Under the pieces are notes generated by a model. It made no database searches and was not told where the DNA came from. It saw only the letters and a program-made list of their open reading frames with translations. Source: an uncultured Nitrososphaerales archaeon (lineage in GTDB: Archaea; Thermoproteota; Nitrososphaeria; Nitrososphaerales; Nitrososphaeraceae). Taken from it: a DNA stretch of 64,000 nt. The stretch covers positions 1,056,001 to 1,120,000 of the forward strand of contig CAVOHZ010000010.1 of assembly GCA_963695855.1 (NCBI GenBank), in the 5' to 3' direction. Made by a program: the position numbers and the translations under genes. Positions 1-64,000 of this stretch are shown in pieces (within the stretch, counting starts at the first letter, position 1; every line of letters begins with the position of its first letter).

Positions 1-421
1 TCGAAGCAATAAATGCAATTTTAATACCATATCTTCTTTCTGTTATTTTAAAAACTAGAAATGTATCTATCACTGCAAAAAGGCTCATAATTAATCGTGG
101 AACTAGATAAAGAGTTTGAATAGAATTTTCAGTAGGTAAAGGATTGAACGAATCTGGATATCCGATTAATCCCATAATACCAGCCATGAGTATTTGACCG
201 AAATAAGGAGCAAAATAACGATCCTGTGGTTGAAGACTTTCACCTTGTAACGTAGACATGGTTTTTCTCATGTAATGTCCCTCGTCAATATGCAAATTTG
301 GAAAGTCAAGTAAATTCCAAGTGTGGGTAAAGGCACTTAATATTAATGGAATAAGAAGTAATGCAATCTTGTTGCTCTTACCATATCCTTTCTTTTCAAT
401 CAGTTGACTTAATTTCATCAT
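1..421 (-). CDS. Glycosyltransferase family 39 / ArnT-PMT-like membrane glycosyltransferase (partial, runs off window start)
   Basis: Manual translation from ATG 421: MMKLSQLIEKKGYGKSNKIALLLIPLILSAFTHTWNLLDFPNLHIDEGHYMRK...YFAPYFGQILMAG. A TM helix followed by the GT-C 'DE' motif; lies downstream of a Dol-P-Man synthase. Confidence 0.75.
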   Translation of the reverse strand, partial: MMKLSQLIEKKGYGKSNKIALLLIPLILSAFTHTWNLLDFPNLHIDEGHYMRKTMSTLQGESLQPQDRYFAPYFGQILMAGIMGLIGYPDSFNPLPTENSIQTLYLVPRLIMSLFAVIDTFLVFKITERRYGIKIAFIAS

Positions 422-503
422 CACCCAACACAAATAATTTTATGATTATATATGCTCAAAATGAGGTATATTCGTCACATAGTGAGAATAAATGTAATCA
501 GAT

Positions 504-1307
504 TTATTTCTTTTCGTATTTTTTTCTTCCGTAATTATACAACTGCCAAACTGAACCAATATAATCAAAAATAACATTATAACCCATCTTACTTTTACCT
601 GATTTTCTATCAGTAAATGTATATGGAATTTCGTAAATGTGCATATGTTTTGATTTAACGAGAATTTCTAATAGGATCTTGTAACCTTTCGTATCAATTT
701 GTAAATTTTCCATTAAAGATCGTGGCACAGCAAAGAATCCGGACATTGGATCTGTAACGTTATTTACATGTAACCCAATTTTTGCGATTATCGCAGCACC
801 TTTGCTGATTAGTCTTCTTTTAAATGGCCAGCCTACTATTGCTCCATTTTTTATATATCTTGATGCAATAACTATTGAATTAGAATCATCTAATAACTTT
901 TCAACCATTTGAGGAATAATTTCTGGAGGATGTGAAAAGTCTGCATCCATAACAAGTATATAATCACCCTGAGAGAATTTTACACCTTCAATAATAGCAG
1001 GAATCAATCCATTCTTTTCTTTTCTATTAAGAACGTGTATTGAATAGTTAATATTCTCTTTAAATGAATTGTTTTTTTTCTTGTAATCATCATCACTGTC
1101 TATATAATTTTGAACAATATTTCCTGTACCGTCTGGAGAACTATCATCAACTACAATAATTTCGGTAAATATATTATGATAAAGATTTTCTTTGATCTTG
1201 TCTAATAATTTGATAATATTTCCTGACTCATTATAAGTAGGAATAATTATCGATAAAGTGAACATACTTTTAGTTTTATATGTATCTTGGTGATGATTAG
1301 TTTGCAC
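504..1307 (-). CDS. Polyprenol-phosphate mannose synthase (DPM1-like, GT2)
   Basis: IIIPTYNE, VVDDSSPDGT, VMDADFSHPPE, TDPMSGFF, GYKILLE, FTDRKSGKSKM motifs. Confidence 0.9.
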   Translation of the reverse strand: MQTNHHQDTYKTKSMFTLSIIIPTYNESGNIIKLLDKIKENLYHNIFTEIIVVDDSSPDGTGNIVQNYIDSDDDYKKKNNSFKENINYSIHVLNRKEKNGLIPAIIEGVKFSQGDYILVMDADFSHPPEIIPQMVEKLLDDSNSIVIASRYIKNGAIVGWPFKRRLISKGAAIIAKIGLHVNNVTDPMSGFFAVPRSLMENLQIDTKGYKILLEILVKSKHMHIYEIPYTFTDRKSGKSKMGYNVIFDYIGSVWQLYNYGRKKYEKK

Positions 1308-1636
1308 TTTAGTTCTATAGTTTCAATCGGTGTATTAAAATTATCGTGAGTAAATTTGATAACATTTTTTTATATATTTTTTAACTAAGAAAATTATATT
1401 CATTTTTTAAACGAATCATATAGAAAAATTGCTAATTATTTTTATTTATTTTTATAGAAAATATAAATATATTTACAAAAGTTAGGATGAACCGTCTTTT
1501 TATTTTAAAATATTGTAAAATTAGTCTAAAATACGACATACCACAATACATGATGACATTAAAGAATATTGAAGATTGTTATATAACATATAGTAATACT
1601 ATTTAAATTCAATCTAAAATTATTAATTTTGCCTAT

Positions 1637-2758
1637 TTGTATTACTATAATATTCATGACATAATCAAGCTTAAATCTGAGATAAATTTACAGGAATTGG
1701 ACTATTTTGCATCAAAAGAATTCAGTGAACCGGATATCACATTGTCTGTCAATTCCTTTTCTAGAGATCCCGATATGTCAAAAATGCGTACAAAAAGAAA
1801 ATTAATTGCCAAAGAGTTTGAATCTGGAAGTAAGTCTTATGAGATAAAATATACCGAGCATTTTGGAAGGTCTGGTGCACAATTCCAGATAAATGTTGAT
1901 TGGAATAAACTGGAGATTTTAATTAACGCGTTAATTTCAAAGTCAAAGCATGTTACCTATGTTAATTTGATTGAACCTCTGTTGAGATTTCTCTTTCTTT
2001 CCAAAGGTTATATTCTTTTACACTCTGCTTGTATGTCAACGCCTGATGGCATTGGTTTTTTTCTTTCTGCCCCACCAGATACAGGAAAGACAACTACTGT
2101 CATCAAATGTGTAAAAAAAGGATTTTGCTTTTTATCGGATGATATGACTATAATAAGTCTACCTAACCAGGCACTATGTTTTCCAAAATCGATGACTATT
2201 AGTGCACACACTTACAAAACGGCTATAGATGCACAGTCTGTAGAACAGAAGCAAGATGAAGTGAATGAAAGTAATGATAAAAAAGGAATGAGGATTAGAA
2301 GTCTAGTTCATTCAAAAACAGGAAGGAGTTGGATGCACAAGCTAGCTGACCATAATGTCCCAATTTTTACAATAAATACAATAGGACAGACAAAAATAAA
2401 ACCTCCAAAATATCATATAAGGGATATCATAAAAGAAGCTAAGATTCAAGACAAGACAATGATACACTTCCTTTTTTTCTTGGAAAAAGGGAAAGAAGGA
2501 CAGAACGTCGAGAAAGTGGACAAGTTATCAACTGATGATGCTTTAAAAAGAGCAATAGAGAATACTGATGATGCTTTTCTGTTTCCTCCATATAGCGATT
2601 TAATAAAATACGTTAGGATCGCAGGTAAAACAGCCTACGACTTATTAGAGGATGAAAAGAAGATGATGAGAGAATTATTGTCAGGTATTGAGTGTCACGT
2701 ACTCAAGAGCAGCCGAAGAAGGTGGACAGAAATGATCCTTCAAAAATTTAATCAATAA
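1637..2758 (+). CDS. HprK/PEPCK-type P-loop protein (putative kinase)
   Basis: LLHSAC...APPDTGKTTT (Walker A)...FLSDDMTII, the H..GKT..DD signature of the HPr-kinase/PEPCK P-loop fold. Confidence 0.65.
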   Translation: MYYYNIHDIIKLKSEINLQELDYFASKEFSEPDITLSVNSFSRDPDMSKMRTKRKLIAKEFESGSKSYEIKYTEHFGRSGAQFQINVDWNKLEILINALISKSKHVTYVNLIEPLLRFLFLSKGYILLHSACMSTPDGIGFFLSAPPDTGKTTTVIKCVKKGFCFLSDDMTIISLPNQALCFPKSMTISAHTYKTAIDAQSVEQKQDEVNESNDKKGMRIRSLVHSKTGRSWMHKLADHNVPIFTINTIGQTKIKPPKYHIRDIIKEAKIQDKTMIHFLFFLEKGKEGQNVEKVDKLSTDDALKRAIENTDDAFLFPPYSDLIKYVRIAGKTAYDLLEDEKKMMRELLSGIECHVLKSSRRRWTEMILQKFNQ

Positions 2759-2914
2759 AATATTTTGTTTGATTTTTATGTAATAGGAAAATCTACATAG
2801 AGAAAATTTAAAAGATTTTCAAAATAGCTAAGGAAAGGTAACAAGAAAAGAAACGAATCTATTGTTTATAACAATAGATTATACAAAATATTTCAAAATA
2901 AAAGATGGCGGATT

Positions 2915-4630
<1,716 letters not shown>

Positions 4631-4710
4631 TTTCTATTCACCTAATATAATACTCAAATTGAATTTTATCCTATTTTTATAGTTTTACCTTGATCATTTT
4701 TAGATAATAG

Positions 4711-5121
4711 CTAATTTAACAAGTTTTTTTTCTTATCTTCAAATTTTGACTTGAATCTTGGAATATTAATAATAAATCGTTCATGTTTTCCTTCTCCAAT
4801 TTTTTCAAGTTCATCATACGCATCCACATTAAACATCACCTTTCTACCGTCCACAGAGTCCACTATTGCATTTAATTTGATTTTAGATCCTACGGGGGTT
4901 GCAGCAAGGTGTTTTATATTCACGATTGTACCAACAGAATCCCATTCTTTATCTTTCAAATAATATTCCTTTAGAAGAAGTCTGCAAGTTTCTTCCATTT
5001 CAGATATCATTGAAGGAGTGGAGAGAACATTTTCTCCTTCCCATAGAAAACTTGTAGTCTGATTGGAATTGGTTTTAATGGTTCTTTCTTTTTTCGAGCC
5101 TATTTTTATATCAAAATCCAA
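4711..5121 (-). CDS. Hot-dog fold thioesterase (FlK-like)
   Basis: VLSTPSMISEMEE, SVGTIVNIKHLAATPVG, GEGKHERFII. Confidence 0.88.
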   Translation of the reverse strand: MDFDIKIGSKKERTIKTNSNQTTSFLWEGENVLSTPSMISEMEETCRLLLKEYYLKDKEWDSVGTIVNIKHLAATPVGSKIKLNAIVDSVDGRKVMFNVDAYDELEKIGEGKHERFIINIPRFKSKFEDKKKNLLN

Positions 5122-5205
5122 ATCTATCTAATGTATAAGTCGGACATAGAATTTATTAAATTGATTGATTATTTTATTATATCAGTCTTCATAAGAATTT
5201 AAAAA

Positions 5206-6675
5206 TTAAAAAGATGTTTTATTGTTGTCAAACCCATATTCTTTCCATCTACTTTTTACAAGCATCTCAGTTTGTTCATCAACAGTGGCTAACCTCTGGA
5301 TTTCACGCAAATACCCTTCTTCCTTTGTTTTTGTTGTCGCATCGATACCCAATTTCGACCCCAGATTTAAAAGAGGTGAGGCAGGGTCGAGCGTGTCTGA
5401 AGGAGCATTGTCGATAATTATAATATCCCTTCTAGGATCTGATTTTGTAGTTATAGCCCATATGACTTCGTTAATATCATATACATTGATATCATGATCG
5501 ACTACTACAAATATTTTTGTTAATGATAGCTGGCCCATGCCCCATAATCCCATCATTACCTTCTTAGCTTGTCCAGGATATCTTTTTTTTATCGAGATAA
5601 TTGCCAATCCCTGAAACCAACCAGATGGCGGCATAGAAAAATCTACAACCTCTGGTTGAAACATTTGTATCAATGGCAGGAATGACTGTTCAATGACTTT
5701 GCCCAAATATGCATCCTCTAAAATTGGTTTTCCCACAACAGTTGTAAGATAAACAGGATTTTTCTTCCTCATTATACCGGTTAGATTAAACGTAGGATAG
5801 GATTCAGGAGGAGTGTAAAAGCCAGTATGATCTCCAAAAGGCCCCTCTTTTCTCATTTCATTTGGATCTACATATCCTTCCAAAACTATCTCTGAATTAG
5901 CTGGAACTTCAAGATCAACCGTTTTGCATTTTACCAATTTAACACCTTTTTTGCGTACTATACCAGAAAAGAAAAATTTATCCATTCCTTCAGGGACTGG
6001 AGCTACTCCACTGAAAATTGTGGAGGGATCTGTTCCAATAACAATTGCGGTTTCAATACGCTGGTTTTGTTCTCTCATTATTTCATAATGTTGAGCACCA
6101 CGCTTGTGTTTCTGCCAATGCATTATTGCTTTTTTTTCATTAACTATTTGGATCCTATAAACACCTATATTTCTGATTCCTGTTTCCGGATGTTTAGTAA
6201 TTGTCAATCCGAATGTAATAAACCTCCCAGCATCTTCCGGAAAAGATTTCAATACTGGTAGAGAGTTTAGATTGCCTTTATCAGTCTCAATTAGCTCGGT
6301 AACTGGACCAGAATCTACGTATTTGGGAGCATATTCTCCTATTTCCGAAAGTTTTGGAAGCACTTTAAGTTTGTCAAATATACTCGATGGAATTTTCATC
6401 TTTGTTAGTTCAGTAATTCTCTTTCCAATTTCTCTAAAGTCAGATAGATTTAGAGCTGTCTTTACCAAATCTAGTGTACCAAAAATATTGCCTAGAACCG
6501 GGATATCATAACCTTTAACATTTTCAAATAAAACAGCAGGAGATTTTCCCGAATAAATCAATCTTCTCATAATTTCTGCAATTTCAAGGTTTGTATCGAC
6601 TTGAGTTTTTACCCTATGAAGTCTTCCACTAGTTTCAAGAGCTTGTAAATATTCGGTTAAACTATCAAAAACCAT
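5206..6675 (-). CDS. ubiD: UbiD-family (prFMN-dependent) decarboxylase, probably menaquinone biosynthesis
   Basis: RNIGVYR, EGPFGDHTGFY, VVVDHDINV, LDPAS...KLGIDAT. Confidence 0.92.
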   Translation of the reverse strand: MVFDSLTEYLQALETSGRLHRVKTQVDTNLEIAEIMRRLIYSGKSPAVLFENVKGYDIPVLGNIFGTLDLVKTALNLSDFREIGKRITELTKMKIPSSIFDKLKVLPKLSEIGEYAPKYVDSGPVTELIETDKGNLNSLPVLKSFPEDAGRFITFGLTITKHPETGIRNIGVYRIQIVNEKKAIMHWQKHKRGAQHYEIMREQNQRIETAIVIGTDPSTIFSGVAPVPEGMDKFFFSGIVRKKGVKLVKCKTVDLEVPANSEIVLEGYVDPNEMRKEGPFGDHTGFYTPPESYPTFNLTGIMRKKNPVYLTTVVGKPILEDAYLGKVIEQSFLPLIQMFQPEVVDFSMPPSGWFQGLAIISIKKRYPGQAKKVMMGLWGMGQLSLTKIFVVVDHDINVYDINEVIWAITTKSDPRRDIIIIDNAPSDTLDPASPLLNLGSKLGIDATTKTKEEGYLREIQRLATVDEQTEMLVKSRWKEYGFDNNKTSF

Positions 6676-6803
6676 TAATCTTAATATTATCGTGACTTTA
6701 CGTTATAAAAAGTCAATTACACCTATATCTCCAAAAACAGAGCACTATGATTTCTACTTGTATATCGAATACTTGATAATTGAATTATTTATTTCAAATT
6801 TAT

Positions 6804-6932
6804 TTATAGAACTCGATGATGCTTTATTATTCCCCAAACAATTACAGCTCCTATGAATCCAAAAAGTCCAATAAGTACAGGAAAATCGAATGTGTTTAAA
6901 ATATGTATGATATCATTTATTGTAAATGACAC
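6804..6932 (-). CDS. Unannotated 42-aa single-TM small protein
   Basis: GTG start; MSFTINDIIHILNTFDFPVLIGLFGFIGAVIVWGIIKHHRVL*; TATA-like ATATAAATATATAA upstream on the minus strand (6947-6960). Confidence 0.5.
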   Translation of the reverse strand: MSFTINDIIHILNTFDFPVLIGLFGFIGAVIVWGIIKHHRVL

Positions 6933-7155
6933 AAAAGTAGATCAGGTTATATATTTATATTCGATCATAATCAAAATTATAAATAATTTGCCAAAAATTT
7001 ATTTACAACTTCAGAATAAAATGCATATTAATTTGATTTTATTCTATATTAAAAACTAGACTATCCAACTAAATTTCTTGTAGTATGTAAAAATGGAAAA
7101 TATCGATTTTCAAGCATAAAAATTTTTATTTGAAAGAATTTGAAAATGAATTTTG

Positions 7156-7731
7156 CTAGTTAGTACAGTAAAAGCAATCTCTTAACTGTTTTAAAATTCG
7201 GGCAGTAGCACCCCAAATTATTTGGTTATCATATTTGAAAAGAAAAGAATTTGAAAAATTCTTGTATGAAAAATTATTTGAGAGACTTTCAAAGAGATCG
7301 AAAATTTCTATATCAAGGATACTTGATACTTCATCAGATAAGATTTTTGGTTTACGTATTCGTTCTTGGAATGTTATGTAAGGTATTATTGTAAAATTTG
7401 AAGTTAAGGTTCTAACTGCTTTAAGAGAACCTTTGATTTGGTCAGGGGTAAAATATAGACCAATTTCTTCTTTTGTTTCCCTCAAAGCAGTATGTAATAA
7501 TGAAGAATCGGTGATCTTAAATGTACCCCCAGGAAAAGATATTTCGCCTCTATGGTATTTCAGATTAGAACTTCTTTTAGTCAAAATAATTTTGGGCGTA
7601 GAATCAGTGAAATGGATTATTATCAATATTGATGACAGTTTAAAGTCGGTGGCAGTTAGAGAATAATAATCTATATCAACTAGATTTGGTTCAATTCTCT
7701 TTATTATTTCTTCTTTGCTTAGATACAACAA
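7156..7731 (-). CDS. Nudix hydrolase, CoA pyrophosphatase type
   Basis: LTKRSSNLKYHRGEISFPGG, Nudix box ALRETKEEIG, IWGATARIL. Confidence 0.9.
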   Translation of the reverse strand: MLYLSKEEIIKRIEPNLVDIDYYSLTATDFKLSSILIIIHFTDSTPKIILTKRSSNLKYHRGEISFPGGTFKITDSSLLHTALRETKEEIGLYFTPDQIKGSLKAVRTLTSNFTIIPYITFQERIRKPKILSDEVSSILDIEIFDLFESLSNNFSYKNFSNSFLFKYDNQIIWGATARILKQLRDCFYCTN

Positions 7732-7877
7732 GAAAAGATTATTTGATATTATTTAAGATTTTATTTATTTGTGCTTTTTTAAATTAAGAAGTGCGTATCT
7801 CGCATGCAAGAGTTGTCAATTTAGCAAGAAAAACAATTGTATTTTATAGTCCTGAAGTTGAAAAAATAGTGTATTAG

Positions 7878-8645
7878 TTGATTATTAATTATGAATTAAA
7901 TCCACCAAAGATTTTGCCAGGTGGGTGTTTTGATCGTCACAGATTGTTTAAAGACATTGAAAATATCAAAGGAAAGATATCGTTATTAGAAAAATATGTA
8001 GATGGTATTCATTTTACTGATTCTGTTCTAGGAATTCCTAGACTTTCAAGTATATCGATGGCAGATATCATAAAAAGGTCAACAAAGAATCCACTGAAAA
8101 TTTCCTGTAGTGTAAGAACAAGAGATAGAAATTTTACAGCCATGTATCAAATTGTTATTGATGCAATATTATCAGAAATTGATAGTTTGTTGATATTACT
8201 AGGAGACGAACCAATTAAAGGACCTAAGAACAATAATCCAGTAAAACCAAGTGTATTTGTTTCTGAACTGAATAAACAAGGGTTTAATAAAATTGTGAAA
8301 TTAAATTTATCAATTCCCAACAAAATTAGCAATTCTACAAATATCCAAAAAAAGATTGAAGCAAAACCTTATGCATTTGTTACTCAATCCATTGAATCTT
8401 TAAATGATCTAGAGATAATAGTTGATACTGTAAAACCATTTAAGATAAGGGTAGTTGCTTGTATTATGTTACCCTCTGAAAAAAACAGAAAGTCTGCTGA
8501 TGCAATAGGACTTGATTGGAAGGAATACGAAAAAGCACCTATTGACTTTATTACTAATGCAGGAAAACTTGCTGATGAGATCTTGTTAACTTCTCCTAAT
8601 CATTTTGCATTGGCCGGAGATGTACTTTCTGAGATCAGATGCTAA
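7878..8645 (+). CDS. Methylenetetrahydrofolate reductase (MetF)-like protein
   Basis: YELNPPK, TDSVLGIPR, RTRDRN, LLILLGD, FVTQ pattern. Confidence 0.7.
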   Translation: MIINYELNPPKILPGGCFDRHRLFKDIENIKGKISLLEKYVDGIHFTDSVLGIPRLSSISMADIIKRSTKNPLKISCSVRTRDRNFTAMYQIVIDAILSEIDSLLILLGDEPIKGPKNNNPVKPSVFVSELNKQGFNKIVKLNLSIPNKISNSTNIQKKIEAKPYAFVTQSIESLNDLEIIVDTVKPFKIRVVACIMLPSEKNRKSADAIGLDWKEYEKAPIDFITNAGKLADEILLTSPNHFALAGDVLSEIRC

Positions 8646-9427
8646 GAGTGTTGTTTTTTAGAATGTATCATCTCGGATTTTAGTTCGTAGAGTACTTTTC
8701 TTTGATACTCCTTCAACCCATCATCCTCAGTTAAACGTGGTCTTCTATAGTCAATTTTTATATCTTTTTTTATCTTTCCAGGTCTACTAGTAAATACAAC
8801 TACTCGATCTCCAAGGCATATCGATTCGGTGATATTATGAGTAACAAAAATAATTGTTTTGTTGGTTTTTGCCCATATTAATTGTAATTCAACCAATAAC
8901 AAATCTCTTGTCTGAGAATCTAATGCAGCGAATGGTTCGTCCATCAATAAAACCTCCGGGTCTAAAACCAAGGACCTCGCTATGGCCACTCTCTGTTTCA
9001 TCCCACCTGAAAGTTGATATACATAAGCATCAGCATATTTGGAGAGTTGCATCATGTCCAAATATTGCATGGCTATCTCTCGTCTTTTCACTTTTTCTAC
9101 CTTTGCCATTTTCAAACCGAATTCAACATTATCTATTACTTTTAACCAAGGAAACAATGCATTTTCTTGAAATACTATAATTCTGTCTGGTCCCGTTTCA
9201 GTTATTTGTCTACCATTTAGGATTACTTGTCCCTGGGTTGGTTTATCTAAGCCTGCCAAGATGTTGAGAAGAGTTGATTTTCCACATCCAGAAGGCCCCA
9301 CAAAACATACGAATTCACCATCTTTTACTGAAAGATTAATGTTTTCAACTGCATTTATTTTTGTTGATAGCTTGCCTTCGTTTCTTTTAAAAGTTTTGGT
9401 AACATTTTTTATTTCTAATTTGACCAA
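8642..9427 (-). CDS. ABC transporter ATP-binding protein, NitT/TauT/SsuB family
   Basis: GPSGCGKST, VFQENALFPW, LSGGMKQR, LLMDEPFAALD, FVTH. Confidence 0.93.
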   Translation of the reverse strand: MVKLEIKNVTKTFKRNEGKLSTKINAVENINLSVKDGEFVCFVGPSGCGKSTLLNILAGLDKPTQGQVILNGRQITETGPDRIIVFQENALFPWLKVIDNVEFGLKMAKVEKVKRREIAMQYLDMMQLSKYADAYVYQLSGGMKQRVAIARSLVLDPEVLLMDEPFAALDSQTRDLLLVELQLIWAKTNKTIIFVTHNITESICLGDRVVVFTSRPGKIKKDIKIDYRRPRLTEDDGLKEYQRKVLYELKSEMIHSKKQHS

Positions 9428-9746
9428 GAGAATACAGCCCCAAATCGCTAAAAACTATTCCAAAAAGTTATTAATATTGGAGTAGCGTAAAAAAGAGTCA
9501 AAATGAACGAAATATTCATGGTTCTACAATAAAAAACATTTCTAGAATTGGTTTTTGCAAATGATCCACAGTATACTAGCACCGCATTGATATAAAGAAT
9601 TTGATTATTGATAGCATCATAGTATGATAAAATTTTATGTGGGTTCACGGAAATTTTTGTATTATGAACCATCATCCACATTTATAAAAATTAGCAAATA
9701 TAAATAATAGCATTTTAACAAATCATTTATTATATAGTAAAAATGA

Positions 9747-10949
9747 TTAATTTTTCAAAAGTGACAATATTTCATGTATAGAAGCATTTGTTTTAAAACC
9801 TGTAGGACGGAAGATTGTTCTTGATGCATTAAAACCAGATAAAGATAATTTTTCTATAATCTCCATTAATTTTATAGGACTGGTTCTAAGCATTGAACCA
9901 ATCTCATCCAATGAAAAATAATATGGAATATCATCTAATTCTTGAAAACTTGTTGTAAAAATTTTTTTTATTTGTCTGAAGAGGCGATTTGATTTGGAGT
10001 AATCTTGCTCAAGATAGATTTCATTAATTTTTGATAAAATTTTTTTATTGTATAGCTTGTCAATCCATAGCTGTCCAGCAACACTAGTTTTTACATTACA
10101 TATTTGACATTTGTCTGTTGTAGAAGGAGATGATTTGAATGTATTTCTATCACCACATTTAAAACAATGTTGAATGTATCCGATGTTAGAAAAAACATCA
10201 TTTGCTTGGTTTTTGCTAAAAGATAACTGCAGAAAAATTCGAAAATAGTGTCTATTTGAATGAGCAAAAACTGGTAATACTCTTATTCCTAATCTTGCTG
10301 CTTGTAAAGCTATTGAAGAAAGAAGAAGACGTGTAGCAACTTCATTGGAATAGGTATTATTCATAGAGATACCAGAATATTTTCTAAGACATACCTTTTG
10401 ATAGATTCCACTTAAAACTGCGGTATCAGTTGCAGTAACAGAAATCAATCCACCGTTTTCGATTGAACGCAAAACACAGTCAATAAACGGCGCTGGACTC
10501 CCGAATGGATCAAGGTCTATGATTGAAAATCGATCATGATGAAGAGAAGAATGGCGCGAGATCAGAAATTTGCATACTTCAGTTGTAGAAAAAAAACATT
10601 TGTCAAGTATTGAATTTAGAGCGGCTGATTCCTTTGCTATATCTATTGCTAGCTCGTTTACATCATTTATAAAAACACGTGAAACTTTTGGCACTTCGAC
10701 GGCTACCCTCAATCCTCTAGGTCCGATACCTCCCAAGGCATCAGCAAAAGTAATCTCTCCGTTATTATGATTATCTTCCAAAAAAGCATTATAAAGATAA
10801 ATCGAAATATCCCTATTCAATTCCGCTAAAGGATTGAAGAATGCAGGGTAATGTGGTGGGACTTTATCTTCCAATGATGATTTGGGTACGAGTAAATTGG
10901 TTTTTCCTTCCCTTATTAATTTTAAAGTTGCTGTAATAGCAGTATCCAT
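9747..10949 (-). CDS. trm1: tRNA (guanine-26 N2)-dimethyltransferase
   Basis: FFNPLAELNRDISI, IIDLDPFGSPAPF, TATDTAVL, CxxC..CxxC zinc site, TGFKTNA. Confidence 0.93.
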   Translation of the reverse strand: MDTAITATLKLIREGKTNLLVPKSSLEDKVPPHYPAFFNPLAELNRDISIYLYNAFLEDNHNNGEITFADALGGIGPRGLRVAVEVPKVSRVFINDVNELAIDIAKESAALNSILDKCFFSTTEVCKFLISRHSSLHHDRFSIIDLDPFGSPAPFIDCVLRSIENGGLISVTATDTAVLSGIYQKVCLRKYSGISMNNTYSNEVATRLLLSSIALQAARLGIRVLPVFAHSNRHYFRIFLQLSFSKNQANDVFSNIGYIQHCFKCGDRNTFKSSPSTTDKCQICNVKTSVAGQLWIDKLYNKKILSKINEIYLEQDYSKSNRLFRQIKKIFTTSFQELDDIPYYFSLDEIGSMLRTSPIKLMEIIEKLSLSGFNASRTIFRPTGFKTNASIHEILSLLKN

Positions 10950-11065
10950 GTGCTTTGGTTTGCCAATAGAATTGTGATCTAATTGTTATATATAGTCAAT
11001 TTTATGTTATAAACTGTTTTCAGTAATTTTAAATTAATACACGAGTGATTGAAAGATAGTAATCA

Positions 11066-11731
11066 ATGCTGCTGTGTGGAGTGGATGAGGCGGGGAGAGG
11101 TTCAGTCATAGGTCCTCTTGTAGTAGCAGGAATCATGATAAAAAAGTGCAAAATGAAGAATCTAGCTGAAATTGGAGTGAGGGATTCAAAGAAACTAACA
11201 AGAAAAAAGAGAAATACTTTATTTTATGAAATTCTTGATATTGCTGAATTTACTTGTGTTTATAAGATTGGTCCTAAAGAGATAGATGAAAGTGTCCATC
11301 GAAACAATCTCAATAAACTGGAAGGAAGAGTCATGGCTAATATAATTAACCACTTGGAAGGAGATATTGCATATATAGATTCTTGTGACGTAAACATTAA
11401 AAGATACACAACGTTACTCAGATCACATTTAAATCCGTACAATAGTAATGTGAAGATTTTTGCTATGCATAAGGCTGATGTATTGAATATTGCAGTATCA
11501 GCTGCTTCAATAATTGCAAAGGTGATAAGAGACAAAGAGATAGAGAATCTTCAAGAACAGTTTCACAATATAAACATAGGCAGCGGATATCCTGCAGATA
11601 GAAGAACCATGAAATTCATTAACAATTTGATAGAAGAGAAAAATAATTTTCCAGATTTTATCAGAAGGTCTTGGAGCCCTGTAAAAAATATTTTAGAAAA
11701 GAAGCAGAAAAAAATTTATGATTTTTTTTGA
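11066..11731 (+). CDS. rnhB: Ribonuclease HII
   Basis: GVDEAGRGSVIGPL, DSKKL, AASIIAKV.RD, GSGYP, C-terminal PIP box QKKIYDFF. Confidence 0.95.
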   Translation: MLLCGVDEAGRGSVIGPLVVAGIMIKKCKMKNLAEIGVRDSKKLTRKKRNTLFYEILDIAEFTCVYKIGPKEIDESVHRNNLNKLEGRVMANIINHLEGDIAYIDSCDVNIKRYTTLLRSHLNPYNSNVKIFAMHKADVLNIAVSAASIIAKVIRDKEIENLQEQFHNINIGSGYPADRRTMKFINNLIEEKNNFPDFIRRSWSPVKNILEKKQKKIYDFF

Positions 11732-12471
11732 TTGTAGGTTGCATGTATCAATCCATGATCCTTATCATAAGGATCGAGATTGATAATTTGTTCTATCTTA
11801 AATCCGCTATTTTCTAGTTTCTTTGCCTCCTGAAGAATAATTGATTTGGGATCTTGTGTAACATCGATGCTTCTGGCTTTAATAACCAGCAGAATTTTTC
11901 CCTTATCGTTTAGAAACATATTGCAATTATTTATTGCAATTTCTGTCTGATCAGGTTGGGCTATATCGCAATAAACAACATCAATCTCACCATAAGTAGA
12001 AAAATAAGAAGACGGTTTTCTAGCATCTTCGATAATTGGAATAATATTTTCTCTTTTATTAGCAACATTTTCAATGAGTTCTCTGGCTACGCGAATGGAC
12101 GACTCGATTGCAAAAACCACACCAGAGCTTCCTATTATATCAGAGATATGACTTACAGTAGTTCCTGTTGAAGCACCCAAATAAAGAACGTGTGATCCAT
12201 TCTCGATTGGCAGCTTCTTTAAACCTTTTAGAAGCGATGCCGCAAGTTTACTCCTATATGGATCCCAAAGTCGATACTCTTCCTTATCATATAGAACAAG
12301 TTTCTCGCCGTAAACGTTATCTCCTTTAACAAGATTTAGAGTAGCTAACTGTTTTTCCCCGGTAAAATTAACCCATCTATAACCATCAGCTAAGTCAACC
12401 TTCTTTGCTTTTTCGTAGGAAGAGTTATAGAGATTATTTTGATTATCATAATCATCACTTTTATCTTGCAT
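11716..12471 (-). CDS. flpA: Fibrillarin-like rRNA/tRNA 2'-O-methyltransferase
   Basis: VYGEKL, WDPYRSKLAA, LYLGASTGTTVSH, DIAQPDQ, KARSIDVT. Confidence 0.95.
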   Translation of the reverse strand: MQDKSDDYDNQNNLYNSSYEKAKKVDLADGYRWVNFTGEKQLATLNLVKGDNVYGEKLVLYDKEEYRLWDPYRSKLAASLLKGLKKLPIENGSHVLYLGASTGTTVSHISDIIGSSGVVFAIESSIRVARELIENVANKRENIIPIIEDARKPSSYFSTYGEIDVVYCDIAQPDQTEIAINNCNMFLNDKGKILLVIKARSIDVTQDPKSIILQEAKKLENSGFKIEQIINLDPYDKDHGLIHATYNQKKS

Positions 12472-12543
12472 ATAATAGAAGTGAAGGAGTCATTAATCAA
12501 TATATAGATATTTACTTTAAAAGAGGAACAGAAAGAAAAAATA

Positions 12544-13878
12544 TCAAAATCTATTTTTTCTTGAAAATTTTCTTTTATATTTTTTATCGAATTTACGACT
12601 TGTACTTCCACGTTCCCTTCCTCTACCATATCCTTCTCTGGCCCTGCTTTTGTTATAAGCAAATCGCATTTGTTCTCTTTTAAAGCTTTTTTGTTCGATC
12701 TTTGGTTCCTTATATTTTTCTTGAATCTCCGCAATTCTTTTATTTAATTGATCCAAAAGAGCTGGATCTTTTTCGCCTTTTCTAAAAAAATCTATCCTTG
12801 CTGCTATAGCAATTTTTGAGGCTAATGTTCGTGCCAATTTTCCTCTTTGCCATTTTGGTGCAGAATGCAGGACAGGGTGTTGAAAGATAAGTCCGTGTTT
12901 TGGTGGGGGAGCACCTGTTTTTATAGATCTGAAGAGTGCTTTTTCAGCTCCCAAGATCTGTATAGTACTCGATGAAAGTGTGGAGAGTTTGGATAAACTT
13001 CCAGATTTTGCAATCAATCTAGCTCCTACTGTAGCAGTCAACATTTCTTTTACATTTGGAGCAATCTTTTCCATAGATTCGTCTATAAGATTTACTAAAA
13101 CTCTTCTTAGCTCAGTTTGCATGATCACTTCATCAGCAAGTTTTTTTATTATGGTCATGTTTTCTTCCAAAATATCTCCTCCTTTACTTCTTTGAGCTGC
13201 TGAAACTATGATATCAGATTTTTTTTTCTCTAATCCAATTTTTTCAAGCATCTCGGAATTAATGATTTTTCTATCACCTGCAAGGCGCACTATTTCAGCG
13301 TAGGTAAAGATATTTTGTATAAGATTATCGAGTTCAGGAAAGTGCAATCCGTACCATTCACGCAATCGCGAACCAATAGTGTTAATTATTTTATCTAATT
13401 CATCAAGAGCATTAATTGACTGACTGATATGTAGATCCAGTTTTTCTGATATTCGTTTTACCTTATTAGATGAAAGGTCCAACGCAAATCTACGCAACTG
13501 GGAATGAGCTTCTAGTTCATTTTTTGCAAAACCTGCGCTAACTAGATACCTCATCTTATTTCTGGTAATTTCTTTGATTTTTTCTTGTGACATCATGTAA
13601 ATTGGAATACTGCTATTGCGAAGATAAGACACTAGACCGATGTCATTACAGAATACTGAATCGTAACTTCTTAGCTTATCAGAGATATCTGATATTTCCG
13701 AATAATCTCCATTTGAAATCAAAATATGAGATAAAACTGGATCAGTGAATTTTTTTGAAAATAAGAGTCTGTCAGCTGAGAAGCTGCTAGTATTATCGTT
13801 ATTCGTATTACCAATACTAGCATCATCAAGAATAAATGGTCCTAATTCAGATAAGACCAGAATACAGTTAATTGGCAT
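12544..13878 (-). CDS. nop5: C/D box RNP protein Nop5 (Nop56/58)
   Basis: RLREWYGLHFPEL, STIQILGAEKALF, PKHGLIFQHP, RGKLAR; upstream of fibrillarin. Confidence 0.95.
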   Translation of the reverse strand: MPINCILVLSELGPFILDDASIGNTNNDNTSSFSADRLLFSKKFTDPVLSHILISNGDYSEISDISDKLRSYDSVFCNDIGLVSYLRNSSIPIYMMSQEKIKEITRNKMRYLVSAGFAKNELEAHSQLRRFALDLSSNKVKRISEKLDLHISQSINALDELDKIINTIGSRLREWYGLHFPELDNLIQNIFTYAEIVRLAGDRKIINSEMLEKIGLEKKKSDIIVSAAQRSKGGDILEENMTIIKKLADEVIMQTELRRVLVNLIDESMEKIAPNVKEMLTATVGARLIAKSGSLSKLSTLSSSTIQILGAEKALFRSIKTGAPPPKHGLIFQHPVLHSAPKWQRGKLARTLASKIAIAARIDFFRKGEKDPALLDQLNKRIAEIQEKYKEPKIEQKSFKREQMRFAYNKSRAREGYGRGRERGSTSRKFDKKYKRKFSRKNRF

Positions 13879-13997
13879 TACAGAATTATCAATTACAAAG
13901 CCATTAAAAAATATGTCTTTGGTTGAAGTAGGTTTTTATGAAGCTTGATAGATATCAATAAATAGCAAAATTTGCCATTTTAGTTAGATAAATAAAC

Positions 13998-14477
13998 TTG
14001 TTTTTTAGTTTTATGAAGAAGAAATCAAAAAATAAAGGTGCTGACAGTAAGGAAAAAGAGAAATTCCAAAGAAATGTCATTCTCACAAGACAAGTTGCTG
14101 ATGGAATAATAACATATTCAAAAACTTATCACCCTAATGAGGGAATACTGATCTTGCAGGGAAAAAGTAAGAGGTCAGGAGAAATCCGGATTGATGGACT
14201 TGTTGTGCCACCATTTTCATCTCACGGACCATATTATTCTGGATTTCCAACTAATGAGTTACCTATGGATTTATCATATATCGGTACTGCACATTCCCAT
14301 CCAGGAGGTTCTAATAGACCTTCATTAGAGGACCTGAATCATTTTTTCGGATTGGTATCCATCATCATTAATTTTCCATATGATTACAAGACGATAGCAG
14401 CATACGACAGAAATGGAAATAGTGTCAATTTGATTATAGATGATTCTTATGCAAGAGAAGTAAAAGAGAAGAAATGA
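13998..14477 (+). CDS. JAMM/MPN+ (Mov34) metalloprotease
   Basis: PNEG...HSHPGGSNRPSLED JAMM motif. Confidence 0.88.
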   Translation: MFFSFMKKKSKNKGADSKEKEKFQRNVILTRQVADGIITYSKTYHPNEGILILQGKSKRSGEIRIDGLVVPPFSSHGPYYSGFPTNELPMDLSYIGTAHSHPGGSNRPSLEDLNHFFGLVSIIINFPYDYKTIAAYDRNGNSVNLIIDDSYAREVKEKK

Positions 14478-14542
14478 AATGAAAATGAACTGGTTAAGAT
14501 TTCTAAAAATTTATGTAACAGATTCAAAAAATATAAAATATC

Positions 14543-14866
14543 ATGAATTTAGAACAATTACGAGATAAGGCATTCTTTCAAAATACAATAGATGTATGGA
14601 TAATGCTATGTCACGAAAAAGATCAAGACTCTTATGATACTGCAAAATATATCGAATTCATAAACTATCTTAGTGATAGTGGAATAAAGATGCAAAAGTT
14701 TCCCTTGTGTATAAAGGAATCTGGAGGAATGTATGAGAGAGGAATAGACAAAGTAAAATTTCTAGATGCCCTGTCAAAAATTTATTCTGAAGACGCAGCC
14801 GCTTATACCATCAAGCTAAGCTCAAGTAATATTGCAACATTGAGAAAATTTTTTGAAAGAACGTAA
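14543..14866 (+). CDS. Hypothetical protein
   Basis: 107-aa ATG ORF with normal composition, co-oriented with the JAMM gene. Confidence 0.7.
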   Translation: MNLEQLRDKAFFQNTIDVWIMLCHEKDQDSYDTAKYIEFINYLSDSGIKMQKFPLCIKESGGMYERGIDKVKFLDALSKIYSEDAAAYTIKLSSSNIATLRKFFERT

Positions 14867-15089
14867 TTTCGTTAGCGATATAACGTAAATATGATCAATC
14901 TGCATCTGTTTTTTTATTCTGTCTTTTTTGATCTAAAATCTCTAAAACGTATAAAGTAGGGTACAATAAAGTTGATAATGTTTAGACGTAATACACAGTT
15001 TTATGTTTCGTCATATATGTCATTCCGTTGGGAACGAGGATACATTGAATAATGTTATGACTGTGTAGGTTGGTTACTTAGTTAAAATA

Positions 15090-15600
15090 TTTTAATACGT
15101 CTTTAAATTTCCAATATAATTTTCATTTGAATAAATGGATAGTATCTTCATTATAGAAGTATTTTCCTTATGATATATGCAAAAGCAACATCCTACCGAA
15201 AAATTTCAGAAACCTTTATAGTTAATGACATAGTCTTCGAATATTCGGAAACTTATTACTTTACTATCTCCATATTTTAATTCGTTAGCCAGCTAGAATA
15301 ATATTATAGACAGATTGGGGTTCAAAATTTATTAAAATGGATTAGTTACATATCGTTGGACATTCTGTACGTATGAAAAAGGATTGTTAGTAGATTTGGT
15401 TACATTATTATCACAAATTTTAAGTCCTTCATCAAATTCTTCATATAATCGAGACTAAATTTACTTTCACTGTTTGTAAATTTGTTTCCAATATTGAAAT
15501 CTGTGAGGGTTTTAATTTGAGTGTATTCTATTCTGGGGTTAACCTTATTATTAATTACATTCTGGTTTTCATCATTAAAAGTACTTTGGGGATTATCCAT
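15090..15600 (-). pseudogene. Decayed ORF remnant, possibly TPR-like
   Basis: Fragments in shifting frames (MDNPQSTF...; LYEEFDEGLKICDNNVTKSTNNPFSYVQ; AFAYIIRKILL**) downstream of an intact TPR gene. Confidence 0.3.
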
Positions 15601-15761
15601 TGTACGAAGGCAAAAGAACCACAAGAGGAGGTATATTGATTACAATAGTGGGCTCCAGTCAGAGTAGGGATAATCTACTCTTCTGTTATTAAACATAGAT
15701 CATCCTAGACAGACGCCTTATAAAAATTTATAAAAGATGAAACAATCAAGAAATAAGGGTT

Positions 15762-16949
15762 TTATGGTGTTGATGCGGGTGTTGGTGATTTTGCCTGTGC
15801 CATTTTCATATTGATTGTCTCTATTAATTGAGGTGTTTTTGGATCTTTCGGATTAAGGGATAATGCATGTTCGAGAAACTGTTTTGCTTCTGGAAATTTG
15901 TCTAAATCATAGTACACTTTACCCTTATTGAACCATGGTTTGTCCCATTTAGGCTCTAAGGATATTGCTTTATCAAAAGCAGAAAGTGCTTCTTCAAATT
16001 TTGCGAGTTTATACAAAACCCAACCCTTACTATTCCATGGTTTTGACCAAGTTGGATCCAACTTTATAGCCTCATCAAAGGCTGCCACTGCTTCATCATT
16101 CTTGTCCAGTTTATGTAGTGTCCACCCTTTACTATTCCACGGATTTGCCCATTTAGGATCCAGAGAAATCAATTTATCGTACACAGCAAGAGATTCATCA
16201 AAACGTCCCAGTTTATAGAGCGCTTCTCCCTTATCAATCCAAACATTTATCCAATAAGGCAATAATAAAATCTGGGTTTTATCTAAGGATTTTATCCGTT
16301 CATCCAAATTTCCAAGAAGTGATATTGCCTTGTCATAAGATTCAATAGCACCAGAATAATTTCCTAATTTAAATAATGTATTTCCTTTATTCAGATACGG
16401 GGCTGGCCAATTGGGGTCTAGAGAGATGGCCTTATTATAGAATGCAATTGCATTGGTAAAATTCTTTTGTTTAAAAAAAATATTTCCTTTATCCATTAAA
16501 GGAGCTGCCCAATTGGGGTCTAATGATATGGCTTTATCAAGTTGTTCATGAGCACCTTTAGAATTACCCTGTTTAGAAATAGCATTCCCTTTATTCAGAT
16601 ATGGCGCTACCCAATTAGGGTCTAGAGAGATGGCCTTATTATAAAGTTCAATAGCTTTAATTGGATTACTTAACAGCAGTTTATTTGCGGCTTCAAATGA
16701 GGATTTTGCCTCTTGGCTAGTTGTATTGAATTTATCCTTTATCTTTGTTGTGGCATCACTATCGGAGATAAATGAAATAATTTGAGCATATGATTCATTA
16801 TTGGAGAAGTAGTCTGTAGAAAAGAGAAAAACTGTTAATATAATTAAAAAAAAGCTTGAAAGATAAACAGATGAGCTGGATTTAACAAAAATATAAAGAT
16901 ACTTGTTATCTTTAGCTTTATTCATCTTCAAATCATGTTGATCTGTCAC
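15762..16949 (-). CDS. Membrane-anchored tetratricopeptide repeat protein
   Basis: N-terminal TM; repeated YNKAISLDPNW..PY.NKGN / AFDKAI.L.P.W.KPW.KG 34-aa units. Confidence 0.92.
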   Translation of the reverse strand: MTDQHDLKMNKAKDNKYLYIFVKSSSSVYLSSFFLIILTVFLFSTDYFSNNESYAQIISFISDSDATTKIKDKFNTTSQEAKSSFEAANKLLLSNPIKAIELYNKAISLDPNWVAPYLNKGNAISKQGNSKGAHEQLDKAISLDPNWAAPLMDKGNIFFKQKNFTNAIAFYNKAISLDPNWPAPYLNKGNTLFKLGNYSGAIESYDKAISLLGNLDERIKSLDKTQILLLPYWINVWIDKGEALYKLGRFDESLAVYDKLISLDPKWANPWNSKGWTLHKLDKNDEAVAAFDEAIKLDPTWSKPWNSKGWVLYKLAKFEEALSAFDKAISLEPKWDKPWFNKGKVYYDLDKFPEAKQFLEHALSLNPKDPKTPQLIETINMKMAQAKSPTPASTP

Positions 16950-17058
16950 TCATAAATCTTTTTTTTATTCTCTAAATATAGATAACGTTAATAGCAAAGT
17001 ACAAGATTCGTTAACCAATGTCTTATAATCAATTTTGGTATTTGTAATACCATCATGA

Positions 17059-18663
17059 TCATTGTTTTTTCATTTTTGGATTAAATATGGATTCAAAAGT
17101 ATTTCCTATAAGGACGAATGCTAGTCCGGTTAACGCTATTAACATACCAGGAGGTATCAACCACCACCATAATCCCCTTGATGCCGCAGAGGCCAGATGC
17201 GCTTCGTGTAGAATTTGACCCCAGGTAGGAACTGAGGGGTCTCCAAGTCCTATAAAACTAAGGGATGCTTCTGCCAAGATAGCCCCTGGGACAGATATCG
17301 CAATACTTGCAAAAGTCAGTGGCAGAAGCTGTGGTATAATATGTTTAAAAATAATTTTAATGTCAGATTGACCCATCAGTTTAGCTGCTTCTATATACTG
17401 AAAATTCTTTATTTGCAATGCTAGACTTCGCGATATCTTTGCAGTTCCCATCCAACCAAAGAAGATAAGAAATAGTACTATGATAAAGATATTTCGTCCT
17501 ACAATAATTGACAAAATAATAAGAAGAGGAAGGGTAGGTAATGAATAAAATATATCGTTAATACGCATTAAACCTTCATCTGTTCTCCTTCCCTTATAAC
17601 CAGAAATAACCCCGTAGACAAGGCCTATGAGAATAGAAATACTGGATACAGAAAGCCCGATGAAAAGAGCTATTGGCGTTCCCCATAATAATCCAATAGC
17701 AAGGTCTCGCCTCATTTCATCTGTACCTATTATACCAAACCTTTTACCTCCTAGGATGAGTTTTGTTTCTAATATCTTGTCTTCATCGTTAAAAAGATAG
17801 AATTTTACATTGAATATATATTCACCTTTCAAAATTGAATTTTTTGTTAATTCAGAAAAGAGCATGAGTTGAGGTCTTTTTGGATCCTGGATGTAATTGT
17901 ACATGTTCAAATAATTTAGTAGTTTTTGGTGAATTGCATCATCAGTTGAAAATAATCTTCCATAGGTAATCTTATTGATCGACCCTGTCATTGTTGACAT
18001 AATTGAGTCGAAATAAATTTCAAATGTGGTACCGTCTGGTCTCGTTACTTCTACATCCATGGCTGGGGGAACTTCTCCTTTTGATAAAGAGTAAGTGATC
18101 ATAAAATCGGTCGGAGATACTGTCGAAAGATAGTCAGTTTTGTATGAATGGGTTATCACTTTGATACCGTGTTCTTGTGTCTCTGAAATGGTTGCCATAT
18201 TTTGGTCATCCTTGTCTAGAGTGGTTAGTGATGATTTTGGTGATGTGGAAGATAAAGGTGATGAAGAAGAAAGGATCATGTGTTCTGGACTTTTTTCCCC
18301 AAATAATCCTAGACTACTCCATATTGGAGCTGCAATTTTCGGATTATCTATCCAGAATGTCGGATTATTCCATTCTTTGAATGAATCAAATGGTATGAAT
18401 AGAACAGCGTAGACAGTAAGAGAGATGAGAAAAATCAGGATAACCACACCAGCGATCCCAGTTTTGTGACTCTTAAACTCTGATATAACTTCAATGTATT
18501 TCTTTGCGTTGTTTATTTTGTTATGTTTTTTCTGTTCTGAGTATGCCCTGTCTATTTTGCCTACATCATCAAAATCTGCTTTATCTATTTTTTCTTTTCT
18601 CAATATTTGTTCCTCATCTATAGAATTAGTTTTTTTTCTGTTATTATCATGATCGTTATTCAT
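17059..18663 (-). CDS. Peptide/nickel ABC transporter permease (DppC/OppC-like) with large extracytoplasmic insert
   Basis: GTDEMRRDL, YIEAAKLMG...IIFKHIIP EAA motif, EASLSFIGLG, WWW. Confidence 0.92.
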   Translation of the reverse strand: MNNDHDNNRKKTNSIDEEQILRKEKIDKADFDDVGKIDRAYSEQKKHNKINNAKKYIEVISEFKSHKTGIAGVVILIFLISLTVYAVLFIPFDSFKEWNNPTFWIDNPKIAAPIWSSLGLFGEKSPEHMILSSSSPLSSTSPKSSLTTLDKDDQNMATISETQEHGIKVITHSYKTDYLSTVSPTDFMITYSLSKGEVPPAMDVEVTRPDGTTFEIYFDSIMSTMTGSINKITYGRLFSTDDAIHQKLLNYLNMYNYIQDPKRPQLMLFSELTKNSILKGEYIFNVKFYLFNDEDKILETKLILGGKRFGIIGTDEMRRDLAIGLLWGTPIALFIGLSVSSISILIGLVYGVISGYKGRRTDEGLMRINDIFYSLPTLPLLIILSIIVGRNIFIIVLFLIFFGWMGTAKISRSLALQIKNFQYIEAAKLMGQSDIKIIFKHIIPQLLPLTFASIAISVPGAILAEASLSFIGLGDPSVPTWGQILHEAHLASAASRGLWWWLIPPGMLIALTGLAFVLIGNTFESIFNPKMKKQ

Positions 18664-19774
18664 TCAGCTTCACTCTTGGGTCAAAATATGCATATATAAT
18701 GTCTACAGAGAAGATAGTTAATAGAAAAATTAGCGATGAGATGTAAGTTAATCCTATAATTACCGGTACATCCATCAACCCTATAGCATCAAAATATAAT
18801 TTTCCCATTCCAGGCCAATCAAATACTGCTTCCACTGTAAAAGCACCGCCGAAGGAACCAGCAAGCCCTAGTGCAATTATTGTAATAATCGGAGGCGCTG
18901 CATTTTTTAGAGCATGTGAATATATTATTTTTTTCCGGGGGATCCCCATTGCAAATTGTGCTCTTATATAGTCTTCATTTAGAATTCCAGAAACTATATA
19001 TCTAATAATAAATGCCAAAGATCCAAAACCAAGGATCACCATAGTAATTAATGGAAGAATCATGTGATACAAAAGATCAAAGATGTAGATGGGATCATCG
19101 GGAGAGGTAACAGGCGTTGAACGAGCAGGAAAAATATCAAGAGAAAAAGCAAAGATAAAGATCATAATCATTCCAAACCACCAAACAGGAACACTGTTAC
19201 TAAAGACTGCAAAAATAGAATTTATTTGATCTAGTTTGGATCTTGCTCGATCAGCCAAATATGTTCCCAGATAGACACCTATTACTGCCACGATGATAGT
19301 TGTTGTGGTAAATAACAAGAGAGTTTTTGGAATTTTTTCTATTATGATGTCCTTTATGTAGGAAGAACCTGAATCGGCTACGAAGTAATTTGACTTACCA
19401 AGATCTAAGAACATTACCTTAAATAAAGTATTGAAAAATCTATTTGGAGAATACCAGGGTTGATCAAGTCCGAGGTTTTTTATTTGCAGATTTATCTGGT
19501 TATCAATATATTTTTGACGTTCTGCAAGATCGTTAAACTTTATTTTTTGATTGTTCAAACTATCTATAACATTAAACTTTACGGACTCCCGTATAATATC
19601 GTCCATTGCAGGTCCTAAAAGCGAGATCGTTAATACAAGAATAGAAAATAAAACTATGAAAATGTTAATGATCCTTTTGAATAAAAAAAACAAGAATCCA
19701 CACATAAGTAAAAAAAAGTAAAAGATAAAGAGTATATTAATACTATTATTATTGAAGTTTAGATCTCGAATCAA
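18656..19774 (-). CDS. Peptide/nickel ABC transporter permease (DppB/OppB-like); true start may be slightly downstream
   Basis: LDLGKS, HMILP, EDYIRA...HALKNA, VEAVFDWPGMG, DPRV. Confidence 0.92.
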   Translation of the reverse strand: MIRDLNFNNNSINILFIFYFFLLMCGFLFFLFKRIINIFIVLFSILVLTISLLGPAMDDIIRESVKFNVIDSLNNQKIKFNDLAERQKYIDNQINLQIKNLGLDQPWYSPNRFFNTLFKVMFLDLGKSNYFVADSGSSYIKDIIIEKIPKTLLLFTTTTIIVAVIGVYLGTYLADRARSKLDQINSIFAVFSNSVPVWWFGMIMIFIFAFSLDIFPARSTPVTSPDDPIYIFDLLYHMILPLITMVILGFGSLAFIIRYIVSGILNEDYIRAQFAMGIPRKKIIYSHALKNAAPPIITIIALGLAGSFGGAFTVEAVFDWPGMGKLYFDAIGLMDVPVIIGLTYISSLIFLLTIFSVDIIYAYFDPRVKLNE

Positions 19775-20336
19775 ATAATAAAAAAATATCTAAAATATCT
19801 GATGGTGGGGGTAAAAACAATACCGAATGAGTCCAAATATTTATCCTCCTTTGTAGATGTACTGAGTACTAGTCTAACCTTGCTATACTCGCCTGGTAAG
19901 TTCAGGCAATCAATAGAGAGTATTTGGTTTTCTCTTAAATGGCGTCTCTAACTCGCCTAGAATATCTATATCTAGTTGAGGCATAATTTTCCAACCATAA
20001 AAAAAGAATGAGATGAGAAAAGAGAATCAGAATTTATGTCTTCATCAAACTTATTATTCTAAAGAAATCAAAAATGAAATTATAGAAAGCACAAATATTG
20101 AATAGCATATAGAAGAAAAAGAAGTCTGTAAGAGAGATAGAAATCAAATGGTAACGTTAGTTATAGAGAGAACACATTTGAGGATTAATTGACTCTGAAT
20201 TACTTACAACATATGAGAAGAAAAGATGTACCATTGTATTCTGCAACTACCAAGTAAATAATTAGAAATCAAGATAATTTTGGCATAGATGCTAACAAAT
20301 TATTTTTTTCTCGAATTCACGACTTTAATCAGATAG

Positions 20337-21500
20337 TTATTTTAAACTCTCCAGAGCTTTATTCTCCCCTTCGATAATCAGCTCTTTAATGGTATTAACA
20401 GAAAAATCAGCATTTTGCAATGGATATGGCATCTTATTGTTTTCTCGACTGATTCTTTTGATATTTAGGATTTTAGCACCATATTTTTCTACCAATATTT
20501 TATGCTCTTTTTCAATATAATTAATAATATCTTTGTCTATTTTTGAATGATCATGTTCCCTAAAAACGTCATATAATGTTTCAATCAAATTAATCTGCCT
20601 AGTTATGAGTCTGGACATTTTTTCAAGACTCTGGTCCTTATCAGTAAACATTATATCTTTGGCTCGGGACTGAACCTCACTCATATCAGATGGAAGCTTT
20701 CCTATTTTTTTAGGAAAATTCTCAACTACGAAGATATTTTTATCTTTACTTGGAGAAGCCATCATAACTTCTCGTATTGGAGTATTGCTTAACAAGGATC
20801 CATCCCATGCATATAGCCTGTCATTTACCTCTATCCATGGAAATCCGTATTGAGGATATCCAATTGTAGCTAAGAGATGTTTCATCTGTATTTGTATTTT
20901 GTAACTGTCAAATATTATTGGTTCAGCTGAAAGAACATCAACAGCGGTGATTATAAGACGTGTGTTACCATTTTGACCATTTTTATTGCTTTGTCTTGTA
21001 TCCGGAGAGAGTTTTCTGAAATCTATGTACTTGTCCAGCGTTTTTTCTAGTAAAGTATTATCGTATATATAAGTCCAATTTGATGACTGTAAAGGAAAAT
21101 CCTTTGAAGAATTACACATATTCCAATTCATCCATCTGGGAACAAAGAACTTTGGAACTCCAAACAAAGCTGCATTTAATGATGCTGCAGATGATTTCTT
21201 GATATTAAACTGATGATTTTGATTATCATAATCAAAAGAAAATACGTCAGGTATTATATTATAACTACGTTCGCCAAGCTCCATCCAAAAATCTTCTAAA
21301 TCTTTTTCAGGATTGTCATTTTTACTTCCAGTAGTTATCGCTCCGTTAATTGCTCCTATCGATGTTCCTGCTACTATATCAAATTTTATATCTTTTTTTG
21401 CAAATGTTTTACATGCCCCACACGCAAAAGCTCCTAACGAACCTCCACCCTGTAATATTAATACATTTTCGATATCTCTTTCATGTGTGTGGTTATACAT
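20337..21500 (-). CDS. Patatin-like phospholipase
   Basis: LQGGGSLGAF, GTSIG nucleophile motif, WDGSLLSNTP. Confidence 0.9.
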   Translation of the reverse strand: MYNHTHERDIENVLILQGGGSLGAFACGACKTFAKKDIKFDIVAGTSIGAINGAITTGSKNDNPEKDLEDFWMELGERSYNIIPDVFSFDYDNQNHQFNIKKSSAASLNAALFGVPKFFVPRWMNWNMCNSSKDFPLQSSNWTYIYDNTLLEKTLDKYIDFRKLSPDTRQSNKNGQNGNTRLIITAVDVLSAEPIIFDSYKIQIQMKHLLATIGYPQYGFPWIEVNDRLYAWDGSLLSNTPIREVMMASPSKDKNIFVVENFPKKIGKLPSDMSEVQSRAKDIMFTDKDQSLEKMSRLITRQINLIETLYDVFREHDHSKIDKDIINYIEKEHKILVEKYGAKILNIKRISRENNKMPYPLQNADFSVNTIKELIIEGENKALESLK

Positions 21501-21784
21501 TGTTTTTAATTTAGTTATAGACAGCTCGATATTTTGCTTTTTCGAGAAATAAAAGTTGTCTTTCGTTTGTTTATTTCTTTGAGCTATGAAATATACAAAT
21601 AAGACAGTAAAATGGCGAATTTTTAAGTCTGATTTATTTTATAAACCACTGCTACCATTGTGATATTAGTTATCTAATTGGGTCCACCTGAACAAAGTAC
21701 TGTGAATCAGAAAAATAAATTGAAAATCAAAAATGTCATCAGTTTTGTTTTCTATTTGTTTTAATGCAATAACGGAATTGGTAA

Positions 21785-22055
21785 CTATTGGTTCTCATCT
21801 GAAAAATTATTCGAGATCCAATTCCTTGCAATCAGTATATCCTCTTGAGTTAGATGGTGACCTGATGATTGCTATTTTAAGGTTGTGCTTGCGTTATTCT
21901 TCTCAAATATTTTATAAAGATTTTCTGTTTCGATCCTTGGAACTATCGGGTCATTTAATCCCGCAGATAATAGGATTTTTTTGTTTGAAAGATCTGGAAT
22001 ATAAGCAGGAATTAGGGGAACCGTGGCTCTGAAAAGAATTGCTCCACTAAGTACA
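21785..22055 (-). pseudogene. C-terminal remnant of a phospholipase/carboxylesterase (alpha/beta hydrolase)
   Basis: Manual translation VLSGAILFRATVPLIPAYIPDLSNKKILLSAGLNDPIVPRIETENLYKIFEKNNASTTLK*QSSGHHLTQEDILIARNW; catalytic Asp (NDPIVP) and His (GHHL); in-frame TAG at 21872-21874; GxSxG half missing. Confidence 0.8.
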
Positions 22056-22224
22056 TAACACTATTTACGTGAGCTTTATGTCATTAACTTCAGAGAGCCA
22101 GATAATCGTGAACAAACATGAAACCGATTACAATACAAGCCCTAATTGTTCTAGAATTAGTTTTAATACAATAGATTGATTTAAATTTAAACATTTTATT
22201 TGGTTATGAGAATTAAATTACTAA

Positions 22225-22950
22225 ATGAGATATAATTTTTCTGAGATGGTTGTACTAATAACAGGTGGAACCGGAGCTTTAGGAAAAACATTGGTGAAGA
22301 AATTCATTGCAACTGGGGCAACCATAATAGTCACCTATAATACAGATAAAAAGGTAGCAGATCTGAGGCAAGAAATTAAAGAAACTGATGAACTAGAATT
22401 ACTTAAAACAGATATAACAAAAGAAGATCAGGTTGCGAAATTAATATCAGATATTGTTGAAAGATACGGTCATCTAGATATTTTAGTCAACGTAGTTGGT
22501 GGATATTTGGGAGGAAAAAGCGTAGCAGAATTATCTGAAAGTGAATGGGATATCATGATGAATATGAATTTAAAATCTGCCTTTTTAATAAGCAAACATG
22601 CAATACCTCTTATGAAATCTAGAAAATACGTTAGTGGTGGAAAGATAGTACATATATCGTCCAGAACAGGTTTAAAATCTGGAGGTTATGATTCTGCTTA
22701 CGCGGCATCGAAATCAGGTCTAATAAGACTAGTAGAATCAATATCACAAGAAACTAAGGAACATAATATCAATGTGAATTGCGTATTACCTAGCATAATT
22801 GATACCGAATCTAATAGAAAAGCAATGCCAGAGACAGATTTTAGTAGGTGGGTAAAGGCAGAGGATCTAACAAACGTAATCCTGTTCCTATGCTCAGACG
22901 AATCAAAAGTCATAACAGGAGCGGCAATTCCAGCGTATGGATTGTCTTAA
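22225..22950 (+). CDS. Short-chain dehydrogenase/reductase
   Basis: TGGTGALG, YAASK, NCVLPSIIDT. Confidence 0.92.
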   Translation: MRYNFSEMVVLITGGTGALGKTLVKKFIATGATIIVTYNTDKKVADLRQEIKETDELELLKTDITKEDQVAKLISDIVERYGHLDILVNVVGGYLGGKSVAELSESEWDIMMNMNLKSAFLISKHAIPLMKSRKYVSGGKIVHISSRTGLKSGGYDSAYAASKSGLIRLVESISQETKEHNINVNCVLPSIIDTESNRKAMPETDFSRWVKAEDLTNVILFLCSDESKVITGAAIPAYGLS

Positions 22951-23795
22951 ATTCTTTATTTTGATTGACTAATATAAAATTAGAATTTTGTAGATTATTT
23001 TTAGACATAAGTAATCTTTTGTTACCGAGGGCTAAATAATTTTTTCTTCATGGTATGACATGTATATGACAAGGAAATATTGTTTGGCCATATACTCTCG
23101 TAATATTAGAAATAAATTTCATAATTTTGATAACATTGACATCCTTCATGTAAGACAATAGCAGGATCACAGTTATGTAACGCTGAGTTATATTTTCACG
23201 GTAGGCAGGAAGATTTCTGTATCTGAATACGTATTTGGCATATATTGCATAAACCTGGCGGTACTTGTGGTATAAATATCAATGCTGGATGGACTGAAGA
23301 ACACAATAGATAGGTATTAAAATATCTTTTCTTACAATATTTATCAATTTTATAATAAATAGTAATATTATATGGCTGTAAAATAAACCAACTAAATATT
23401 AATTTTCTTATTATTCTTTATAAAAAATGTTATCAGAATAATATCTACTGTATTATACTATATTTCATAATAGAAATAATGCAGACATTGTGAATTTATG
23501 ATTCTGTTTTTTAGAAGAAGAAAAACAAAGTATCTTATCCAAAAAATTATAGTACTCTATTGAACATACGTTAATCCTTTTAATATTATTAGTTGTTGCG
23601 AAAAATTTAAAAATAAAATTTCTCTATGGGGAAACATACAGATAATTTTTTTGTTGCAAAAAAATTTTTTTAACAAGATGATTTTACCGTATCATGCACA
23701 ACAGGATGATAAATCTTGATGTAAAAATAATTGAAAATCTGTAATTATGATATAAATATTCGGAGGTTATATATGGTTATAAAGTAATTGAAATT

Positions 23796-23933
23796 ATGAA
23801 TCAATGCAAACATTGGGCATGTAATCTAAAGAATAATTCATGTGTTGGTTGTGGTATTATTATATGTCCTAATTGTTTGCAGGAACCCTCTGATTGTAGG
23901 TGCGACAATAAAGATAAATGCTGTAAAGTATGA
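23796..23933 (+). CDS. Unannotated 45-aa Cys-rich (metallothionein/zinc-finger-like) peptide
   Basis: MNQCKHWACNLKNNSCVGCGIIICPNCLQEPSDCRCDNKDKCCKV*: 10 Cys with CxxC, CxC and CC; TTATATAT at 23767-23774. Confidence 0.6.
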   Translation: MNQCKHWACNLKNNSCVGCGIIICPNCLQEPSDCRCDNKDKCCKV

Positions 23934-24077
23934 GTTTAAAAATATATCAAAGGAATCATCGTAAATTTGTAATTTATGAGATAATCTTTATCGTTTTCTT
24001 TCACAGTAAATAATTACCCATCTTTAATAACTTTAATTGTCAACTACAAATTTGTGTCAAAAATCAGTTGACTGTCC

Positions 24078-24109
24078 TCCGTTTTACTGCTAATCCGTTT
24101 TACTGCTAA
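24078..24109. repeat. 16-bp tandem duplication TCCGTTTTACTGCTAA x2
   Basis: Two perfect adjacent copies within decayed sequence. Confidence 0.85.
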
Positions 24110-24525
24110 TGAATAAGTTTAATATTATCCGCCATATTCTTAAAAAGATTGTATATATTTTTTGTTAAAAGTTTTCTATTTGTTCAAAAGCACATTTCTT
24201 ATAATTCTATTTTCTCTTCGTTCGTATGCTTCAATTATCATTATCTTGAATGCAACATTTTTTGATAAATTTAACTAACTTTGGAAACGACATAATTAAT
24301 CATAATGTTTCCTAAATATGTACCTTTATAATCAGAGGGTCAAATTCCCTTCACAAACTCCATGCGTCAACCTATATAAACATTATAGGATTACAAATTA
24401 GTTACTAAATCCAAAGTAATTATATTTTAGATAATGTATATAAAATTAAATATTCATATTTAGTTCTTCAAGCTACTTTGAAATTTATTAAATTATTAAA
24501 TAAGATGATCACTAAATAAGTAATT

Positions 24526-26382
24526 ATGAGTGAATATGAAAATCTAAAGACCTCTGATATACTCGTTGAGACATTAATTGACTGGAATGTTGATGTTGTC
24601 TTCGGTATTCCTGGAGACACTATAAATGGATTCATAGAAGCTCTAAGAACAAGAAAAGACAAGATTAAATTTATACTAACTAGACACGAAGAATCTGCGG
24701 CATTAATGGCATGTGCCTACGCAAAATATACAGGAAAACTTGCAGTATGTACAGCAATTGCGGGTCCAGGTGCGATTCATCTTCTCAATGGACTGTATGA
24801 TGCTAAAGCAGACAATACTCCTGTTATTGCAATTACTGGTGGAACATCTACTGATTTGATGAATTCAAGTTTCCAGCAGGATATTAATTTGTTACAACTC
24901 TTTTCTGATGTTACAGTTTACAATAGCATTATTGGTTCACCTCAACAAGCGGAAATGGCAGTAGATATAGCTTGTAGAACGGCTCTTGTACGTAAAGGAG
25001 TAAGCCACCTCAATATTCCGATTGATGTGCAGGAAAGAAAACTGGAGGATCATTATTCAAGACACAAAATTCCAGGACATACGTCAGATATTTTTGTACC
25101 TCCGGCTTTACCGGATAAAGAATTGATGAAAAAAGCTGCAGAAATACTAAATATTGGAAAAAAAATTGTGCTGCTAGTAGGCCAAGGTGCCCTGCATGCA
25201 TCCAATGAGGTTATTGCTATTGCAGAAAAGTTGAACGCTCCAATTATAAAAGCCCTTCTTGGCAAGGCAGTTATTCCAGACGACCATCCGTACAGTCTCG
25301 GAGGATTGGGGATTTTGGGAACAGAACCAGCAAGCGATGCAATGAATGAATGCGATACACTAATGATGATTGGAACCTCTTTTCCATACATAGAATACCT
25401 TCCTAAACCAGGAAAAGCAATTGGAATTCAAGTTGATATAAAACCTGAAAAAATTGGGTTGAGATTTCCTGTTAAAATAGGATTGATAGGTGATTCTAAA
25501 AATGTATTGATAGAATTGTTACCATTAATATCTGCTAGAAAAGAAGAAAATAATACTAAAAATAATTTAAAAGATAATGATGACGAAAAAAACAGAACCA
25601 ATGAAACAAGTCTACAATTTCTAAAATCAAAACAGAATGCAATGAAAAATTGGAATGGTATTTTAAAGGAACAGAGTAATCGCTCGGGCGAGCCGATAAA
25701 ACCTCAGGTTGTAGCTGCTGCAGTTTCTGAAGTCTTGGAAGATGATGCAATAATATCTGTAGATAGTGGAATAAACACATGTTGGGCTGCAAGATTTTTA
25801 AATATGAGAGAAGGTATGAAGTTTTCGGGTTCAGGTAGCCTGGCAACTATGGGCTGCGGCGTTCCTTATGCAATTGCAGCTAAAATTGCATATCCTGAAA
25901 AACAGTCAATTGCATTTGTTGGAGATGGTGGATTTACAATGCTTATGAGTGAATTTGCAACTGCGGTTCAATACAATCTACCCGTTAAAGTAATAATAAT
26001 TAATAATAACCTGCTAGGGATGATACGATGGGAACAGATTGCATTTCTCGGAAATCCTGAATATGGAGTAGAATTTTCCCAAATTGATTTTGTTAAATTT
26101 GCAGAAGCCTGTGGTGGCAGAGGATTTTCAATCAAAAAATCAGCTGATGTGAAGCCAGTTATACAAAAAGCGATGACAGAAAATAATGACGTTCCTGTTA
26201 TAATAGATGCACATGTAGACCCATTTGAACCGCCACTACCTCCGAAAGTAGATATGGAATTTGTAAGCAACGTCATTAAGTCTTTTGCAAAAGGACAGCC
26301 TTATGCAAAGGAAATTGGTTTGACGTTGTCCATAGACCAGCTCCACGAAAAGCTAAGGAAATTGCATTCGCACAAGAAATAG
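24526..26382 (+). CDS. Thiamine-pyrophosphate enzyme, pyruvate oxidase/PoxB-like
   Basis: FGIPGDTING, RHEESAA, GPGAIHLLNGLYDAK, GDGGF...NN TPP motif. Confidence 0.9.
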   Translation: MSEYENLKTSDILVETLIDWNVDVVFGIPGDTINGFIEALRTRKDKIKFILTRHEESAALMACAYAKYTGKLAVCTAIAGPGAIHLLNGLYDAKADNTPVIAITGGTSTDLMNSSFQQDINLLQLFSDVTVYNSIIGSPQQAEMAVDIACRTALVRKGVSHLNIPIDVQERKLEDHYSRHKIPGHTSDIFVPPALPDKELMKKAAEILNIGKKIVLLVGQGALHASNEVIAIAEKLNAPIIKALLGKAVIPDDHPYSLGGLGILGTEPASDAMNECDTLMMIGTSFPYIEYLPKPGKAIGIQVDIKPEKIGLRFPVKIGLIGDSKNVLIELLPLISARKEENNTKNNLKDNDDEKNRTNETSLQFLKSKQNAMKNWNGILKEQSNRSGEPIKPQVVAAAVSEVLEDDAIISVDSGINTCWAARFLNMREGMKFSGSGSLATMGCGVPYAIAAKIAYPEKQSIAFVGDGGFTMLMSEFATAVQYNLPVKVIIINNNLLGMIRWEQIAFLGNPEYGVEFSQIDFVKFAEACGGRGFSIKKSADVKPVIQKAMTENNDVPVIIDAHVDPFEPPLPPKVDMEFVSNVIKSFAKGQPYAKEIGLTLSIDQLHEKLRKLHSHKK

Positions 26383-27207
26383 AATGATTATGGTGCATAT
26401 CATATTACTGTCACTACAAAACCACACGAGAAAGAACATTTTCAATATAATATTAGTCAGTAAACGAGTTAACATAATAGAAATAATAAACCTAATAGAG
26501 GTTCATCTACTATTATTTCGAATTCATCACTTTTACAAGCTCCCTTCATTCATTTGAAAAAACTAATGAATGTTTAGATGTTCCGATCCAATTTCATGAA
26601 ATGTCGATGTCCGATACACTCGTATTTTCTCGATTGACGAAAACAGTGACCAATTGACCGTTTGTATGATGAATTTAATTATATAATGACGAAATACGTC
26701 AAAACCTAAATACTATATAGAATTATGACAGAAAATTGGCTGTCAGAATCGCGCCTGCAACAAGATCATCAGTAATAAAATTATGGTTAATGAGTAACAC
26801 AAGAGATGAAATAGCATTAAAATAATTAATCACCAAAGGAACTGCCTCAAATATTAAGCAATGGAAAAATATGATTGGGTTCAATGACGCTTCTAGCATG
26901 AGAGACCTTGCTGTAGCACTGAGGAAGTCTATTTACCGGAGACTTGTTGAATAATATGCCGTATGGAAACGCGACTTATTTGAACCCTCTTTCAGAGGAA
27001 ATAAAAAGATATCCAACTGTCAACGACAATTTAAATAGGCCGGACCAAGAATTCCTGAAAAATCAGTCCGAGATCTCCAAATTGGCAGCAAACAAATCGT
27101 TTTTAGATTTTTTTGTTCATTATGGAATGTTATTTGTTTGATGTACAGTATTTCATTGAAAATTCAGGTACATATTCAGAAAAAGTTTGTTGAAATTGTG
27201 ACAATAC

Positions 27208-27498
27208 ATGGTTTACTTGCTTTACACGAGTTCAATAAAAGAAAACTCAACCAGTTCAAGAGAAAAAATTAAACCAAACAAAAAAAGAAAAATCTTCAAA
27301 GAAGAAAATAAACCAGATTTTATCCAGCGAATCTTGGATTGTTCACATGAAAAGATGTTAGCAACCTTATCAGAATATAAAAGAAGCATACAAGTTCAAG
27401 ATTTAACAAATAACCAGTGCAACAATAAACAATTGCTGAAAGATCTGGTTGTTGATATCGAAGATTTAGAAAAGAAAATAAATCTAAAAATAAAGTGA
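27208..27498 (+). CDS. Hypothetical protein or gene remnant
   Basis: 96-aa ORF within a zone of interrupted ORFs (26790-27820). Confidence 0.3.
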   Translation: MVYLLYTSSIKENSTSSREKIKPNKKRKIFKEENKPDFIQRILDCSHEKMLATLSEYKRSIQVQDLTNNQCNNKQLLKDLVVDIEDLEKKINLKIK

Positions 27499-27985
27499 AA
27501 AGTGGAATATTTAGTGCCTCTTCGAAAATAGATTCTATGGAGTATATATAACAAAACACATATTGAGTTACAATAAAAAATAAAAAAATAAAGGATTCAG
27601 AACTTTAGTTTTCAAAAATAGATTCATGGAAATCAGACTATATAAAAGAGAACATCAACAACATCCCTGCAATTATGGTACCAAAATCCTAAAGTATCAA
27701 AAGAACCAGTCGAGAAAACAATTAGACGCTGTATCGTCTTTAGAATGTAGATTTCTCGGTAAAAACAGTCATAGCCCAATAAAGCAAGAAGAAGCTAAAG
27801 TGTTAGAGATTTTAAAGTAATTGTCTACAAAATTCATGCTTAATTTTATATGCTAGCATCTGGATCATAAAATATATTCAATAGGTATAAAAGTACATAA
27901 TTAATTGGATATTTATTTATTAATTTAAAATCCAATTCTTTTCTCATATAGAAATTTGGGAAAGAGAGACTAATGTGAAACATAC

Positions 27986-28600
27986 TTATTTTTTCAATAA
28001 TTCGTAATATTCCTTGATATGTTCAAAACCTCTTATCTTATGATCTGAATTTATATTTATCTTTTTTAGATTAAATTTATTTTCCATTTTTTTTTTAGTT
28101 TCTTCTGAAACAACGATTTGGTTTTTTTTTTGGGCGACTTCCTCTATTCTCTTTGCTAGATTGACAGCAGAACCAATTACTGTAACCTGATCACGAATTT
28201 CTGTATTAATGTTACCCACCAATGACTCTCCGGTATTTATACCACAATTTAGATAGATATTAGCTATATCAAGGCCAAATTGATTATTCCATATTTCAAT
28301 CCATTCATCTTTAATTTTTTCAAAGATGGCAGACAGTTCAATTGCTGATTTCAATGCATCTAGTACGCTTTCTTTATTGTCGTAAATTTTGTTATCTTTG
28401 AACCCAAAAATCGCCATTAAACCATCACCCATAAATTTGTCTAAAATACCTTTGTTTTTATGAATAATTCTATCTGCTTCATTAAAAAACTCACGAAAAA
28501 ATCCTACTATTAAATAAGGTTCATTCTCTAATAATTCGCAAAGTTTGGAAAATCCACCTAAATCCCAAAAAACGATAGATAAAACTTTGTTTCTGAACAT
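27986..28600 (-). CDS. Class III adenylate/guanylate cyclase catalytic domain (intact 3' part of the fusion)
   Basis: Both metal-binding Asp, substrate Lys, Thr and NxxxR are present. Confidence 0.75.
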   Translation of the reverse strand: MFRNKVLSIVFWDLGGFSKLCELLENEPYLIVGFFREFFNEADRIIHKNKGILDKFMGDGLMAIFGFKDNKIYDNKESVLDALKSAIELSAIFEKIKDEWIEIWNNQFGLDIANIYLNCGINTGESLVGNINTEIRDQVTVIGSAVNLAKRIEEVAQKKNQIVVSEETKKKMENKFNLKKININSDHKIRGFEHIKEYYELLKK

Positions 28601-29090
28601 TTCCAGGTTTGGATAGTTAAATATTTCTAAAATTATGGGATCTGCCTATCGGATTAGCATAGATTCTATTGATTGATTCCGTACATTTGAGAGTATCTTG
28701 TTTAAATACTTAATTTCACTACTAACGATATCGCTATTTGTACCTGAAATTGTCTTGTTAAATACAATAAAACCTTGTTCTGCAGGATGTATTACACAAT
28801 AGTAACGTATTAATCCACTTGGCGCATCAAATTTCTTTGAGTAACATTTCTGAGGCTGGATTATTTCACTAAATACCATCAGGTTTACCATTTTCAATAT
28901 CTCCTGAAATTAAATCATGAGACCCTGAATCCTTGTTGATCCATGATATGGTTTCTCCATCTTTTATTGATACAATCCTTGGAGTAAAATATTTTATGTT
29001 ATGAACTTCATGCATTTTCGTTTTTCTGAAACCCTTGGGAATAACTATTACTTTGTTCATCATGCTTACAAACCTTGAATCTATCTGCAT
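27986..29090 (-). pseudogene. Cupredoxin-class III adenylate cyclase fusion, interrupted
   Basis: Three track ORFs join into one: cupredoxin (FTPRIVSIKDGETISWINKDSGSHDL...YYCVIHPAEQG) with a frameshift near 28870, an in-frame TAG at 28646-28648, a 15-codon linker, then the cyclase (WDLGGFS, DKFMGDG, TVIGSAVNLAKR). Confidence 0.85.
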
Positions 29091-29693
29091 TTAGAGAGTA
29101 CACTAAACTTATTAGAGGCATCTATCCTATGTTAACAATAATAGATTAATTTTTGTATTGATTCATCATCATCTGAAACATTGGAAATTTGTAATAGAAT
29201 GTGTGAATGTTGTTAAATATATGCCAAAGAACAGTCGTTATCCGATAGAGATTGATTTGACAATATTTTTCAAGGTATGTCAGTGTTTTTGACATATATC
29301 TCAGACGGAGAACACAAAAAAAGAGTACATAGCAATATATTACGAGTCTTCTTTTTTTTTCATATAATTTATTCATTGTTAGATTCGAAATATAATATTC
29401 ATATATGGATCTATTTTTGTTCTGTTCATATCACTACTTATTCTAAATAATAAAAAAGATATTTGTACGCATAGAAATTCATTCAGCCAAATCCGATATT
29501 GGTAATAATGATTTGCCATGTACCATTTATTAGTAGAATAAGAAATTCTCATAGTTAAATTTTATAGATAAATATAATGTAACTTCATAAGGATATTTCA
29601 TCGATAAAATAGTAACAAAAACATTTTAAATAATATTATTATGATAAAGATATTGTTAAAAATCATAGTAATAATATTGAATTCGGTATAATT

Positions 29694-30551
29694 TTGCTAC
29701 TCTTATTTGCTATTCCTATAATTGATAAAGAAGTGACTGCTCAAGAGATTATCGACAATGAGGTATTATCTGAAAATAATGATGATAATTCAGATATAAA
29801 CAAATTTGTAGCTAAGCCTCAAGTTGATGTAAATATACAGGGTACTAAACTAGATGACAAATTGAGGGGAGGAGATGGAGATGACCAAATTGAGGGAGGA
29901 AAGGGAGAAGATACTCTCCAAGGTAATGAAGGAGATGACCAAATTGATGGAGGAAAGGGAGACGATAAGCTGAAGGGAGGAGATGATGATGACCAAATTG
30001 ATGGAGGAGATGATGATGACCAAATTGATGGAGGAAAGGGAGACGATAAGCTGAAGGGAGGAGATGATGATGACCAAATTGATGGAGGAGATGATGATGA
30101 CCAAATTGATGGAGGAAAGGGAGACGATGTCATGGATGGAGGAAAGGGAGAAGATAAGCTGAAGGGAGGAGATGGAAATGATACTCTTCGGGGTAATGAA
30201 GCAGATGATGAAATTGATGGAGGAAAGGCAGATGATCTCATAGATGGGGCAGTTGGTGACGATGAGCTGAAGGGGGGAAAAGGAGCAGATAGATTTATGT
30301 GCGATATGGGGGACAAAATTATAGATTATAATTCTTTAGAAAATGATAAAATTGTAGGACAATGCAAATATGAAGATAAAGGATTAATACCAAAACCTAT
30401 ACCTATCCCTGATAAAGTTATACCTAAACAGGCTGTAGAAAAAGAAGATCTATTTCCAAATTCAGCAGTGAAACCCAGCAACGAGGACGATAGCTTTCAA
30501 AAATTTGTGTCAAAATTTATTGGTATGTATTTTTCAGGATTATTCAAATAA
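29694..30551 (+). CDS. Secreted calcium-binding protein with RTX/hemolysin-type GGxGxD repeats
   Basis: Many nonapeptides (GGKGDDKLK, GGDDDDQID) and a hydrophobic N-terminus; start uncertain. Confidence 0.88.
   Translation: MLLLFAIPIIDKEVTAQEIIDNEVLSENNDDNSDINKFVAKPQVDVNIQGTKLDDKLRGGDGDDQIEGGKGEDTLQGNEGDDQIDGGKGDDKLKGGDDDDQIDGGDDDDQIDGGKGDDKLKGGDDDDQIDGGDDDDQIDGGKGDDVMDGGKGEDKLKGGDGNDTLRGNEADDEIDGGKADDLIDGAVGDDELKGGKGADRFMCDMGDKIIDYNSLENDKIVGQCKYEDKGLIPKPIPIPDKVIPKQAVEKEDLFPNSAVKPSNEDDSFQKFVSKFIGMYFSGLFK
29866..30290. repeat. 27-bp-unit tandem repeats (RTX), with a higher-order 81-bp duplication
   Basis: GGAGGA...GATGACCAAATTGAT units visible. Confidence 0.85.
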
Positions 30552-30702
30552 CATTATTGTGATTTTTCACATATTTTTTAACCAAATATAAAATCTATCT
30601 CAATACAAAACTATATGGTCATTGAACTGGAACAGGTATATCGGCCATGAACGATGCTTTCAATCATTTTTCCAGCACTGCAATCTGTAAAAGATTAGAT
30701 AG

Positions 30703-31872
30703 TTATTTCAGATTTAAAGCAGCAATTGTACTGGCAAAGGTTTGATACGGTACTGCACCGGGAATTACACTTATCAGTTCATTATCTTTCAAAAGAACAA
30801 ATCCTGGGGTTCCAGAAAGTCCTATACTTCTTGCCAGCGAGTTATTTTCATCTACCAGATTTTGGTATTGCGCAGTTTGCACACAATTTTTAAATTTTTC
30901 TGTATCTGCAATCTGTACATTGGTTGCGAATTGTGTCAGTGAATCCAAAGTTATCCACTGCTGCGGTTCAGGTTTGAAATTATTAAATATCTCATTTGAA
31001 AATTCCCAGTATTTGTTCTGTTCAGCGGCACAATATGATGCTAATGCAGCCTGGTTAGACCCTCTGTATGCTCCACGATCATTTACAACGAAATCCTTGT
31101 ACAGAAATTTTACCATCCCTTTATCCACAAAATTTTGTGCTATTTTATCAAAACTTTCTTCATGAAATTTATGACAGAACGGACATCTGTAATCTGCAAA
31201 CTCAACTAGTGCTATCTTTGCATTTGGATCTCCAAGAGGTTTGACGTTTTCTGATATTGGTTCAAGCAATTGTGGTACAGATTTAGAAACTAAAAATTTT
31301 TCGGAGTACTGTACCAAGGAAGAGATCATTCTGTCAACAGTGGGTAAAGAACTGTAGTATTTTTCAGGTGTAGAAATGAATGACAGAAGGTACAGGTTCT
31401 TATTATCAAGATTTCCAAAGTCTACTTGAATTCTCTTTGTATTATCTGAATCGGTATAAGAATAAACCAATTTGTGGGAGAACATCTTTTTGGTATTAGG
31501 GATTATTGATGAATCTTCCAAATTAAAGTTATTCAAGGTGCTGCTTTTGTCTTTCAGTGTTGCTTCAACGATAGATTTCATTGATATAAAATTTGAAGTA
31601 ATAGGTATTGTACTTACTTTAACTACTTGTTTTGATGATCCATCTGGAGGTTGAAATTCTACTTCCGTATCTGAAATTTCAGAAAAAGTCCAACTACTGG
31701 GATAATCAACCTTTATACTGGAATCTGTATTCTCATAAGCAGAAAATTTCTCTTTTTGCTCGTTGATTAAATCAGATGATGACGGTATAGTCCATTGAGC
31801 TTCAACATTCATGGTTAGAAAATAAAGAATGCATAATGCTGAAGATATCAATACAAATAGCTTAAAATTCAC
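30703..31872 (-). CDS. Secreted PsbP-like domain + DsbA/thioredoxin fusion
   Basis: Signal peptide; YENTDSSIKVDYPSSW PsbP-like start; GDPNAKIALVEFADYRCPFC; GTPGF cis-Pro loop. Confidence 0.85.
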   Translation of the reverse strand: MNFKLFVLISSALCILYFLTMNVEAQWTIPSSSDLINEQKEKFSAYENTDSSIKVDYPSSWTFSEISDTEVEFQPPDGSSKQVVKVSTIPITSNFISMKSIVEATLKDKSSTLNNFNLEDSSIIPNTKKMFSHKLVYSYTDSDNTKRIQVDFGNLDNKNLYLLSFISTPEKYYSSLPTVDRMISSLVQYSEKFLVSKSVPQLLEPISENVKPLGDPNAKIALVEFADYRCPFCHKFHEESFDKIAQNFVDKGMVKFLYKDFVVNDRGAYRGSNQAALASYCAAEQNKYWEFSNEIFNNFKPEPQQWITLDSLTQFATNVQIADTEKFKNCVQTAQYQNLVDENNSLARSIGLSGTPGFVLLKDNELISVIPGAVPYQTFASTIAALNLK

Positions 31873-32139
31873 TAAGTGGCATCATAGTATATTCTTATAA
31901 ATTACATTGTCTTGGAGATATAACGACTGAGTTAAGAGAATTTCACAACAAAAACTAGTATTGTTATAAAAAGTATCATATCATCAGTTGCAAAACTAAA
32001 AGAAATCAAATAAAATTCTATGAATACACGTGGATAGTTTGAATGATAAGTTCATAGTAGTCATCATGTTAAACCAATACCTCAATAAATTCATGGTTTT
32101 ACCTGACAATGAATATTATTTCCTAGAATCAGATAATGA

Positions 32140-32202
32140 TTGGATGGATGAATGAATGAATGTATGTATGTAGGTATGGATGGATGGATGGATGGATGGA
32201 TA
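32140..32202. repeat. Compound tetranucleotide microsatellite (GGAT/GAAT/GTAT)n
   Basis: tggatggatgaatgaatgaatgtatgtatgtaggtatggatggatggatggatggatgga. Confidence 0.9.
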
Positions 32203-32364
32203 TATTTACCGGGTCCATTCACAATTTGGAGATATTAAAAAAAGATGAACTTGAAAAATTATATTTTAAAACATGAAAAATAGCATATTTGTGAAAAAAA
32301 GGCAATCCCCTATATAAAGCTCTTAAAAATCTTATAATACAGCTATAATATCTATAGCAAGTAC

Positions 32365-32700
32365 ATGAGGCGGGGGAGAAACCAGTCAGCTGTAATAATA
32401 CTATCAACATTCCCAAATAAGGAATCAATAATCCAAAATGTAAACGAGGTAATTATCGAAAAAAAATTATGTGCATGTATAAGTCTCGTACCTGTTAGGT
32501 CATTCTATTCATGGAGCAACAAACTTGAAGATCATGAGGAGATCATGGTATTGTTCAAGACTACCAAATCCCTAGCCACCAAATTGAAATTGGAAATTGC
32601 TAGGATCCATCCATATGACGTTCCTGAAATCATTGAAATGAAGATGAACGACGTTGCTAAATCATATCTAAAATGGATGATAGAATCGATAAAGAGCTAA
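32365..32700 (+). CDS. cutA: Divalent-cation tolerance protein CutA
   Basis: LCACI, SFYSW, LFKTT, HPYDVPEII, YLKW. Confidence 0.92.
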   Translation: MRRGRNQSAVIILSTFPNKESIIQNVNEVIIEKKLCACISLVPVRSFYSWSNKLEDHEEIMVLFKTTKSLATKLKLEIARIHPYDVPEIIEMKMNDVAKSYLKWMIESIKS

Positions 32701-32828
32701 ATTCGATATCTATCTTCTTGCTTCCAATCATCGATATTTGGTTTACATTTTACAGAACAAACAAAATTTATTTTCTTTTTTTGGTATAACGTTTTATACT
32801 TTAGAACCAAAGTATTAACAAAAAAATC

Positions 32829-33626
32829 TTGAATTCCCACAGTTGTCATTTTGAAATAGGATCCAAAACAGACATTGGACTAGTTAGAGAGAAAAATGAA
32901 GATTCTCTATTTGTGGATGAAGATTTAAAGCTTTTTGTTATTGCAGATGGAATGGGTGGACATAGTGCCGGAGAAATAGCGAGTAAAATTGCAATAGACG
33001 CAATTTCACAGTATACAGTTGAAAGACTTAACAGAGACCATGTACAAGAAAAAGACCTAAATAAACTACTTTTAGAGTCAATAAATCTTGCAAATTTCAA
33101 GATATTGAAAGAGAGTGCTGATAATCCCTATTTGAATGGAATGGGAACCACAGCTGTTTTTGCGATAACATCAGAACAAGGCAACATCCATCTAGTAAAT
33201 CTTGGGGATAGCAGAGCATATCTTATTGATGATAGGGTTGGAAAGATTTCCAAATTAACTACAGATCACACACTAGTTGAAGATCATTTCAGAAGAGGTT
33301 TATTATCTAAAGAGGAGACAATAAAACATCCCATGCGTCATATACTGACCCAATCTCTAGGATTAAATGAAGAGATTGTTCCTTTCCTAACCCACCTTAA
33401 ATTTCCCGTAGGGAACTATCTTTTATTATGTTCTGATGGATTAAATGAGATGATGACAGATAAAGAAATTTTAAATGTCGTCACAGATCCTAAAATTAAA
33501 AGTTGTCAAGAAAAATGCAAAAAACTGGTAGAAATTTCAAATGAGAAAGGTGGAGTAGACAATATTTCAATAATATTAGTGAAAAATCTTGGACCTGATT
33601 CGACCGATAGTGGAATTGTTGTTTGA
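32829..33626 (+). CDS. PP2C-family Ser/Thr protein phosphatase (Stp1/PrpC-like)
   Basis: REKNED, IADGMGGH, GMGTT, NLGDSRAY, LCSDGL, GGVDNIS. Confidence 0.93.
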   Translation: MNSHSCHFEIGSKTDIGLVREKNEDSLFVDEDLKLFVIADGMGGHSAGEIASKIAIDAISQYTVERLNRDHVQEKDLNKLLLESINLANFKILKESADNPYLNGMGTTAVFAITSEQGNIHLVNLGDSRAYLIDDRVGKISKLTTDHTLVEDHFRRGLLSKEETIKHPMRHILTQSLGLNEEIVPFLTHLKFPVGNYLLLCSDGLNEMMTDKEILNVVTDPKIKSCQEKCKKLVEISNEKGGVDNISIILVKNLGPDSTDSGIVV

Positions 33627-33794
33627 TCCCTTCTTTTACAATCCATCTTATCTAATGTCAAATAAGTAACAAAAAATAAAATTTTTCTAGTAAAGTAAAA
33701 TACAAGAAGAGGAGATAAAAAGATGAAAAAAATAAAAATAAAAATCAATTCCATTAAATAAATCATTTTGTCTACATCTTTCTTTTTTCTTGAA

Positions 33795-34868
33795 TCAGCG
33801 GATCTGGTAACGAAGGATGGCTACAATACCCCCAAGAGCAGAAACACGCAATCCTATATCAGTGGTTGAATCAACAGCGTAAACTTTTGCACCCAGTGAT
33901 TCAGCACTGTTTAAAAGATTTATTATATCATCTTCTTTTGAATCCTTAAAGACGGAGTTGGAAAAAACAAGAGATTCCACAGATCTTAATTTCACTGCTT
34001 CGGAAATTTCTTTGAAACCCATAGCATATTTTTGCTCTCCTTTATTAACCTGAATCATAATTTGATCTATGATATTAGATACAATTGAAATCTTACTGGA
34101 GCTCATCACTTCCTTTATTGTGGGCGATCTGATAAATACAAGAATTCCATCTTCACCAGCAACATCAACACCATCAATTACCGAGGAAATATCTTTATAG
34201 TTAGATTTTTTACTATGTATATAGTTCAGAAATTTTCTTTTCGTTTCTCCTGGACCAAATATTATTATTTTAAATTTTCCCTCTTCGTAGATTAGATTTG
34301 CAAAAGCATTTGCTATTTCATCAAAGAAAATTTCTATATTGGGATTATTTCTGGCAGTCTGCGAATAATATTTCCCACTCTGGCCTGAATATATATTTGG
34401 AATTATTTGTAGATGAGTGCCTGTAATCTTTGCTATTCCGGCTTCTTTTGTATCAATTGCAACTAGGATGAATGTACCAGCAACATCTGACTTTAGTAAA
34501 TTTAGATCTAGTTGATCCCATTTCTTATTTTTTTCAATTACGAGTGAATTTCCTATCTGGACTAGTACAGAATGATATGTTCCCTTGGCAACTAGACTAT
34601 TGTTTGATTCTGTAATAATACCAGATATACGCAGTCTGTCAATAGTTTCATCCAGATTGATTTTTTCAACTCTTATAGATACACGGATTTTAACTCTCTC
34701 CCTATCTGGTCTAGAAAATTCTTTATCAAATTTTATAACTCTAGTAGTATCCGAGATGACAGTATCCCCGAGTTTAACCACGCGTCTTAAAGCAAAGAGG
34801 TCGTCAGAATCCTCTGGAATCACCAGTATTGCCTTACCTGAAGAACCTTTTACTTCTTTACTGATCAT
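33795..34868 (-). CDS. pelA: mRNA surveillance protein Pelota
   Basis: PEDSDDL, RLRISG, GPGETK, LGGIVAILRY. Confidence 0.92.
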   Translation of the reverse strand: MISKEVKGSSGKAILVIPEDSDDLFALRRVVKLGDTVISDTTRVIKFDKEFSRPDRERVKIRVSIRVEKINLDETIDRLRISGIITESNNSLVAKGTYHSVLVQIGNSLVIEKNKKWDQLDLNLLKSDVAGTFILVAIDTKEAGIAKITGTHLQIIPNIYSGQSGKYYSQTARNNPNIEIFFDEIANAFANLIYEEGKFKIIIFGPGETKRKFLNYIHSKKSNYKDISSVIDGVDVAGEDGILVFIRSPTIKEVMSSSKISIVSNIIDQIMIQVNKGEQKYAMGFKEISEAVKLRSVESLVFSNSVFKDSKEDDIINLLNSAESLGAKVYAVDSTTDIGLRVSALGGIVAILRYQIR

Positions 34869-34942
34869 AGTGCTTTAAAAAAAGGGCGATAATATCATTT
34901 GTTACCTGTCATTTCACTTGATAATAATACAATAACAACAGA

Positions 34943-35536
<594 letters not shown>

Positions 35537-35689
35537 GTTTATGAAAAAAAAAATTCATTTTCTTAATAAAATAAACTTGTATGAACAAGTATTTGAAATT
35601 TATAATGGTTTAAGATTCGTTACAAAGAATACTTTTTGTAAAGAATATCTATAAATAAAAAATAACGATATTCTCTTGGGAAATCCTAA

Positions 35690-36046
35690 CTATTTATAAA
35701 CGCTATTATATTCAGATTTCTTTATATCGATTGTGACTTTATCGCCAACCTTGATATTCATATCGTCATAATCTCTCATGCTTATCTTGAATGTAGGACT
35801 ATCACCAGCCATTCCTCCTACTCCTCCGACGTTACCAGATATCATTTTTGAAATATCACCCATTGCTTTTGGCAGATTTTTCATTAAGTCTTCCGGAGAA
35901 GTAAAAGCCATAACATTAGCTCCAAAAGGGTTAAGCTTCTTATCACTTCCTGGTTTGTAGTCGTTAGGATCTGAGAATGTTACATAAACATAAGGACTTC
36001 CATCTTGTGTGGCCTCTATTCTAGAGGTAATGAATTCTTTTTTCAT
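35690..36046 (-). CDS. Hypothetical protein, possibly arcadin-1-like beta-barrel
   Basis: N-terminal beta strands, Gly/Met-rich middle, C-terminal FKISMRDYDDMNIKVGDKVTIDI. Confidence 0.7.
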   Translation of the reverse strand: MKKEFITSRIEATQDGSPYVYVTFSDPNDYKPGSDKKLNPFGANVMAFTSPEDLMKNLPKAMGDISKMISGNVGGVGGMAGDSPTFKISMRDYDDMNIKVGDKVTIDIKKSEYNSVYK

Positions 36047-36151
36047 TCTAACTATGTTATATAAAATTGACTTTATAATTTTTTAGATTTCTTTACGGAT
36101 CATAATATTTATTTTTTTAACAATATAGTATGCTTAAGTTTATCGTTAAAA

Positions 36152-37627
36152 TCAGATTGAATTTATCTCTTTTAAGAAGAGGCTAGTATCCAAATTGGAA
36201 AATGATGAGAGGTCGATATCTAACCCTGGAGACATCAAAGCTTTAAGATAGTTTCCGGCTGCTTTCTCCAGCCACCATTTTTCACCAAACTGGTTTACAA
36301 GTGCTAAATCTAATTCTTTGGCTCTGACTGCAGCAAAAAGATAACTTGGAACATACATTATTGCTTCAGGAAGAATATGGTGTAACATCCAATACTCGCC
36401 AGGAACTTTTATTCCTGTAAATCTCTTTACCAGATCTGAATATAACAAGTTGGATTCACTAACATTTAGATCTCTTTTCCAAAAATCTGCTTTCATAAGA
36501 GAATTTGCTGAATAAAAAGTTACAAAAAAGAGCTCCATGAAATTATTTCGTTGTTCTAGCTTATCCAATAACCTCGATTCCTTTATTCCAAGGTTATTTT
36601 GTAGAAATATCCGATTTTTTGTTAGGCGTTCCAAGAGAATAGAAAATATTTCTACCACGCCCATTGAGATAAAATATTTTTTCCAGTATTCTAGTTTTGG
36701 ATTGATAGAACTTGCATGCATCGCATGGCCAGATTCATGAAAACAGCCCTGGAGATCGAAATAGGGACTTTCACTTTTGTACAAAATTCTGATATCTTGT
36801 GGGATCTGAACAAAAAAACAGATAGGCGACGGGTATTTGTTTTTTCTGTCTTTGAAATCAAAGCTAATTTTGGTTAGATCAAATGATAGAATCTTAAAAA
36901 TTTTTTTCACTTCTTTTATTGGATCTATCTTGTGAAATACTTTCTGGAAATCATCATAAACCTTATTTCTAAAAAAATAGAAATCGTCATAGTATTGCGC
37001 ATTACTACCGAGAATTTCACTTGAAATGTCTTCAAGGGTTTTTTCAAAGGATTTTCTGGCTTTATTTCCCATATGCGTAACAAAATCTACAAGTTTTTCA
37101 TAGGAGATACGCTCATGATATAAATAGGAATTCAAGGGATCAAGTTCAATTGTTCTTACAGATTTATTCTGATCATTTATTTTAGAATACAGTTTCTTAA
37201 TTTTCTTAAACCTATCAAAGATTATAGGAGAGATATCCTTTGTTGCAATAATAAATTCGTCAAACACCTCTTTTCTTTTTCCAGAATCTTTTTCATGACT
37301 GTTGTATTGTCTCCAATTATTCCAGTTAATAGGTCTGCCATCTGGAAAAAAACGTTTTTTGGAAACAATTTTTTTTGTTCTTTGATCATGCAACTTTAAC
37401 TCAAGATCTCTAGTCGATGATTCTACAAAACTATCTGCTACCGAGACATAAAGTTCTACAGGTTCGTCGTATGAATCAAGAAATAATTTTGAATTCATAA
37501 ATCTGAGTTTTGAAAGAGAGAGAATATTCTTGTTAGAGTATGCTAATCCAGAATATTTTTTATAAATTTCATCTGTTTCTGCAACTATCAAGCTTTCGTC
37601 TACATTACTCCATTGCTGAATATTCAT
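36152..37627 (-). CDS. Zinc metallopeptidase, M3/M32-like gluzincin
   Basis: HESGHAMH with downstream E (VEIFS); YVPSYLFA. Confidence 0.75.
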   Translation of the reverse strand: MNIQQWSNVDESLIVAETDEIYKKYSGLAYSNKNILSLSKLRFMNSKLFLDSYDEPVELYVSVADSFVESSTRDLELKLHDQRTKKIVSKKRFFPDGRPINWNNWRQYNSHEKDSGKRKEVFDEFIIATKDISPIIFDRFKKIKKLYSKINDQNKSVRTIELDPLNSYLYHERISYEKLVDFVTHMGNKARKSFEKTLEDISSEILGSNAQYYDDFYFFRNKVYDDFQKVFHKIDPIKEVKKIFKILSFDLTKISFDFKDRKNKYPSPICFFVQIPQDIRILYKSESPYFDLQGCFHESGHAMHASSINPKLEYWKKYFISMGVVEIFSILLERLTKNRIFLQNNLGIKESRLLDKLEQRNNFMELFFVTFYSANSLMKADFWKRDLNVSESNLLYSDLVKRFTGIKVPGEYWMLHHILPEAIMYVPSYLFAAVRAKELDLALVNQFGEKWWLEKAAGNYLKALMSPGLDIDLSSFSNLDTSLFLKEINSI

Positions 37628-37970
37628 TTAATATGAATCCAGATATACTATTCAAGATATTTATAAATATAATATTTGTAGATATGAACGGTGAATTAGA
37701 TGCCTAATAATTACCAACTCTAAGTGTGTGATTTATTCAAAATTACAGAATTTAATTATATAAATCATATAAGTATCCTTAATTATAATCGGACTATCGA
37801 TTAATTAAACAATCTCAATTTAGATGAAAAGATCTAAAATTAATTATTTTTTGTATATTTGTATAACTTGTTTAATCTTCGAAATGTTTACAAAAAATTA
37901 CTAGTTGGTTATGGAAAGATGACACTGTAGTTTAAGATCTGAAATAGTCTAATTCTATGGATAGGGAGTC

Positions 37971-38630
37971 ATGGATAACCAATTTGATAATAACTGGATC
38001 AAGAAAGACAAAAAGAATAATTCTTTTGATAGTTTGAAAGAAAGTCTAAAACCTCAACAACCATTGAAGCCTAAAATGGAGATAGCAAAAAATAAGATTC
38101 AAATGCAAAATAGGAAGCTTGACGCAATGCTAGATAGACTAAAGGCAAAGGAAAAAATGTATTTTGATCAAGTAGTTACCTCTTTACAGAAACACGATTC
38201 GCAACAGGGGAAGATGGTCTCTACGGAATTAGCTCAGGTTAGAAAAACCGCAAGAACAATGACTCAATTAAAACTAGCATTAGAACAAGTTCATATGAGA
38301 TTAGAATCCACGATAGATATGGGTGATTCGATGGCAGCATTAGGTCCTGCTATGGGAGCCCTTTCACAAATCAAATCTAAAATCAACCTTGTTTTACCTG
38401 ATGCAGACACTGAATTAAACGATATTAATAGTGCCTTTAATGATATATTGAATAATGCCAGTGGAATTGGGAACAACACATTTGATTGTAATAGTAATAA
38501 CGAAGATGTTGCAAAGATCTTGGCAGAAGCCAATTTTATCGCAGAACAAAGGACAAGCATGGACATACCAGATATTCCAGGGGACAGAATTCGTCAAAAA
38601 TCAAATTCATTCAAAGAATATCCTCAATAA
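37971..38630 (+). CDS. Snf7/ESCRT-III (CdvB-like) paralogue
   Basis: Coiled-coil helices, ELAQVRK, LEQVHMRLEST, ILAEA, C-terminal DIPDIP MIM-like motif. Confidence 0.88.
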   Translation: MDNQFDNNWIKKDKKNNSFDSLKESLKPQQPLKPKMEIAKNKIQMQNRKLDAMLDRLKAKEKMYFDQVVTSLQKHDSQQGKMVSTELAQVRKTARTMTQLKLALEQVHMRLESTIDMGDSMAALGPAMGALSQIKSKINLVLPDADTELNDINSAFNDILNNASGIGNNTFDCNSNNEDVAKILAEANFIAEQRTSMDIPDIPGDRIRQKSNSFKEYPQ

Positions 38631-38782
38631 TGTAAAAAGTGAAAACTTTAACTTTTAATTTTTTGAACCAATTTTTGAAAGAATATAAATGAGTTACAGG
38701 TTTTTTTGAAATTTGATTGAACTGGAATTGAAGTAAGAATTCCATTAAAAAGTAATTGAAAAACAGAAATCAAAACTAGACC

Positions 38783-40150
38783 TTAGTTAAATAAAAATGA
38801 AAATATCTTCTTGAAATCTATTGAGGATAAAGAAGGTACGTCAATTCCAAAAATAGATGGATTGGATTTATCAGTATTCTCAGTATTATTGAGAATCGCG
38901 TTGGTTGATTCAATATTGTTTGCAATCATAGAAGAATTAGTAGAAACTGAAGTAGCTGGTGCTAGTTCAGAGGGTTCAGAGTTTACTGCTGGTTCTGGTT
39001 CGGAGGGTTCAGAGTTTACTGCTGGTTCTGGTTCGGAGGGTTCAGAGTTTACTGCTGGTTCTGGTTCAGAGTTTACTGCTGGTTCTGGTTCAGAGTTTAC
39101 TGCTGGTTCTGGTTCGGAGGGTTCAGAGTTTACTGCTGGTTCTGGTTCAGAGTTTACTGCTGGTTCTGGTTCGGAGGGTTCAGAGTTTACTGCTGGTTCT
39201 GGTTCAGAGTTTACTGCTGGTTCTGGTTCGGAAGGTTCAGAGCTTGCTGAGTTCACTGCTGGTTCTGGTTCAGAGTTTACAGCTAGTTCTGGTTCGGAAG
39301 GTTCAGAGCTTGCTGAGTTCACTGCTGGTTCTGGTTCAGAGTTTACAGCTAGTTCTGGTTCGGAAGGTTCAGAGCTTGCTGAGTTCACTGCTGGTTCTGG
39401 TTCAGAGTTTACAGCTAGTTCTGGTTCGGAAGGTTCAGAGCTTGCTGAGTTCACTGCTGGTTCTGGTTCAGAGTTTACAGCTAGTTCTGGTTTAGAGTTT
39501 AATAAAGAAATGAGATTATCAATATTAGTTGGTGGTGGACTTGCTCCAGGACTGGAAAAAGTATTTGGTGGTGGACTTGCTCCAGGACTGGAGTTTACTG
39601 CTGGTTCTGGTTCAGAGTTTACTGCTAGTTCTGTTTCAGAGTTTACTGCTAGTTCTGGTTCAGAGTTTAATAAAGAAATGAGATTATCAATATTAGTTGG
39701 TGGTGGACTTGCTCCAGGACTGGAAAAAGTATTTGGTGGTGGACTTGCTCCAGGACTGGAAAAAGTATTTGGTGGTGGACTTGCTCCAGGACTGGAAAAA
39801 GTATTTGGTGGTGGACTTGCTCCAGGACTGGAAAAAGTATTTGGTGCCAAAGAATTAGTTCCAGTCATAATGGTAGTATTGTTACTACTGTTGTTTAACC
39901 CCATTTTTACTTGGTTGATAGTATCTTGAATCACTTTATTCATGCTGTTGCCTATTAGATTCTGAATCTGTTTCTCTATATCACCTGGAATAGGATACGG
40001 AGATGGAGAAGGGGAAGAAGACGCACCAGTTTCTGATTGTCCATAGATTCCAACTGGCAGTATTATTAAAGATAGAAAAATAGATGAAAAAAGAAACAAA
40101 TCGAGATACATCCTAAATATTCTATTACATAAAATAACTTGCACAATCAA
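38783..40150 (-). CDS. Secreted Ser/Pro/Glu-rich tandem-repeat surface protein
   Basis: Signal/TM N-terminus; PPPNTFSSPGAS repeats; SEPEPAVN repeats. Confidence 0.8.
   Translation of the reverse strand: MIVQVILCNRIFRMYLDLFLFSSIFLSLIILPVGIYGQSETGASSSPSPSPYPIPGDIEKQIQNLIGNSMNKVIQDTINQVKMGLNNSSNNTTIMTGTNSLAPNTFSSPGASPPPNTFSSPGASPPPNTFSSPGASPPPNTFSSPGASPPPTNIDNLISLLNSEPELAVNSETELAVNSEPEPAVNSSPGASPPPNTFSSPGASPPPTNIDNLISLLNSKPELAVNSEPEPAVNSASSEPSEPELAVNSEPEPAVNSASSEPSEPELAVNSEPEPAVNSASSEPSEPELAVNSEPEPAVNSASSEPSEPEPAVNSEPEPAVNSEPSEPEPAVNSEPEPAVNSEPSEPEPAVNSEPEPAVNSEPEPAVNSEPSEPEPAVNSEPSEPEPAVNSEPSELAPATSVSTNSSMIANNIESTNAILNNTENTDKSNPSIFGIDVPSLSSIDFKKIFSFLFN
38960..39846. repeat. Nested coding tandem repeats (21-, 30-, 36- and 60-bp units)
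   Basis: GAGTTTACTGCTGGTTCTGGTTC and GGTGGTGGACTTGCTCCAGGACTGGAAAAAGTATTT arrays. Confidence 0.92.
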
Positions 40151-40351
40151 AATTTACTGATATTGTATTAAAGAACAATGTTCAAATCTTGATGTAATAT
40201 TGTTAAAATATTTTGCTTTTAGACTTTATAAAAAAATATCATAAATTTTACACGGTTGAATTTCAGATTTTAAACATAACTATGCAAATTAAATAAATAA
40301 AAAATATAATATACAGATTTAAGATGTTTTGTATATCTTCCAAACAAGGAA

Positions 40352-41029
40352 ATGACGAAAATATCTGTAGGTAAAATTTTGAAAAAAATGGAAAGAATAC
40401 TGGCAAATAGCAATAAGTTGACACGACCTACCGCATTAAAGGAACTACAAATGGAAGAGAAAAATGATCCTTTCAAGATATTAATAGGCACTATCTTATC
40501 AGCCCGTTCTAGAGACGAAAATACATCAAAGGTAGCTCATAAATTATTTTTGAAATACAAAGATGCAAAAGAATTGGCAGATGCAGATATTGATGAATTA
40601 AAATCTATAATCCATAGCATTGGTTTTTACAATACAAAGGCCTTGAGGATTAAACAAGTATCGCAGATAATAGTTGAAAAGTATGATGGAAGAGTGCCAA
40701 ACAGGATAAATGATCTTTTGGAATTACCTGGTGTTGGACGAAAGACTGCTAACTGTGTTCTAGTTTATGCCTTTAATGAACCTGCCATACCTGTTGATAT
40801 CCATGTCCATAGAATTTCAAATCGTATAGGACTGGTAAACACTAAAAATCCCAAAGATACTGAATCAGAACTCTGCAAAATAGTCGATAAAAAACACTGG
40901 TTGGTACTGAACAATACTTTTGTAATGTATGGTCAAAATATTTGCCTCCCCATAAAACCCAGATGTAGGATTTGTGGTTTAACTAATATTTGCAAGTATT
41001 ATATGTCCAATTTTAAAGAAAACAACTGA
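40352..41029 (+). CDS. nth: Endonuclease III
   Basis: LPGVGRKTAN HhH motif, VDIHVHRI, C-x6-C-x2-C-x5-C Fe-S motif. Confidence 0.95.
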   Translation: MTKISVGKILKKMERILANSNKLTRPTALKELQMEEKNDPFKILIGTILSARSRDENTSKVAHKLFLKYKDAKELADADIDELKSIIHSIGFYNTKALRIKQVSQIIVEKYDGRVPNRINDLLELPGVGRKTANCVLVYAFNEPAIPVDIHVHRISNRIGLVNTKNPKDTESELCKIVDKKHWLVLNNTFVMYGQNICLPIKPRCRICGLTNICKYYMSNFKENN

Positions 41030-41053
41030 AAGGAATTAGCTATTTATCCATTA

Positions 41054-41914
41054 TTATTGTATGGTATCTTCCGTCTCTTTATCCCGTTTCTTGAATTTTA
41101 ACAAGAAAAGCATCACTCCCCCTACAAGAACTAGCATTATTATTGGCAAGAAATACAATGGAGAATCACGTGGATCACCATATAAAAGATTGAATGAAAT
41201 AAGTCCATCTACACTGTTTACAGGAGAATTGATATCATCTTTTCCATACACAGCTATTGAACCTAAATTAAATCCATCAAGCGAGAGTTTATCTATTACT
41301 ATTCTTTTGCCGTTAGTTACTGTCAATCCCTGATTATTTGCATGCCCAATTGTAATTGGTTGTTCAGTTGACCAGCCATCTGTATCCCTCTCGTGGACTC
41401 GAATGTATCCCGATTCGTTTGTATTAACGGCCACCCAGAATTTGCTATTTTTCTCGAATAAAGCTAACTCTATGAACTTTTCACTTGGGTTTGGTTCCAT
41501 CAATTTTATTATTGTTTTTGCCTCACTAGAATTGGAATAAGTCATATTATTTTCTATATAAAGGATCCAATTGATACCTTTTGGAGGATTGTACGTATAG
41601 ATAAGTGGGTTCTTTCTATCAGTGTTAGAAGCATCATATGGTAGGACAAATCTTTCACTATGTTTAGTTTTTAGAACATCAATATCTCCTATATTAGAAT
41701 GGTATATCGATTTAGATTGGTTTTGAGCATATACAGAAGTAGTAGAAAAAAATACCATCAAGAGAACAGACGTGATTAAATAAAGTTTTAGCAAATGTAG
41801 ATTTCTATTATATTTAAAATCAGCTCCAATAAAATGCATTTGATCTAATTTTCTTTCTTTCAATATGACGATACTGGCTTTTTTAAACTGAAAATGAAAC
41901 CAATATTTCAGCAA
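41054..41914 (-). CDS. Hypothetical membrane-anchored extracellular protein
   Basis: Signal peptide (..VYAQ), beta-rich domain, C-terminal TM with basic tail; start probably downstream of 41914. Confidence 0.75.
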   Translation of the reverse strand: MLKYWFHFQFKKASIVILKERKLDQMHFIGADFKYNRNLHLLKLYLITSVLLMVFFSTTSVYAQNQSKSIYHSNIGDIDVLKTKHSERFVLPYDASNTDRKNPLIYTYNPPKGINWILYIENNMTYSNSSEAKTIIKLMEPNPSEKFIELALFEKNSKFWVAVNTNESGYIRVHERDTDGWSTEQPITIGHANNQGLTVTNGKRIVIDKLSLDGFNLGSIAVYGKDDINSPVNSVDGLISFNLLYGDPRDSPLYFLPIIMLVLVGGVMLFLLKFKKRDKETEDTIQ

Positions 41915-41967
41915 ATTTATTTGATTTGTATTGAAAATATTTGTGAAGCAATTCCTTTCAATCTAAT

Positions 41968-43134
41968 CTATTTCACAAATGGATCGGAAAATTTCGTAAT
42001 AACCTCTGCAATCTCTGGACGTAGCAAATGTTTTCCTGGGAGATCTCCATCTGTAACCATCTTTCTCATTCTCGTACCGCTAAGCTCTTCTTTAAATTCA
42101 GGTCCGTGTGGACAGTTCCTTTCATTTGCATATCCCAAACACTTTTTACAATAGTAAAACGTAGGAAAGAAAATAGGTTGGATACCAATATCAGGAAATT
42201 CTTTGAATATTTCATGAGCAGCAAAAGGATGGTAATAATCCCCAACACCGGCATGATCTCGTCCCACAATAAAATGAGAACAACCAAAATTTTTTCTCAT
42301 AATTGCATGATGTATTGCCTCCTTCGGTCCAGCATATCTCATTTCGGTATGAAGAGTAACAAACATCACTTTATTTTGTGGGTAATAATTATCAATTAAT
42401 TTCATGTACGATTCAAATATGACTTCATCTCGAAAATCGCCTATTTTCTTTTTTCCTATTAGAGGATTTATAAACAGTCCATCGTATATATTGAGGGCTG
42501 CTTTTTGTAACATTTCATGAGCTATATGTGGAATATTTCGTGTCTGAAAACCGACTACACTATTCCATCCACGTTTTTTAATCTCTGCCCTAGTCACAGA
42601 TGGCTCTAATCTATAATTTCTCAATTTTGAATCCAAATTTTTTTTATTTACTTCAATCTTTCCTGATACTAAAAAATCTTTTAATTTAAAAGTTTTAGAT
42701 ACACCCGGATGTTTATCATCATCTGTTTGGTAAAGAGACCTTGCCATTTGTAATTTATTGTATCCATAATATTCATCAAAATATAGTATTGCAAAATGTT
42801 CACTATTATTTCTTAACGAGATTTCCTTGTGTTCTTTGAGCTGTACTGCAGTGTCCTTACTTACATCAAGTATTATCGGTATCGTCCATGGTAATCCATT
42901 TTTTAGTCTCCCAGATGTTAAAATACTCTCAAAATCATCTTTTCCGACAAAACCATCCAATGGACTGAAAATACCATCAGCAATATTCTCTATATCATTC
43001 CTCAGATCGTCATCAACATCTATGTGATACATATCATCAGTCAACTTTTTAGACTCAAATTGATTTACCAGTTTGCCCCCGTGTGGATTGGGAATTCTAT
43101 CTATAACATCGTAGCATTTTGATATTTCTTTCAT
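41968..43134 (-). CDS. sat: Sulfate adenylyltransferase
   Basis: PHGGKL, FQTRNIPHIAHE, MRYAGPKEA, HFIVGRDHAG. Confidence 0.96.
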   Translation of the reverse strand: MKEISKCYDVIDRIPNPHGGKLVNQFESKKLTDDMYHIDVDDDLRNDIENIADGIFSPLDGFVGKDDFESILTSGRLKNGLPWTIPIILDVSKDTAVQLKEHKEISLRNNSEHFAILYFDEYYGYNKLQMARSLYQTDDDKHPGVSKTFKLKDFLVSGKIEVNKKNLDSKLRNYRLEPSVTRAEIKKRGWNSVVGFQTRNIPHIAHEMLQKAALNIYDGLFINPLIGKKKIGDFRDEVIFESYMKLIDNYYPQNKVMFVTLHTEMRYAGPKEAIHHAIMRKNFGCSHFIVGRDHAGVGDYYHPFAAHEIFKEFPDIGIQPIFFPTFYYCKKCLGYANERNCPHGPEFKEELSGTRMRKMVTDGDLPGKHLLRPEIAEVITKFSDPFVK

Positions 43135-43205
43135 TTTTTTGTCTCTACCTGATTAAACCCATTTTAATATCATCTTTGATGCACATATAATCATAATATC
43201 GGATC

Positions 43206-44063
43206 TCATTTCTGGTTACTTGTCTTATTTTGATCGAGATGAAGACCACATTCTTTCTGGTCTGGCTGTTCCCACCACCAGCGACCTGACCTAATATCTT
43301 CTCCAGGCGATATTGCTCTTGTACATGGTTCACATCCAATGCTTGGATACCCCTTATCATGCAATTTGTTGTATGGAACATTATTTTCTTTTATATATGT
43401 CCAAACCATTTTTTCTGTCCAATCTGCAAGGGGATTAATTTTTAGTATATTATTATGAGCGGTATCGATTTCAACCTTTTCTATATCCGATCTTGTGACA
43501 GATTGTTCTCTTCGTAAACCAGTTATCCATCCATCCAGAGATCTCAATGCTCTGTTTAATGGATTAACTTTCCTAATTCCACAACAAAGTTTTCTATTTT
43601 CAATGCTTTCATACATCAGATTAAAACCCTTGGTACGAACCATCTCTTCTACTTCAAATGAATCTGGAAAATATGTATCAATAGTAATATCATATTTTTT
43701 GGATATTTCATCCATTAAATCATACGTTTCTTGATTAAGTCTCCCGGTATCCAGAGTAAAAATTTTAGTTTTATCTTTATTGATTTTGACCATCATGTCT
43801 ATTAATATAACGTCTTCCATACCAAAACTTGAAGCCAGAGCAATTTTCGTTCCGTAATTATCAAAAGACCACTTTAATATCTCTTGGGCAGATTTGCTTT
43901 CAAAGTTGGATGCGAGATTTTTTATATTCGATGAATCAATAGAGTGCTCCATGTTTTGAGCCAAGCTTGAATTGTTGGAATTTTCAATGGATGATCCATA
44001 ACCTGATTCAGACATTATAAATAGTAAAGATATCTTCTTAACTCTATATTTATTTATTTTCAA
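43206..44063 (-). CDS. cysH: APS/PAPS reductase ([4Fe-4S] APS-reductase type)
   Basis: SSFG, LDTGRL, CCGIRK, GYPSIGCEPCT, SGRWWWE, ECGLH; real start likely at MSESG. Confidence 0.94.
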   Translation of the reverse strand: MKINKYRVKKISLLFIMSESGYGSSIENSNNSSLAQNMEHSIDSSNIKNLASNFESKSAQEILKWSFDNYGTKIALASSFGMEDVILIDMMVKINKDKTKIFTLDTGRLNQETYDLMDEISKKYDITIDTYFPDSFEVEEMVRTKGFNLMYESIENRKLCCGIRKVNPLNRALRSLDGWITGLRREQSVTRSDIEKVEIDTAHNNILKINPLADWTEKMVWTYIKENNVPYNKLHDKGYPSIGCEPCTRAISPGEDIRSGRWWWEQPDQKECGLHLDQNKTSNQK

Positions 44064-44235
44064 ACCATGTATATTGCCCAGTTTTTACCTTAAATTATCA
44101 ACATTGATCTGATCTGATTTAATTTGATTAATTATCCACTCATCATCATAATTTTTGCCAAAATGAGAAAAATTTGATATCTGAGATCTTTTAAAATCTA
44201 CGTAATGATACATAATTGAGAGATGAAACTACAAT

Positions 44236-44267
44236 ATATGTTCCCAATTGATTTTCTGGGAACATAT
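44236..44267. promoter_or_regulatory. 11-bp perfect inverted repeat in the cysH / SelD-like divergent promoter region
   Basis: ATATGTTCCCA-N10-TGGGAACATAT. Confidence 0.45.
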
Positions 44268-44521
44268 TATATCTGGGAGAAGACGCCAAATAATGAGCGA
44301 TTGTCAGATTTATTGTGTATAATATTCATAATTGTAAAATCATATTATTTGATGATCTAACTAAATAATTTTGAATAAAGAAATAGAGACACGTAGAATG
44401 GTTCGTGGAATAGCTTTAAGTCAGTATTTTACAACTTTCTTTTCTGTAGATTTGGAATAAAAAGAGGATAATGGATGCTTAAGATATCTATATTTTAAAT
44501 ATCATTATATTAAACCATATA

Positions 44522-45964
44522 TTGGTTATCTTGAATCAAGATTTTTGGCATAATATATTTAGATATAAAGAATATGGTTTTGAACCTCTTAATTGGATTG
44601 CTAATTTTTCTAATGAAATTGATCAGGACGTATTTGAAAATTCTATAAATAGGATTAAAGGTACAAACGCGAAATTTACACCAGATTGGATTGACTATTT
44701 CATTAAATATGAAGGAAAAGTACCTGAATTAACAAGGAGATTTTATGATTTCATAGATCCAGAAGGTTCACAAAGCGAAACTGGAATTAAAAAAGCATTA
44801 ACAATCATTTGTATGAATAGTGACATTAGCGAAGATGCAGAAAAAAGATTCAGTCTGTTGTATAATTTTATTAGTGGTTTTAAATCTAAATTTAATACAA
44901 AAAAAGTAGCAGTATTAAACACTTCATCAAAAAAACAGTTTGCATTATTGGATTTTATAGAAACAAGAAGAGGAAATAAAATTGGATACATACTCGCAAA
45001 TAATTATGTCACACAAGTTACTGATGTTATGGATATACCTGAATCAGAAATTCATACTCAGATTACAGTATCAGGTGCCATGGAAAATTTAAACCTTCTA
45101 GGGTGTACATCGGAATTTAGAATATTTCCGATTTATGATGGACCTACAGAAGAGATTCTAGATATTACAAGAAAGAATTTTGATTTATTTACACTCTCAA
45201 ACAATATCTACATGGAGGATTATCCTTCTTTGAAAATAGGAAATCTCTTTTTTGGTGCAACATCTACTGCAACTACATTCAAAGAATTACCCTTGAGATA
45301 TGATGATACAGAAGAAGGAATGAATTTAATAATTACAGACAAATTCGGGTCGATAATACCACTCAATTTATTCTTATTAACACAGATCAATGAAGAAAAT
45401 ATTTCATTGTTTGAAAAGAATGGGGTTTCTTATGAGACCTTGAAACACACTAAGGATATGATTTTCAAAAACATGGTTCACCCCAGATTTGAGCTGGGAA
45501 GGATTATTAACAAATATTGTCCAGATTTTGGAGGAAAATACGATAAGTCTCAACATATTACTGCAGTGTTTCCGATTCTGACAAAAGGATTATTGGCTAT
45601 AAAACTTCTATCTCAATATACAGATAGCGAGATAAAGATACAGAAGATTCCGATAAAATATCATGATATCGCTTGCTATGCAGTAAAAGAATATTTTTTG
45701 CAAAATCCAACCTCTTCTGTTAATGGTTGTCATGCAATAATAGCAAGCAGAGAGTTGACAGATTCGATAATTCAAGATTTAAAAAAGATAAATCTCGAAC
45801 CAGAGGTTATAGGAAGTATTGGTCGGAAGGGAAAGTCCTTCCTTGATATAAGAGACATCAATTTTGATAAATATTTTCTGCCTAGATCAAAAATGCACAA
45901 AAAGTTAAGAACCTTTAGACCAAAGGAACCAAACAAAAACATGATGGAGACCAAAAGAAATTAA
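44522..45964 (+). CDS. SelD/AIR-synthase-related protein associated with sulfur metabolism
   Basis: PIYDGPT, FFGATS, TSSVNGCHAI, PEVIGSI PurM/SelD-like segments; divergent from cysH-sat. Confidence 0.65.
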   Translation: MVILNQDFWHNIFRYKEYGFEPLNWIANFSNEIDQDVFENSINRIKGTNAKFTPDWIDYFIKYEGKVPELTRRFYDFIDPEGSQSETGIKKALTIICMNSDISEDAEKRFSLLYNFISGFKSKFNTKKVAVLNTSSKKQFALLDFIETRRGNKIGYILANNYVTQVTDVMDIPESEIHTQITVSGAMENLNLLGCTSEFRIFPIYDGPTEEILDITRKNFDLFTLSNNIYMEDYPSLKIGNLFFGATSTATTFKELPLRYDDTEEGMNLIITDKFGSIIPLNLFLLTQINEENISLFEKNGVSYETLKHTKDMIFKNMVHPRFELGRIINKYCPDFGGKYDKSQHITAVFPILTKGLLAIKLLSQYTDSEIKIQKIPIKYHDIACYAVKEYFLQNPTSSVNGCHAIIASRELTDSIIQDLKKINLEPEVIGSIGRKGKSFLDIRDINFDKYFLPRSKMHKKLRTFRPKEPNKNMMETKRN

Positions 45965-45971
45965 ACTAAAT

Positions 45972-46000
45972 TAGGTAGGATCTTCTTACTAACCTGCCTA
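45972..46000. terminator. Hairpin between convergent genes
   Basis: TAGGTAGG...CCTGCCTA stem (one G-U) between the SelD-like and pyrK stops. Confidence 0.35.
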
Positions 46001-46031
46001 TTTGTTTTCTGGTATAAAATTAGATATATTT

Positions 46032-46874
46032 TCAATATCTAGATTTACGTCCGGATTTATCCCTAAAAAATTTGCCAAACTCGGGCATTACAGACAATTG
46101 TTTTTCATTAAATATTGTTCCGTCGGTACATACAAGTTTATTACCAATGCAACAGCTGGCACATATTCCTATCCCGCATTTCATATATCTCTCAAGACTG
46201 GCCTGAAAGCGAATGGAATAATCCAAGGATATGGTAAAAATATTTTTCATCATCATCTCAGGACCACAAGTATATAAAAAATCAAATTTTTCTTTATTTA
46301 TTATATATTTTATAGCATCAATAACCTTTCCCTTTATTCCAAAAGTGCCGTCTTCAGTGGTTACAATTATTGTATTGCTTGTTTTTGATACTAGTTGTTT
46401 TGCCAAATTGTAAAAAAGGATTTCATTTTTTGTTTTTGCCCCAATTATTAAAGTATATTTTATTTTACAATTGGTTAAAAAATTAGCGAATCGCATTAAT
46501 GGAACTAAACCCGTTCCACCACCTGCCAACATTACGTTTTGAGCATTTTTGTTTATACCAAACGAGTTTCCATACGGACCTCTAATCCCTATCACATCAT
46601 TCAGTTTCTTCTTAAATAATGCAGTTGAACCTATACCATGTTTTCTAATGGTGATTCCTGCATAACCTAATTTCTTTGAAAACATTACACTCATCGGCAG
46701 TTCTTCGATTCTAGGAATCCATACCATCAAGAATTGTCCAGGTTTAGCATTATACGAAAGAGTGTCTTTGAATATCAGGGTTTTAATCGATGGTGTTTCT
46801 TCAATTACTTGCTCTATTACTACGGTACGAATATTATCAATATCTATGTGCAATTCCAATAATCTCCCTGACAC
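46032..46874 (-). CDS. pyrK: Dihydroorotate dehydrogenase electron transfer subunit
   Basis: PGQFLMVW, RGPYGN, AGGTG, CGPEMM, CGIGICASC..VCTDG. Confidence 0.94.
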   Translation of the reverse strand: MSGRLLELHIDIDNIRTVVIEQVIEETPSIKTLIFKDTLSYNAKPGQFLMVWIPRIEELPMSVMFSKKLGYAGITIRKHGIGSTALFKKKLNDVIGIRGPYGNSFGINKNAQNVMLAGGGTGLVPLMRFANFLTNCKIKYTLIIGAKTKNEILFYNLAKQLVSKTSNTIIVTTEDGTFGIKGKVIDAIKYIINKEKFDFLYTCGPEMMMKNIFTISLDYSIRFQASLERYMKCGIGICASCCIGNKLVCTDGTIFNEKQLSVMPEFGKFFRDKSGRKSRY

Positions 46875-47787
46875 TTTTGTAGCCTTTTTTATTCAAATAT
46901 CCACTAATTCCTTTAATTATTTTATTAATAACACCTAAACCATGATAACCAATAACTGAACCTAACTCTACCGTCGTCGCCCCCGCCAGCATGTATTCTA
47001 TTACGTCTTCCCAATTCATGATGCCACCACAGCCAATCACTGGAATCCTTACTTTTTTCGAGATCTCATAAACACATCTGACACCGATAGGCTTTATAGA
47101 GCTCCCAGAAAGGCCTCCAATTTTATTACTGAGGATAGGCATCCCAGTCTCAGTATTTATTGCCATTGCCCTTATGGTATTTATTGCAGTAATAGCGTCT
47201 GCCCCAGATTCTTCTATTATATCCGCAAGCTTTACTACGTCCAAATTACCTATTCCAACTTTGATAATTACTGGTTTTTTGGTATTTGTTTTAATAGTTT
47301 TAATAATTTTAGTTACCAAAGTAGGATCATCGCCAACCTCCATTCCCATTTTGGCTACGTGAGGACATGATAGATTTATTTCGTATCCAAGAATATTGAG
47401 TTTATCGAACTTTTTAATCAAATATGGGAATTCTGTTGCACTTGAACCCACCAGACTTACAAGTAATGGAACAGTATTATTTGAGATTTCTTCCGAAAAT
47501 GCATCTGCTCCTGGATTTGATAGGCCAATCGCATTTAAATAACTCTTCTGGTTAATTGAAACTATTGTAGGGCCTTTATATCCCTCCATAGGATCAACAC
47601 TTATAGATTTACTAACGATAGCTCCAAAACCTGATTTATATAATCTATTGAAAATTTCTTGAGAGATTCCTAAAAAACCAGATGCTAATAGCAAAGGATT
47701 TCTGAAATGTATTCCTGCAATATCTGTAGACAAATCATTCGAATCAGAACTCTTTTTAAGATTAGTCAGAGTTGGTTGATATTTCAA
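46837..47787 (-). CDS. pyrD: Dihydroorotate dehydrogenase family 1B catalytic subunit
   Basis: LLASG, NAIGLSNPG, INLSCPH, AINT, GGLSG, GCGGI. Confidence 0.95.
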   Translation of the reverse strand: MKYQPTLTNLKKSSDSNDLSTDIAGIHFRNPLLLASGFLGISQEIFNRLYKSGFGAIVSKSISVDPMEGYKGPTIVSINQKSYLNAIGLSNPGADAFSEEISNNTVPLLVSLVGSSATEFPYLIKKFDKLNILGYEINLSCPHVAKMGMEVGDDPTLVTKIIKTIKTNTKKPVIIKVGIGNLDVVKLADIIEESGADAITAINTIRAMAINTETGMPILSNKIGGLSGSSIKPIGVRCVYEISKKVRIPVIGCGGIMNWEDVIEYMLAGATTVELGSVIGYHGLGVINKIIKGISGYLNKKGYKSVREIIGIAHRY

Positions 47788-48175
47788 TAGTATTAGATTA
47801 GAATATTTAAATATCTTCTTAATAGTTGTTCGTTTTCAAATTTTGTTTAAAAATCTTAAAAGTAAAATTAAATTACTATTTCATCATATTTATGCATTAT
47901 AAAATAGATGAATGAATATAATGCAATGTAATTTAATAAGGTGGATTTATATTTTGACAAATCGATTTCAAAAAAATATTATGATCCTCTAATAATAACA
48001 AATATATAATATGTTACTCTATTTATAGTCTATTATAATTTATATAATTCGATAAATTTGGAAGATCCTATGATATAAAATATTGTTCATAATTGCGGTA
48101 AACGATTAATTACATTATCTGGACCTTTACAAGTCGATAACATTTATTATTATTTACTTATATCAATGAAGATGG

Positions 48176-48991
48176 ATGTCACGGCTATTTGATCCTCATA
48201 TTCATATGTATTCAAGAACTACCGATGATTATGAAATTATGTCCAAGGCAGGAATTGAGGTTATCGTTCAGCCTTCTTTTTGGTTGGGAAGTCCTAGAAC
48301 ATCTGTTGGTACCTTTATTGATTATTGGGAACATATGATATCTTTTGAAACTGCTAGGGCAAAACAATTTGGGATAGAGCATTTTGTTTGTATTTCTGTT
48401 AATCCGAAAGAGGCTATACATAGACCTCTCGCATCAGATGCATTAAAAGAAATGAAGAAATTTTTGAACAGGGAAAGGGTTGTAGCTATAGGAGAAATTG
48501 GATATAATCTAATTAATGAATTTGAAGAAGAAATTTTTATTAAACAACTTGAACTGGCATCTTCAAAACATATGCTTGCCATGATTCATTTGCCACATGA
48601 GAACAAGAAAAAAGGTATGGAGAGAATGGAAAAGATAACAGAGACCAAAATTAATAATGGTCAATATAATCGAGATCAGATTTTGATAGATCATAATACG
48701 GAGGAGACTATTGCAAAGACACTTGAATTGGGTTTTTGGGCAGGTTTAACTGTCTATCCCATTACTAAATTAAATCCAAAAAGAGCAATGGATATCATAA
48801 GGAAATATGGTTCTGAACGTATCATGGTAAATAGTGCTGCCGATTGGGGAATTTCGGATCCCTTAAGCGTTCCTCTAGTAGCCAGAGAGATGAAAAAAGA
48901 AGGATTCAACTCTAAAGATATAGAAAATGTTACTTTTTATAATGCGTTCAATTTTTACAAACAATCTGATAAATTTACTTGGAAACCATAA
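48176..48991 (+). CDS. TatD-family hydrolase (EboB-like)
   Basis: FDPHIHMYSRTTDDY, QPSFWLG, NPKEA, IGEIG, DHNTEET, NSAADWG.SDPL. Confidence 0.88.
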   Translation: MSRLFDPHIHMYSRTTDDYEIMSKAGIEVIVQPSFWLGSPRTSVGTFIDYWEHMISFETARAKQFGIEHFVCISVNPKEAIHRPLASDALKEMKKFLNRERVVAIGEIGYNLINEFEEEIFIKQLELASSKHMLAMIHLPHENKKKGMERMEKITETKINNGQYNRDQILIDHNTEETIAKTLELGFWAGLTVYPITKLNPKRAMDIIRKYGSERIMVNSAADWGISDPLSVPLVAREMKKEGFNSKDIENVTFYNAFNFYKQSDKFTWKP

Positions 48992-49039
48992 TTTGTTTGA
49001 AAAGATATTGCCCTAGATTTACCGGCTGGAGATAAATTT

Positions 49040-49876
49040 ATGAAATTAGCTTTTAGTACTAATGCTTTTAAAAAATATTCACTTGATTTTGCAATAAAAG
49101 AAATATCAAAGATAGGATACGAAGGAGTGGAAATATTGTGTGATAGCCCTCATGCGTATCCCCCGGACTTTGCAGATAATAAAATAAATGAAACGCGAAA
49201 ATTGATTTCCGATCTTGGTTTAGGAATTTCTAACCTGAATGCATTTACCATGTACTCCATCGGCGATGTCTATCACCCCTCCTGGATCGAATCCAGTAAT
49301 GAGTTAAGAAAGTCAAGGATCAGTCACACCATAAATTGCATAAATCTAGCAGAGAAATTAGGTGCAAAAAATTTGTCTACGGAGCCAGGAGGACCATTCA
49401 ATTATCAAAAACCAAATGAAGACAGAGATAAACTTTTAAAGATATTTGTAAAGGGCTTGCTAGATGTATCAAAAATTGCGGAAAAAAAAGATATAAAGAT
49501 TCTAGTAGAACCGGAACCATCGTTACTGATTGAGAATTCCACCCAATTTTTAGAATTAATGCGATTGGTAGATTCAGACTACATTAGACTGAATTTTGAT
49601 ATTGGTCATTTTTATTGTGTAGCAGAAGATCCTGTTGCAATTATTAATAAGCTCGTAGATTATACAGAACATTTTCATTTTGCAGATATAGCAAGAAATA
49701 GGGTGCATTACCATTTGAAACCTGGCGATGGTTCTATAGATTTTGTTAAAGTTGTTGAGGCCATAGAAAAAACAGGATATAACGATTTTGTTACCGTTGA
49801 ATTATATCCATATCAAGATAACCCAGTTGAAGTTGCAAAGACTGCGTATGAATATTTGACAACAATTATTCGCTAA
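49040..49876 (+). CDS. Sugar phosphate isomerase/epimerase (xylose isomerase-like TIM barrel)
   Basis: AFSTNAF, EPEP, FDIGH, HFADI, HYHL.PGDG, VELY. Confidence 0.88.
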   Translation: MKLAFSTNAFKKYSLDFAIKEISKIGYEGVEILCDSPHAYPPDFADNKINETRKLISDLGLGISNLNAFTMYSIGDVYHPSWIESSNELRKSRISHTINCINLAEKLGAKNLSTEPGGPFNYQKPNEDRDKLLKIFVKGLLDVSKIAEKKDIKILVEPEPSLLIENSTQFLELMRLVDSDYIRLNFDIGHFYCVAEDPVAIINKLVDYTEHFHFADIARNRVHYHLKPGDGSIDFVKVVEAIEKTGYNDFVTVELYPYQDNPVEVAKTAYEYLTTIIR

Positions 49877-50210
49877 TTCTTCCGAGAAAGTATCATAGTT
49901 TTACTAAATGATTTCAAAAAATAAATTATTTTTATTTTCATCAAATCTTTCTTTTGATTCTAACAGTTTATTGATTGGTTAATTGATTTTTATAATTTCC
50001 CAGAATTCAAAGTAATTGAGAAGCAAGAATGTCGTTAAAAATCAGATGCTTAAAAATCAATAGTTTCTTTTTTTAATAGTAACTAAAAATTAAGACCGTC
50101 CACATGACAATATCATTAGATCATTACAGAATATGACGATTATTTGATTATAATTCAAGTATTTATGGCCAGTAATTCTTATATGGTACGGTCATGTACG
50201 GAATTTTATT

Positions 50211-50606
50211 ATGCCAAAGCCTGGCTTCAAATCGATTACTGTGAGCGAAAATGTTTACAACAAATTCTTCAAGGTATATGAAAAAAGAAAGAATGATTTA
50301 GAATTAAAAGGAATAACAAGCTTTTCGGGATATCTTACAAGTATGATGGAAGAAACTATGATAAAACAGGAGGCTTTTGCAAAACAGGCTCCATTCATGG
50401 AAAAAATATCTATTGATATTGATCGTGTATTACTTAAAGACAATAAAAAAAATAGAATAGTAGAAGTGATCTTGAAAAATGGTGAATTGAGATGCTTGGT
50501 AGACGAAAAGACCGATTGTATTCACATTGGTTTTGTTTATTCTTTACCTGAGGTATATATGATAATGAATAACAAGGGAATAAGAATCCCTAAACCTTTA
50601 CGCTAG
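50211..50606 (+). CDS. Hypothetical protein with N-terminal ribbon-helix-helix-like DNA-binding domain
   Basis: FKSITVSENVYNKF...SFSGYL RHH-like pattern; C-terminal C-x6-C-x-H. Confidence 0.75.
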   Translation: MPKPGFKSITVSENVYNKFFKVYEKRKNDLELKGITSFSGYLTSMMEETMIKQEAFAKQAPFMEKISIDIDRVLLKDNKKNRIVEVILKNGELRCLVDEKTDCIHIGFVYSLPEVYMIMNNKGIRIPKPLR

Positions 50607-50729
50607 TTAACCTCAAGATATTGAAATCTGATCAAAATATTTAAATCGATTTAAATAATATGAATTTATTTCAATAAATATCCTAGTAGGGATTATTGTA
50701 AGAAGGAACTTTTATTGGGTACTGTTAGC

Positions 50730-51046
50730 ATGGAAGAATCCTCAACAAATCAAAAAGTAAAGAATTCAAAATTTGGAACAATATATTAAAAATGTTATGG
50801 TCATGAAAAAAAATACAGCAGAGGAATACCAATTTCGATTAACTAATTTTGAAAAATTTCTTTTATCGTATTACAAAACTAATCTAGATGGGATTGTTCT
50901 AAATAAGATCTTTAAGTAACCATAAAAAAGAAAAACTTGATCCGTACAAGGTCCTTGGATATTACTGTGTATTTTTACAGGAGACTGAAATCGATGCTAG
51001 TACTCTTAAGAATCGTGTGGTAACTGCAAAGAATTTTCTTGAATGA
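50730..51046 (+). pseudogene. N-terminal (core-binding) remnant of a tyrosine integrase
   Basis: Across two frameshifts: MEESSTNQKVKNSKF/EQYIKNVMVMKKNTAEEYQFRLTNFEKFL.../DPYKVLGYYCVFLQETEIDASTLKNRVVTAKNFLE*; catalytic domain absent. Confidence 0.6.
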
Positions 51047-51602
51047 AGAAGAGACAAGGGAAACAATGCAATTTTACAATAATATGTTGATCGACTTTCA
51101 GAAAAATGTAGTATTATCTCAATCACCTAGAGAGATAGCGTATAGGAAATCCATAACGTTACTTGAAGAGATCAAGAATATTGGAGGAATAACCCTATAT
51201 GACTTATTTACACGTGTATGTCAGGGAAACGAATTACTATCAAAATATTTTGGATATGATGAAAATAAAGGATCATTAAAGGTCAGAGATAACATGAAAG
51301 TATCTAATGTATATTATATGTTATTGAATAGCTCAAAGATTAAAAAAATACAAGATAAACCAGTTGTCTTGCAATGACTATGTGGTACATGTGATCCATG
51401 TGATACCCCTAGAGAAGAAGAAATAATTCAAGAATTCACAGAAATAGACAATAATGAAAATAATTTACAATCTGAAACAGGATCACATACATCACATACA
51501 GAAGTACAAGAAGAAGAGAGTGTACCTATACAATTCGGCAAAGGTCCTATACAATTTGGACCAGATAAAGAGAAGAAGAAAAATGCAGGAGCAGAAAAAT
51601 AA
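51039..51602 (+). pseudogene. C-terminal remnant of an element-borne (Rep/primase-like) protein
   Basis: ORF begins abruptly where the integrase ends; ...KPVVLQ*LCGTCDPCDT... continuing to GSHTSHT in a shifted frame. Confidence 0.45.
51380..51497. repeat. Iteron-like 9-bp repeats, 3 direct + 2 inverted
   Basis: ATGTGGTAC/ATGTGATCC/ATGTGATAC (51380-51406) versus GGATCACAT/ACATCACAT (51480-51497). Confidence 0.7.
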
Positions 51603-51662
51603 TAGTTATGAATATTTATAATAAGGATGAGATAGACTGTCTAGAGAAATTAAGGAAAGAGG

Positions 51663-51866
51663 TTGAATGTGGCGGAGATGAAGAACTCATTGTACTTTAA
51701 GAAGTGCGATAATTGCAGTTTAAGATGGGATATCAATAACCTGTATTATATTAATGTGGATAATACGGTACTGTTCTGTTCTATCTGTACAAACAACCAC
51801 TATAGCGAACTGGATAGGAGGAGACGTAGCGACTTGTATACAAGGAGGACGTACGAACAGGATTGA
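51663..51866 (+). CDS. Small zinc-finger-like protein (element-borne)
   Basis: CDNC...CSIC pair. Confidence 0.55.
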   Translation: MNVAEMKNSLYFKKCDNCSLRWDINNLYYINVDNTVLFCSICTNNHYSELDRRRRSDLYTRRTYEQD

Positions 51867-51886
51867 CAGTTTCAAGTGACAGTGTT

Positions 51887-51985
51887 ATGATGGCACTAAT
51901 CTTTGGAGGTGTAGTTATTATATTAATAGCCGTAGCGAGGATGTGGATGAGTCTGAAAGAGTCGAAGGGGAAAACCAGGGAATGA
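51887..51985 (+). CDS. Small single-TM protein (element-borne)
   Basis: MMALIFGGVVIILIAVARMWMSLKESKGKTRE*; an in-frame TTG at 51863 overlaps the upstream stop. Confidence 0.45.
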   Translation: MMALIFGGVVIILIAVARMWMSLKESKGKTRE

Positions 51986-52025
51986 CTCTCGATATTAAAG
52001 AAATAAAGAAAAAAAGATTGTGGGA

Positions 52026-52262
52026 TTATTTTCTAAGGACGTCGACCTGGCCGTTATGCAGCCAATCTTTTAATTCTTCATGTGATGGTTTTGCGTCATG
52101 TTTTCCTGCAAGATGTAGATGTAATAAAACATAATTCACTTGATTTAATAATGGTTTATTACTCTCGTCTCCTTTTCTGGCTTTTTGTTTTAAGTCTGAG
52201 GGCACATTATTCCACCAGTCATTAAAACTTCTCTTTCCTGTAGTACTAGGTACTAAATCCAA
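52026..52262 (-). CDS. Small hypothetical protein
   Basis: Intact, protein-like 78-aa ORF (WWNNVPSDLKQKAR...LNQVNYVLLHLH...KPSHEELKDWL). Confidence 0.65.
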   Translation of the reverse strand: MDLVPSTTGKRSFNDWWNNVPSDLKQKARKGDESNKPLLNQVNYVLLHLHLAGKHDAKPSHEELKDWLHNGQVDVLRK

Positions 52263-52377
52263 AACCTGTTGGGTATGCCTTATTATTTTATCAATTCTAT
52301 ATTTAGAAGAAGTGGAATATAAACAAACATGAGAATAAATACTAAAAGTTCCTATTTATTAGGTGAATAGGTAGTAA

Positions 52378-52841
52378 ATGGGAAATTTCACAGCAAAGGA
52401 AAATAAAATTCTTTTAGCATTGGTTTCTGACCGCATACACTACGGGTTTAGTGAATCCGAGGCCTTAGCATGTATCAGGGCTAGATTAGGGAGAGAAATA
52501 TCACCATAGGCATACTATAACCGCAAGAAACAGGTAGACTCTGACAAATATGCAAAATAATGGCTAAACTATTTTACCCGTATCGGTTTTGTTGTAAAGT
52601 ATAAACAGATAATTGAGATTGTAGAACTATGAAAGATATTTTAAGAGATTGTTTGATTGAACAGTCAAAACCTTATGCACAGAGGAATATAGAACTAATC
52701 CAACCATTACGTTTGGAGATAATGGAAGGATGCAAGATATTGCAGGACTTGAGTTTAGGTACCCCAATTATTGCATAGAGTAAAGCAAAGATAGACAATG
52801 TTGAAATGCCTCAGCCAAGCCAGATAATATCTTATCTTTAA
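52378..52841 (+). pseudogene. Putative terminase small subunit / HTH protein pseudogene
   Basis: MGNFTAKENKILLALVSDRIHYGFSESEALACIRARLGREISP*AYYNRKKQV...K*WLNYFTRIGF...LSLGTPIIA*; several stops and a frameshift; abuts the TerL gene. Confidence 0.55.
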
Positions 52842-53667
52842 TGTCATGTCCAAATGGGCATAACACTAACAAGTTAGATATATTCAAAAACAAACCATTC
52901 TATTTTGAGATTGAAAATGATAACGGGGTAAATCGCTGTTTTAATTGTACGCTAGGCCTACCTAGAAAGAACGATATTGCCAATCCGTTATGGGATTACG
53001 AAAAGTTAATTGTTGATGAATTAGAAAATCATAAATATTTATGGATTCTAAAGAGTACAGGTTTAGGAATTACAGAACTATTCTTACGTTATATGTCTTG
53101 GTTATGTCTACGTAACAACGATTATAATAATAGTCAGTTCGTTATTGTCACTGGTCCAAATATTGATTTAGCATTCAAGTCAATCAAACGTCTAAAAACC
53201 ATGTTTATGGATAGTTTCAATATTACATTTGATTCTAAAGAAACAGTTATCGAATTAAATAATGTAAGGATAGAAGCGTATCCTTCAAATCATATTGATA
53301 GTTTTAGAAGTTTAGATAATCCTAGATTCATATTACTTGATTGATGCGATTTCTTCCGTAAAGGAGAACAGGAGGACGTTAGGGGAGTAGCAGAACTATA
53401 CATAGCAAAATCTAATCCATAAATCGAGATGGTTTCTACTCCTAACGCACCTGGAGGCCTCATACAATCAATAGAACAGGAACTTGAAGATACTGCCTAT
53501 ATAAGCGAATAAAACTAGATTATAGGTATGGACTTTATCGAATATATTCGGAAGAAGATATCGAGAAAGCGAAACAGTCACCGTCCCTTGATAGAGAGTA
53601 CGACTTAAAGTATCTTGGTAAGATTGGAAATCTGTATTCACAGTTATCTATTGAGAATGCACTAGCG
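52841..53667 (+). pseudogene. Terminase large-subunit ATPase-domain pseudogene
   Basis: Walker A-like KSTGLGIT, Walker B FILLD*CDFF (TGA 53342), TAA 53420, motif III MVSTPN, frameshift near 53492, then SPSLDREYDLKY; nuclease domain absent. Confidence 0.8.
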
Positions 53668-53720
53668 ATATACGTTTTTTTAACAATATTTAATATGTTT
53701 ATGCTTTTTAAATATCCTAA

Positions 53721-54371
53721 TTGGATGATGTTACATTTTCTATTCCAATAGTACTTCAAATTCTTGATCTGTTTGGTATCATGGCTTTTGCAGTAACAGG
53801 AGCTTTGAAAGCAATTGAATACAAAATGGATATTGTTGGGGTTATAATGTTAGCAAGCAGTACAGGATTAGCTGGGGGGTTAATTAGAGACGTAATTTTA
53901 AATAGGATTCCCCCAAAGGTCTTGGTAGATCCGTTTTATTTGCTAGTTGCTGTTTCAACAGGTTTGATTGTATTTTTTTTGTATCGTTTTTTTAAGGAAA
54001 ATTTTAATTTATTCTTGAAATTTGATGCTATCGGTTTGGGTGTATTCAGTATAATAGGCGCCAGTGTTGCCTACGAAATAACTGGTCTGAATTTCATTGC
54101 TATGGCATTTGCTGGAATCTTTAGCGCCATTGGAGGGGGAATTTTTAGAGATATAATTGTCAAGGAAATTCCATTGGTATTCTTAAAAGAATTATATGCA
54201 TCTGCAAGTTTTTTGGGTATTACCATCTTTTATATTATGTTATTTTTTGAAATAAATTATTATTTTTCTATGATGATTTGTATAGTTATTATTACAGTAT
54301 TTAGACTACTTTCTATGAAATTCAATTGGAATCTACCTAGATTACATACTGATGAAAAAAATGTGGATTAA
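53721..54371 (+). CDS. TRIC cation channel family (UPF0126) membrane protein
   Basis: LDLFGIMAFAVTGA, GGLIRDVIL, FDAIGLGVF, GGGIFRD, ELYASAS. Confidence 0.92.
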   Translation: MDDVTFSIPIVLQILDLFGIMAFAVTGALKAIEYKMDIVGVIMLASSTGLAGGLIRDVILNRIPPKVLVDPFYLLVAVSTGLIVFFLYRFFKENFNLFLKFDAIGLGVFSIIGASVAYEITGLNFIAMAFAGIFSAIGGGIFRDIIVKEIPLVFLKELYASASFLGITIFYIMLFFEINYYFSMMICIVIITVFRLLSMKFNWNLPRLHTDEKNVD

Positions 54372-54526
54372 TGTTAACCTTAATCTAGTACTACTACTAT
54401 AAAACCTACAGATACTTTAGTTCATTTGATTAAAGGAAGAAAAAGGACAAATGATAGCAAAAACAAACCATTTTAATATCGAACAGAAAATAGCGGTGAT
54501 AACAATTTTTCTACATGGATATGTTC

Positions 54527-55186
54527 CTAGTTTTTTACAAATTTAGTTTTAAATATAAAGGATTGCGTGAACCCAACTAATAAAAACGAGAATCCAGTTC
54601 CGAGCAATATTCCTCCAACCACATCTAATGGATAATGAACACCAACATAGATTCTTGAAAAACATACCAATGCAGCTTCAAAAGCAAGTCCCACAAAGAG
54701 AATAGTTCTTTTCATATTTCCACGAAACATGATAGACACAGTAGCTAATCCAGCTGAAACAATTGTTGCATGTCCTGATGGAAAAGAGAATGTATCTGCT
54801 GAAACCGGGAAAGTCTCAACTCCTGATACGTTCGGTCTCGGTCTGTCTATTACATCCTTAATTACAGATACCAAAGGCATCAGCAATATCATGGATATTG
54901 CAGCAATTACTGCGGTCTTTTTTCCTATTTTACCGCCAAAAATAAATAACATAATTAGTATTATTGGCCAAAAAATTTCTCTCCCGTACAATGTAATCAT
55001 GAGCATAATATCATCTACAAAAGGGGGTAAGAAAAGAGAGAGTTGATTCAACTGCAGAAAATAAAAATTGTCAGTTTTTAATAAACCTGTAAAAATTGTA
55101 TCTCTTTCATTATATATAATAATAGAAAGAAAAATGAAAGAGAACAAGCATACAAACGATATTAAAAATATTTTATCCACAACCAA
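54527..55186 (-). CDS. PAP2-family phosphatase
   Basis: K.VIDRPRP, SFPSGHA, SRIYVGVHYPLDV. Confidence 0.93.
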   Translation of the reverse strand: MVVDKIFLISFVCLFSFIFLSIIIYNERDTIFTGLLKTDNFYFLQLNQLSLFLPPFVDDIMLMITLYGREIFWPIILIMLFIFGGKIGKKTAVIAAISMILLMPLVSVIKDVIDRPRPNVSGVETFPVSADTFSFPSGHATIVSAGLATVSIMFRGNMKRTILFVGLAFEAALVCFSRIYVGVHYPLDVVGGILLGTGFSFLLVGFTQSFIFKTKFVKN

Positions 55187-55313
55187 TTATTACAATATTT
55201 AACAACTAGAAATATATGATATTAATTTTTTACTATTATGATATATTTATGAGTCCAAGGTAGAATAAGGCACTCTACCCTTATATTTGAATTATATAAA
55301 TTTCTTTTTAACA

Positions 55314-56918
55314 TCAACCTTCTCGAAGTAATTTGTTTACAAGGTCAGCGATCTTTTTTTCTAAAATGTTATAATGAGAATCAGTTATTTTACCTTGTTT
55401 AAATAAATGATCTATTTCTTCTCTTATCTCTTCTAATTGTTTGACTCCTTCAACTCTATCTTGTTTCAATGCATCGTAGGTAAAATCTATTCTATTCATA
55501 ACTTTGTTTAGATTTCTTCTTTCCCTTCTTCTATAGTAAAATCCAGCAAAAATAGAGGTCGAACCTAATATTCCTGCCACCATTCCTATATATGTCTCTG
55601 TTGATATAGAATCCTTGAAATTAGCAGTCAACTGATTATTTTCAGTGACATTAAATGAAACTGGATTTTTGTTAGTTGATACCATATCAGACCAAAAGTC
55701 AAATGACTTTTCTCTAGATGCATGAGCTACACATGTTATCTCAGTATTATGTGGATACAAAATAGAATGAATTGATGGAAATTTGTAATTATTACATTCA
55801 ACTGTTCCTGAATTTTCTGGATTAACATTTACAGATAAACGCACTACAATTTGATCTAGGTTGCTATCGATTACTGAAATTCCATTGAAAGATGTATTGG
55901 ATACATATATCAAGTTTGTATCTGGGTTTACAGCTAATCTACTAGCTACTAATGGAAATGCGACCTCAATAGGCAAATCAAGCGAGGGGTCGATACTTTC
56001 ATAGTTTTCTGCTATTTTAGTTCCCAGGGAGATATCTTTTATTTTTTCACTAGTCGTTGCATTAATAACAGAAACAGTATTGTCTCCAAGATTAGAGACA
56101 TATATTTTGTTTGATAAAGAATCTGCTGCAACATCAACTGGAGATTTACCAACTTTCACTGTAGATTTTATTTTATTTGTATTAGCGTCAATTATTGACA
56201 TTGTATTCGAAAGATAATTTGCGGCATACAGTATGTTTGTTTTTAAATCTATATACAAACCGGTAGGTACAGTTCCAACTGTGATATTATCTAAAACTTG
56301 ATCTGTTTTTCCATCTATTACAGATACAGTAGAATTATCAATATTAGAAATATATATTTTGTTTGTTAGAGGATTTAATGTTATGCCATAAGGAATATGA
56401 TTCAACTTTATCGTTTTTATTACTTCGTTATTTATCCCATCTATAATAGACACGGATTTAGAATCAAGATTTGTCACATAAATTAAGTTTTTGGATGGAT
56501 TTACAGATATTCCTACTGGAGATGATCCAACTTCAACATCGGAAAGCTTTTGATTGGTAGAACCATCTATTACAGATACTGTAGCTGATCCTCGATTGGT
56601 CACATATACTCTATTATTAAAAGGATTGGTATCGAGATCATATGGAAAATTATCTACCAGAATCGTATTTTCAATATTATCTGTTTTACTATCTATTACT
56701 GAAATAGTATTAGAGAATTGATTGGCAACATAAATCATACCTGTTAATGGATTCATATCAATACCTACAGGATAGCTACCAACTATTATCATAGATTTTC
56801 CAATACTGCCTGTCAAATCTTTATCTGTCTGTGCAAAAATAAAAGAGAATGAAAGAAGGAAGATAATAAGAGACAAAGAGAAAATGATAAATGAAAATGA
56901 TAAAAATTTAAAACTCAT
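55314..56918 (-). CDS. YVTN/YncE-family beta-propeller surface protein with C-terminal TM
   Basis: Repeated IYVAN/YVTN..S.TVSVID units, signal peptide, TM near C-terminus. Confidence 0.92.
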   Translation of the reverse strand: MSFKFLSFSFIIFSLSLIIFLLSFSFIFAQTDKDLTGSIGKSMIIVGSYPVGIDMNPLTGMIYVANQFSNTISVIDSKTDNIENTILVDNFPYDLDTNPFNNRVYVTNRGSATVSVIDGSTNQKLSDVEVGSSPVGISVNPSKNLIYVTNLDSKSVSIIDGINNEVIKTIKLNHIPYGITLNPLTNKIYISNIDNSTVSVIDGKTDQVLDNITVGTVPTGLYIDLKTNILYAANYLSNTMSIIDANTNKIKSTVKVGKSPVDVAADSLSNKIYVSNLGDNTVSVINATTSEKIKDISLGTKIAENYESIDPSLDLPIEVAFPLVASRLAVNPDTNLIYVSNTSFNGISVIDSNLDQIVVRLSVNVNPENSGTVECNNYKFPSIHSILYPHNTEITCVAHASREKSFDFWSDMVSTNKNPVSFNVTENNQLTANFKDSISTETYIGMVAGILGSTSIFAGFYYRRRERRNLNKVMNRIDFTYDALKQDRVEGVKQLEEIREEIDHLFKQGKITDSHYNILEKKIADLVNKLLREG

Positions 56919-57092
56919 GATAATTCAGATCCAGTAATATTTTAGGAGGTATAAAAATAATAGTTTATTTGCGATCAGAATCATCTAGTATATTTTACAA
57001 AAAATCATTATATAAGATTGTAACTTAAAAAATATTGTAAGAACTTATATAAAATGAATATCTATGATTATTCTATCTAAGAGGTATAGAGA

Positions 57093-57494
57093 ATGAAAAG
57101 AAAAAATCTTCTGTTTGTATCAATAATTTCCCTATCCATATTAGTATTAGGAACAATTAATATTTCTGAATCTTACTCGGATGTAAGGCTTATTTCTACA
57201 GATAATGAAGGGGAAGGAGAAGATGATCAGGACATTTTTAGCTCCCTTAGTAGAATGTTAGGTGAAAAAGATAGCGGTGGAGATTCTGGAAAAGATTCCA
57301 GTTCAGAAGAGAAAGATAGCGGTGGAGATTCTGGAAAAGATTCCAGTTCAGAAGAGAAAGATAGCGGTGGAGATTCTGGAAAAGATTCCAGTTCAGAAGA
57401 GAAAGATAGCGGTGGAGATTCTGGAAAAGATTCCAGTTCAGAAGAGAAAGATAGCGGTGGAGATTCTGGAAATGAAGGTAAAGGAACAGAGTAA
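57093..57494 (+). CDS. Secreted acidic low-complexity repeat protein
   Basis: Signal peptide followed by (EKDSGGDSGKDSSSE)x4 plus a partial copy. Confidence 0.75.
   Translation: MKRKNLLFVSIISLSILVLGTINISESYSDVRLISTDNEGEGEDDQDIFSSLSRMLGEKDSGGDSGKDSSSEEKDSGGDSGKDSSSEEKDSGGDSGKDSSSEEKDSGGDSGKDSSSEEKDSGGDSGNEGKGTE
57264..57472. repeat. 45-bp near-perfect tandem repeat
   Basis: GAGAAAGATAGCGGTGGAGATTCTGGAAAAGATTCCAGTTCAGAA units. Confidence 0.92.
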
Positions 57495-57606
57495 ATCCAT
57501 TATCTATTCTAAAAATTGAAAGATATTTAAAATTTTTAAAAAACAATAAATCCTTTTTAATTATGAAATAAAGAATTTATGTGGATCACTAGATAATAAT
57601 TAATGT

Positions 57607-58602
57607 ATGGGCAAAAGCAAAATCAAAGGCAATCTGAGCAAGAATAATACTTTAAGATTTGCATTAATTTCCTCTATTACTGTTGTTATTTATCTTATTT
57701 CTCTATCTATCTCCAATTCGTACTCAGAAGATATTGTCTCAATATCTGAGAGAAACATTTTCAAGGATTCAAATGATAAGTTGAATTTAGTAGGGACCTT
57801 AACAAATATCGGCAAAACTCCATTAGAGGTAACTATAGGTGTAGATGTAAAGAAGCCTTTCCAAAATGAGCCAGAGGTACTGAATAGCAAAACGTTTGCT
57901 AGTGTGCTCTATCCACATAGGGAAGTACCTTTTAAATTTACTATAGAAAATGGAGAGTCGTTTGAAGGATCCGTTTTTGTTGTAGAAACAAAAGAAGTGA
58001 ATATGCCATTATTTGCCACTCTAAAACATGAATATTCAAACATTGCTATGGGAGATGAAAAAGCATTGATAGGAACCATAAAAAATATTGGGTCATCCAT
58101 TATCAATGATGTTGCGGTATATGCATCTGTTCATTCCAAAGATGGTACGCAATTAGATTCTGTAAAAAGTGCAGTAATTCCTATTCTGTATCCAGGAGAA
58201 GAAAAACCTTATAAAATTATTCCTGAACCTACTACAAGATCTTTAGCTTACTACTATAGCTGTGCTGGTCTTGATATAAACAGTCCTAAAACAACTTTAG
58301 ACATAGGAGGAGGAGAATTGCTTCCCTTTGATTTTGAAAGCGCATCTCTTGTGAGCAATTTTATCTATGACAAGTCCTCTGACAGTATTATGTTTACAAT
58401 CAAACCATATAACCCAGAAGGTGGAGATCTAATATTCAAAATTCCACAAAGTAACACCAATCAGAAGATAAATATCAGTATTGATGGAAAGCTGCATAAA
58501 GAAGCAACGATTACAACCGACGACAAAACAATTACAATGAAAGTATCAATACCAGCCGATGAGCATAATGTCATTATTTCAGGAGCTAGAAATGGAGTAT
58601 AA
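57607..58602 (+). CDS. Secreted protein with FxLYD-like Ig domains
   Basis: N-terminal TM; LVGTLTNIG...PFKF and IGTIKNIG..VYASVH.KDG...PGEEKPY repeats. Confidence 0.7.
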   Translation: MGKSKIKGNLSKNNTLRFALISSITVVIYLISLSISNSYSEDIVSISERNIFKDSNDKLNLVGTLTNIGKTPLEVTIGVDVKKPFQNEPEVLNSKTFASVLYPHREVPFKFTIENGESFEGSVFVVETKEVNMPLFATLKHEYSNIAMGDEKALIGTIKNIGSSIINDVAVYASVHSKDGTQLDSVKSAVIPILYPGEEKPYKIIPEPTTRSLAYYYSCAGLDINSPKTTLDIGGGELLPFDFESASLVSNFIYDKSSDSIMFTIKPYNPEGGDLIFKIPQSNTNQKINISIDGKLHKEATITTDDKTITMKVSIPADEHNVIISGARNGV

Positions 58603-58900
58603 CAACATATCATCTGTTCCTGTGTGGAAAAGAGAATTTATATAAAATAAATTGTGATAAATTAACCAAGCTCATTCAATTTATCCTCAAATTGATATCT
58701 ATCTACGTCGTATTACGATTCCAATCCTAGAAACATGATCAAAAAGAAATAAATAATGTAAATTTCAATTCAAATAAAAGAGTAAGATATAAAGGAACAA
58801 CAACAAGAAACATAATTATTGTTATGTACAATATTTCTATTACCTTATTACATATTTTTTGCAAATAACCTTCTTATATCCGATTTACGTATTAGAATCA

Positions 58901-59055
58901 TACAGTCAGAAACGAAAGTGGAAGAAACTGCGAATTTGACTGTAAATCACACTGGTAAGTACTGACTTGTGCAAAAGGCTTACCGGAAAAAACTGATGGG
59001 TCGCAATGGGCCAAGAACTATCTGGCCCATTGCATAATCTATGTTGTAGTCAGAA
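58901..59055 (+). ncRNA. Candidate structured non-coding RNA (three hairpins)
   Basis: Stems 58901-10/58935-44, 58952-60/58978-86, 59003-13/59023-33; G-U pairs on the + strand; TTATAT at 58874-79; no ORF. Confidence 0.55.
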
Positions 59056-59098
59056 GTTATTATTAGAATATAATATTTTAACAGTATAAAAGATAAAA

Positions 59099-59386
59099 AT
59101 GAGCAACGAGATAGTTGATCAAATGTCATTTAATCTGGTAAAAGCTATCAAGAATACCCACAGAAATCCAATAAATATAATTTTGCATGCAGTAGGATTA
59201 GTCCTATATTGTTTTGCACTATATTTGATAGCGGATGATTTAATTGGAGAAGGACAAAAAATGGTTCTTGGTATATTTTCTTTTATCACTGCAATAGGAC
59301 TATTTTTGATTGGTCACAAGATCGAAGGAAATATTAGAGCAATTACGATAATTATTTTACTAAAATACATCAAAAGTAAAATATAG
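59099..59386 (+). CDS. Small membrane protein, Mpo1/DUF962-like
   Basis: H.NPIN..LH..G and GH.IEGN histidine motifs, two TM helices. Confidence 0.7.
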   Translation: MSNEIVDQMSFNLVKAIKNTHRNPINIILHAVGLVLYCFALYLIADDLIGEGQKMVLGIFSFITAIGLFLIGHKIEGNIRAITIIILLKYIKSKI

Positions 59387-59544
59387 CTTACTAAAAATAA
59401 TAAAACAAGTCTATCATATTTACTATAAAGATCCATGTTTGTTCAGTTTAAATATATTTTCTATGATAAACTATAGTACTTTAAATATTAACAGTAAAAT
59501 AATTCCAAAAAAGTTATAGTTTAGATATTACATAATATTATTAG

Positions 59545-59784
59545 GTGAGACACATGAACACCTCCAAGATAATAAAAAAAGGTCAAAATAGCTTATTTTT
59601 CAGACATGAATATCTTAGAGATAGTCTTTCGCAAAAATACAGAGAATGTGAATCGTGTAAAACCAGAACACAATTTACATGTTTAGTATGTGGATTTTGT
59701 TGGAGTTGTCATTGGAAAATTGAACAGCTTTCAAAAATTCCAGAACACTTTTTAAAAGATTCAGTAAGTTTTAATAAAAAATGA
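59545..59784 (+). CDS. Small Cys-rich zinc-binding protein
   Basis: CESC...CLVCGFCWSCH. Confidence 0.7.
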   Translation: MRHMNTSKIIKKGQNSLFFRHEYLRDSLSQKYRECESCKTRTQFTCLVCGFCWSCHWKIEQLSKIPEHFLKDSVSFNKK

Positions 59785-59869
59785 CAAGAAATTTTTCTCG
59801 CTTAAAACTACAGTAAATAGCAACAAACAGCATAAAAACTATTATTACCAAACAGTAAAAATATCAAAT

Positions 59870-60223
59870 ATGGATTTTGATAATTTGTGTAAAAGGATAC
59901 TAGACATGGACAAAAAAGTTAGGTTTGCAGGTGTATGCGACGAATCTGGCGAGATAAAATATGGTAGTCAGCGAGAAGGCGTACAAAATATTTTAAGCAG
60001 CGAAGAAACCAGGAAATCAAATCTGCAAGCCTTGGCAAGATGGGGTCTTAGAAATTCATTAGCACCAAAAATCGGCAAGGGCAAGTACGCAATGGCAGAA
60101 TACGAAAAGATAAAGAGAATAACTATCCCGCTACCAGATGAACATCTCCTACTGGTTACAACCGAGGTAGAAGCAGACCATGGAAAAATCATTAATAATA
60201 TCATAAGTTTATTAAGTGCATAA
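59870..60223 (+). CDS. Thaumarchaeal roadblock/profilin-like (DUF6659-type) protein
   Basis: CKRILDMDKKVRFAGV...YAMAEYEKIKRITIP pattern. Confidence 0.75.
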   Translation: MDFDNLCKRILDMDKKVRFAGVCDESGEIKYGSQREGVQNILSSEETRKSNLQALARWGLRNSLAPKIGKGKYAMAEYEKIKRITIPLPDEHLLLVTTEVEADHGKIINNIISLLSA

Positions 60224-60229
60224 CAATTC

Positions 60230-60463
60230 ATGGTGGAGGCATTTGTCTTAATTACTTGTGATTACGGGCAGGAAGAAAAAATACTTGAGGAATTAGATAA
60301 GATAGAAGAGATACAAGTAATCAACAGATTAGGAGGTCCATATAACATTCTTCTTAAAATAAATTCAGAAACTATCGATGAAATAAATGAAATTGTTACA
60401 GGACAGATAAAAACAATAGACAAGATAAGACATACTTTAATGTTAAAAATCAAGACAGATTAG
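60230..60463 (+). CDS. Stand-alone Lrp/AsnC ligand-binding (RAM) domain protein
   Basis: AFVLITC..G.E, GPYNILLKI, IRHTLML. Confidence 0.85.
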   Translation: MVEAFVLITCDYGQEEKILEELDKIEEIQVINRLGGPYNILLKINSETIDEINEIVTGQIKTIDKIRHTLMLKIKTD

Positions 60464-60630
60464 TTTAAGATCAGATGTTTATGTAAGACATTGTTTTATA
60501 TCATGTAAAGTATTATGAAATCAGGATGAAACTTATATGCATGTTCCAGTTTTTCAGTAGTTCGTTGTCTATTTAGAAGAATTTTTCAAGATCAGAATAA
60601 CATTCCTTAATTATAAAAGCTATTGATAGG

Positions 60631-61017
60631 TTAGGTCAATTTCTCTTTTTTCGCAATCCATTTTCCTGATTTTCTGTCTAGAATTATACTACCTACTATG
60701 TGTCCCTTATTGTATACTTTGGCAATTTCCTTATTAATTCCCATCAAGGACAGAAGAAAAGAATCTTTTTCGTGATATCCAGATTCTATAACCTTCATAC
60801 TGAGTTTACTGCTAGTTTTTTTAATCAGGTTTCTTGCGAATGACCAATCTCCTTTCCAATAAAAAACTTTAAAATTGCCGAAATTTACTGTTGACAGTGA
60901 ATATCCTTCAAGTTTGGCTTCAAATTTTTTATCATGTTGTAAGGAATATGAATTCATCCATTTTATGGCCTCTTCTGCCTTTCTTTCCTCAAGAGCAAAA
61001 TTATCAGCACTTGCCAA
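60631..61017 (-). CDS. Hypothetical protein
   Basis: 128-aa ORF with normal composition. Confidence 0.7.
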   Translation of the reverse strand: MASADNFALEERKAEEAIKWMNSYSLQHDKKFEAKLEGYSLSTVNFGNFKVFYWKGDWSFARNLIKKTSSKLSMKVIESGYHEKDSFLLSLMGINKEIAKVYNKGHIVGSIILDRKSGKWIAKKEKLT

Positions 61018-61085
61018 TTAATCATAAGAAATTATAATCCAGATTAAATACTTGACGTTGTTTTATTATATATTAAAACAGACAT

Positions 61086-61670
61086 ATGAACAAAGAGAAA
61101 AAGTTACATCTAGATAAAAAAGGAATCAGAGTATTTGCAATTGCTGAAAGTTTCAAAAAAGAAAATTCAATATCCATCATTGCTGGAATTGTAATGAGAA
61201 AAGATCTAATAGTTGATGGTGTTGTTTTTGGAAACGTTACTATCGGGGGTAATGATGCTACTGACAGTATCATATCAATGATAAAGAATCAGGAAAGAAA
61301 TGATATCAATCTTATTTTATTGGACGGTATGATAATTAGCATGTATAATATCATTGACGGAGAGGAGATCTTTAAAACTACCAGTATTCCGATTATTGCT
61401 ATCACATTCAAAGATTCCTTTGGTATAGATCAATCTATTAAAAACTATTTTCCAGATAATTATAAAACGAAGATTGAAAGTTACAACAAATTGGGAGAAC
61501 GTAAGAAAATCGTGTTGAAGACTGGAAAATTTCTGTTTATTAGAAATTGGGGAATAACTATTCAAGATTCAATTGATATTATTAATTCTTTCCTCATTCA
61601 AGGAGCAATTCCAGAACCTATAAGAATAGCAAAAATGATAGCAAGAGCACATGTTAGAATAAACAAGTAA
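61086..61670 (+). CDS. DUF99 family protein (endonuclease V-like fold)
   Basis: AIAESF, GNDATD, LLDG.II..YNIID, IPEPIRIA. Confidence 0.88.
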   Translation: MNKEKKLHLDKKGIRVFAIAESFKKENSISIIAGIVMRKDLIVDGVVFGNVTIGGNDATDSIISMIKNQERNDINLILLDGMIISMYNIIDGEEIFKTTSIPIIAITFKDSFGIDQSIKNYFPDNYKTKIESYNKLGERKKIVLKTGKFLFIRNWGITIQDSIDIINSFLIQGAIPEPIRIAKMIARAHVRINK

Positions 61671-61759
61671 AGAAGAAATACTAGACTATCTATAAAAATG
61701 AAGAAAATAATAGCCAATAATTATATCTCATCTTCATAGTAAGAAGATTTTTTTAATGT

Positions 61760-62335
61760 CTAACTTTTTACAAATTTAAAGTATATAATTCTAATACGTT
61801 GCGTATCTCCTTTGAAAATCTTGAGGAAATAGGTGTTATACTGTTCATGAGGCCCTTCGGAACAGTCTATTGTAATGAATCCTATCGATTCAAAAAATTC
61901 TTTCAACCAAATCATTTCTCCAAAAAATAATTCATCAGATACAGGTTGTAACAATGCATCGGTGATTTCTGTGATTAGAATAAAACTACCTTTATGTTCT
62001 AACTTGTTGTAGATTATTTTATATAACTTGCTCCATTTTTGTTTATGATTCTTATCTATAAATTTTGGATCTGGCAAAATATAAATAACTTTATTGATGG
62101 AATTATCCCCGAATAATGGAAGAACCTCATCAAAGGAATTATTAATTAACTTTACATTATTTGATTTAATATTGGATGAAGCTTCTTGAAAACGCTCAGT
62201 GTTAATTTCAATCCCTATAAAATAGTTCTCTTTCTCTTTCTCTGATAAATCTTTGATTAATCTTCCATCTCCCATTCCCAATTCAACTACCAATTTGAGG
62301 GATTTTGGCATTTCAGAAAGGAGTTTTTTATTCAC
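61760..62335 (-). CDS. SAM-dependent methyltransferase (TrmB-like)
   Basis: VVELGMGDG, IGIEIN, ILPDP. Confidence 0.75.
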   Translation of the reverse strand: MNKKLLSEMPKSLKLVVELGMGDGRLIKDLSEKEKENYFIGIEINTERFQEASSNIKSNNVKLINNSFDEVLPLFGDNSINKVIYILPDPKFIDKNHKQKWSKLYKIIYNKLEHKGSFILITEITDALLQPVSDELFFGEMIWLKEFFESIGFITIDCSEGPHEQYNTYFLKIFKGDTQRIRIIYFKFVKS

Positions 62336-62613
62336 TAACGTAATTTAGAATTTCAGATGATTTTTTATACATTTCGTTATTAATCGAATATATTTAAAAT
62401 TTTATTTGTTATAATGATATTCTCATATTTTCAATGGAACAAATACTGCTGATAGAGATGATGAATTATTTCCCAAACAATACTAATTGAGAGATTAAAA
62501 TCAGTTTTGGGTATCTATAATTTTTTACCCTATTGGCTAGACAGCGTTTTAGATGACCCAAAATATATTCTATTGGTAAACCAACAATAATTGGCCAAAG
62601 AATGTTAAGAAAT

Positions 62614-63342
62614 TTAATTATGAATATCAAATATTTGTCCGCTAATTTCTCCTTCTGGATAATCACGGCTTTGAACATTTAGATAAGCATATCCATTTTC
62701 AATAAGATCTATTAACTCGCTAAACGAAGAATTTTTAAGAGGTCCTTTAAGGTCTTCAATACCTAAAGAACCTTCTACTGATAGTCCAGGACCTTCTCTA
62801 CAATGGCCTTTTCCTTTGATCTCATTACATAAAGACAATACAGAAGGTCCATCTTCACCTCGATTTCCAATATGAACATCAATAATTTCTACGTCATCGC
62901 CTTCAACATAACTCATACCGTATAAGAAGACTTCAAAATCAAGTGTCTCCACATTGGGATGAAAAGTAAAGAATGCCTTTCCTCTAGAGTCGATATCACC
63001 ATTACCTTGTACGTAAATAGAAGGAGACGGATACATATTAGACGTAAAAATCATTGGATACATTGCAAGATTAGATGACAAGGGATTTATAGGATACATC
63101 AAATTGGATCTATCTTCCTCATTAATATTATCATCATAATGTCTATCATCATTTTGGTAATAGTTATTGTCTACATAATTTTCAGAGTACTCATTTTCAA
63201 TATCAATCAAAAGATTTTGAGTGACGGGTTTTTGATTCTTATTCATATCTCCATATATACTAGGGATGATCGATGATATCAATATACCAAATAGGATTAA
63301 AGAAAGAAATACTATAGAAAAAAATAAGAATGCTCTTTCCAT
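62614..63342 (-). CDS. CHRD-domain secreted protein
   Basis: N-terminal TM; HIGNRGEDGP, AYLNVQS..YPEGEISGQI. Confidence 0.85.
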   Translation of the reverse strand: MERAFLFFSIVFLSLILFGILISSIIPSIYGDMNKNQKPVTQNLLIDIENEYSENYVDNNYYQNDDRHYDDNINEEDRSNLMYPINPLSSNLAMYPMIFTSNMYPSPSIYVQGNGDIDSRGKAFFTFHPNVETLDFEVFLYGMSYVEGDDVEIIDVHIGNRGEDGPSVLSLCNEIKGKGHCREGPGLSVEGSLGIEDLKGPLKNSSFSELIDLIENGYAYLNVQSRDYPEGEISGQIFDIHN

Positions 63343-63644
63343 TGTATGGAATTAAATATCAACTATTTCAAGAAATCGTTACACCATACTCTGAAATAAT
63401 TATAACCAATATATAGATTATAATGATACTGTACCAAAATAGGAAATCGTATTAATAAACATAATATGAATCCACGTGATAGAAGAAATCGTTATATTAA
63501 CATATTAATAATGATGTTATAGAAAAGTGATAAGATTTTTTTCGCTTTTTAGCAATTAATGAGTGAAATGTTCCAATAATAAATAAATAAACCGACAAAA
63601 TAATTAGAAAAAATATCCAAAATTAATTCTTGAACTATTGTGGT

Positions 63645-64000
63645 TTAGTGATCAAGAGACATCATAGTAAACAAGGCAGCTCCTTTAGTAGCAAGCTCGG
63701 CTGTAATTTTGCTATCATCATCACTTCCAATAATAATAACATCATTGTCTTTTGGTTTTAGCTTTTGAATTAATAAATCCTTTATAATATCTTCTCTATC
63801 TAATGCATCATACTCCGTTTCAGGAATAAGAAATTTACCATTAGAAAAGATAAGAGTTGTAGCGCCAATAGCACCCAATTTTATCGCTTCATCACGCTGT
63901 TCCAATCCTGACCCGATCAGCCTAGCAGAATTTTTTAACAATATACAATAATTGAATTTTCCCAAAGTGATGGAACTTTTTGGAATTATAGTTTCCGATG
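63645..64000 (-). CDS. DUF4443/PH0730-like protein, C-terminal part (partial, runs off window end)
   Basis: GLEQRDEAIKLGA.GATTL, DVIIIGS; frame open to the window edge. Confidence 0.75.
   Translation of the reverse strand, partial: SETIIPKSSITLGKFNYCILLKNSARLIGSGLEQRDEAIKLGAIGATTLIFSNGKFLIPETEYDALDREDIIKDLLIQKLKPKDNDVIIIGSDDDSKITAELATKGAALFTMMSLDH

Follow-up and report, generated by a model that had tools for sequence, protein, structure and literature searches.

What kind of mobile element leaves the remains of an integrase, a replicative helicase and a terminase in an archaeal chromosome, with no gene for a portal, a capsid or a tail? The question is raised by a short segment of the window, that is, the whole stretch of 64,000 nucleotides analysed here from an uncultured Nitrososphaerales archaeon. 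Terminases are treated as a hallmark exclusive to head-tail and herpes-type viruses. The available text of Krupovic et al. (2019, PMC6563490) describes them as not found in non-viral elements, and criteria for mining proviruses take the terminase as a viral hallmark (PMC13573593, in the part available). A first-pass annotation had described the segment as a collapsed element with the order integrase, replication gene, small terminase subunit (TerS) and large terminase subunit (TerL). All the features it listed were recovered, at nearly the same coordinates, and the pieces have been identified by alignment. The window copy itself is a dead relic, important only as the entry point to a family whose intact members keep this order.

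An insertion between two host genes

Compared with the empty site of the closest relative (genome G200), positions 50686-53719 are an insert of 3,034 bp. The host genes on either side lie 3,847 bp apart in the window versus 816 bp in G200, and the flanks match the empty site at 95-96% identity (blastn). Another 16 genomes of the genus have both genes on a single contig, spaced by 99-1467 bp and with their relative orientation kept. A three-way alignment of both junctions and the G200 empty site reveals a direct repeat, the 11-mer TAAATATCCTA, at the two ends of the insert (Table 1). Genome-wide this 11-mer occurs 11 times in 3.55 Mb, against 11.7 expected from composition, and it was not found as an att core beside the other TerL loci of the genome. 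Since the segment is an indel relative to the empty site in the nearest genome and has an identical 11-mer at each junction, the insertion and its repeat go beyond chance. The earlier proposal of att-bounded elements therefore stands for the window copy, with its empty site and 11-bp repeat; it did not carry over to the intact copies L028 and L029, where a repeat search returned only short AT-rich matches, none convincing.

The 131-aa gene upstream was considered as a gene of the element and ruled out, being kept in the empty site and across the genus. Of 29 genomic loci, 4 have a homologue of it close to TerL, and in other genomes it adjoins a DUF72 gene, a cellular-type gene.

Table 1. Features of the insert and its flanks, in window coordinates
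Feature	Position	Strand	Basis
Flanking 131-aa gene, outside the insert	50211..50606	+	Present in empty site, conserved in genus
Left copy of TAAATATCCTA, attL core	50675..50685	.	Host matches empty site exactly through 50685
Insert, eroded integrative-element remnant of Int-MCM-TerS-TerL type	50686..53719	+	Empty site of G200, gene spacing
Tyrosine-integrase N-terminal (SAM-like) fragment, residues ~8-91, two frames	50776..51043	+	Collinear with intact integrase
MCM-family replicative helicase, C-terminal fragment	51039..51521	+	Aligns with residues ~436-593+ of relatives of ~600-740 aa
Candidate 67-aa Zn-ribbon-like ORF, two CxxC pairs	51663..51866	+	Open frame; family matches weak
Candidate 40-aa ORF, single hydrophobic helix (membrane)	51863..51985	+	Open frame
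Small-gene copy, ORF 52026-52262 (78 aa)	52009..52308	-	blastn paralogues
TerS-like pseudogene, N-terminal HTH-like	52378..52823	+	blastx against intact 146-151-aa paralogues
TerL pseudogene, ATPase domain only, residues 1-298 of ~480	52805..53676	+	Paralogues at 61-68% identity
Right copy of TAAATATCCTA, attR core	53709..53719	.	Host sequence restarts at 53720
Flanking host membrane-protein gene	53721..54371	+	Annotated TTG start 2 bp past insert

Gene remnants inside the insert

The recognisable contents of the insert are an integrase N-terminus, the C-terminal part of an MCM helicase, small candidate ORFs, a TerS-like pseudogene and a pseudogene of the TerL ATPase domain. Every recognisable gene is broken, in keeping with the stops and frameshifts noticed throughout at first pass. 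The two integrase pieces (50773-50919 and 50915-51046) align with residues 8-49 and 58-91 of an intact tyrosine integrase of 387 aa at L047:1698-2861 (BLASTP E 1e-06 and 4e-05). The fragment is 57% identical to another integrase locus of the same genome, C8:344072-344329 (tblastx, E 1.8e-17), and matches Pfam Phage_int_SAM_1 (PF02899) weakly (0.061); the catalytic domain is deleted. The abrupt fusion to a 'Rep-like' C-terminus that had been described is real. Integrase residue ~91 runs into residue ~436 of an MCM helicase, which is what the 'Rep' turns out to be. Positions 51039-51422 (to ~51521 in some comparisons) align with residues ~436-593 of 583-736-aa proteins from related genomes, and these are MCM helicases (PF00493 E 3.2e-39, MCM_lid 7.4e-11; intact relatives L098, L100 and L103). 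The window fragment has an in-frame TGA at 51375-51377 and has lost the N-terminal ~430 residues.

The small Zn-finger and membrane ORFs reported next to it do exist as open frames; relatives of the 67-aa and 40-aa ORFs were found in none of the loci compared. On the opposite strand, the 78-aa gene copy shares 87% identity with C3:150236-150539 and 80% with C2:40014-40215 (blastn), and its paralogues elsewhere in the genome have ordinary cellular genes as neighbours.

What had been read as an HTH-like gene abutting a terminase ATPase corresponds to the TerS-like and TerL pseudogenes. The former spans the full length of its paralogues at 56-65% identity, interrupted by several stops in frame and by one frameshift. 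The latter aligns with its ~480-aa paralogues with E values to 1e-100, carries three in-frame stops and one frameshift, and lacks the nuclease domain, deleted past residue ~298. Its Walker A-like (KSTGLGITE), STP and REY motifs are present, and a 167-aa open piece matches PHROG phrog_2, 'terminase large subunit', at E 1.1e-07. The first stop (53342-53344) falls on the codon of the Walker B glutamate, giving FILLD*CDFF versus FILLDECDFF in intact copies. Pfam found nothing over its curated cut-off on 16 window pieces, and in Pfam and PHROG searches of the 3-kb insert no portal, capsid or tail gene was found, as the first reading had it.

Taken together, 50686-53719 is very probably what internal deletions have left of a mobile element that had integrated site-specifically, a relic now dead and inactive. 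Judged against intact relatives, the original element would have been ~11-13 kb long, with integrase, MCM helicase, small genes, TerS and TerL in that order. Two or more large deletions inside it would have followed, one bringing integrase residue ~91 up against MCM residue ~436 and another taking out the whole stretch between TerL residue ~298 and attR, and point decay would have broken the remaining genes.

A widespread family of integrative elements

Intact relatives, whose existence had been predicted, occur elsewhere in this genome as well as in related genomes and metagenomes. The window copy is one of 11 family loci in its genome, and matches were found in 108 of the 238 genomes of the host family and in at least 562 metagenome stretches. 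In other words, nearly half of the genomes of a major soil-nitrifier family contain such elements, often in multiple copies. The order integrase, replication, TerS, TerL is kept in intact relatives (e.g. L113, L160, L205 and L207), and the replication modules vary: MCM, a PrimPol with PriX domain plus helicase, a D5-like primase-helicase, or PolB. These integrative elements of ammonia-oxidising archaea (AOA) form a large, multi-copy family that carries an apparently complete terminase, a putative TerS with a two-domain TerL, and no portal or capsid gene. By gene content, with no capsid genes found, the elements appear to fit the definition of cryptic integrated elements given in the available text of Krupovic et al. 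(2019, PMC6563490), namely integrated mobile elements that have integrase and/or replication genes but are not assignable to viruses, casposons, IS elements or conjugative elements.

Many elements add a Zn-ribbon protein of ~155 aa and a protein of ~230 aa, here c18, both common to head-tail viruses of the same hosts. Both genes recur outside the elements, in viral or virus-like contigs, and in L146 and L159 c18 follows a capsid-sized gene. For c18 itself, the protein atlas gave no usable match, a PDB profile search gave none, and PHROGs matched only at E >=0.03. An element measures ~11 kb (L028:4232-15406), compared with 41-60 kb for related viral contigs, and the L028 ORFs longer than ~230 aa encode a helicase, a PriX-domain primase, TerL and an integrase. 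Each copy inspected in this genome has at least one broken core gene: integrase and helicase in L028, TerS in L029 and TerL in L031. Defence-type genes (GmrSD and HEPN) lie near L047.

Portal and capsid genes in elements and viruses

The comparison of structural genes included 20 loci from other genomes, hand-picked for long open frames and longer contigs and thus a non-random sample, with ~10 kb on each side. A portal cluster was present in 2 of 29 genomic versus 29 of 40 viral loci and a capsid cluster in 2/29 versus 14/40, whereas an integrase cluster was present in 12/29 versus 0/40. With labelled references added, the genomic loci gave an integrase in 20/29, a replication gene in 12/29 and a portal in 2/29, and the viral loci a portal in 34/40. 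Metagenome contigs of at least 8 kb repeat the pattern: TerS in 18/19, integrase in 12/19, a portal-position gene in 3/19 (absent in 16/19) and a capsid-set match in 0/19. Portal and capsid are thus absent from 27 of the 29 genomic loci, and the relatives are capsid-less as had been suggested. The opposite case, in which relatives always carry portal, capsid and a full TerL, fails for portal and capsid because the relatives overwhelmingly lack both.

Archaeal-virus structural genes are poorly covered in Pfam and PHROGs. L049 and L052 are true proviruses with portal, capsid and tail genes and the same TerL family; the portal cluster member in L049 matches Portal_Mu at E 8.5e-08. A second 'portal' group (506-543 aa; L057, L058, L060, L146 and L159) was assigned from gene order, length and a neighbouring MuF-like minor head protein, not from sequence similarity.

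A six-frame search of the whole genome recovered 23 fragments matching the TerL profile; portal and capsid profiles of related viruses gave nothing but one marginal match (E 0.013). No portal was found in the genome by PF04860, PF06074, tblastn or viral portal profiles; of these searches the one with PF06074 is weak, its control having matched nowhere. Capsid searches of the genome with PF05065, and of its six-frame translation with a capsid profile, were likewise empty, a result that divergent capsid genes could escape. A helper-type provirus was not found in this genome.

The circular or virome forms anticipated at first pass did not appear: none of the 40 IMG/VR loci resembles the capsid-less elements (element integrase or TerS type in 0/40), and 0 of 80 metagenome contigs have terminal repeats. 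Among contigs of sequencing-run soil metagenomes, the best matching shared at most 0.20 of sampled words, and four gave short, low-depth pieces with no junction indicating excision or a circle. No RNA run was among the matches listed, and the runs are uninformative on both expression and excision.

The terminase of intact relatives

An 'ATPase-only TerL' had been proposed as a feature of the family, and here the proposal fails. The 15 aligned TerL homologues conserve Walker A, Walker B, STP and the nuclease acidic residues: K90/G93/G95, D185-E186, S217-T218-P219, D316 and D373 are invariant, and D463 and D466 are present in at least 90%. For the AlphaFold model (pLDDT 81.2), the first 15 PDB matches listed by Foldseek are all large terminases, led by T4 gp17 (5.3e-19) and HK97 TerL (2.8e-14) and followed by Sf6, D6E and T7. 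Its ATPase domain matches those of T4 gp17 and P74-26, and its nuclease domain those of G20c, P22, SPP1 and RB49. Judged from these residues and the predicted fold, the family TerL is a genuine two-domain large terminase. The loss of the nuclease in the window is a deletion; its reading as a TerL designed to be ATPase-only was rejected, the intact paralogues in this family being two-domain. That the ATPase is terminase-like holds, from the phrog_2 match of the window piece (E 1.5e-18 for an intact paralogue) to the predicted folds of intact relatives. Pfam has no terminase match for the family, and when the TerL alignment was compared with PDB as a sequence profile, chance P-loop matches were all that came up.

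In capsid-less settings TerL evolves under strong purifying selection, with dN/dS of 0.04-0.17: 0.039 for L038/L039 (dS 1.0), 0.073 for L037/L113 (dS 0.63) and 0.17 for L030/L032.

The putative TerS gene has the same position and the same overlap with TerL as in viruses, and its family shares homology with the gene that occupies the TerS position in portal-bearing viral contigs (hhalign 96%, E 1.4e-09). It matches nothing in Pfam or PHROG. The model (pLDDT 78.7) predicts three short helices and a long helical hairpin, for which Foldseek gave no match at E <=0.001; TerS rows were insignificant (G20c 6ejq, E 0.97; P74-26 6v1i, E 1.1), and a wider search was swamped by generic helical hairpins.

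Two further observations concern TerL outside complete elements. At L038, L039, L042 and L053 it is flanked by IS elements or host genes, with integrase, replication gene and TerS all missing, yet is strongly selected, which hints at a capsid-independent use. Moreover, genus g16 keeps a syntenic, selected ATPase-only TerL gene. That genus has made a resident gene of the TerL ATPase domain, so a TerL can be re-used for something else.

Comparison with known systems

Phage-inducible chromosomal islands (PICIs, including SaPIs) have the order integrase, replication, packaging, span ~10-15 kb, lack capsid and tail genes and carry a packaging gene homologous to the helper's. Classical PICIs carry TerS at most and use the helper's TerL. 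The elements resemble them in gene order, size, the lack of capsid and tail genes and the presence of a packaging gene, but carry both terminase subunits and live in archaea. Trait by trait, the window has an integrase and an att-bounded insertion, the integrase recurring in 20 of the 29 genomic loci, and an MCM fragment as its own replication module without a capsid (a replication gene in 12/29). Closer in terminase content are the cf-PICIs, satellites of 10-18 kb with an integrase, a replication module and their own TerS and TerL, plus an HNH endonuclease; according to the available text (bioRxiv 10.1101/2025.02.11.637232) they have genes for capsid, protease, portal, adaptor and connector as well, borrowing tails alone, whereas the elements encode none of these.

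Head-tail viruses and proviruses of AOA (L049, L052 and IMG/VR L057-L096) have TerLs of this family, 33-46% identical to the first sequence of the profile, together with a homologous TerS; the Zn-ribbon gene and c18 are common to some of them too. The TerLs of the real viruses L057, L058, L060 and L064 nest among those of the elements. Unlike the elements, these viruses have a portal (Portal_Mu), a major head protein (phrog_267, E 6.7e-08), tail genes and lengths of 35-100 kb, and they have neither the integrase nor the plasmid-type replication modules of the elements. Proviruses of the Nvie-Pro1 type are AOA head-tail proviruses in the available text of Krupovic et al. (2019, PMC6563490).

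The nearest described case is NitKor-E1 from Ca. Nitrosopumilus koreensis AR1, classed as a cryptic integrated element in that text (PMC6563490), which calls its terminase 'enigmatic'. Like the present elements it is integrated in an ammonia oxidiser, with a tyrosine integrase, TerS directly upstream of TerL and, as described there, no further head-tail virus gene. It is, however, a single element from a marine family, carries a restriction enzyme as well as a toxin-antitoxin pair, and is suggested there to be a relic. The present family is set apart, by that description, in being multi-copy and in having its own replication modules, two more virus-shared genes and a selected TerL. In the literature as available, the family is not described beyond NitKor-E1; the lists of elements in the supplements to Krupovic et al. 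(2019) and to provirus surveys, outside this scope, may include some of the loci.

Among archaeal satellites, pSSVx, pSSVi and SRCE, which are satellites of spindle-shaped viruses (bioRxiv 10.1101/2025.02.15.638363), and the putative Asgard satellite NMV2S (bioRxiv 10.64898/2026.08.12.739948) also combine a plasmid-type replicon with a partial virus morphogenesis module. They differ in belonging to another virus realm and in using an AAA+ ATPase or a spindle capsid protein, with no terminase in the available texts (for NMV2S, none is mentioned).

A possible satellite with its own packaging motor

A capsid-less integrative family that keeps a full terminase under selection breaks the rule that a terminase marks a virus. 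One possibility is a new form of virus parasitism, with its own packaging motor and a borrowed shell; the other is a non-packaging use of terminases. Both are testable in cultured strains. We favour the former within a combined account, to which we give a probability of roughly 0.45: the window holds a decayed relic of a capsid-less terminase family whose intact members act as satellites. That those members are satellites of head-tail viruses is, taken by itself, a tentative claim, somewhat short of even odds. The element would excise and replicate itself, and its own TerS would recognise element DNA. Its TerL would dock on the procapsid portal of a related virus infecting the same cell, pump in the element DNA and cut it, so that the element would spread in borrowed capsids. 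A fuller version is more doubtful, though plausible: a large family of head-tail virus satellites in soil AOA, equipped with their own TerS and TerL, a Zn-ribbon partner and a protein of the head module while lacking portal and capsid, would seize only the empty procapsids of a helper, one genus having made a resident cellular gene of the TerL ATPase domain. If the satellite reading is true, procapsid-only hijacking with a complete terminase of its own would be undescribed in bacteria and archaea, and the elements would be the first archaeal tailed-virus satellites apart from the putative Asgard NMV2S. Counting against it are the lack of any direct sign of packaging or excision, the failure to find a helper-type provirus in this genome, the strongly selected lone TerL copies, the resident ATPase gene of one genus and the broken core gene in each copy inspected in this genome. 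Eleven loci in one genome is also far above the usual number of satellites.

Alternative explanations

The best-surviving alternative, which we consider unlikely, is a plasmid-like cryptic integrated element whose terminase does something other than fill capsids. It might trim replicated concatemers to unit length, serve excision or transfer by another route, or act as an anti-packaging defence that helps both host and element. Several results suit this alternative: selection on TerL where integrase, replication gene and TerS are missing nearby (L038/L039), the very many copies per genome, the re-use of an ATPase-only TerL in genus g16, the failure to find a virion-borne or circular form in 40 IMG/VR loci and 80 metagenome contigs, and the defence-type genes adjoining some loci such as L047. 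On the other hand, the whole packaging set stays together as in viruses, with TerS overlapping TerL, intact nuclease residues, the Zn-ribbon gene and c18, and these last two otherwise lie inside viral head modules. We know of no non-viral role for a two-subunit terminase. Nor is a terminase reported from non-viral elements in the available text of Krupovic et al. (2019, PMC6563490).

It is improbable that the loci are ordinary head-tail proviruses that lost their structural genes, the window being one such relic. Loss of this kind was proposed for the single case of NitKor-E1 in the available text of Krupovic et al. (2019, PMC6563490), the TerL family does occur in the true proviruses L049 and L052 and in viral contigs, and many copies, the window's included, are visibly decaying. 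Independent loss would not be expected to yield one recurrent architecture of integrase, plasmid-type replication module, TerS, TerL, Zn-ribbon gene and c18 across genera and metagenomes. By profile search this genome has 23 TerL fragments versus no portal or capsid fragments. The strong purifying selection on TerL and the absence of the element integrase and TerS types from all 40 viral loci point the same way. With 27 of 29 genomic loci lacking portal and capsid and a full TerL under selection, an ordinary decayed provirus is unlikely. Where a terminase is accepted as a hallmark, pipelines would count these elements and their relics as proviruses and inflate estimates of lysogeny in AOA.

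Least probable is an autonomous small virus of a new kind with capsid and portal among its unannotated genes: most element genes are indeed unannotated, and several elements have conserved secreted or membrane proteins and c18 with no assigned function, but every terminase-using virus known to us has a portal and an HK97-fold capsid protein, and the ~11-kb L028 leaves nothing portal-sized (>=400 aa) or capsid-sized.

Insertion site and state of the relic

The genome that carries the window (3.55 Mb in 11 contigs) encodes an archaeal AmoA (E = 1.4e-117) and is therefore that of an ammonia-oxidising archaeon. G+C content around the insert is ~31%, the window holds no tRNA gene, and three-frame translation of 50600-53760 gives a run of broken reading frames on the plus strand. 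In G200, the closest genome of the genus (96-98% protein identity), the two flanking host genes lie 816 bp apart. In 16 more genomes of the genus both genes sit on a single contig, in unchanged relative orientation, at spacings of 99-1467 bp. By blastn, window segments 49000-50685 and 53691-54500 adjoin each other in G200 (96% and 95% identity), and a three-way alignment places the insert junctions at 50685/50686 and 53719/53720. The first-pass annotation, which had put the element at 50675-53719, was essentially correct.

The 11-mer TAAATATCCTA is present at both junctions, inside ~30 bp of imperfect similarity. Given that it occurs only 11 times in the genome (11.7 expected), two copies exactly at the junctions are not a matter of chance. 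The 131-aa gene and the 58-bp palindrome beside the insertion point belong to the host, since the empty site of G200 contains both. At the same chromosomal site another close relative, G197, has ~605 bp of different, repeated sequence (locus L106, contig C72, ~1140-1746), which matches at least eight other places in the window's genome at up to 90% identity and may be a small repeat or IS fragment. Because G197 also retains the final ~40-58 bp of the window's insert, the insertion may be older than the split of these strains.

Features of the insertion site and of the relic (window coordinates)
Feature	Position	Remarks
Host gene	49040-49876	3,847 bp from the other flanking host gene
131-aa gene	50211-50606	host side
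Imperfect palindrome, 58 bp	50619-50676	between 131-aa gene and insertion point, directly before att core
Insert, 3,034 bp	50686-53719	bounded by alignment with the empty site
Tyrosine integrase fragment	50776-51043	residues ~8-91; two frames
MCM helicase, C-terminal part	51039 to about 51521	residues ~436-593; in-frame TGA
Small-gene copy	52009-52308 (ORF 52026-52262)	minus strand; paralogue matches
TerS-like protein copy	52378-52823	full length but broken; homologues 146-151 aa
TerL	52805-53676	residues 1-298 of a ~480-aa protein
Host gene	53721-54371	

The window segment is firmly a dead relic. An integrase N-terminus fused to a Rep-like C-terminus had been proposed here; the fusion is real, and the second partner comes from the C-terminal region of an MCM helicase, relatives of which are 583-736 aa long with Pfam MCM and MCM_lid domains. 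Two large internal deletions show in the relic, one at this junction and the other where TerL breaks off, ~30 bp short of attR. The small ORFs in 51520-52380 have no relatives in the loci compared, apart from the minus-strand small-gene copy. The copied gene encodes 71-85 aa, and its paralogues sit amid ordinary cellular genes elsewhere in the genome (87% nucleotide identity to C3:150236-150539, with gene C3:150265-150522, and 80% to C2:40008-40223).

TerL and the putative TerS

Terminase profile phrog_2 matches both the window's TerL piece (E = 1.1e-07) and an intact paralogue (1.5e-18). An alignment of 15 full-length homologues from 12 genomes (mean column identity 50%) shows a conserved lysine-first Walker A (K..TG.G), Walker B (DE), STP and REY motifs, together with the acidic nuclease residues D316, D373, D463 and D466. 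The AlphaFold model of TerL (mean pLDDT 81.2) finds only large terminases among the first 15 PDB matches listed, led by T4 gp17 (5.3e-19) and HK97 (2.8e-14), then Sf6, D6E and T7, and each of its halves also matches isolated TerL domains, ATPase in one case and nuclease in the other. As intact copies carry both domains, the missing nuclease in the window reflects deletion, not design, and the expectation that intact relatives would encode an ATPase-only TerL is not borne out.

In both elements and viruses, the gene of the small upstream protein overlaps TerL in the manner of TerS genes. Homology links this putative TerS with the protein encoded at the TerS position in viral contigs that bear a portal (hhalign 96%, E = 1.4e-09). 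In its model a long helical hairpin accompanies three short helices, and fold searches with it returned no confirming match to TerS.

Distribution, selection and exchange

Within its own genome the 167-aa window TerL piece has 13 matches at 11 loci, and a TerL profile detects 23 fragments. Four copies are full-length open genes (L028, 479 aa; L029, 474; L030, 482; L032, 443), and the others are split, fused or truncated. Family-wide, 108 of the 238 genomes, spread over 16 of 18 genera, have matches, often 5-16 apiece. When the class was sampled with the TerL profile, matches were found in 45/77 genomes of this family, in 9/224 and 3/10 genomes of two sister families, and in none of 89 genomes from 17 other families. 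Seven of the genomes counted here are flagged as unpublished. In metagenomes, a scan added at least 562 related stretches.

Pairwise Nei-Gojobori dN/dS between TerLs of portal-less loci is 0.039 for L038/L039 (dS 1.0), 0.073 for L037/L113 (dS 0.63) and 0.17 for L030/L032 (dS 0.65), more distant pairs being saturated. A quick maximum-likelihood tree built from 55 TerLs has one clade of 30 rows (SH-aLRT 100) that takes in all sequence-defined portal-bearing contigs and leaves out most capsid-less loci. Four IMG/VR contigs of 41-60 kb (L057, L058, L060 and L064) nest among TerL copies of this genus. In all four, TerL precedes a gene of 506-525 aa; next in line is a MuF-like minor head protein in L058 (phrog_115, E = 1.5e-08) and, weakly, in L057 (6.3e-04).

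The tree is disturbed by recombination. For example, the L029 TerL (L029:9504-10928) joins a divergent, virus-like ATPase half to a nuclease half almost the same as in L028 (L028:8844-10283), and the front of the L032 TerL (L032:7540-8871) resembles L028 while its back resembles L030 (L030:7886-9334). The own-genome copies are mosaics, which suggests recombination or gene conversion among them. Elements and viruses also have in common a ~155-aa Zn-ribbon protein, encoded directly after TerL, and c18, a ~230-aa protein present in eight genomic loci (e.g. L028:11656-12330). In the virus-like contigs L146 (13529-14164) and L159 (7752-8402), c18 comes after a capsid-sized gene; family, fold and atlas searches with it gave no match.

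Gene content of elements and viruses

The unit at L028 spans ~11 kb. It comprises a Zn-ribbon gene, a split P-loop helicase, a 373-aa PriX-domain protein (E = 1.8e-13), TerS, TerL, two Zn-ribbon proteins, c18 (224 aa), a SWIM protein and an integrase disrupted by a 34-bp tandem duplication (L028:15107-15174). In this otherwise well-preserved element, a 199-aa ORF contains three perfect 87-88-nt tandem repeats (L028:12569-12830). Another relative, L113, has the window's gene order (Int-MCM-TerS-TerL).

The first-pass annotation had noted that structural genes are missing from the relic, and most of its relatives lack portal and capsid genes too. ORFs were clustered across 40 IMG/VR loci and 29 genomic loci, the latter being nine loci of the own genome and 20 picked for the length of their open frames and contigs, with ~10 kb on each side. 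The portal cluster (member L049:11894-13306 matches Portal_Mu, E = 8.5e-08) occurs in 2/29 genomic and 29/40 viral loci, and the capsid cluster (one member with phrog_267, E = 6.7e-08) in 2/29 and 14/40. Conversely, the elements' integrase cluster and their main TerS type are each found in 12/29 genomic loci and in none of the 40 viral ones. Labelled references give an integrase in 20, a replication gene in 12 and a portal in two of the 29 genomic loci, against a portal in 34/40 viral loci. Both genomic loci with portal and capsid (L049 and L052) are true proviruses of another genus. Among 19 metagenome contigs of at least 8 kb, 18 have TerS, 12 an integrase and three a portal-position gene. 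In the own genome, no portal or capsid homologue was found by Pfam, by tblastn with all proteins of at least 100 aa from 12 viral and four genomic loci, or by profiles built from viruses, bar one marginal match (E = 0.013).

Readings of the family

We give a probability of roughly 0.4 to the elements being satellites, whose terminase would fill procapsids of a related head-tail virus with element DNA. Hitch-hiking of this kind would be the most economical mechanism, we infer, as it fits the shared packaging genes, the viral TerLs nested among element TerLs, the modular replication genes and the size ratio (~11 kb versus 41-60 kb). Several observations weigh against it. No circular or virion-borne form was found among IMG/VR and metagenome contigs; genomes carry an unusually large number of copies; and some selected TerL genes stand alone, with no TerS, integrase or replication gene nearby.

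An ATPase-only TerL gene in genus g16 of the same family also weighs against satellites. Six g16 genomes (L122-L127) encode a 268-289-aa homologue covering TerL residues ~11-277, which conserves Walker A, Walker B and STPN and stops just past the REY..KY motif (window counterpart 52841-53676). It has the same neighbouring host genes in 6/6 genomes, dN/dS between pairs is 0.10-0.20 at dS of 0.9 or more, and 38 of 40 g16 genomes have a TerL match. It has the look of a terminase ATPase domain taken over as a resident cellular gene; such a genus-wide, syntenic gene means that the cell can put pieces of a terminase to new use. For the elements themselves, a role of the terminase outside packaging is unlikely, if less so than the remaining alternatives. 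Plain decay of proviruses is improbable: one capsid-less architecture recurs across genera and metagenomes, the replication modules are of plasmid type, and selection keeps TerL intact, so independent wrecks cannot explain the family. An unrecognised autonomous virus is the least probable reading; no unexplained ORF of portal size is left in the L028 unit.

Relation to known elements

Satellites as a reading of the elements can be set beside bacterial cf-PICIs, which likewise carry both terminase subunits but, unlike the elements, also carry capsid and portal (10.1101/2025.02.11.637232). In Krupovic et al. 2019 (PMC6563490), one comparable element, NitKor-E1, has TerS and TerL and no other virus gene; it is classed as a cryptic integrated element with an 'enigmatic' terminase. 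By these authors' account, terminases were unseen in non-viral elements until then. Archaeal satellites so far described are parasites of spindle-shaped viruses (bioRxiv 10.1101/2025.02.15.638363). From Asgard archaea, a putative satellite of a tailed virus has been reported, with no mention of a terminase gene found in the accessible text (10.64898/2026.08.12.739948). A full-text literature search covering main texts found no description of this element family.

The terminase module has further partners. In two genomes, at L048:11471-16849 and L054:3672-6309, the TerS-TerL pair adjoins family B DNA polymerase genes (one a 1,792-aa ORF), so that the module also pairs with PolB-type replicons. 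At L047:11247-17640, TerL is directly followed by defence-type genes for GmrSD-N plus a Swt1-like HEPN protein and for a NurA-like protein. The HEPN and NurA-like proteins have relatives in the genome that carries the window, though beyond the window itself (C10:1176909-1180624).

Follow-up and report, generated by a model that had tools for sequence, protein, structure and literature searches.

An element found in a stretch of archaeal DNA of 64,000 nucleotides (the window: the whole stretch that was analysed) is, as judged from its sequence, very probably a conserved, genus-restricted gene encoding a structured small RNA of soil ammonia-oxidising archaea. The RNA probably acts (at a probability of about 60%) in trans as an antisense sRNA, covering the 5′ ends and start codons of MHKS mRNAs. 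The observed basis of this reading is the conservation of the element, its structure and covariation, its strand, the invariance of a seed sequence, the exact complementarity of this seed to start codons and the distribution of the RNA among genomes. It is a prediction that the RNA is transcribed, that its target mRNAs lack leaders, that the two pair in vivo and that pairing represses the targets. Base-pairing sRNAs are an already known kind of RNA; this family is a new one, and its predicted action at leaderless 5′ ends is unusual.

Anatomy and conservation of the putative RNA gene

The gene is predicted to stand alone, with its own BRE/TATA promoter and a start near 58900, and to yield an RNA of about 140–180 nt. 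Three modules are proposed: a variable 5′ hairpin, a second hairpin displaying the seed CUGACUUGUGCA, and a stable 3′ hairpin followed by a U-rich tail (Table 1).

Table 1. Features of the RNA gene and its surroundings (positions in the window), and start-codon sites elsewhere in the genome to which the window belongs (G000; contig and position)
Feature	Position	Strand	Remarks
BRE/TATA-like block AAATAACCTTCTTATATC	58863–58880	+	Putative promoter, from position and conservation
TTATAT	58874–58879		
Predicted transcription start	58900–58903	+	Placed by archaeal TATA-to-start spacing
Hairpin 1, variable 5′ domain	58901–58944	+	Folds; 10-bp stem and small inner stem
Stem 1, TACAGTCAGA with TTTGACTGTA	58901–58910 with 58935–58944	+	One G·U
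AGTCAG, two copies	58904–58909 and 59048–59053		
Hairpin 2, presents the seed loop	58952–58986	+	Core of 5–6 bp conserved
Stem 2, CTGGTAAGT with GCTTACCGG	58952–58960 with 58978–58986	+	Two U·G
Seed CUGACUUGUGCA, in the loop of hairpin 2	58962–58973	+	Invariant
CTGACT	58962–58967		Inside the 12-nt loop of hairpin 2
GAUGGGU, between hairpins 2 and 3	58995–59001	+	Single-stranded, conserved
Hairpin 3, terminal, 11 bp	59003–59033	+	Fully covarying
Stem 3, GCAATGGGCCA with TGGCCCATTGC	59003–59013 with 59023–59033	+	Watson-Crick throughout
3′ tail	59034–59079	+	Predicted 3′ end between about 59036 and TTTT at 59076–59079
TATA-like box before the Mpo1-like gene	59067–59074		
Start of the Mpo1-like ORF	59099	+	
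Start-codon site, 165-aa ORF	C10:34373 (+)		N-terminus MHKSVIKVVFLAAILIAG
Start-codon site, 816-aa ORF	C10:109034 (−)		N-terminus MHKSEITAVFLAAILLAG
Start-codon site, 44-aa ORF	C10:239228 (+)		N-terminus VHKSGVFTFGFLISLL

A preliminary description of the locus had listed the three stems, TTATAT, AGTCAG, CTGACT and the Mpo1-like gene, all of which were recovered at the same positions. It had also noted a GC-enriched island, and GC content is indeed 0.40–0.45 across 58900–59049 versus 0.19–0.31 in the flanks. On the + strand, the segment 58874–59065 folds at −57.8 kcal/mol (z −5.4; 0 of 200 shuffles equally stable); on the − strand, the same segment folds at −46.2 kcal/mol (z −3.1; 1 of 200 shuffles equal). 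The RNA proper (58901–59040) reaches −48.5 kcal/mol (z −6.4), which none of 200 shuffles equals. No resemblance to a tRNA or to a known RNA family was found. Rfam gave zero matches at gathering score over the whole window and, in a permissive scan of 58700–59200, four matches (E 1.8–9.7); ARAGORN found zero tRNA.

Homologues were sought in several ways. Plain BLAST of the element against 60 related genomes yielded three real homologues, all in the same genus (G019, 98% identity; G014, 95%; G017, 72%). An exact two-motif pattern was found in 3 of 401 genomes; this pattern was too strict because clade B has CGATGGG. The 331-aa protein encoded upstream is matched in 21 of the 25 genomes of the genus, and a synteny search downstream of its homologues revealed nine further genomes with a diverged copy (clade B). 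Four others (clade C: G024, G022, G005, G010) carry the RNA at other loci and were found by a search with the loop 12-mer. With a covariance model built from hairpins 2 and 3, the RNA is detected in 17 of the 22 genomes of the genus that were scanned; 129 genomes representing 17 other genera of the family gave no match. Each carrier has one locus, the two matches of G007 being two contig ends. The RNA was not found in three more genomes of the genus (G002, G006, G018), whose assemblies are 69–87% complete.

The putative promoter is kept in all copies: a CT(C/T)TTATA(T/G) box preceded by AATAA(C/T) lies 20–27 nt 5′ of the first conserved RNA bases in 17/17 homologues. Archaeal TATA boxes and start sites are separated by a usual spacing, which places the start of the RNA as given in Table 1.

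The three hairpins differ in conservation. The exact stem of hairpin 1 in the window is found in G000, G019 and G014 only. The remaining clades have a different 5′ hairpin, which re-uses a conserved CUGU-containing 3′ arm with a clade-dependent 5′ partner; a search for a common structure of the 5′ domain with RNAalifold gave a weak consensus helix of 4 bp only. A switch by pairing of AGTCAG with CTGACT, suggested in the preliminary description, is not conserved: the 3′ copy of AGTCAG occurs in three near-identical genomes only, and the other clades have a different sequence in place of the 5′ copy.

The core of hairpin 2 is 99–100% paired in the 17 sequences. Its changes convert U-A to U·G and A-U to G·U, and one pair is altered on both sides. 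In the centroid structure, none of the loop bases is paired. All 12 bases of the seed are invariant in 17/17 genomes, in an alignment whose mean column identity is 64%. A metagenome scan with the 5′ motif gave at least 81 matches in at least 80 loci; among the matches listed, five are copies of the RNA. The seed is intact in all five, which were retrieved through the 5′ motif and not through the seed; all lie near known clade-B copies and add little diversity.

Hairpin 3 has 100% of its cells paired in the 17 sequences, with compensatory double changes in 6 of its 11 pairs. Five variants of the 5′ arm (GCAAUGGGCCA, ACGAUGAGCUA, ACGAUAAGCUA, ACGAGGGGCCA and ACGAAGGGUCA) each come with a matching 3′ arm. 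The covariation score is reached by none of 500 shuffles, and slid controls are 30–40% paired. In agreement with the G-U pairs first noted on the + strand, the wobbles of the covarying stems are G·U or U·G pairs valid on the + strand only, so that the RNA strand is +. Coding is argued against by these stems and by indels that are not multiples of three. Hairpin 3 is likely a 3′ stabiliser or a terminator-proximal element. Most other genomes have a run of three to five T within a few bases 3′ of it; the copy in the window has no T-run directly after the hairpin, its first TTTT being that of Table 1.

GAUGGGU is almost as conserved as the seed: AUGGG is invariant, the first G is replaced by A in 1 of 17 copies and the last U by G in 1 of 17. 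GAUGGG is similar to the 5′ arm of hairpin 3 and might pair with the 3′ arm in its stead (6–7 bp per clade). A role as a second seed was considered and rejected: its complement TTACCCATCG is not enriched in the genus (39 matches, many of them the RNA gene, versus 42 for the control). Two paralogous ACCCATC sites of G000, located 13 nt 5′ of ATGCRYARG, are probably due to chance; they lie in coding-like sequence and have no TATA box.

Transcript data are sparse. Twenty-four RNA-library runs each contain a small share of the stretch. Four metatranscriptome runs from four studies were examined, and each gave one contig of low depth (2–5): 58600–58798, 58736–58997, 58910–59162 and 59238–59386. No defined ends, joints or pile-ups were found in these four contigs. 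None of the contig ends falls at a predicted end of the RNA, and one contig begins 165 nt 5′ of the predicted start; the contigs could correspond to read-through or DNA carry-over.

Seed complement at start codons

The exact 12-mer occurs four times in G000: in the RNA gene and at three start codons (Table 1). These three sites share one register, (A/G)TG CAC AAG TCA G, and the ORFs that they head start with MHKS or VHKS and continue with a hydrophobic stretch. Seven sites of G000 match the 12-mer with one mismatch, none of them at a gene start. When duplex energy with the loop region was computed for 14,229 candidate ORF starts of G000, the three targets ranked 1, 5 and 6 (−23.7, −21.6 and −21.5 kcal/mol; mean of all starts −6.5, sd 2.6). 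Cofolding gives them a ddG of −18.7 to −20.2 kcal/mol, versus a mean of −5.3 and a minimum of −15.1 for 200 shuffled targets.

Among the 25 genomes of the genus, the reverse complement of the seed has 43 exact matches and the reversed control has none. Eighteen matches correspond to the RNA gene and 25 are located elsewhere. All but one of these 25 lie on (A/G)UG CAC AAG UCA G (23 after A, in ATG, and one after G, in GTG), although the matches are not independent, many of them being paralogues with a common conserved promoter. The 24 ORFs have signal-peptide-like N-termini, MHKS (VHKS in one case) and a hydrophobic stretch. The odd match, in G008, comes after TTG, where a gene start is not plausible. 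The seed is thus conserved, accessible and complementary to start codons located elsewhere, as in trans-encoded sRNAs. A wobble-tolerant target pattern, ATGYRYRRGTYRG, is not enriched (95 matches versus 91 for the control) and contributes no more than the near-exact forms do.

Counted from the ATG of the target ORFs, a TATA box (CAAATATA or a similar sequence) occupies about −30 to −23. With the usual archaeal spacing, transcription would start at or beside the A of ATG; on TATA spacing by itself, the target mRNAs are therefore probably leaderless, so that the duplex would lie at their very 5′ end.

Many targets belong to a family of secreted proteins of about 220 aa, which has up to 36, 32 and 31 matches per genome, many with internal stops. 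A Pfam search with four target proteins found no family above cut-off and a weak collagen-like match only. The 5′ ends of 16 family members that were retrieved by protein homology vary (ATGCACAAGTCAG, ATGCATAAGTCAG, ATGCGCAAGTCAG, ATGAAAAAATCAG and others). ATGCATAAGTCAG and ATGCGCAAGTCAG keep their pairing with the seed through G·U, as do the variants CAT and CGC at codon 2. Codon 3 is AAG in 12 of 16 members (further codons of these ORFs: 16 AAG, 111 AAA; Fisher p 3.6e-7) and codon 4 is TCA in 16 of 16 (further codons: 79 of 259; p 1.7e-8), a bias that could be partly due to recent duplication or gene conversion, or to a requirement of leaderless initiation. As the members are paralogues with promoter sequence in common, these counts are not independent either. 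The synonymous choices favoured at both codons are those complementary to the seed.

The tag that carries the complement is not tied to one protein family. It heads unrelated mature proteins, namely the 816-aa and 165-aa proteins of G000, which are repetitive and charged, and elsewhere the family of about 220 aa. Distant members of this family in G000, G019 and G014 start with MNK, MTD or MSN and are untagged. The 5′ tag therefore appears to be a module of its own.

The distributions of RNA and targets overlap in part. The 12-mer is absent from G012, G016, G001, G009, G021 and G018, in which the RNA was likewise not found; three of these six assemblies are 97–98% complete. Targets are present in G002 and G006, in which the RNA was not detected (assemblies 69–73% complete). 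Eight carriers of the RNA have no exact target 12-mer (G019, G014, G017, G020, G011, G022, G007, G008); near-exact forms (ATGCGCAAGTCAG, ATGCATAAGTCAG, ATGCACAAGTTAG) are found in some of them.

Other roles considered

The element could be a structured RNA with another job (RNP component or guide), in which the loop and GAUGGGU would make contacts with proteins or rRNA and the MHKS match would be incidental. This is unlikely: 24 of the 25 non-self 12-mers coincide with start codons, all in the same register and all in a single class of ORFs, and the control has no match at all. The proposal nevertheless accounts for points that are awkward for antisense pairing. Two single-stranded motifs are invariant and targets are predicted for one of them only, GAUGGG(U) being without a place in the antisense model, and eight carriers have no exact target. 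The CUGA of the loop and the AUGAUGU or GUGAUGU located upstream in clade B are superficially similar to D and C boxes; the latter motif is missing from clades A and C.

Both classes of archaeal guide RNA were examined. An H/ACA-like guide had been one of three options in the preliminary description, together with an undescribed sRNA and a cis-regulatory leader; the sRNA is the one that stands, on the + strand and outside any Rfam family. H/ACA guides have an ACA (ANA) box directly 3′ of each guide hairpin. Here such a box is not conserved: hairpin 1 is followed by ACA in clade A and part of clade B and by ACG in G020, G011, G013, G003 and G023, and no ACA is found 3′ of hairpin 2 or 3. Hairpins 2 and 3 are continuous stems with simple apical loops and have no internal pocket, K-turn or K-loop; no conserved tandem G·A motif was seen by eye in the alignment. 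There is no Rfam snoRNA or H/ACA match at gathering score. A C/D box sRNA was also rejected: the C-like AUGAUGU is internal and restricted to clade B, the conserved CUGA belongs to the seed loop, and the RNA is about 140 nt long, compared with about 50–70 nt for C/D box sRNAs, whose terminal C (RUGAUGA) and D (CUGA) boxes form a K-turn and which also have internal D′/C′ boxes. The sole snoRNA match of the permissive scan (SNORD14; E 1.9, 16.5 bits versus a gathering score of 64) is on the opposite strand.

The 12-mer might also act in DNA, as an operator or downstream promoter element for a regulator, with the RNA structure being secondary. At the target genes it occupies a fixed position (+2 to +13) beside conserved promoters, and in clades B and C the predicted start of the RNA gene coincides with an operator-like palindrome of 13 bp, TAGACAcTGTCTA. 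At the RNA locus, however, the motif is in the opposite orientation and lies about 60 nt downstream of the start. There, the stem that frames it is kept through wobbles that pair in + strand RNA only, and hairpin 3, with its six compensatory pairs, follows. A pure DNA site therefore leaves the architecture unexplained, and this reading is quite improbable.

The third option of the preliminary description, a cis-regulatory leader, points to the gene located 44 nt downstream on the same strand. This gene encodes an Mpo1-like membrane protein whose match to Pfam PF06127 (E 9.8e-5, 22.8 bits) is just below the cut-off of 24. It would be governed by a leader or riboswitch through a choice between terminator and anti-terminator. 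In its favour, GAUGGG could replace the 5′ arm of hairpin 3 in each clade, and one metatranscriptome contig runs from 58910 to 59162. Such a leader is very improbable. The Mpo1-like gene is found 3′ of the element in 4 of 17 carriers only and has a TATA-like box of its own in the window. In G017, where the order is 324-aa secreted protein, element, Mpo1-like gene and Cys-rich 77-aa ORF, the gap is about 300 nt. In the syntenic genomes of clade B, the next gene is a Cys-rich ORF of 77–79 aa, more than 200 nt away, and four genomes carry the RNA at another locus. No Rfam riboswitch is matched, and the most conserved part is a loop that has targets in trans.

An antitoxin RNA of a type I toxin-antitoxin-like system, repressing small hydrophobic peptides, would suit those matched ORFs that are short and hydrophobic (44, 36 and 18 aa), the pairing at start codons, which reportedly occurs in several type I systems, and the G005 target located 2.5 kb from the RNA gene; it is scarcely credible, as most targets are secreted proteins of 127–816 aa, the short ORFs look like truncated copies of the family of about 220 aa, and the G000 targets are 0.9–1.1 Mb away from the RNA gene, which forms no fixed pair with a target gene. 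Equally hard to credit is a non-functional element (a GC-rich palindrome that arose by chance, or a mobile-element end), which would agree with the lack of direct expression evidence: 17 genomes share the element and its putative promoter, at a mean identity of 64% and with compensatory changes, no terminal repeats or nearby transposase are found at the element, and the multicopy MITE end envisaged in the preliminary description does not agree with a single copy in the 3.55-Mb genome of G000 and a single locus per carrier.

Predicted mode of action and known systems

In the antisense reading, the seed would pair with nucleotides 2–13 of mRNAs that begin with (A/G)UG CAC AAG UCA G and encode secreted or membrane-anchored proteins with an MHKS N-terminus and a hydrophobic segment. 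The duplex would cover the extreme 5′ end of the mRNA, including two bases of the start codon. It would thereby block the loading of ribosome and initiator tRNA, leading to repression, and may also alter mRNA decay. A more ambitious proposal is possible and rather doubtful: the RNA would be the master silencer of a fast-evolving, pseudogene-rich secreted family, and a portable 13-nt 5′ tag, AUGCACAAGUCAG, would recruit both members of this family and unrelated secreted proteins. Up to about 36 family matches per genome would then be under its control, the 5′-terminal start codon of each leaderless mRNA being occluded.

Most mRNAs of these archaea may be leaderless. To our knowledge, the regulatory RNAs of ammonia-oxidising archaea are essentially uncharted, and we know of no genetics for ammonia-oxidising archaea of this kind. 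The locus offers a concrete sRNA-target pair, with a defined 12-nt seed and a defined class of targets. If the antisense reading is true, it shows how a base-pairing RNA can control leaderless mRNAs and suggests that the many variable members of a secreted protein family are controlled together, with possible consequences for surface properties or biofilms in soil. If the master silencer proposal is true, this control amounts to a family-wide post-transcriptional switch of the cell-surface and secreted repertoire.

We know of no sRNA that occludes the 5′-terminal start codons of leaderless mRNAs in this way. A full-text literature search, which covered main texts outside subscription journals, found nothing on such an RNA.

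Three groups of known RNAs can be compared with it. The element resembles archaeal H/ACA and C/D guides in being a GC-rich island in an AT-rich genome, in having the size range of multi-hairpin H/ACA RNAs and in containing CUGA. It differs from them in that the boxes, pocket and K-turn that define such guides are missing or unconserved, and in that its antisense element matches mRNA 5′ ends (in a comparison that covered genes other than those of rRNA and tRNA).

Hairpin loops reportedly serve as seeds against start regions in the hairpins of Staphylococcus aureus RNAIII and in the loop-loop pairing of OxyS with fhlA. The features in common are an apical-loop seed on a conserved stem, a stable terminal hairpin with U residues and several targets per RNA. 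Unlike these RNAs, the one described here has a putative archaeal promoter and a 12-nt perfect-match loop instead of C-rich or UCCC motifs; we know of no Hfq-type partner for it.

The Methanosarcina mazei RNAs sRNA162, sRNA154 and sRNA41 are said to be trans-encoded base-pairing sRNAs that mask translation-initiation regions. There is no relation in sequence or Rfam family, and the RNA described here comes from a different phylum (Nitrososphaeraceae) and is known from its sequence alone. It is predicted to bind at the outermost 5′ end of mRNAs that appear to be leaderless, and not at the Shine-Dalgarno region, and its targets carry a common 13-nt 5′ tag across a multigene family. Like the M. 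mazei sRNAs, it would correspond to an independent small gene for a structured RNA with a short, conserved, single-stranded seed directed against several mRNA starts, and its effect is likewise predicted to be on translation and/or stability.

Possible alternative pairing, RNA gene start and neighbouring features

The 5′ arm of hairpin 3 of the predicted antisense sRNA is similar, in every clade of homologues, to the conserved GAUGGG segment that precedes it (UGAUGGG/CAAUGGG; CGAUGGG/CGAUGAG). An alternative structure, in which the GAUGGG segment pairs with the 3′ arm of hairpin 3 over 6-7 bp, could form. In clades B and C, transcription of the RNA gene is predicted to start at a 13-bp palindrome, TAGACAcTGTCTA, a possible operator through which a regulator might act on this gene; in the clade of the window, TAGAATCATACAGTC is found in its place. 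The downstream Mpo1-like gene has a TATA-like box of its own, is, like the predicted target genes, probably leaderless and is probably transcribed separately from the RNA. Elsewhere in the window, in a 133-aa ORF with a signal-like N-terminus, a 15-residue unit (EKDSGGDSGKDSSSE) is present in about four tandem copies; the ORF lies in a stretch with a strong GC skew (0.5).

Features considered (positions refer to the window or to the contig or locus given)
Feature	Position	Remarks
133-aa ORF	window 57093-57494 (+)	signal-like N-terminus
GAUGGG segment	window 58995-59001
Hairpin 3	window 59003-59033
TATA-like box of Mpo1-like gene, AATATAAT	window 59067-59074	25-32 nt upstream of ATG at 59099
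Palindrome TAGACAcTGTCTA	L048:2516-2530	outside window; equivalent position in other clade B/C loci, e.g. L087, L090
ACCCATC/ATGCRYARG site	G000:C10:11102-11130 (+)
ACCCATC/ATGCRYARG site	G000:C10:74594-74622 (-)
ATGTATAGGTCAG site	G000:C5:34140
Tagged target and RNA gene in G005	C2:2113-2125 and C2:4609-4697	target of 151 aa, start MHKSVTTALIALLL...

Other sites with partial complementarity

By using G.U pairs, ATGTATAGGTCAG could bind the seed of the RNA. It has one occurrence in the genome of the window (G000) and one apiece in at least 11 further genomes of the genus, among them genomes devoid of the RNA; the site probably marks the beginning of a conserved gene or falls within one. At two paralogous G000 sites, ACCCATC (complement of GAUGGGU) lies upstream of a partial seed match, ATGCRYARG, at a distance of 13 nt; with this order, both RNA motifs could pair simultaneously. 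Their surroundings are coding-like and lack a TATA box. Of the 15 top duplex scores with the seed region, 8 lie in a 100-kb stretch of G000 contig C10 (11-110 kb), two exact targets among them; the other high scorers look like spurious short ORFs.

Tagged genes and the MHKS family

In G005, a relative from the same genus, a gene carrying the seed-complementary 5′ tag shares a contig with the RNA gene, the two being just 2.5 kb apart. The secreted MHKS family (about 220 aa) is heavily expanded in five other relatives, G003, G002, G013, G023 and G010 (23-36 matches per genome), where many copies have internal stop codons and the promoters are conserved. Such a pattern calls to mind a variable family of surface proteins.
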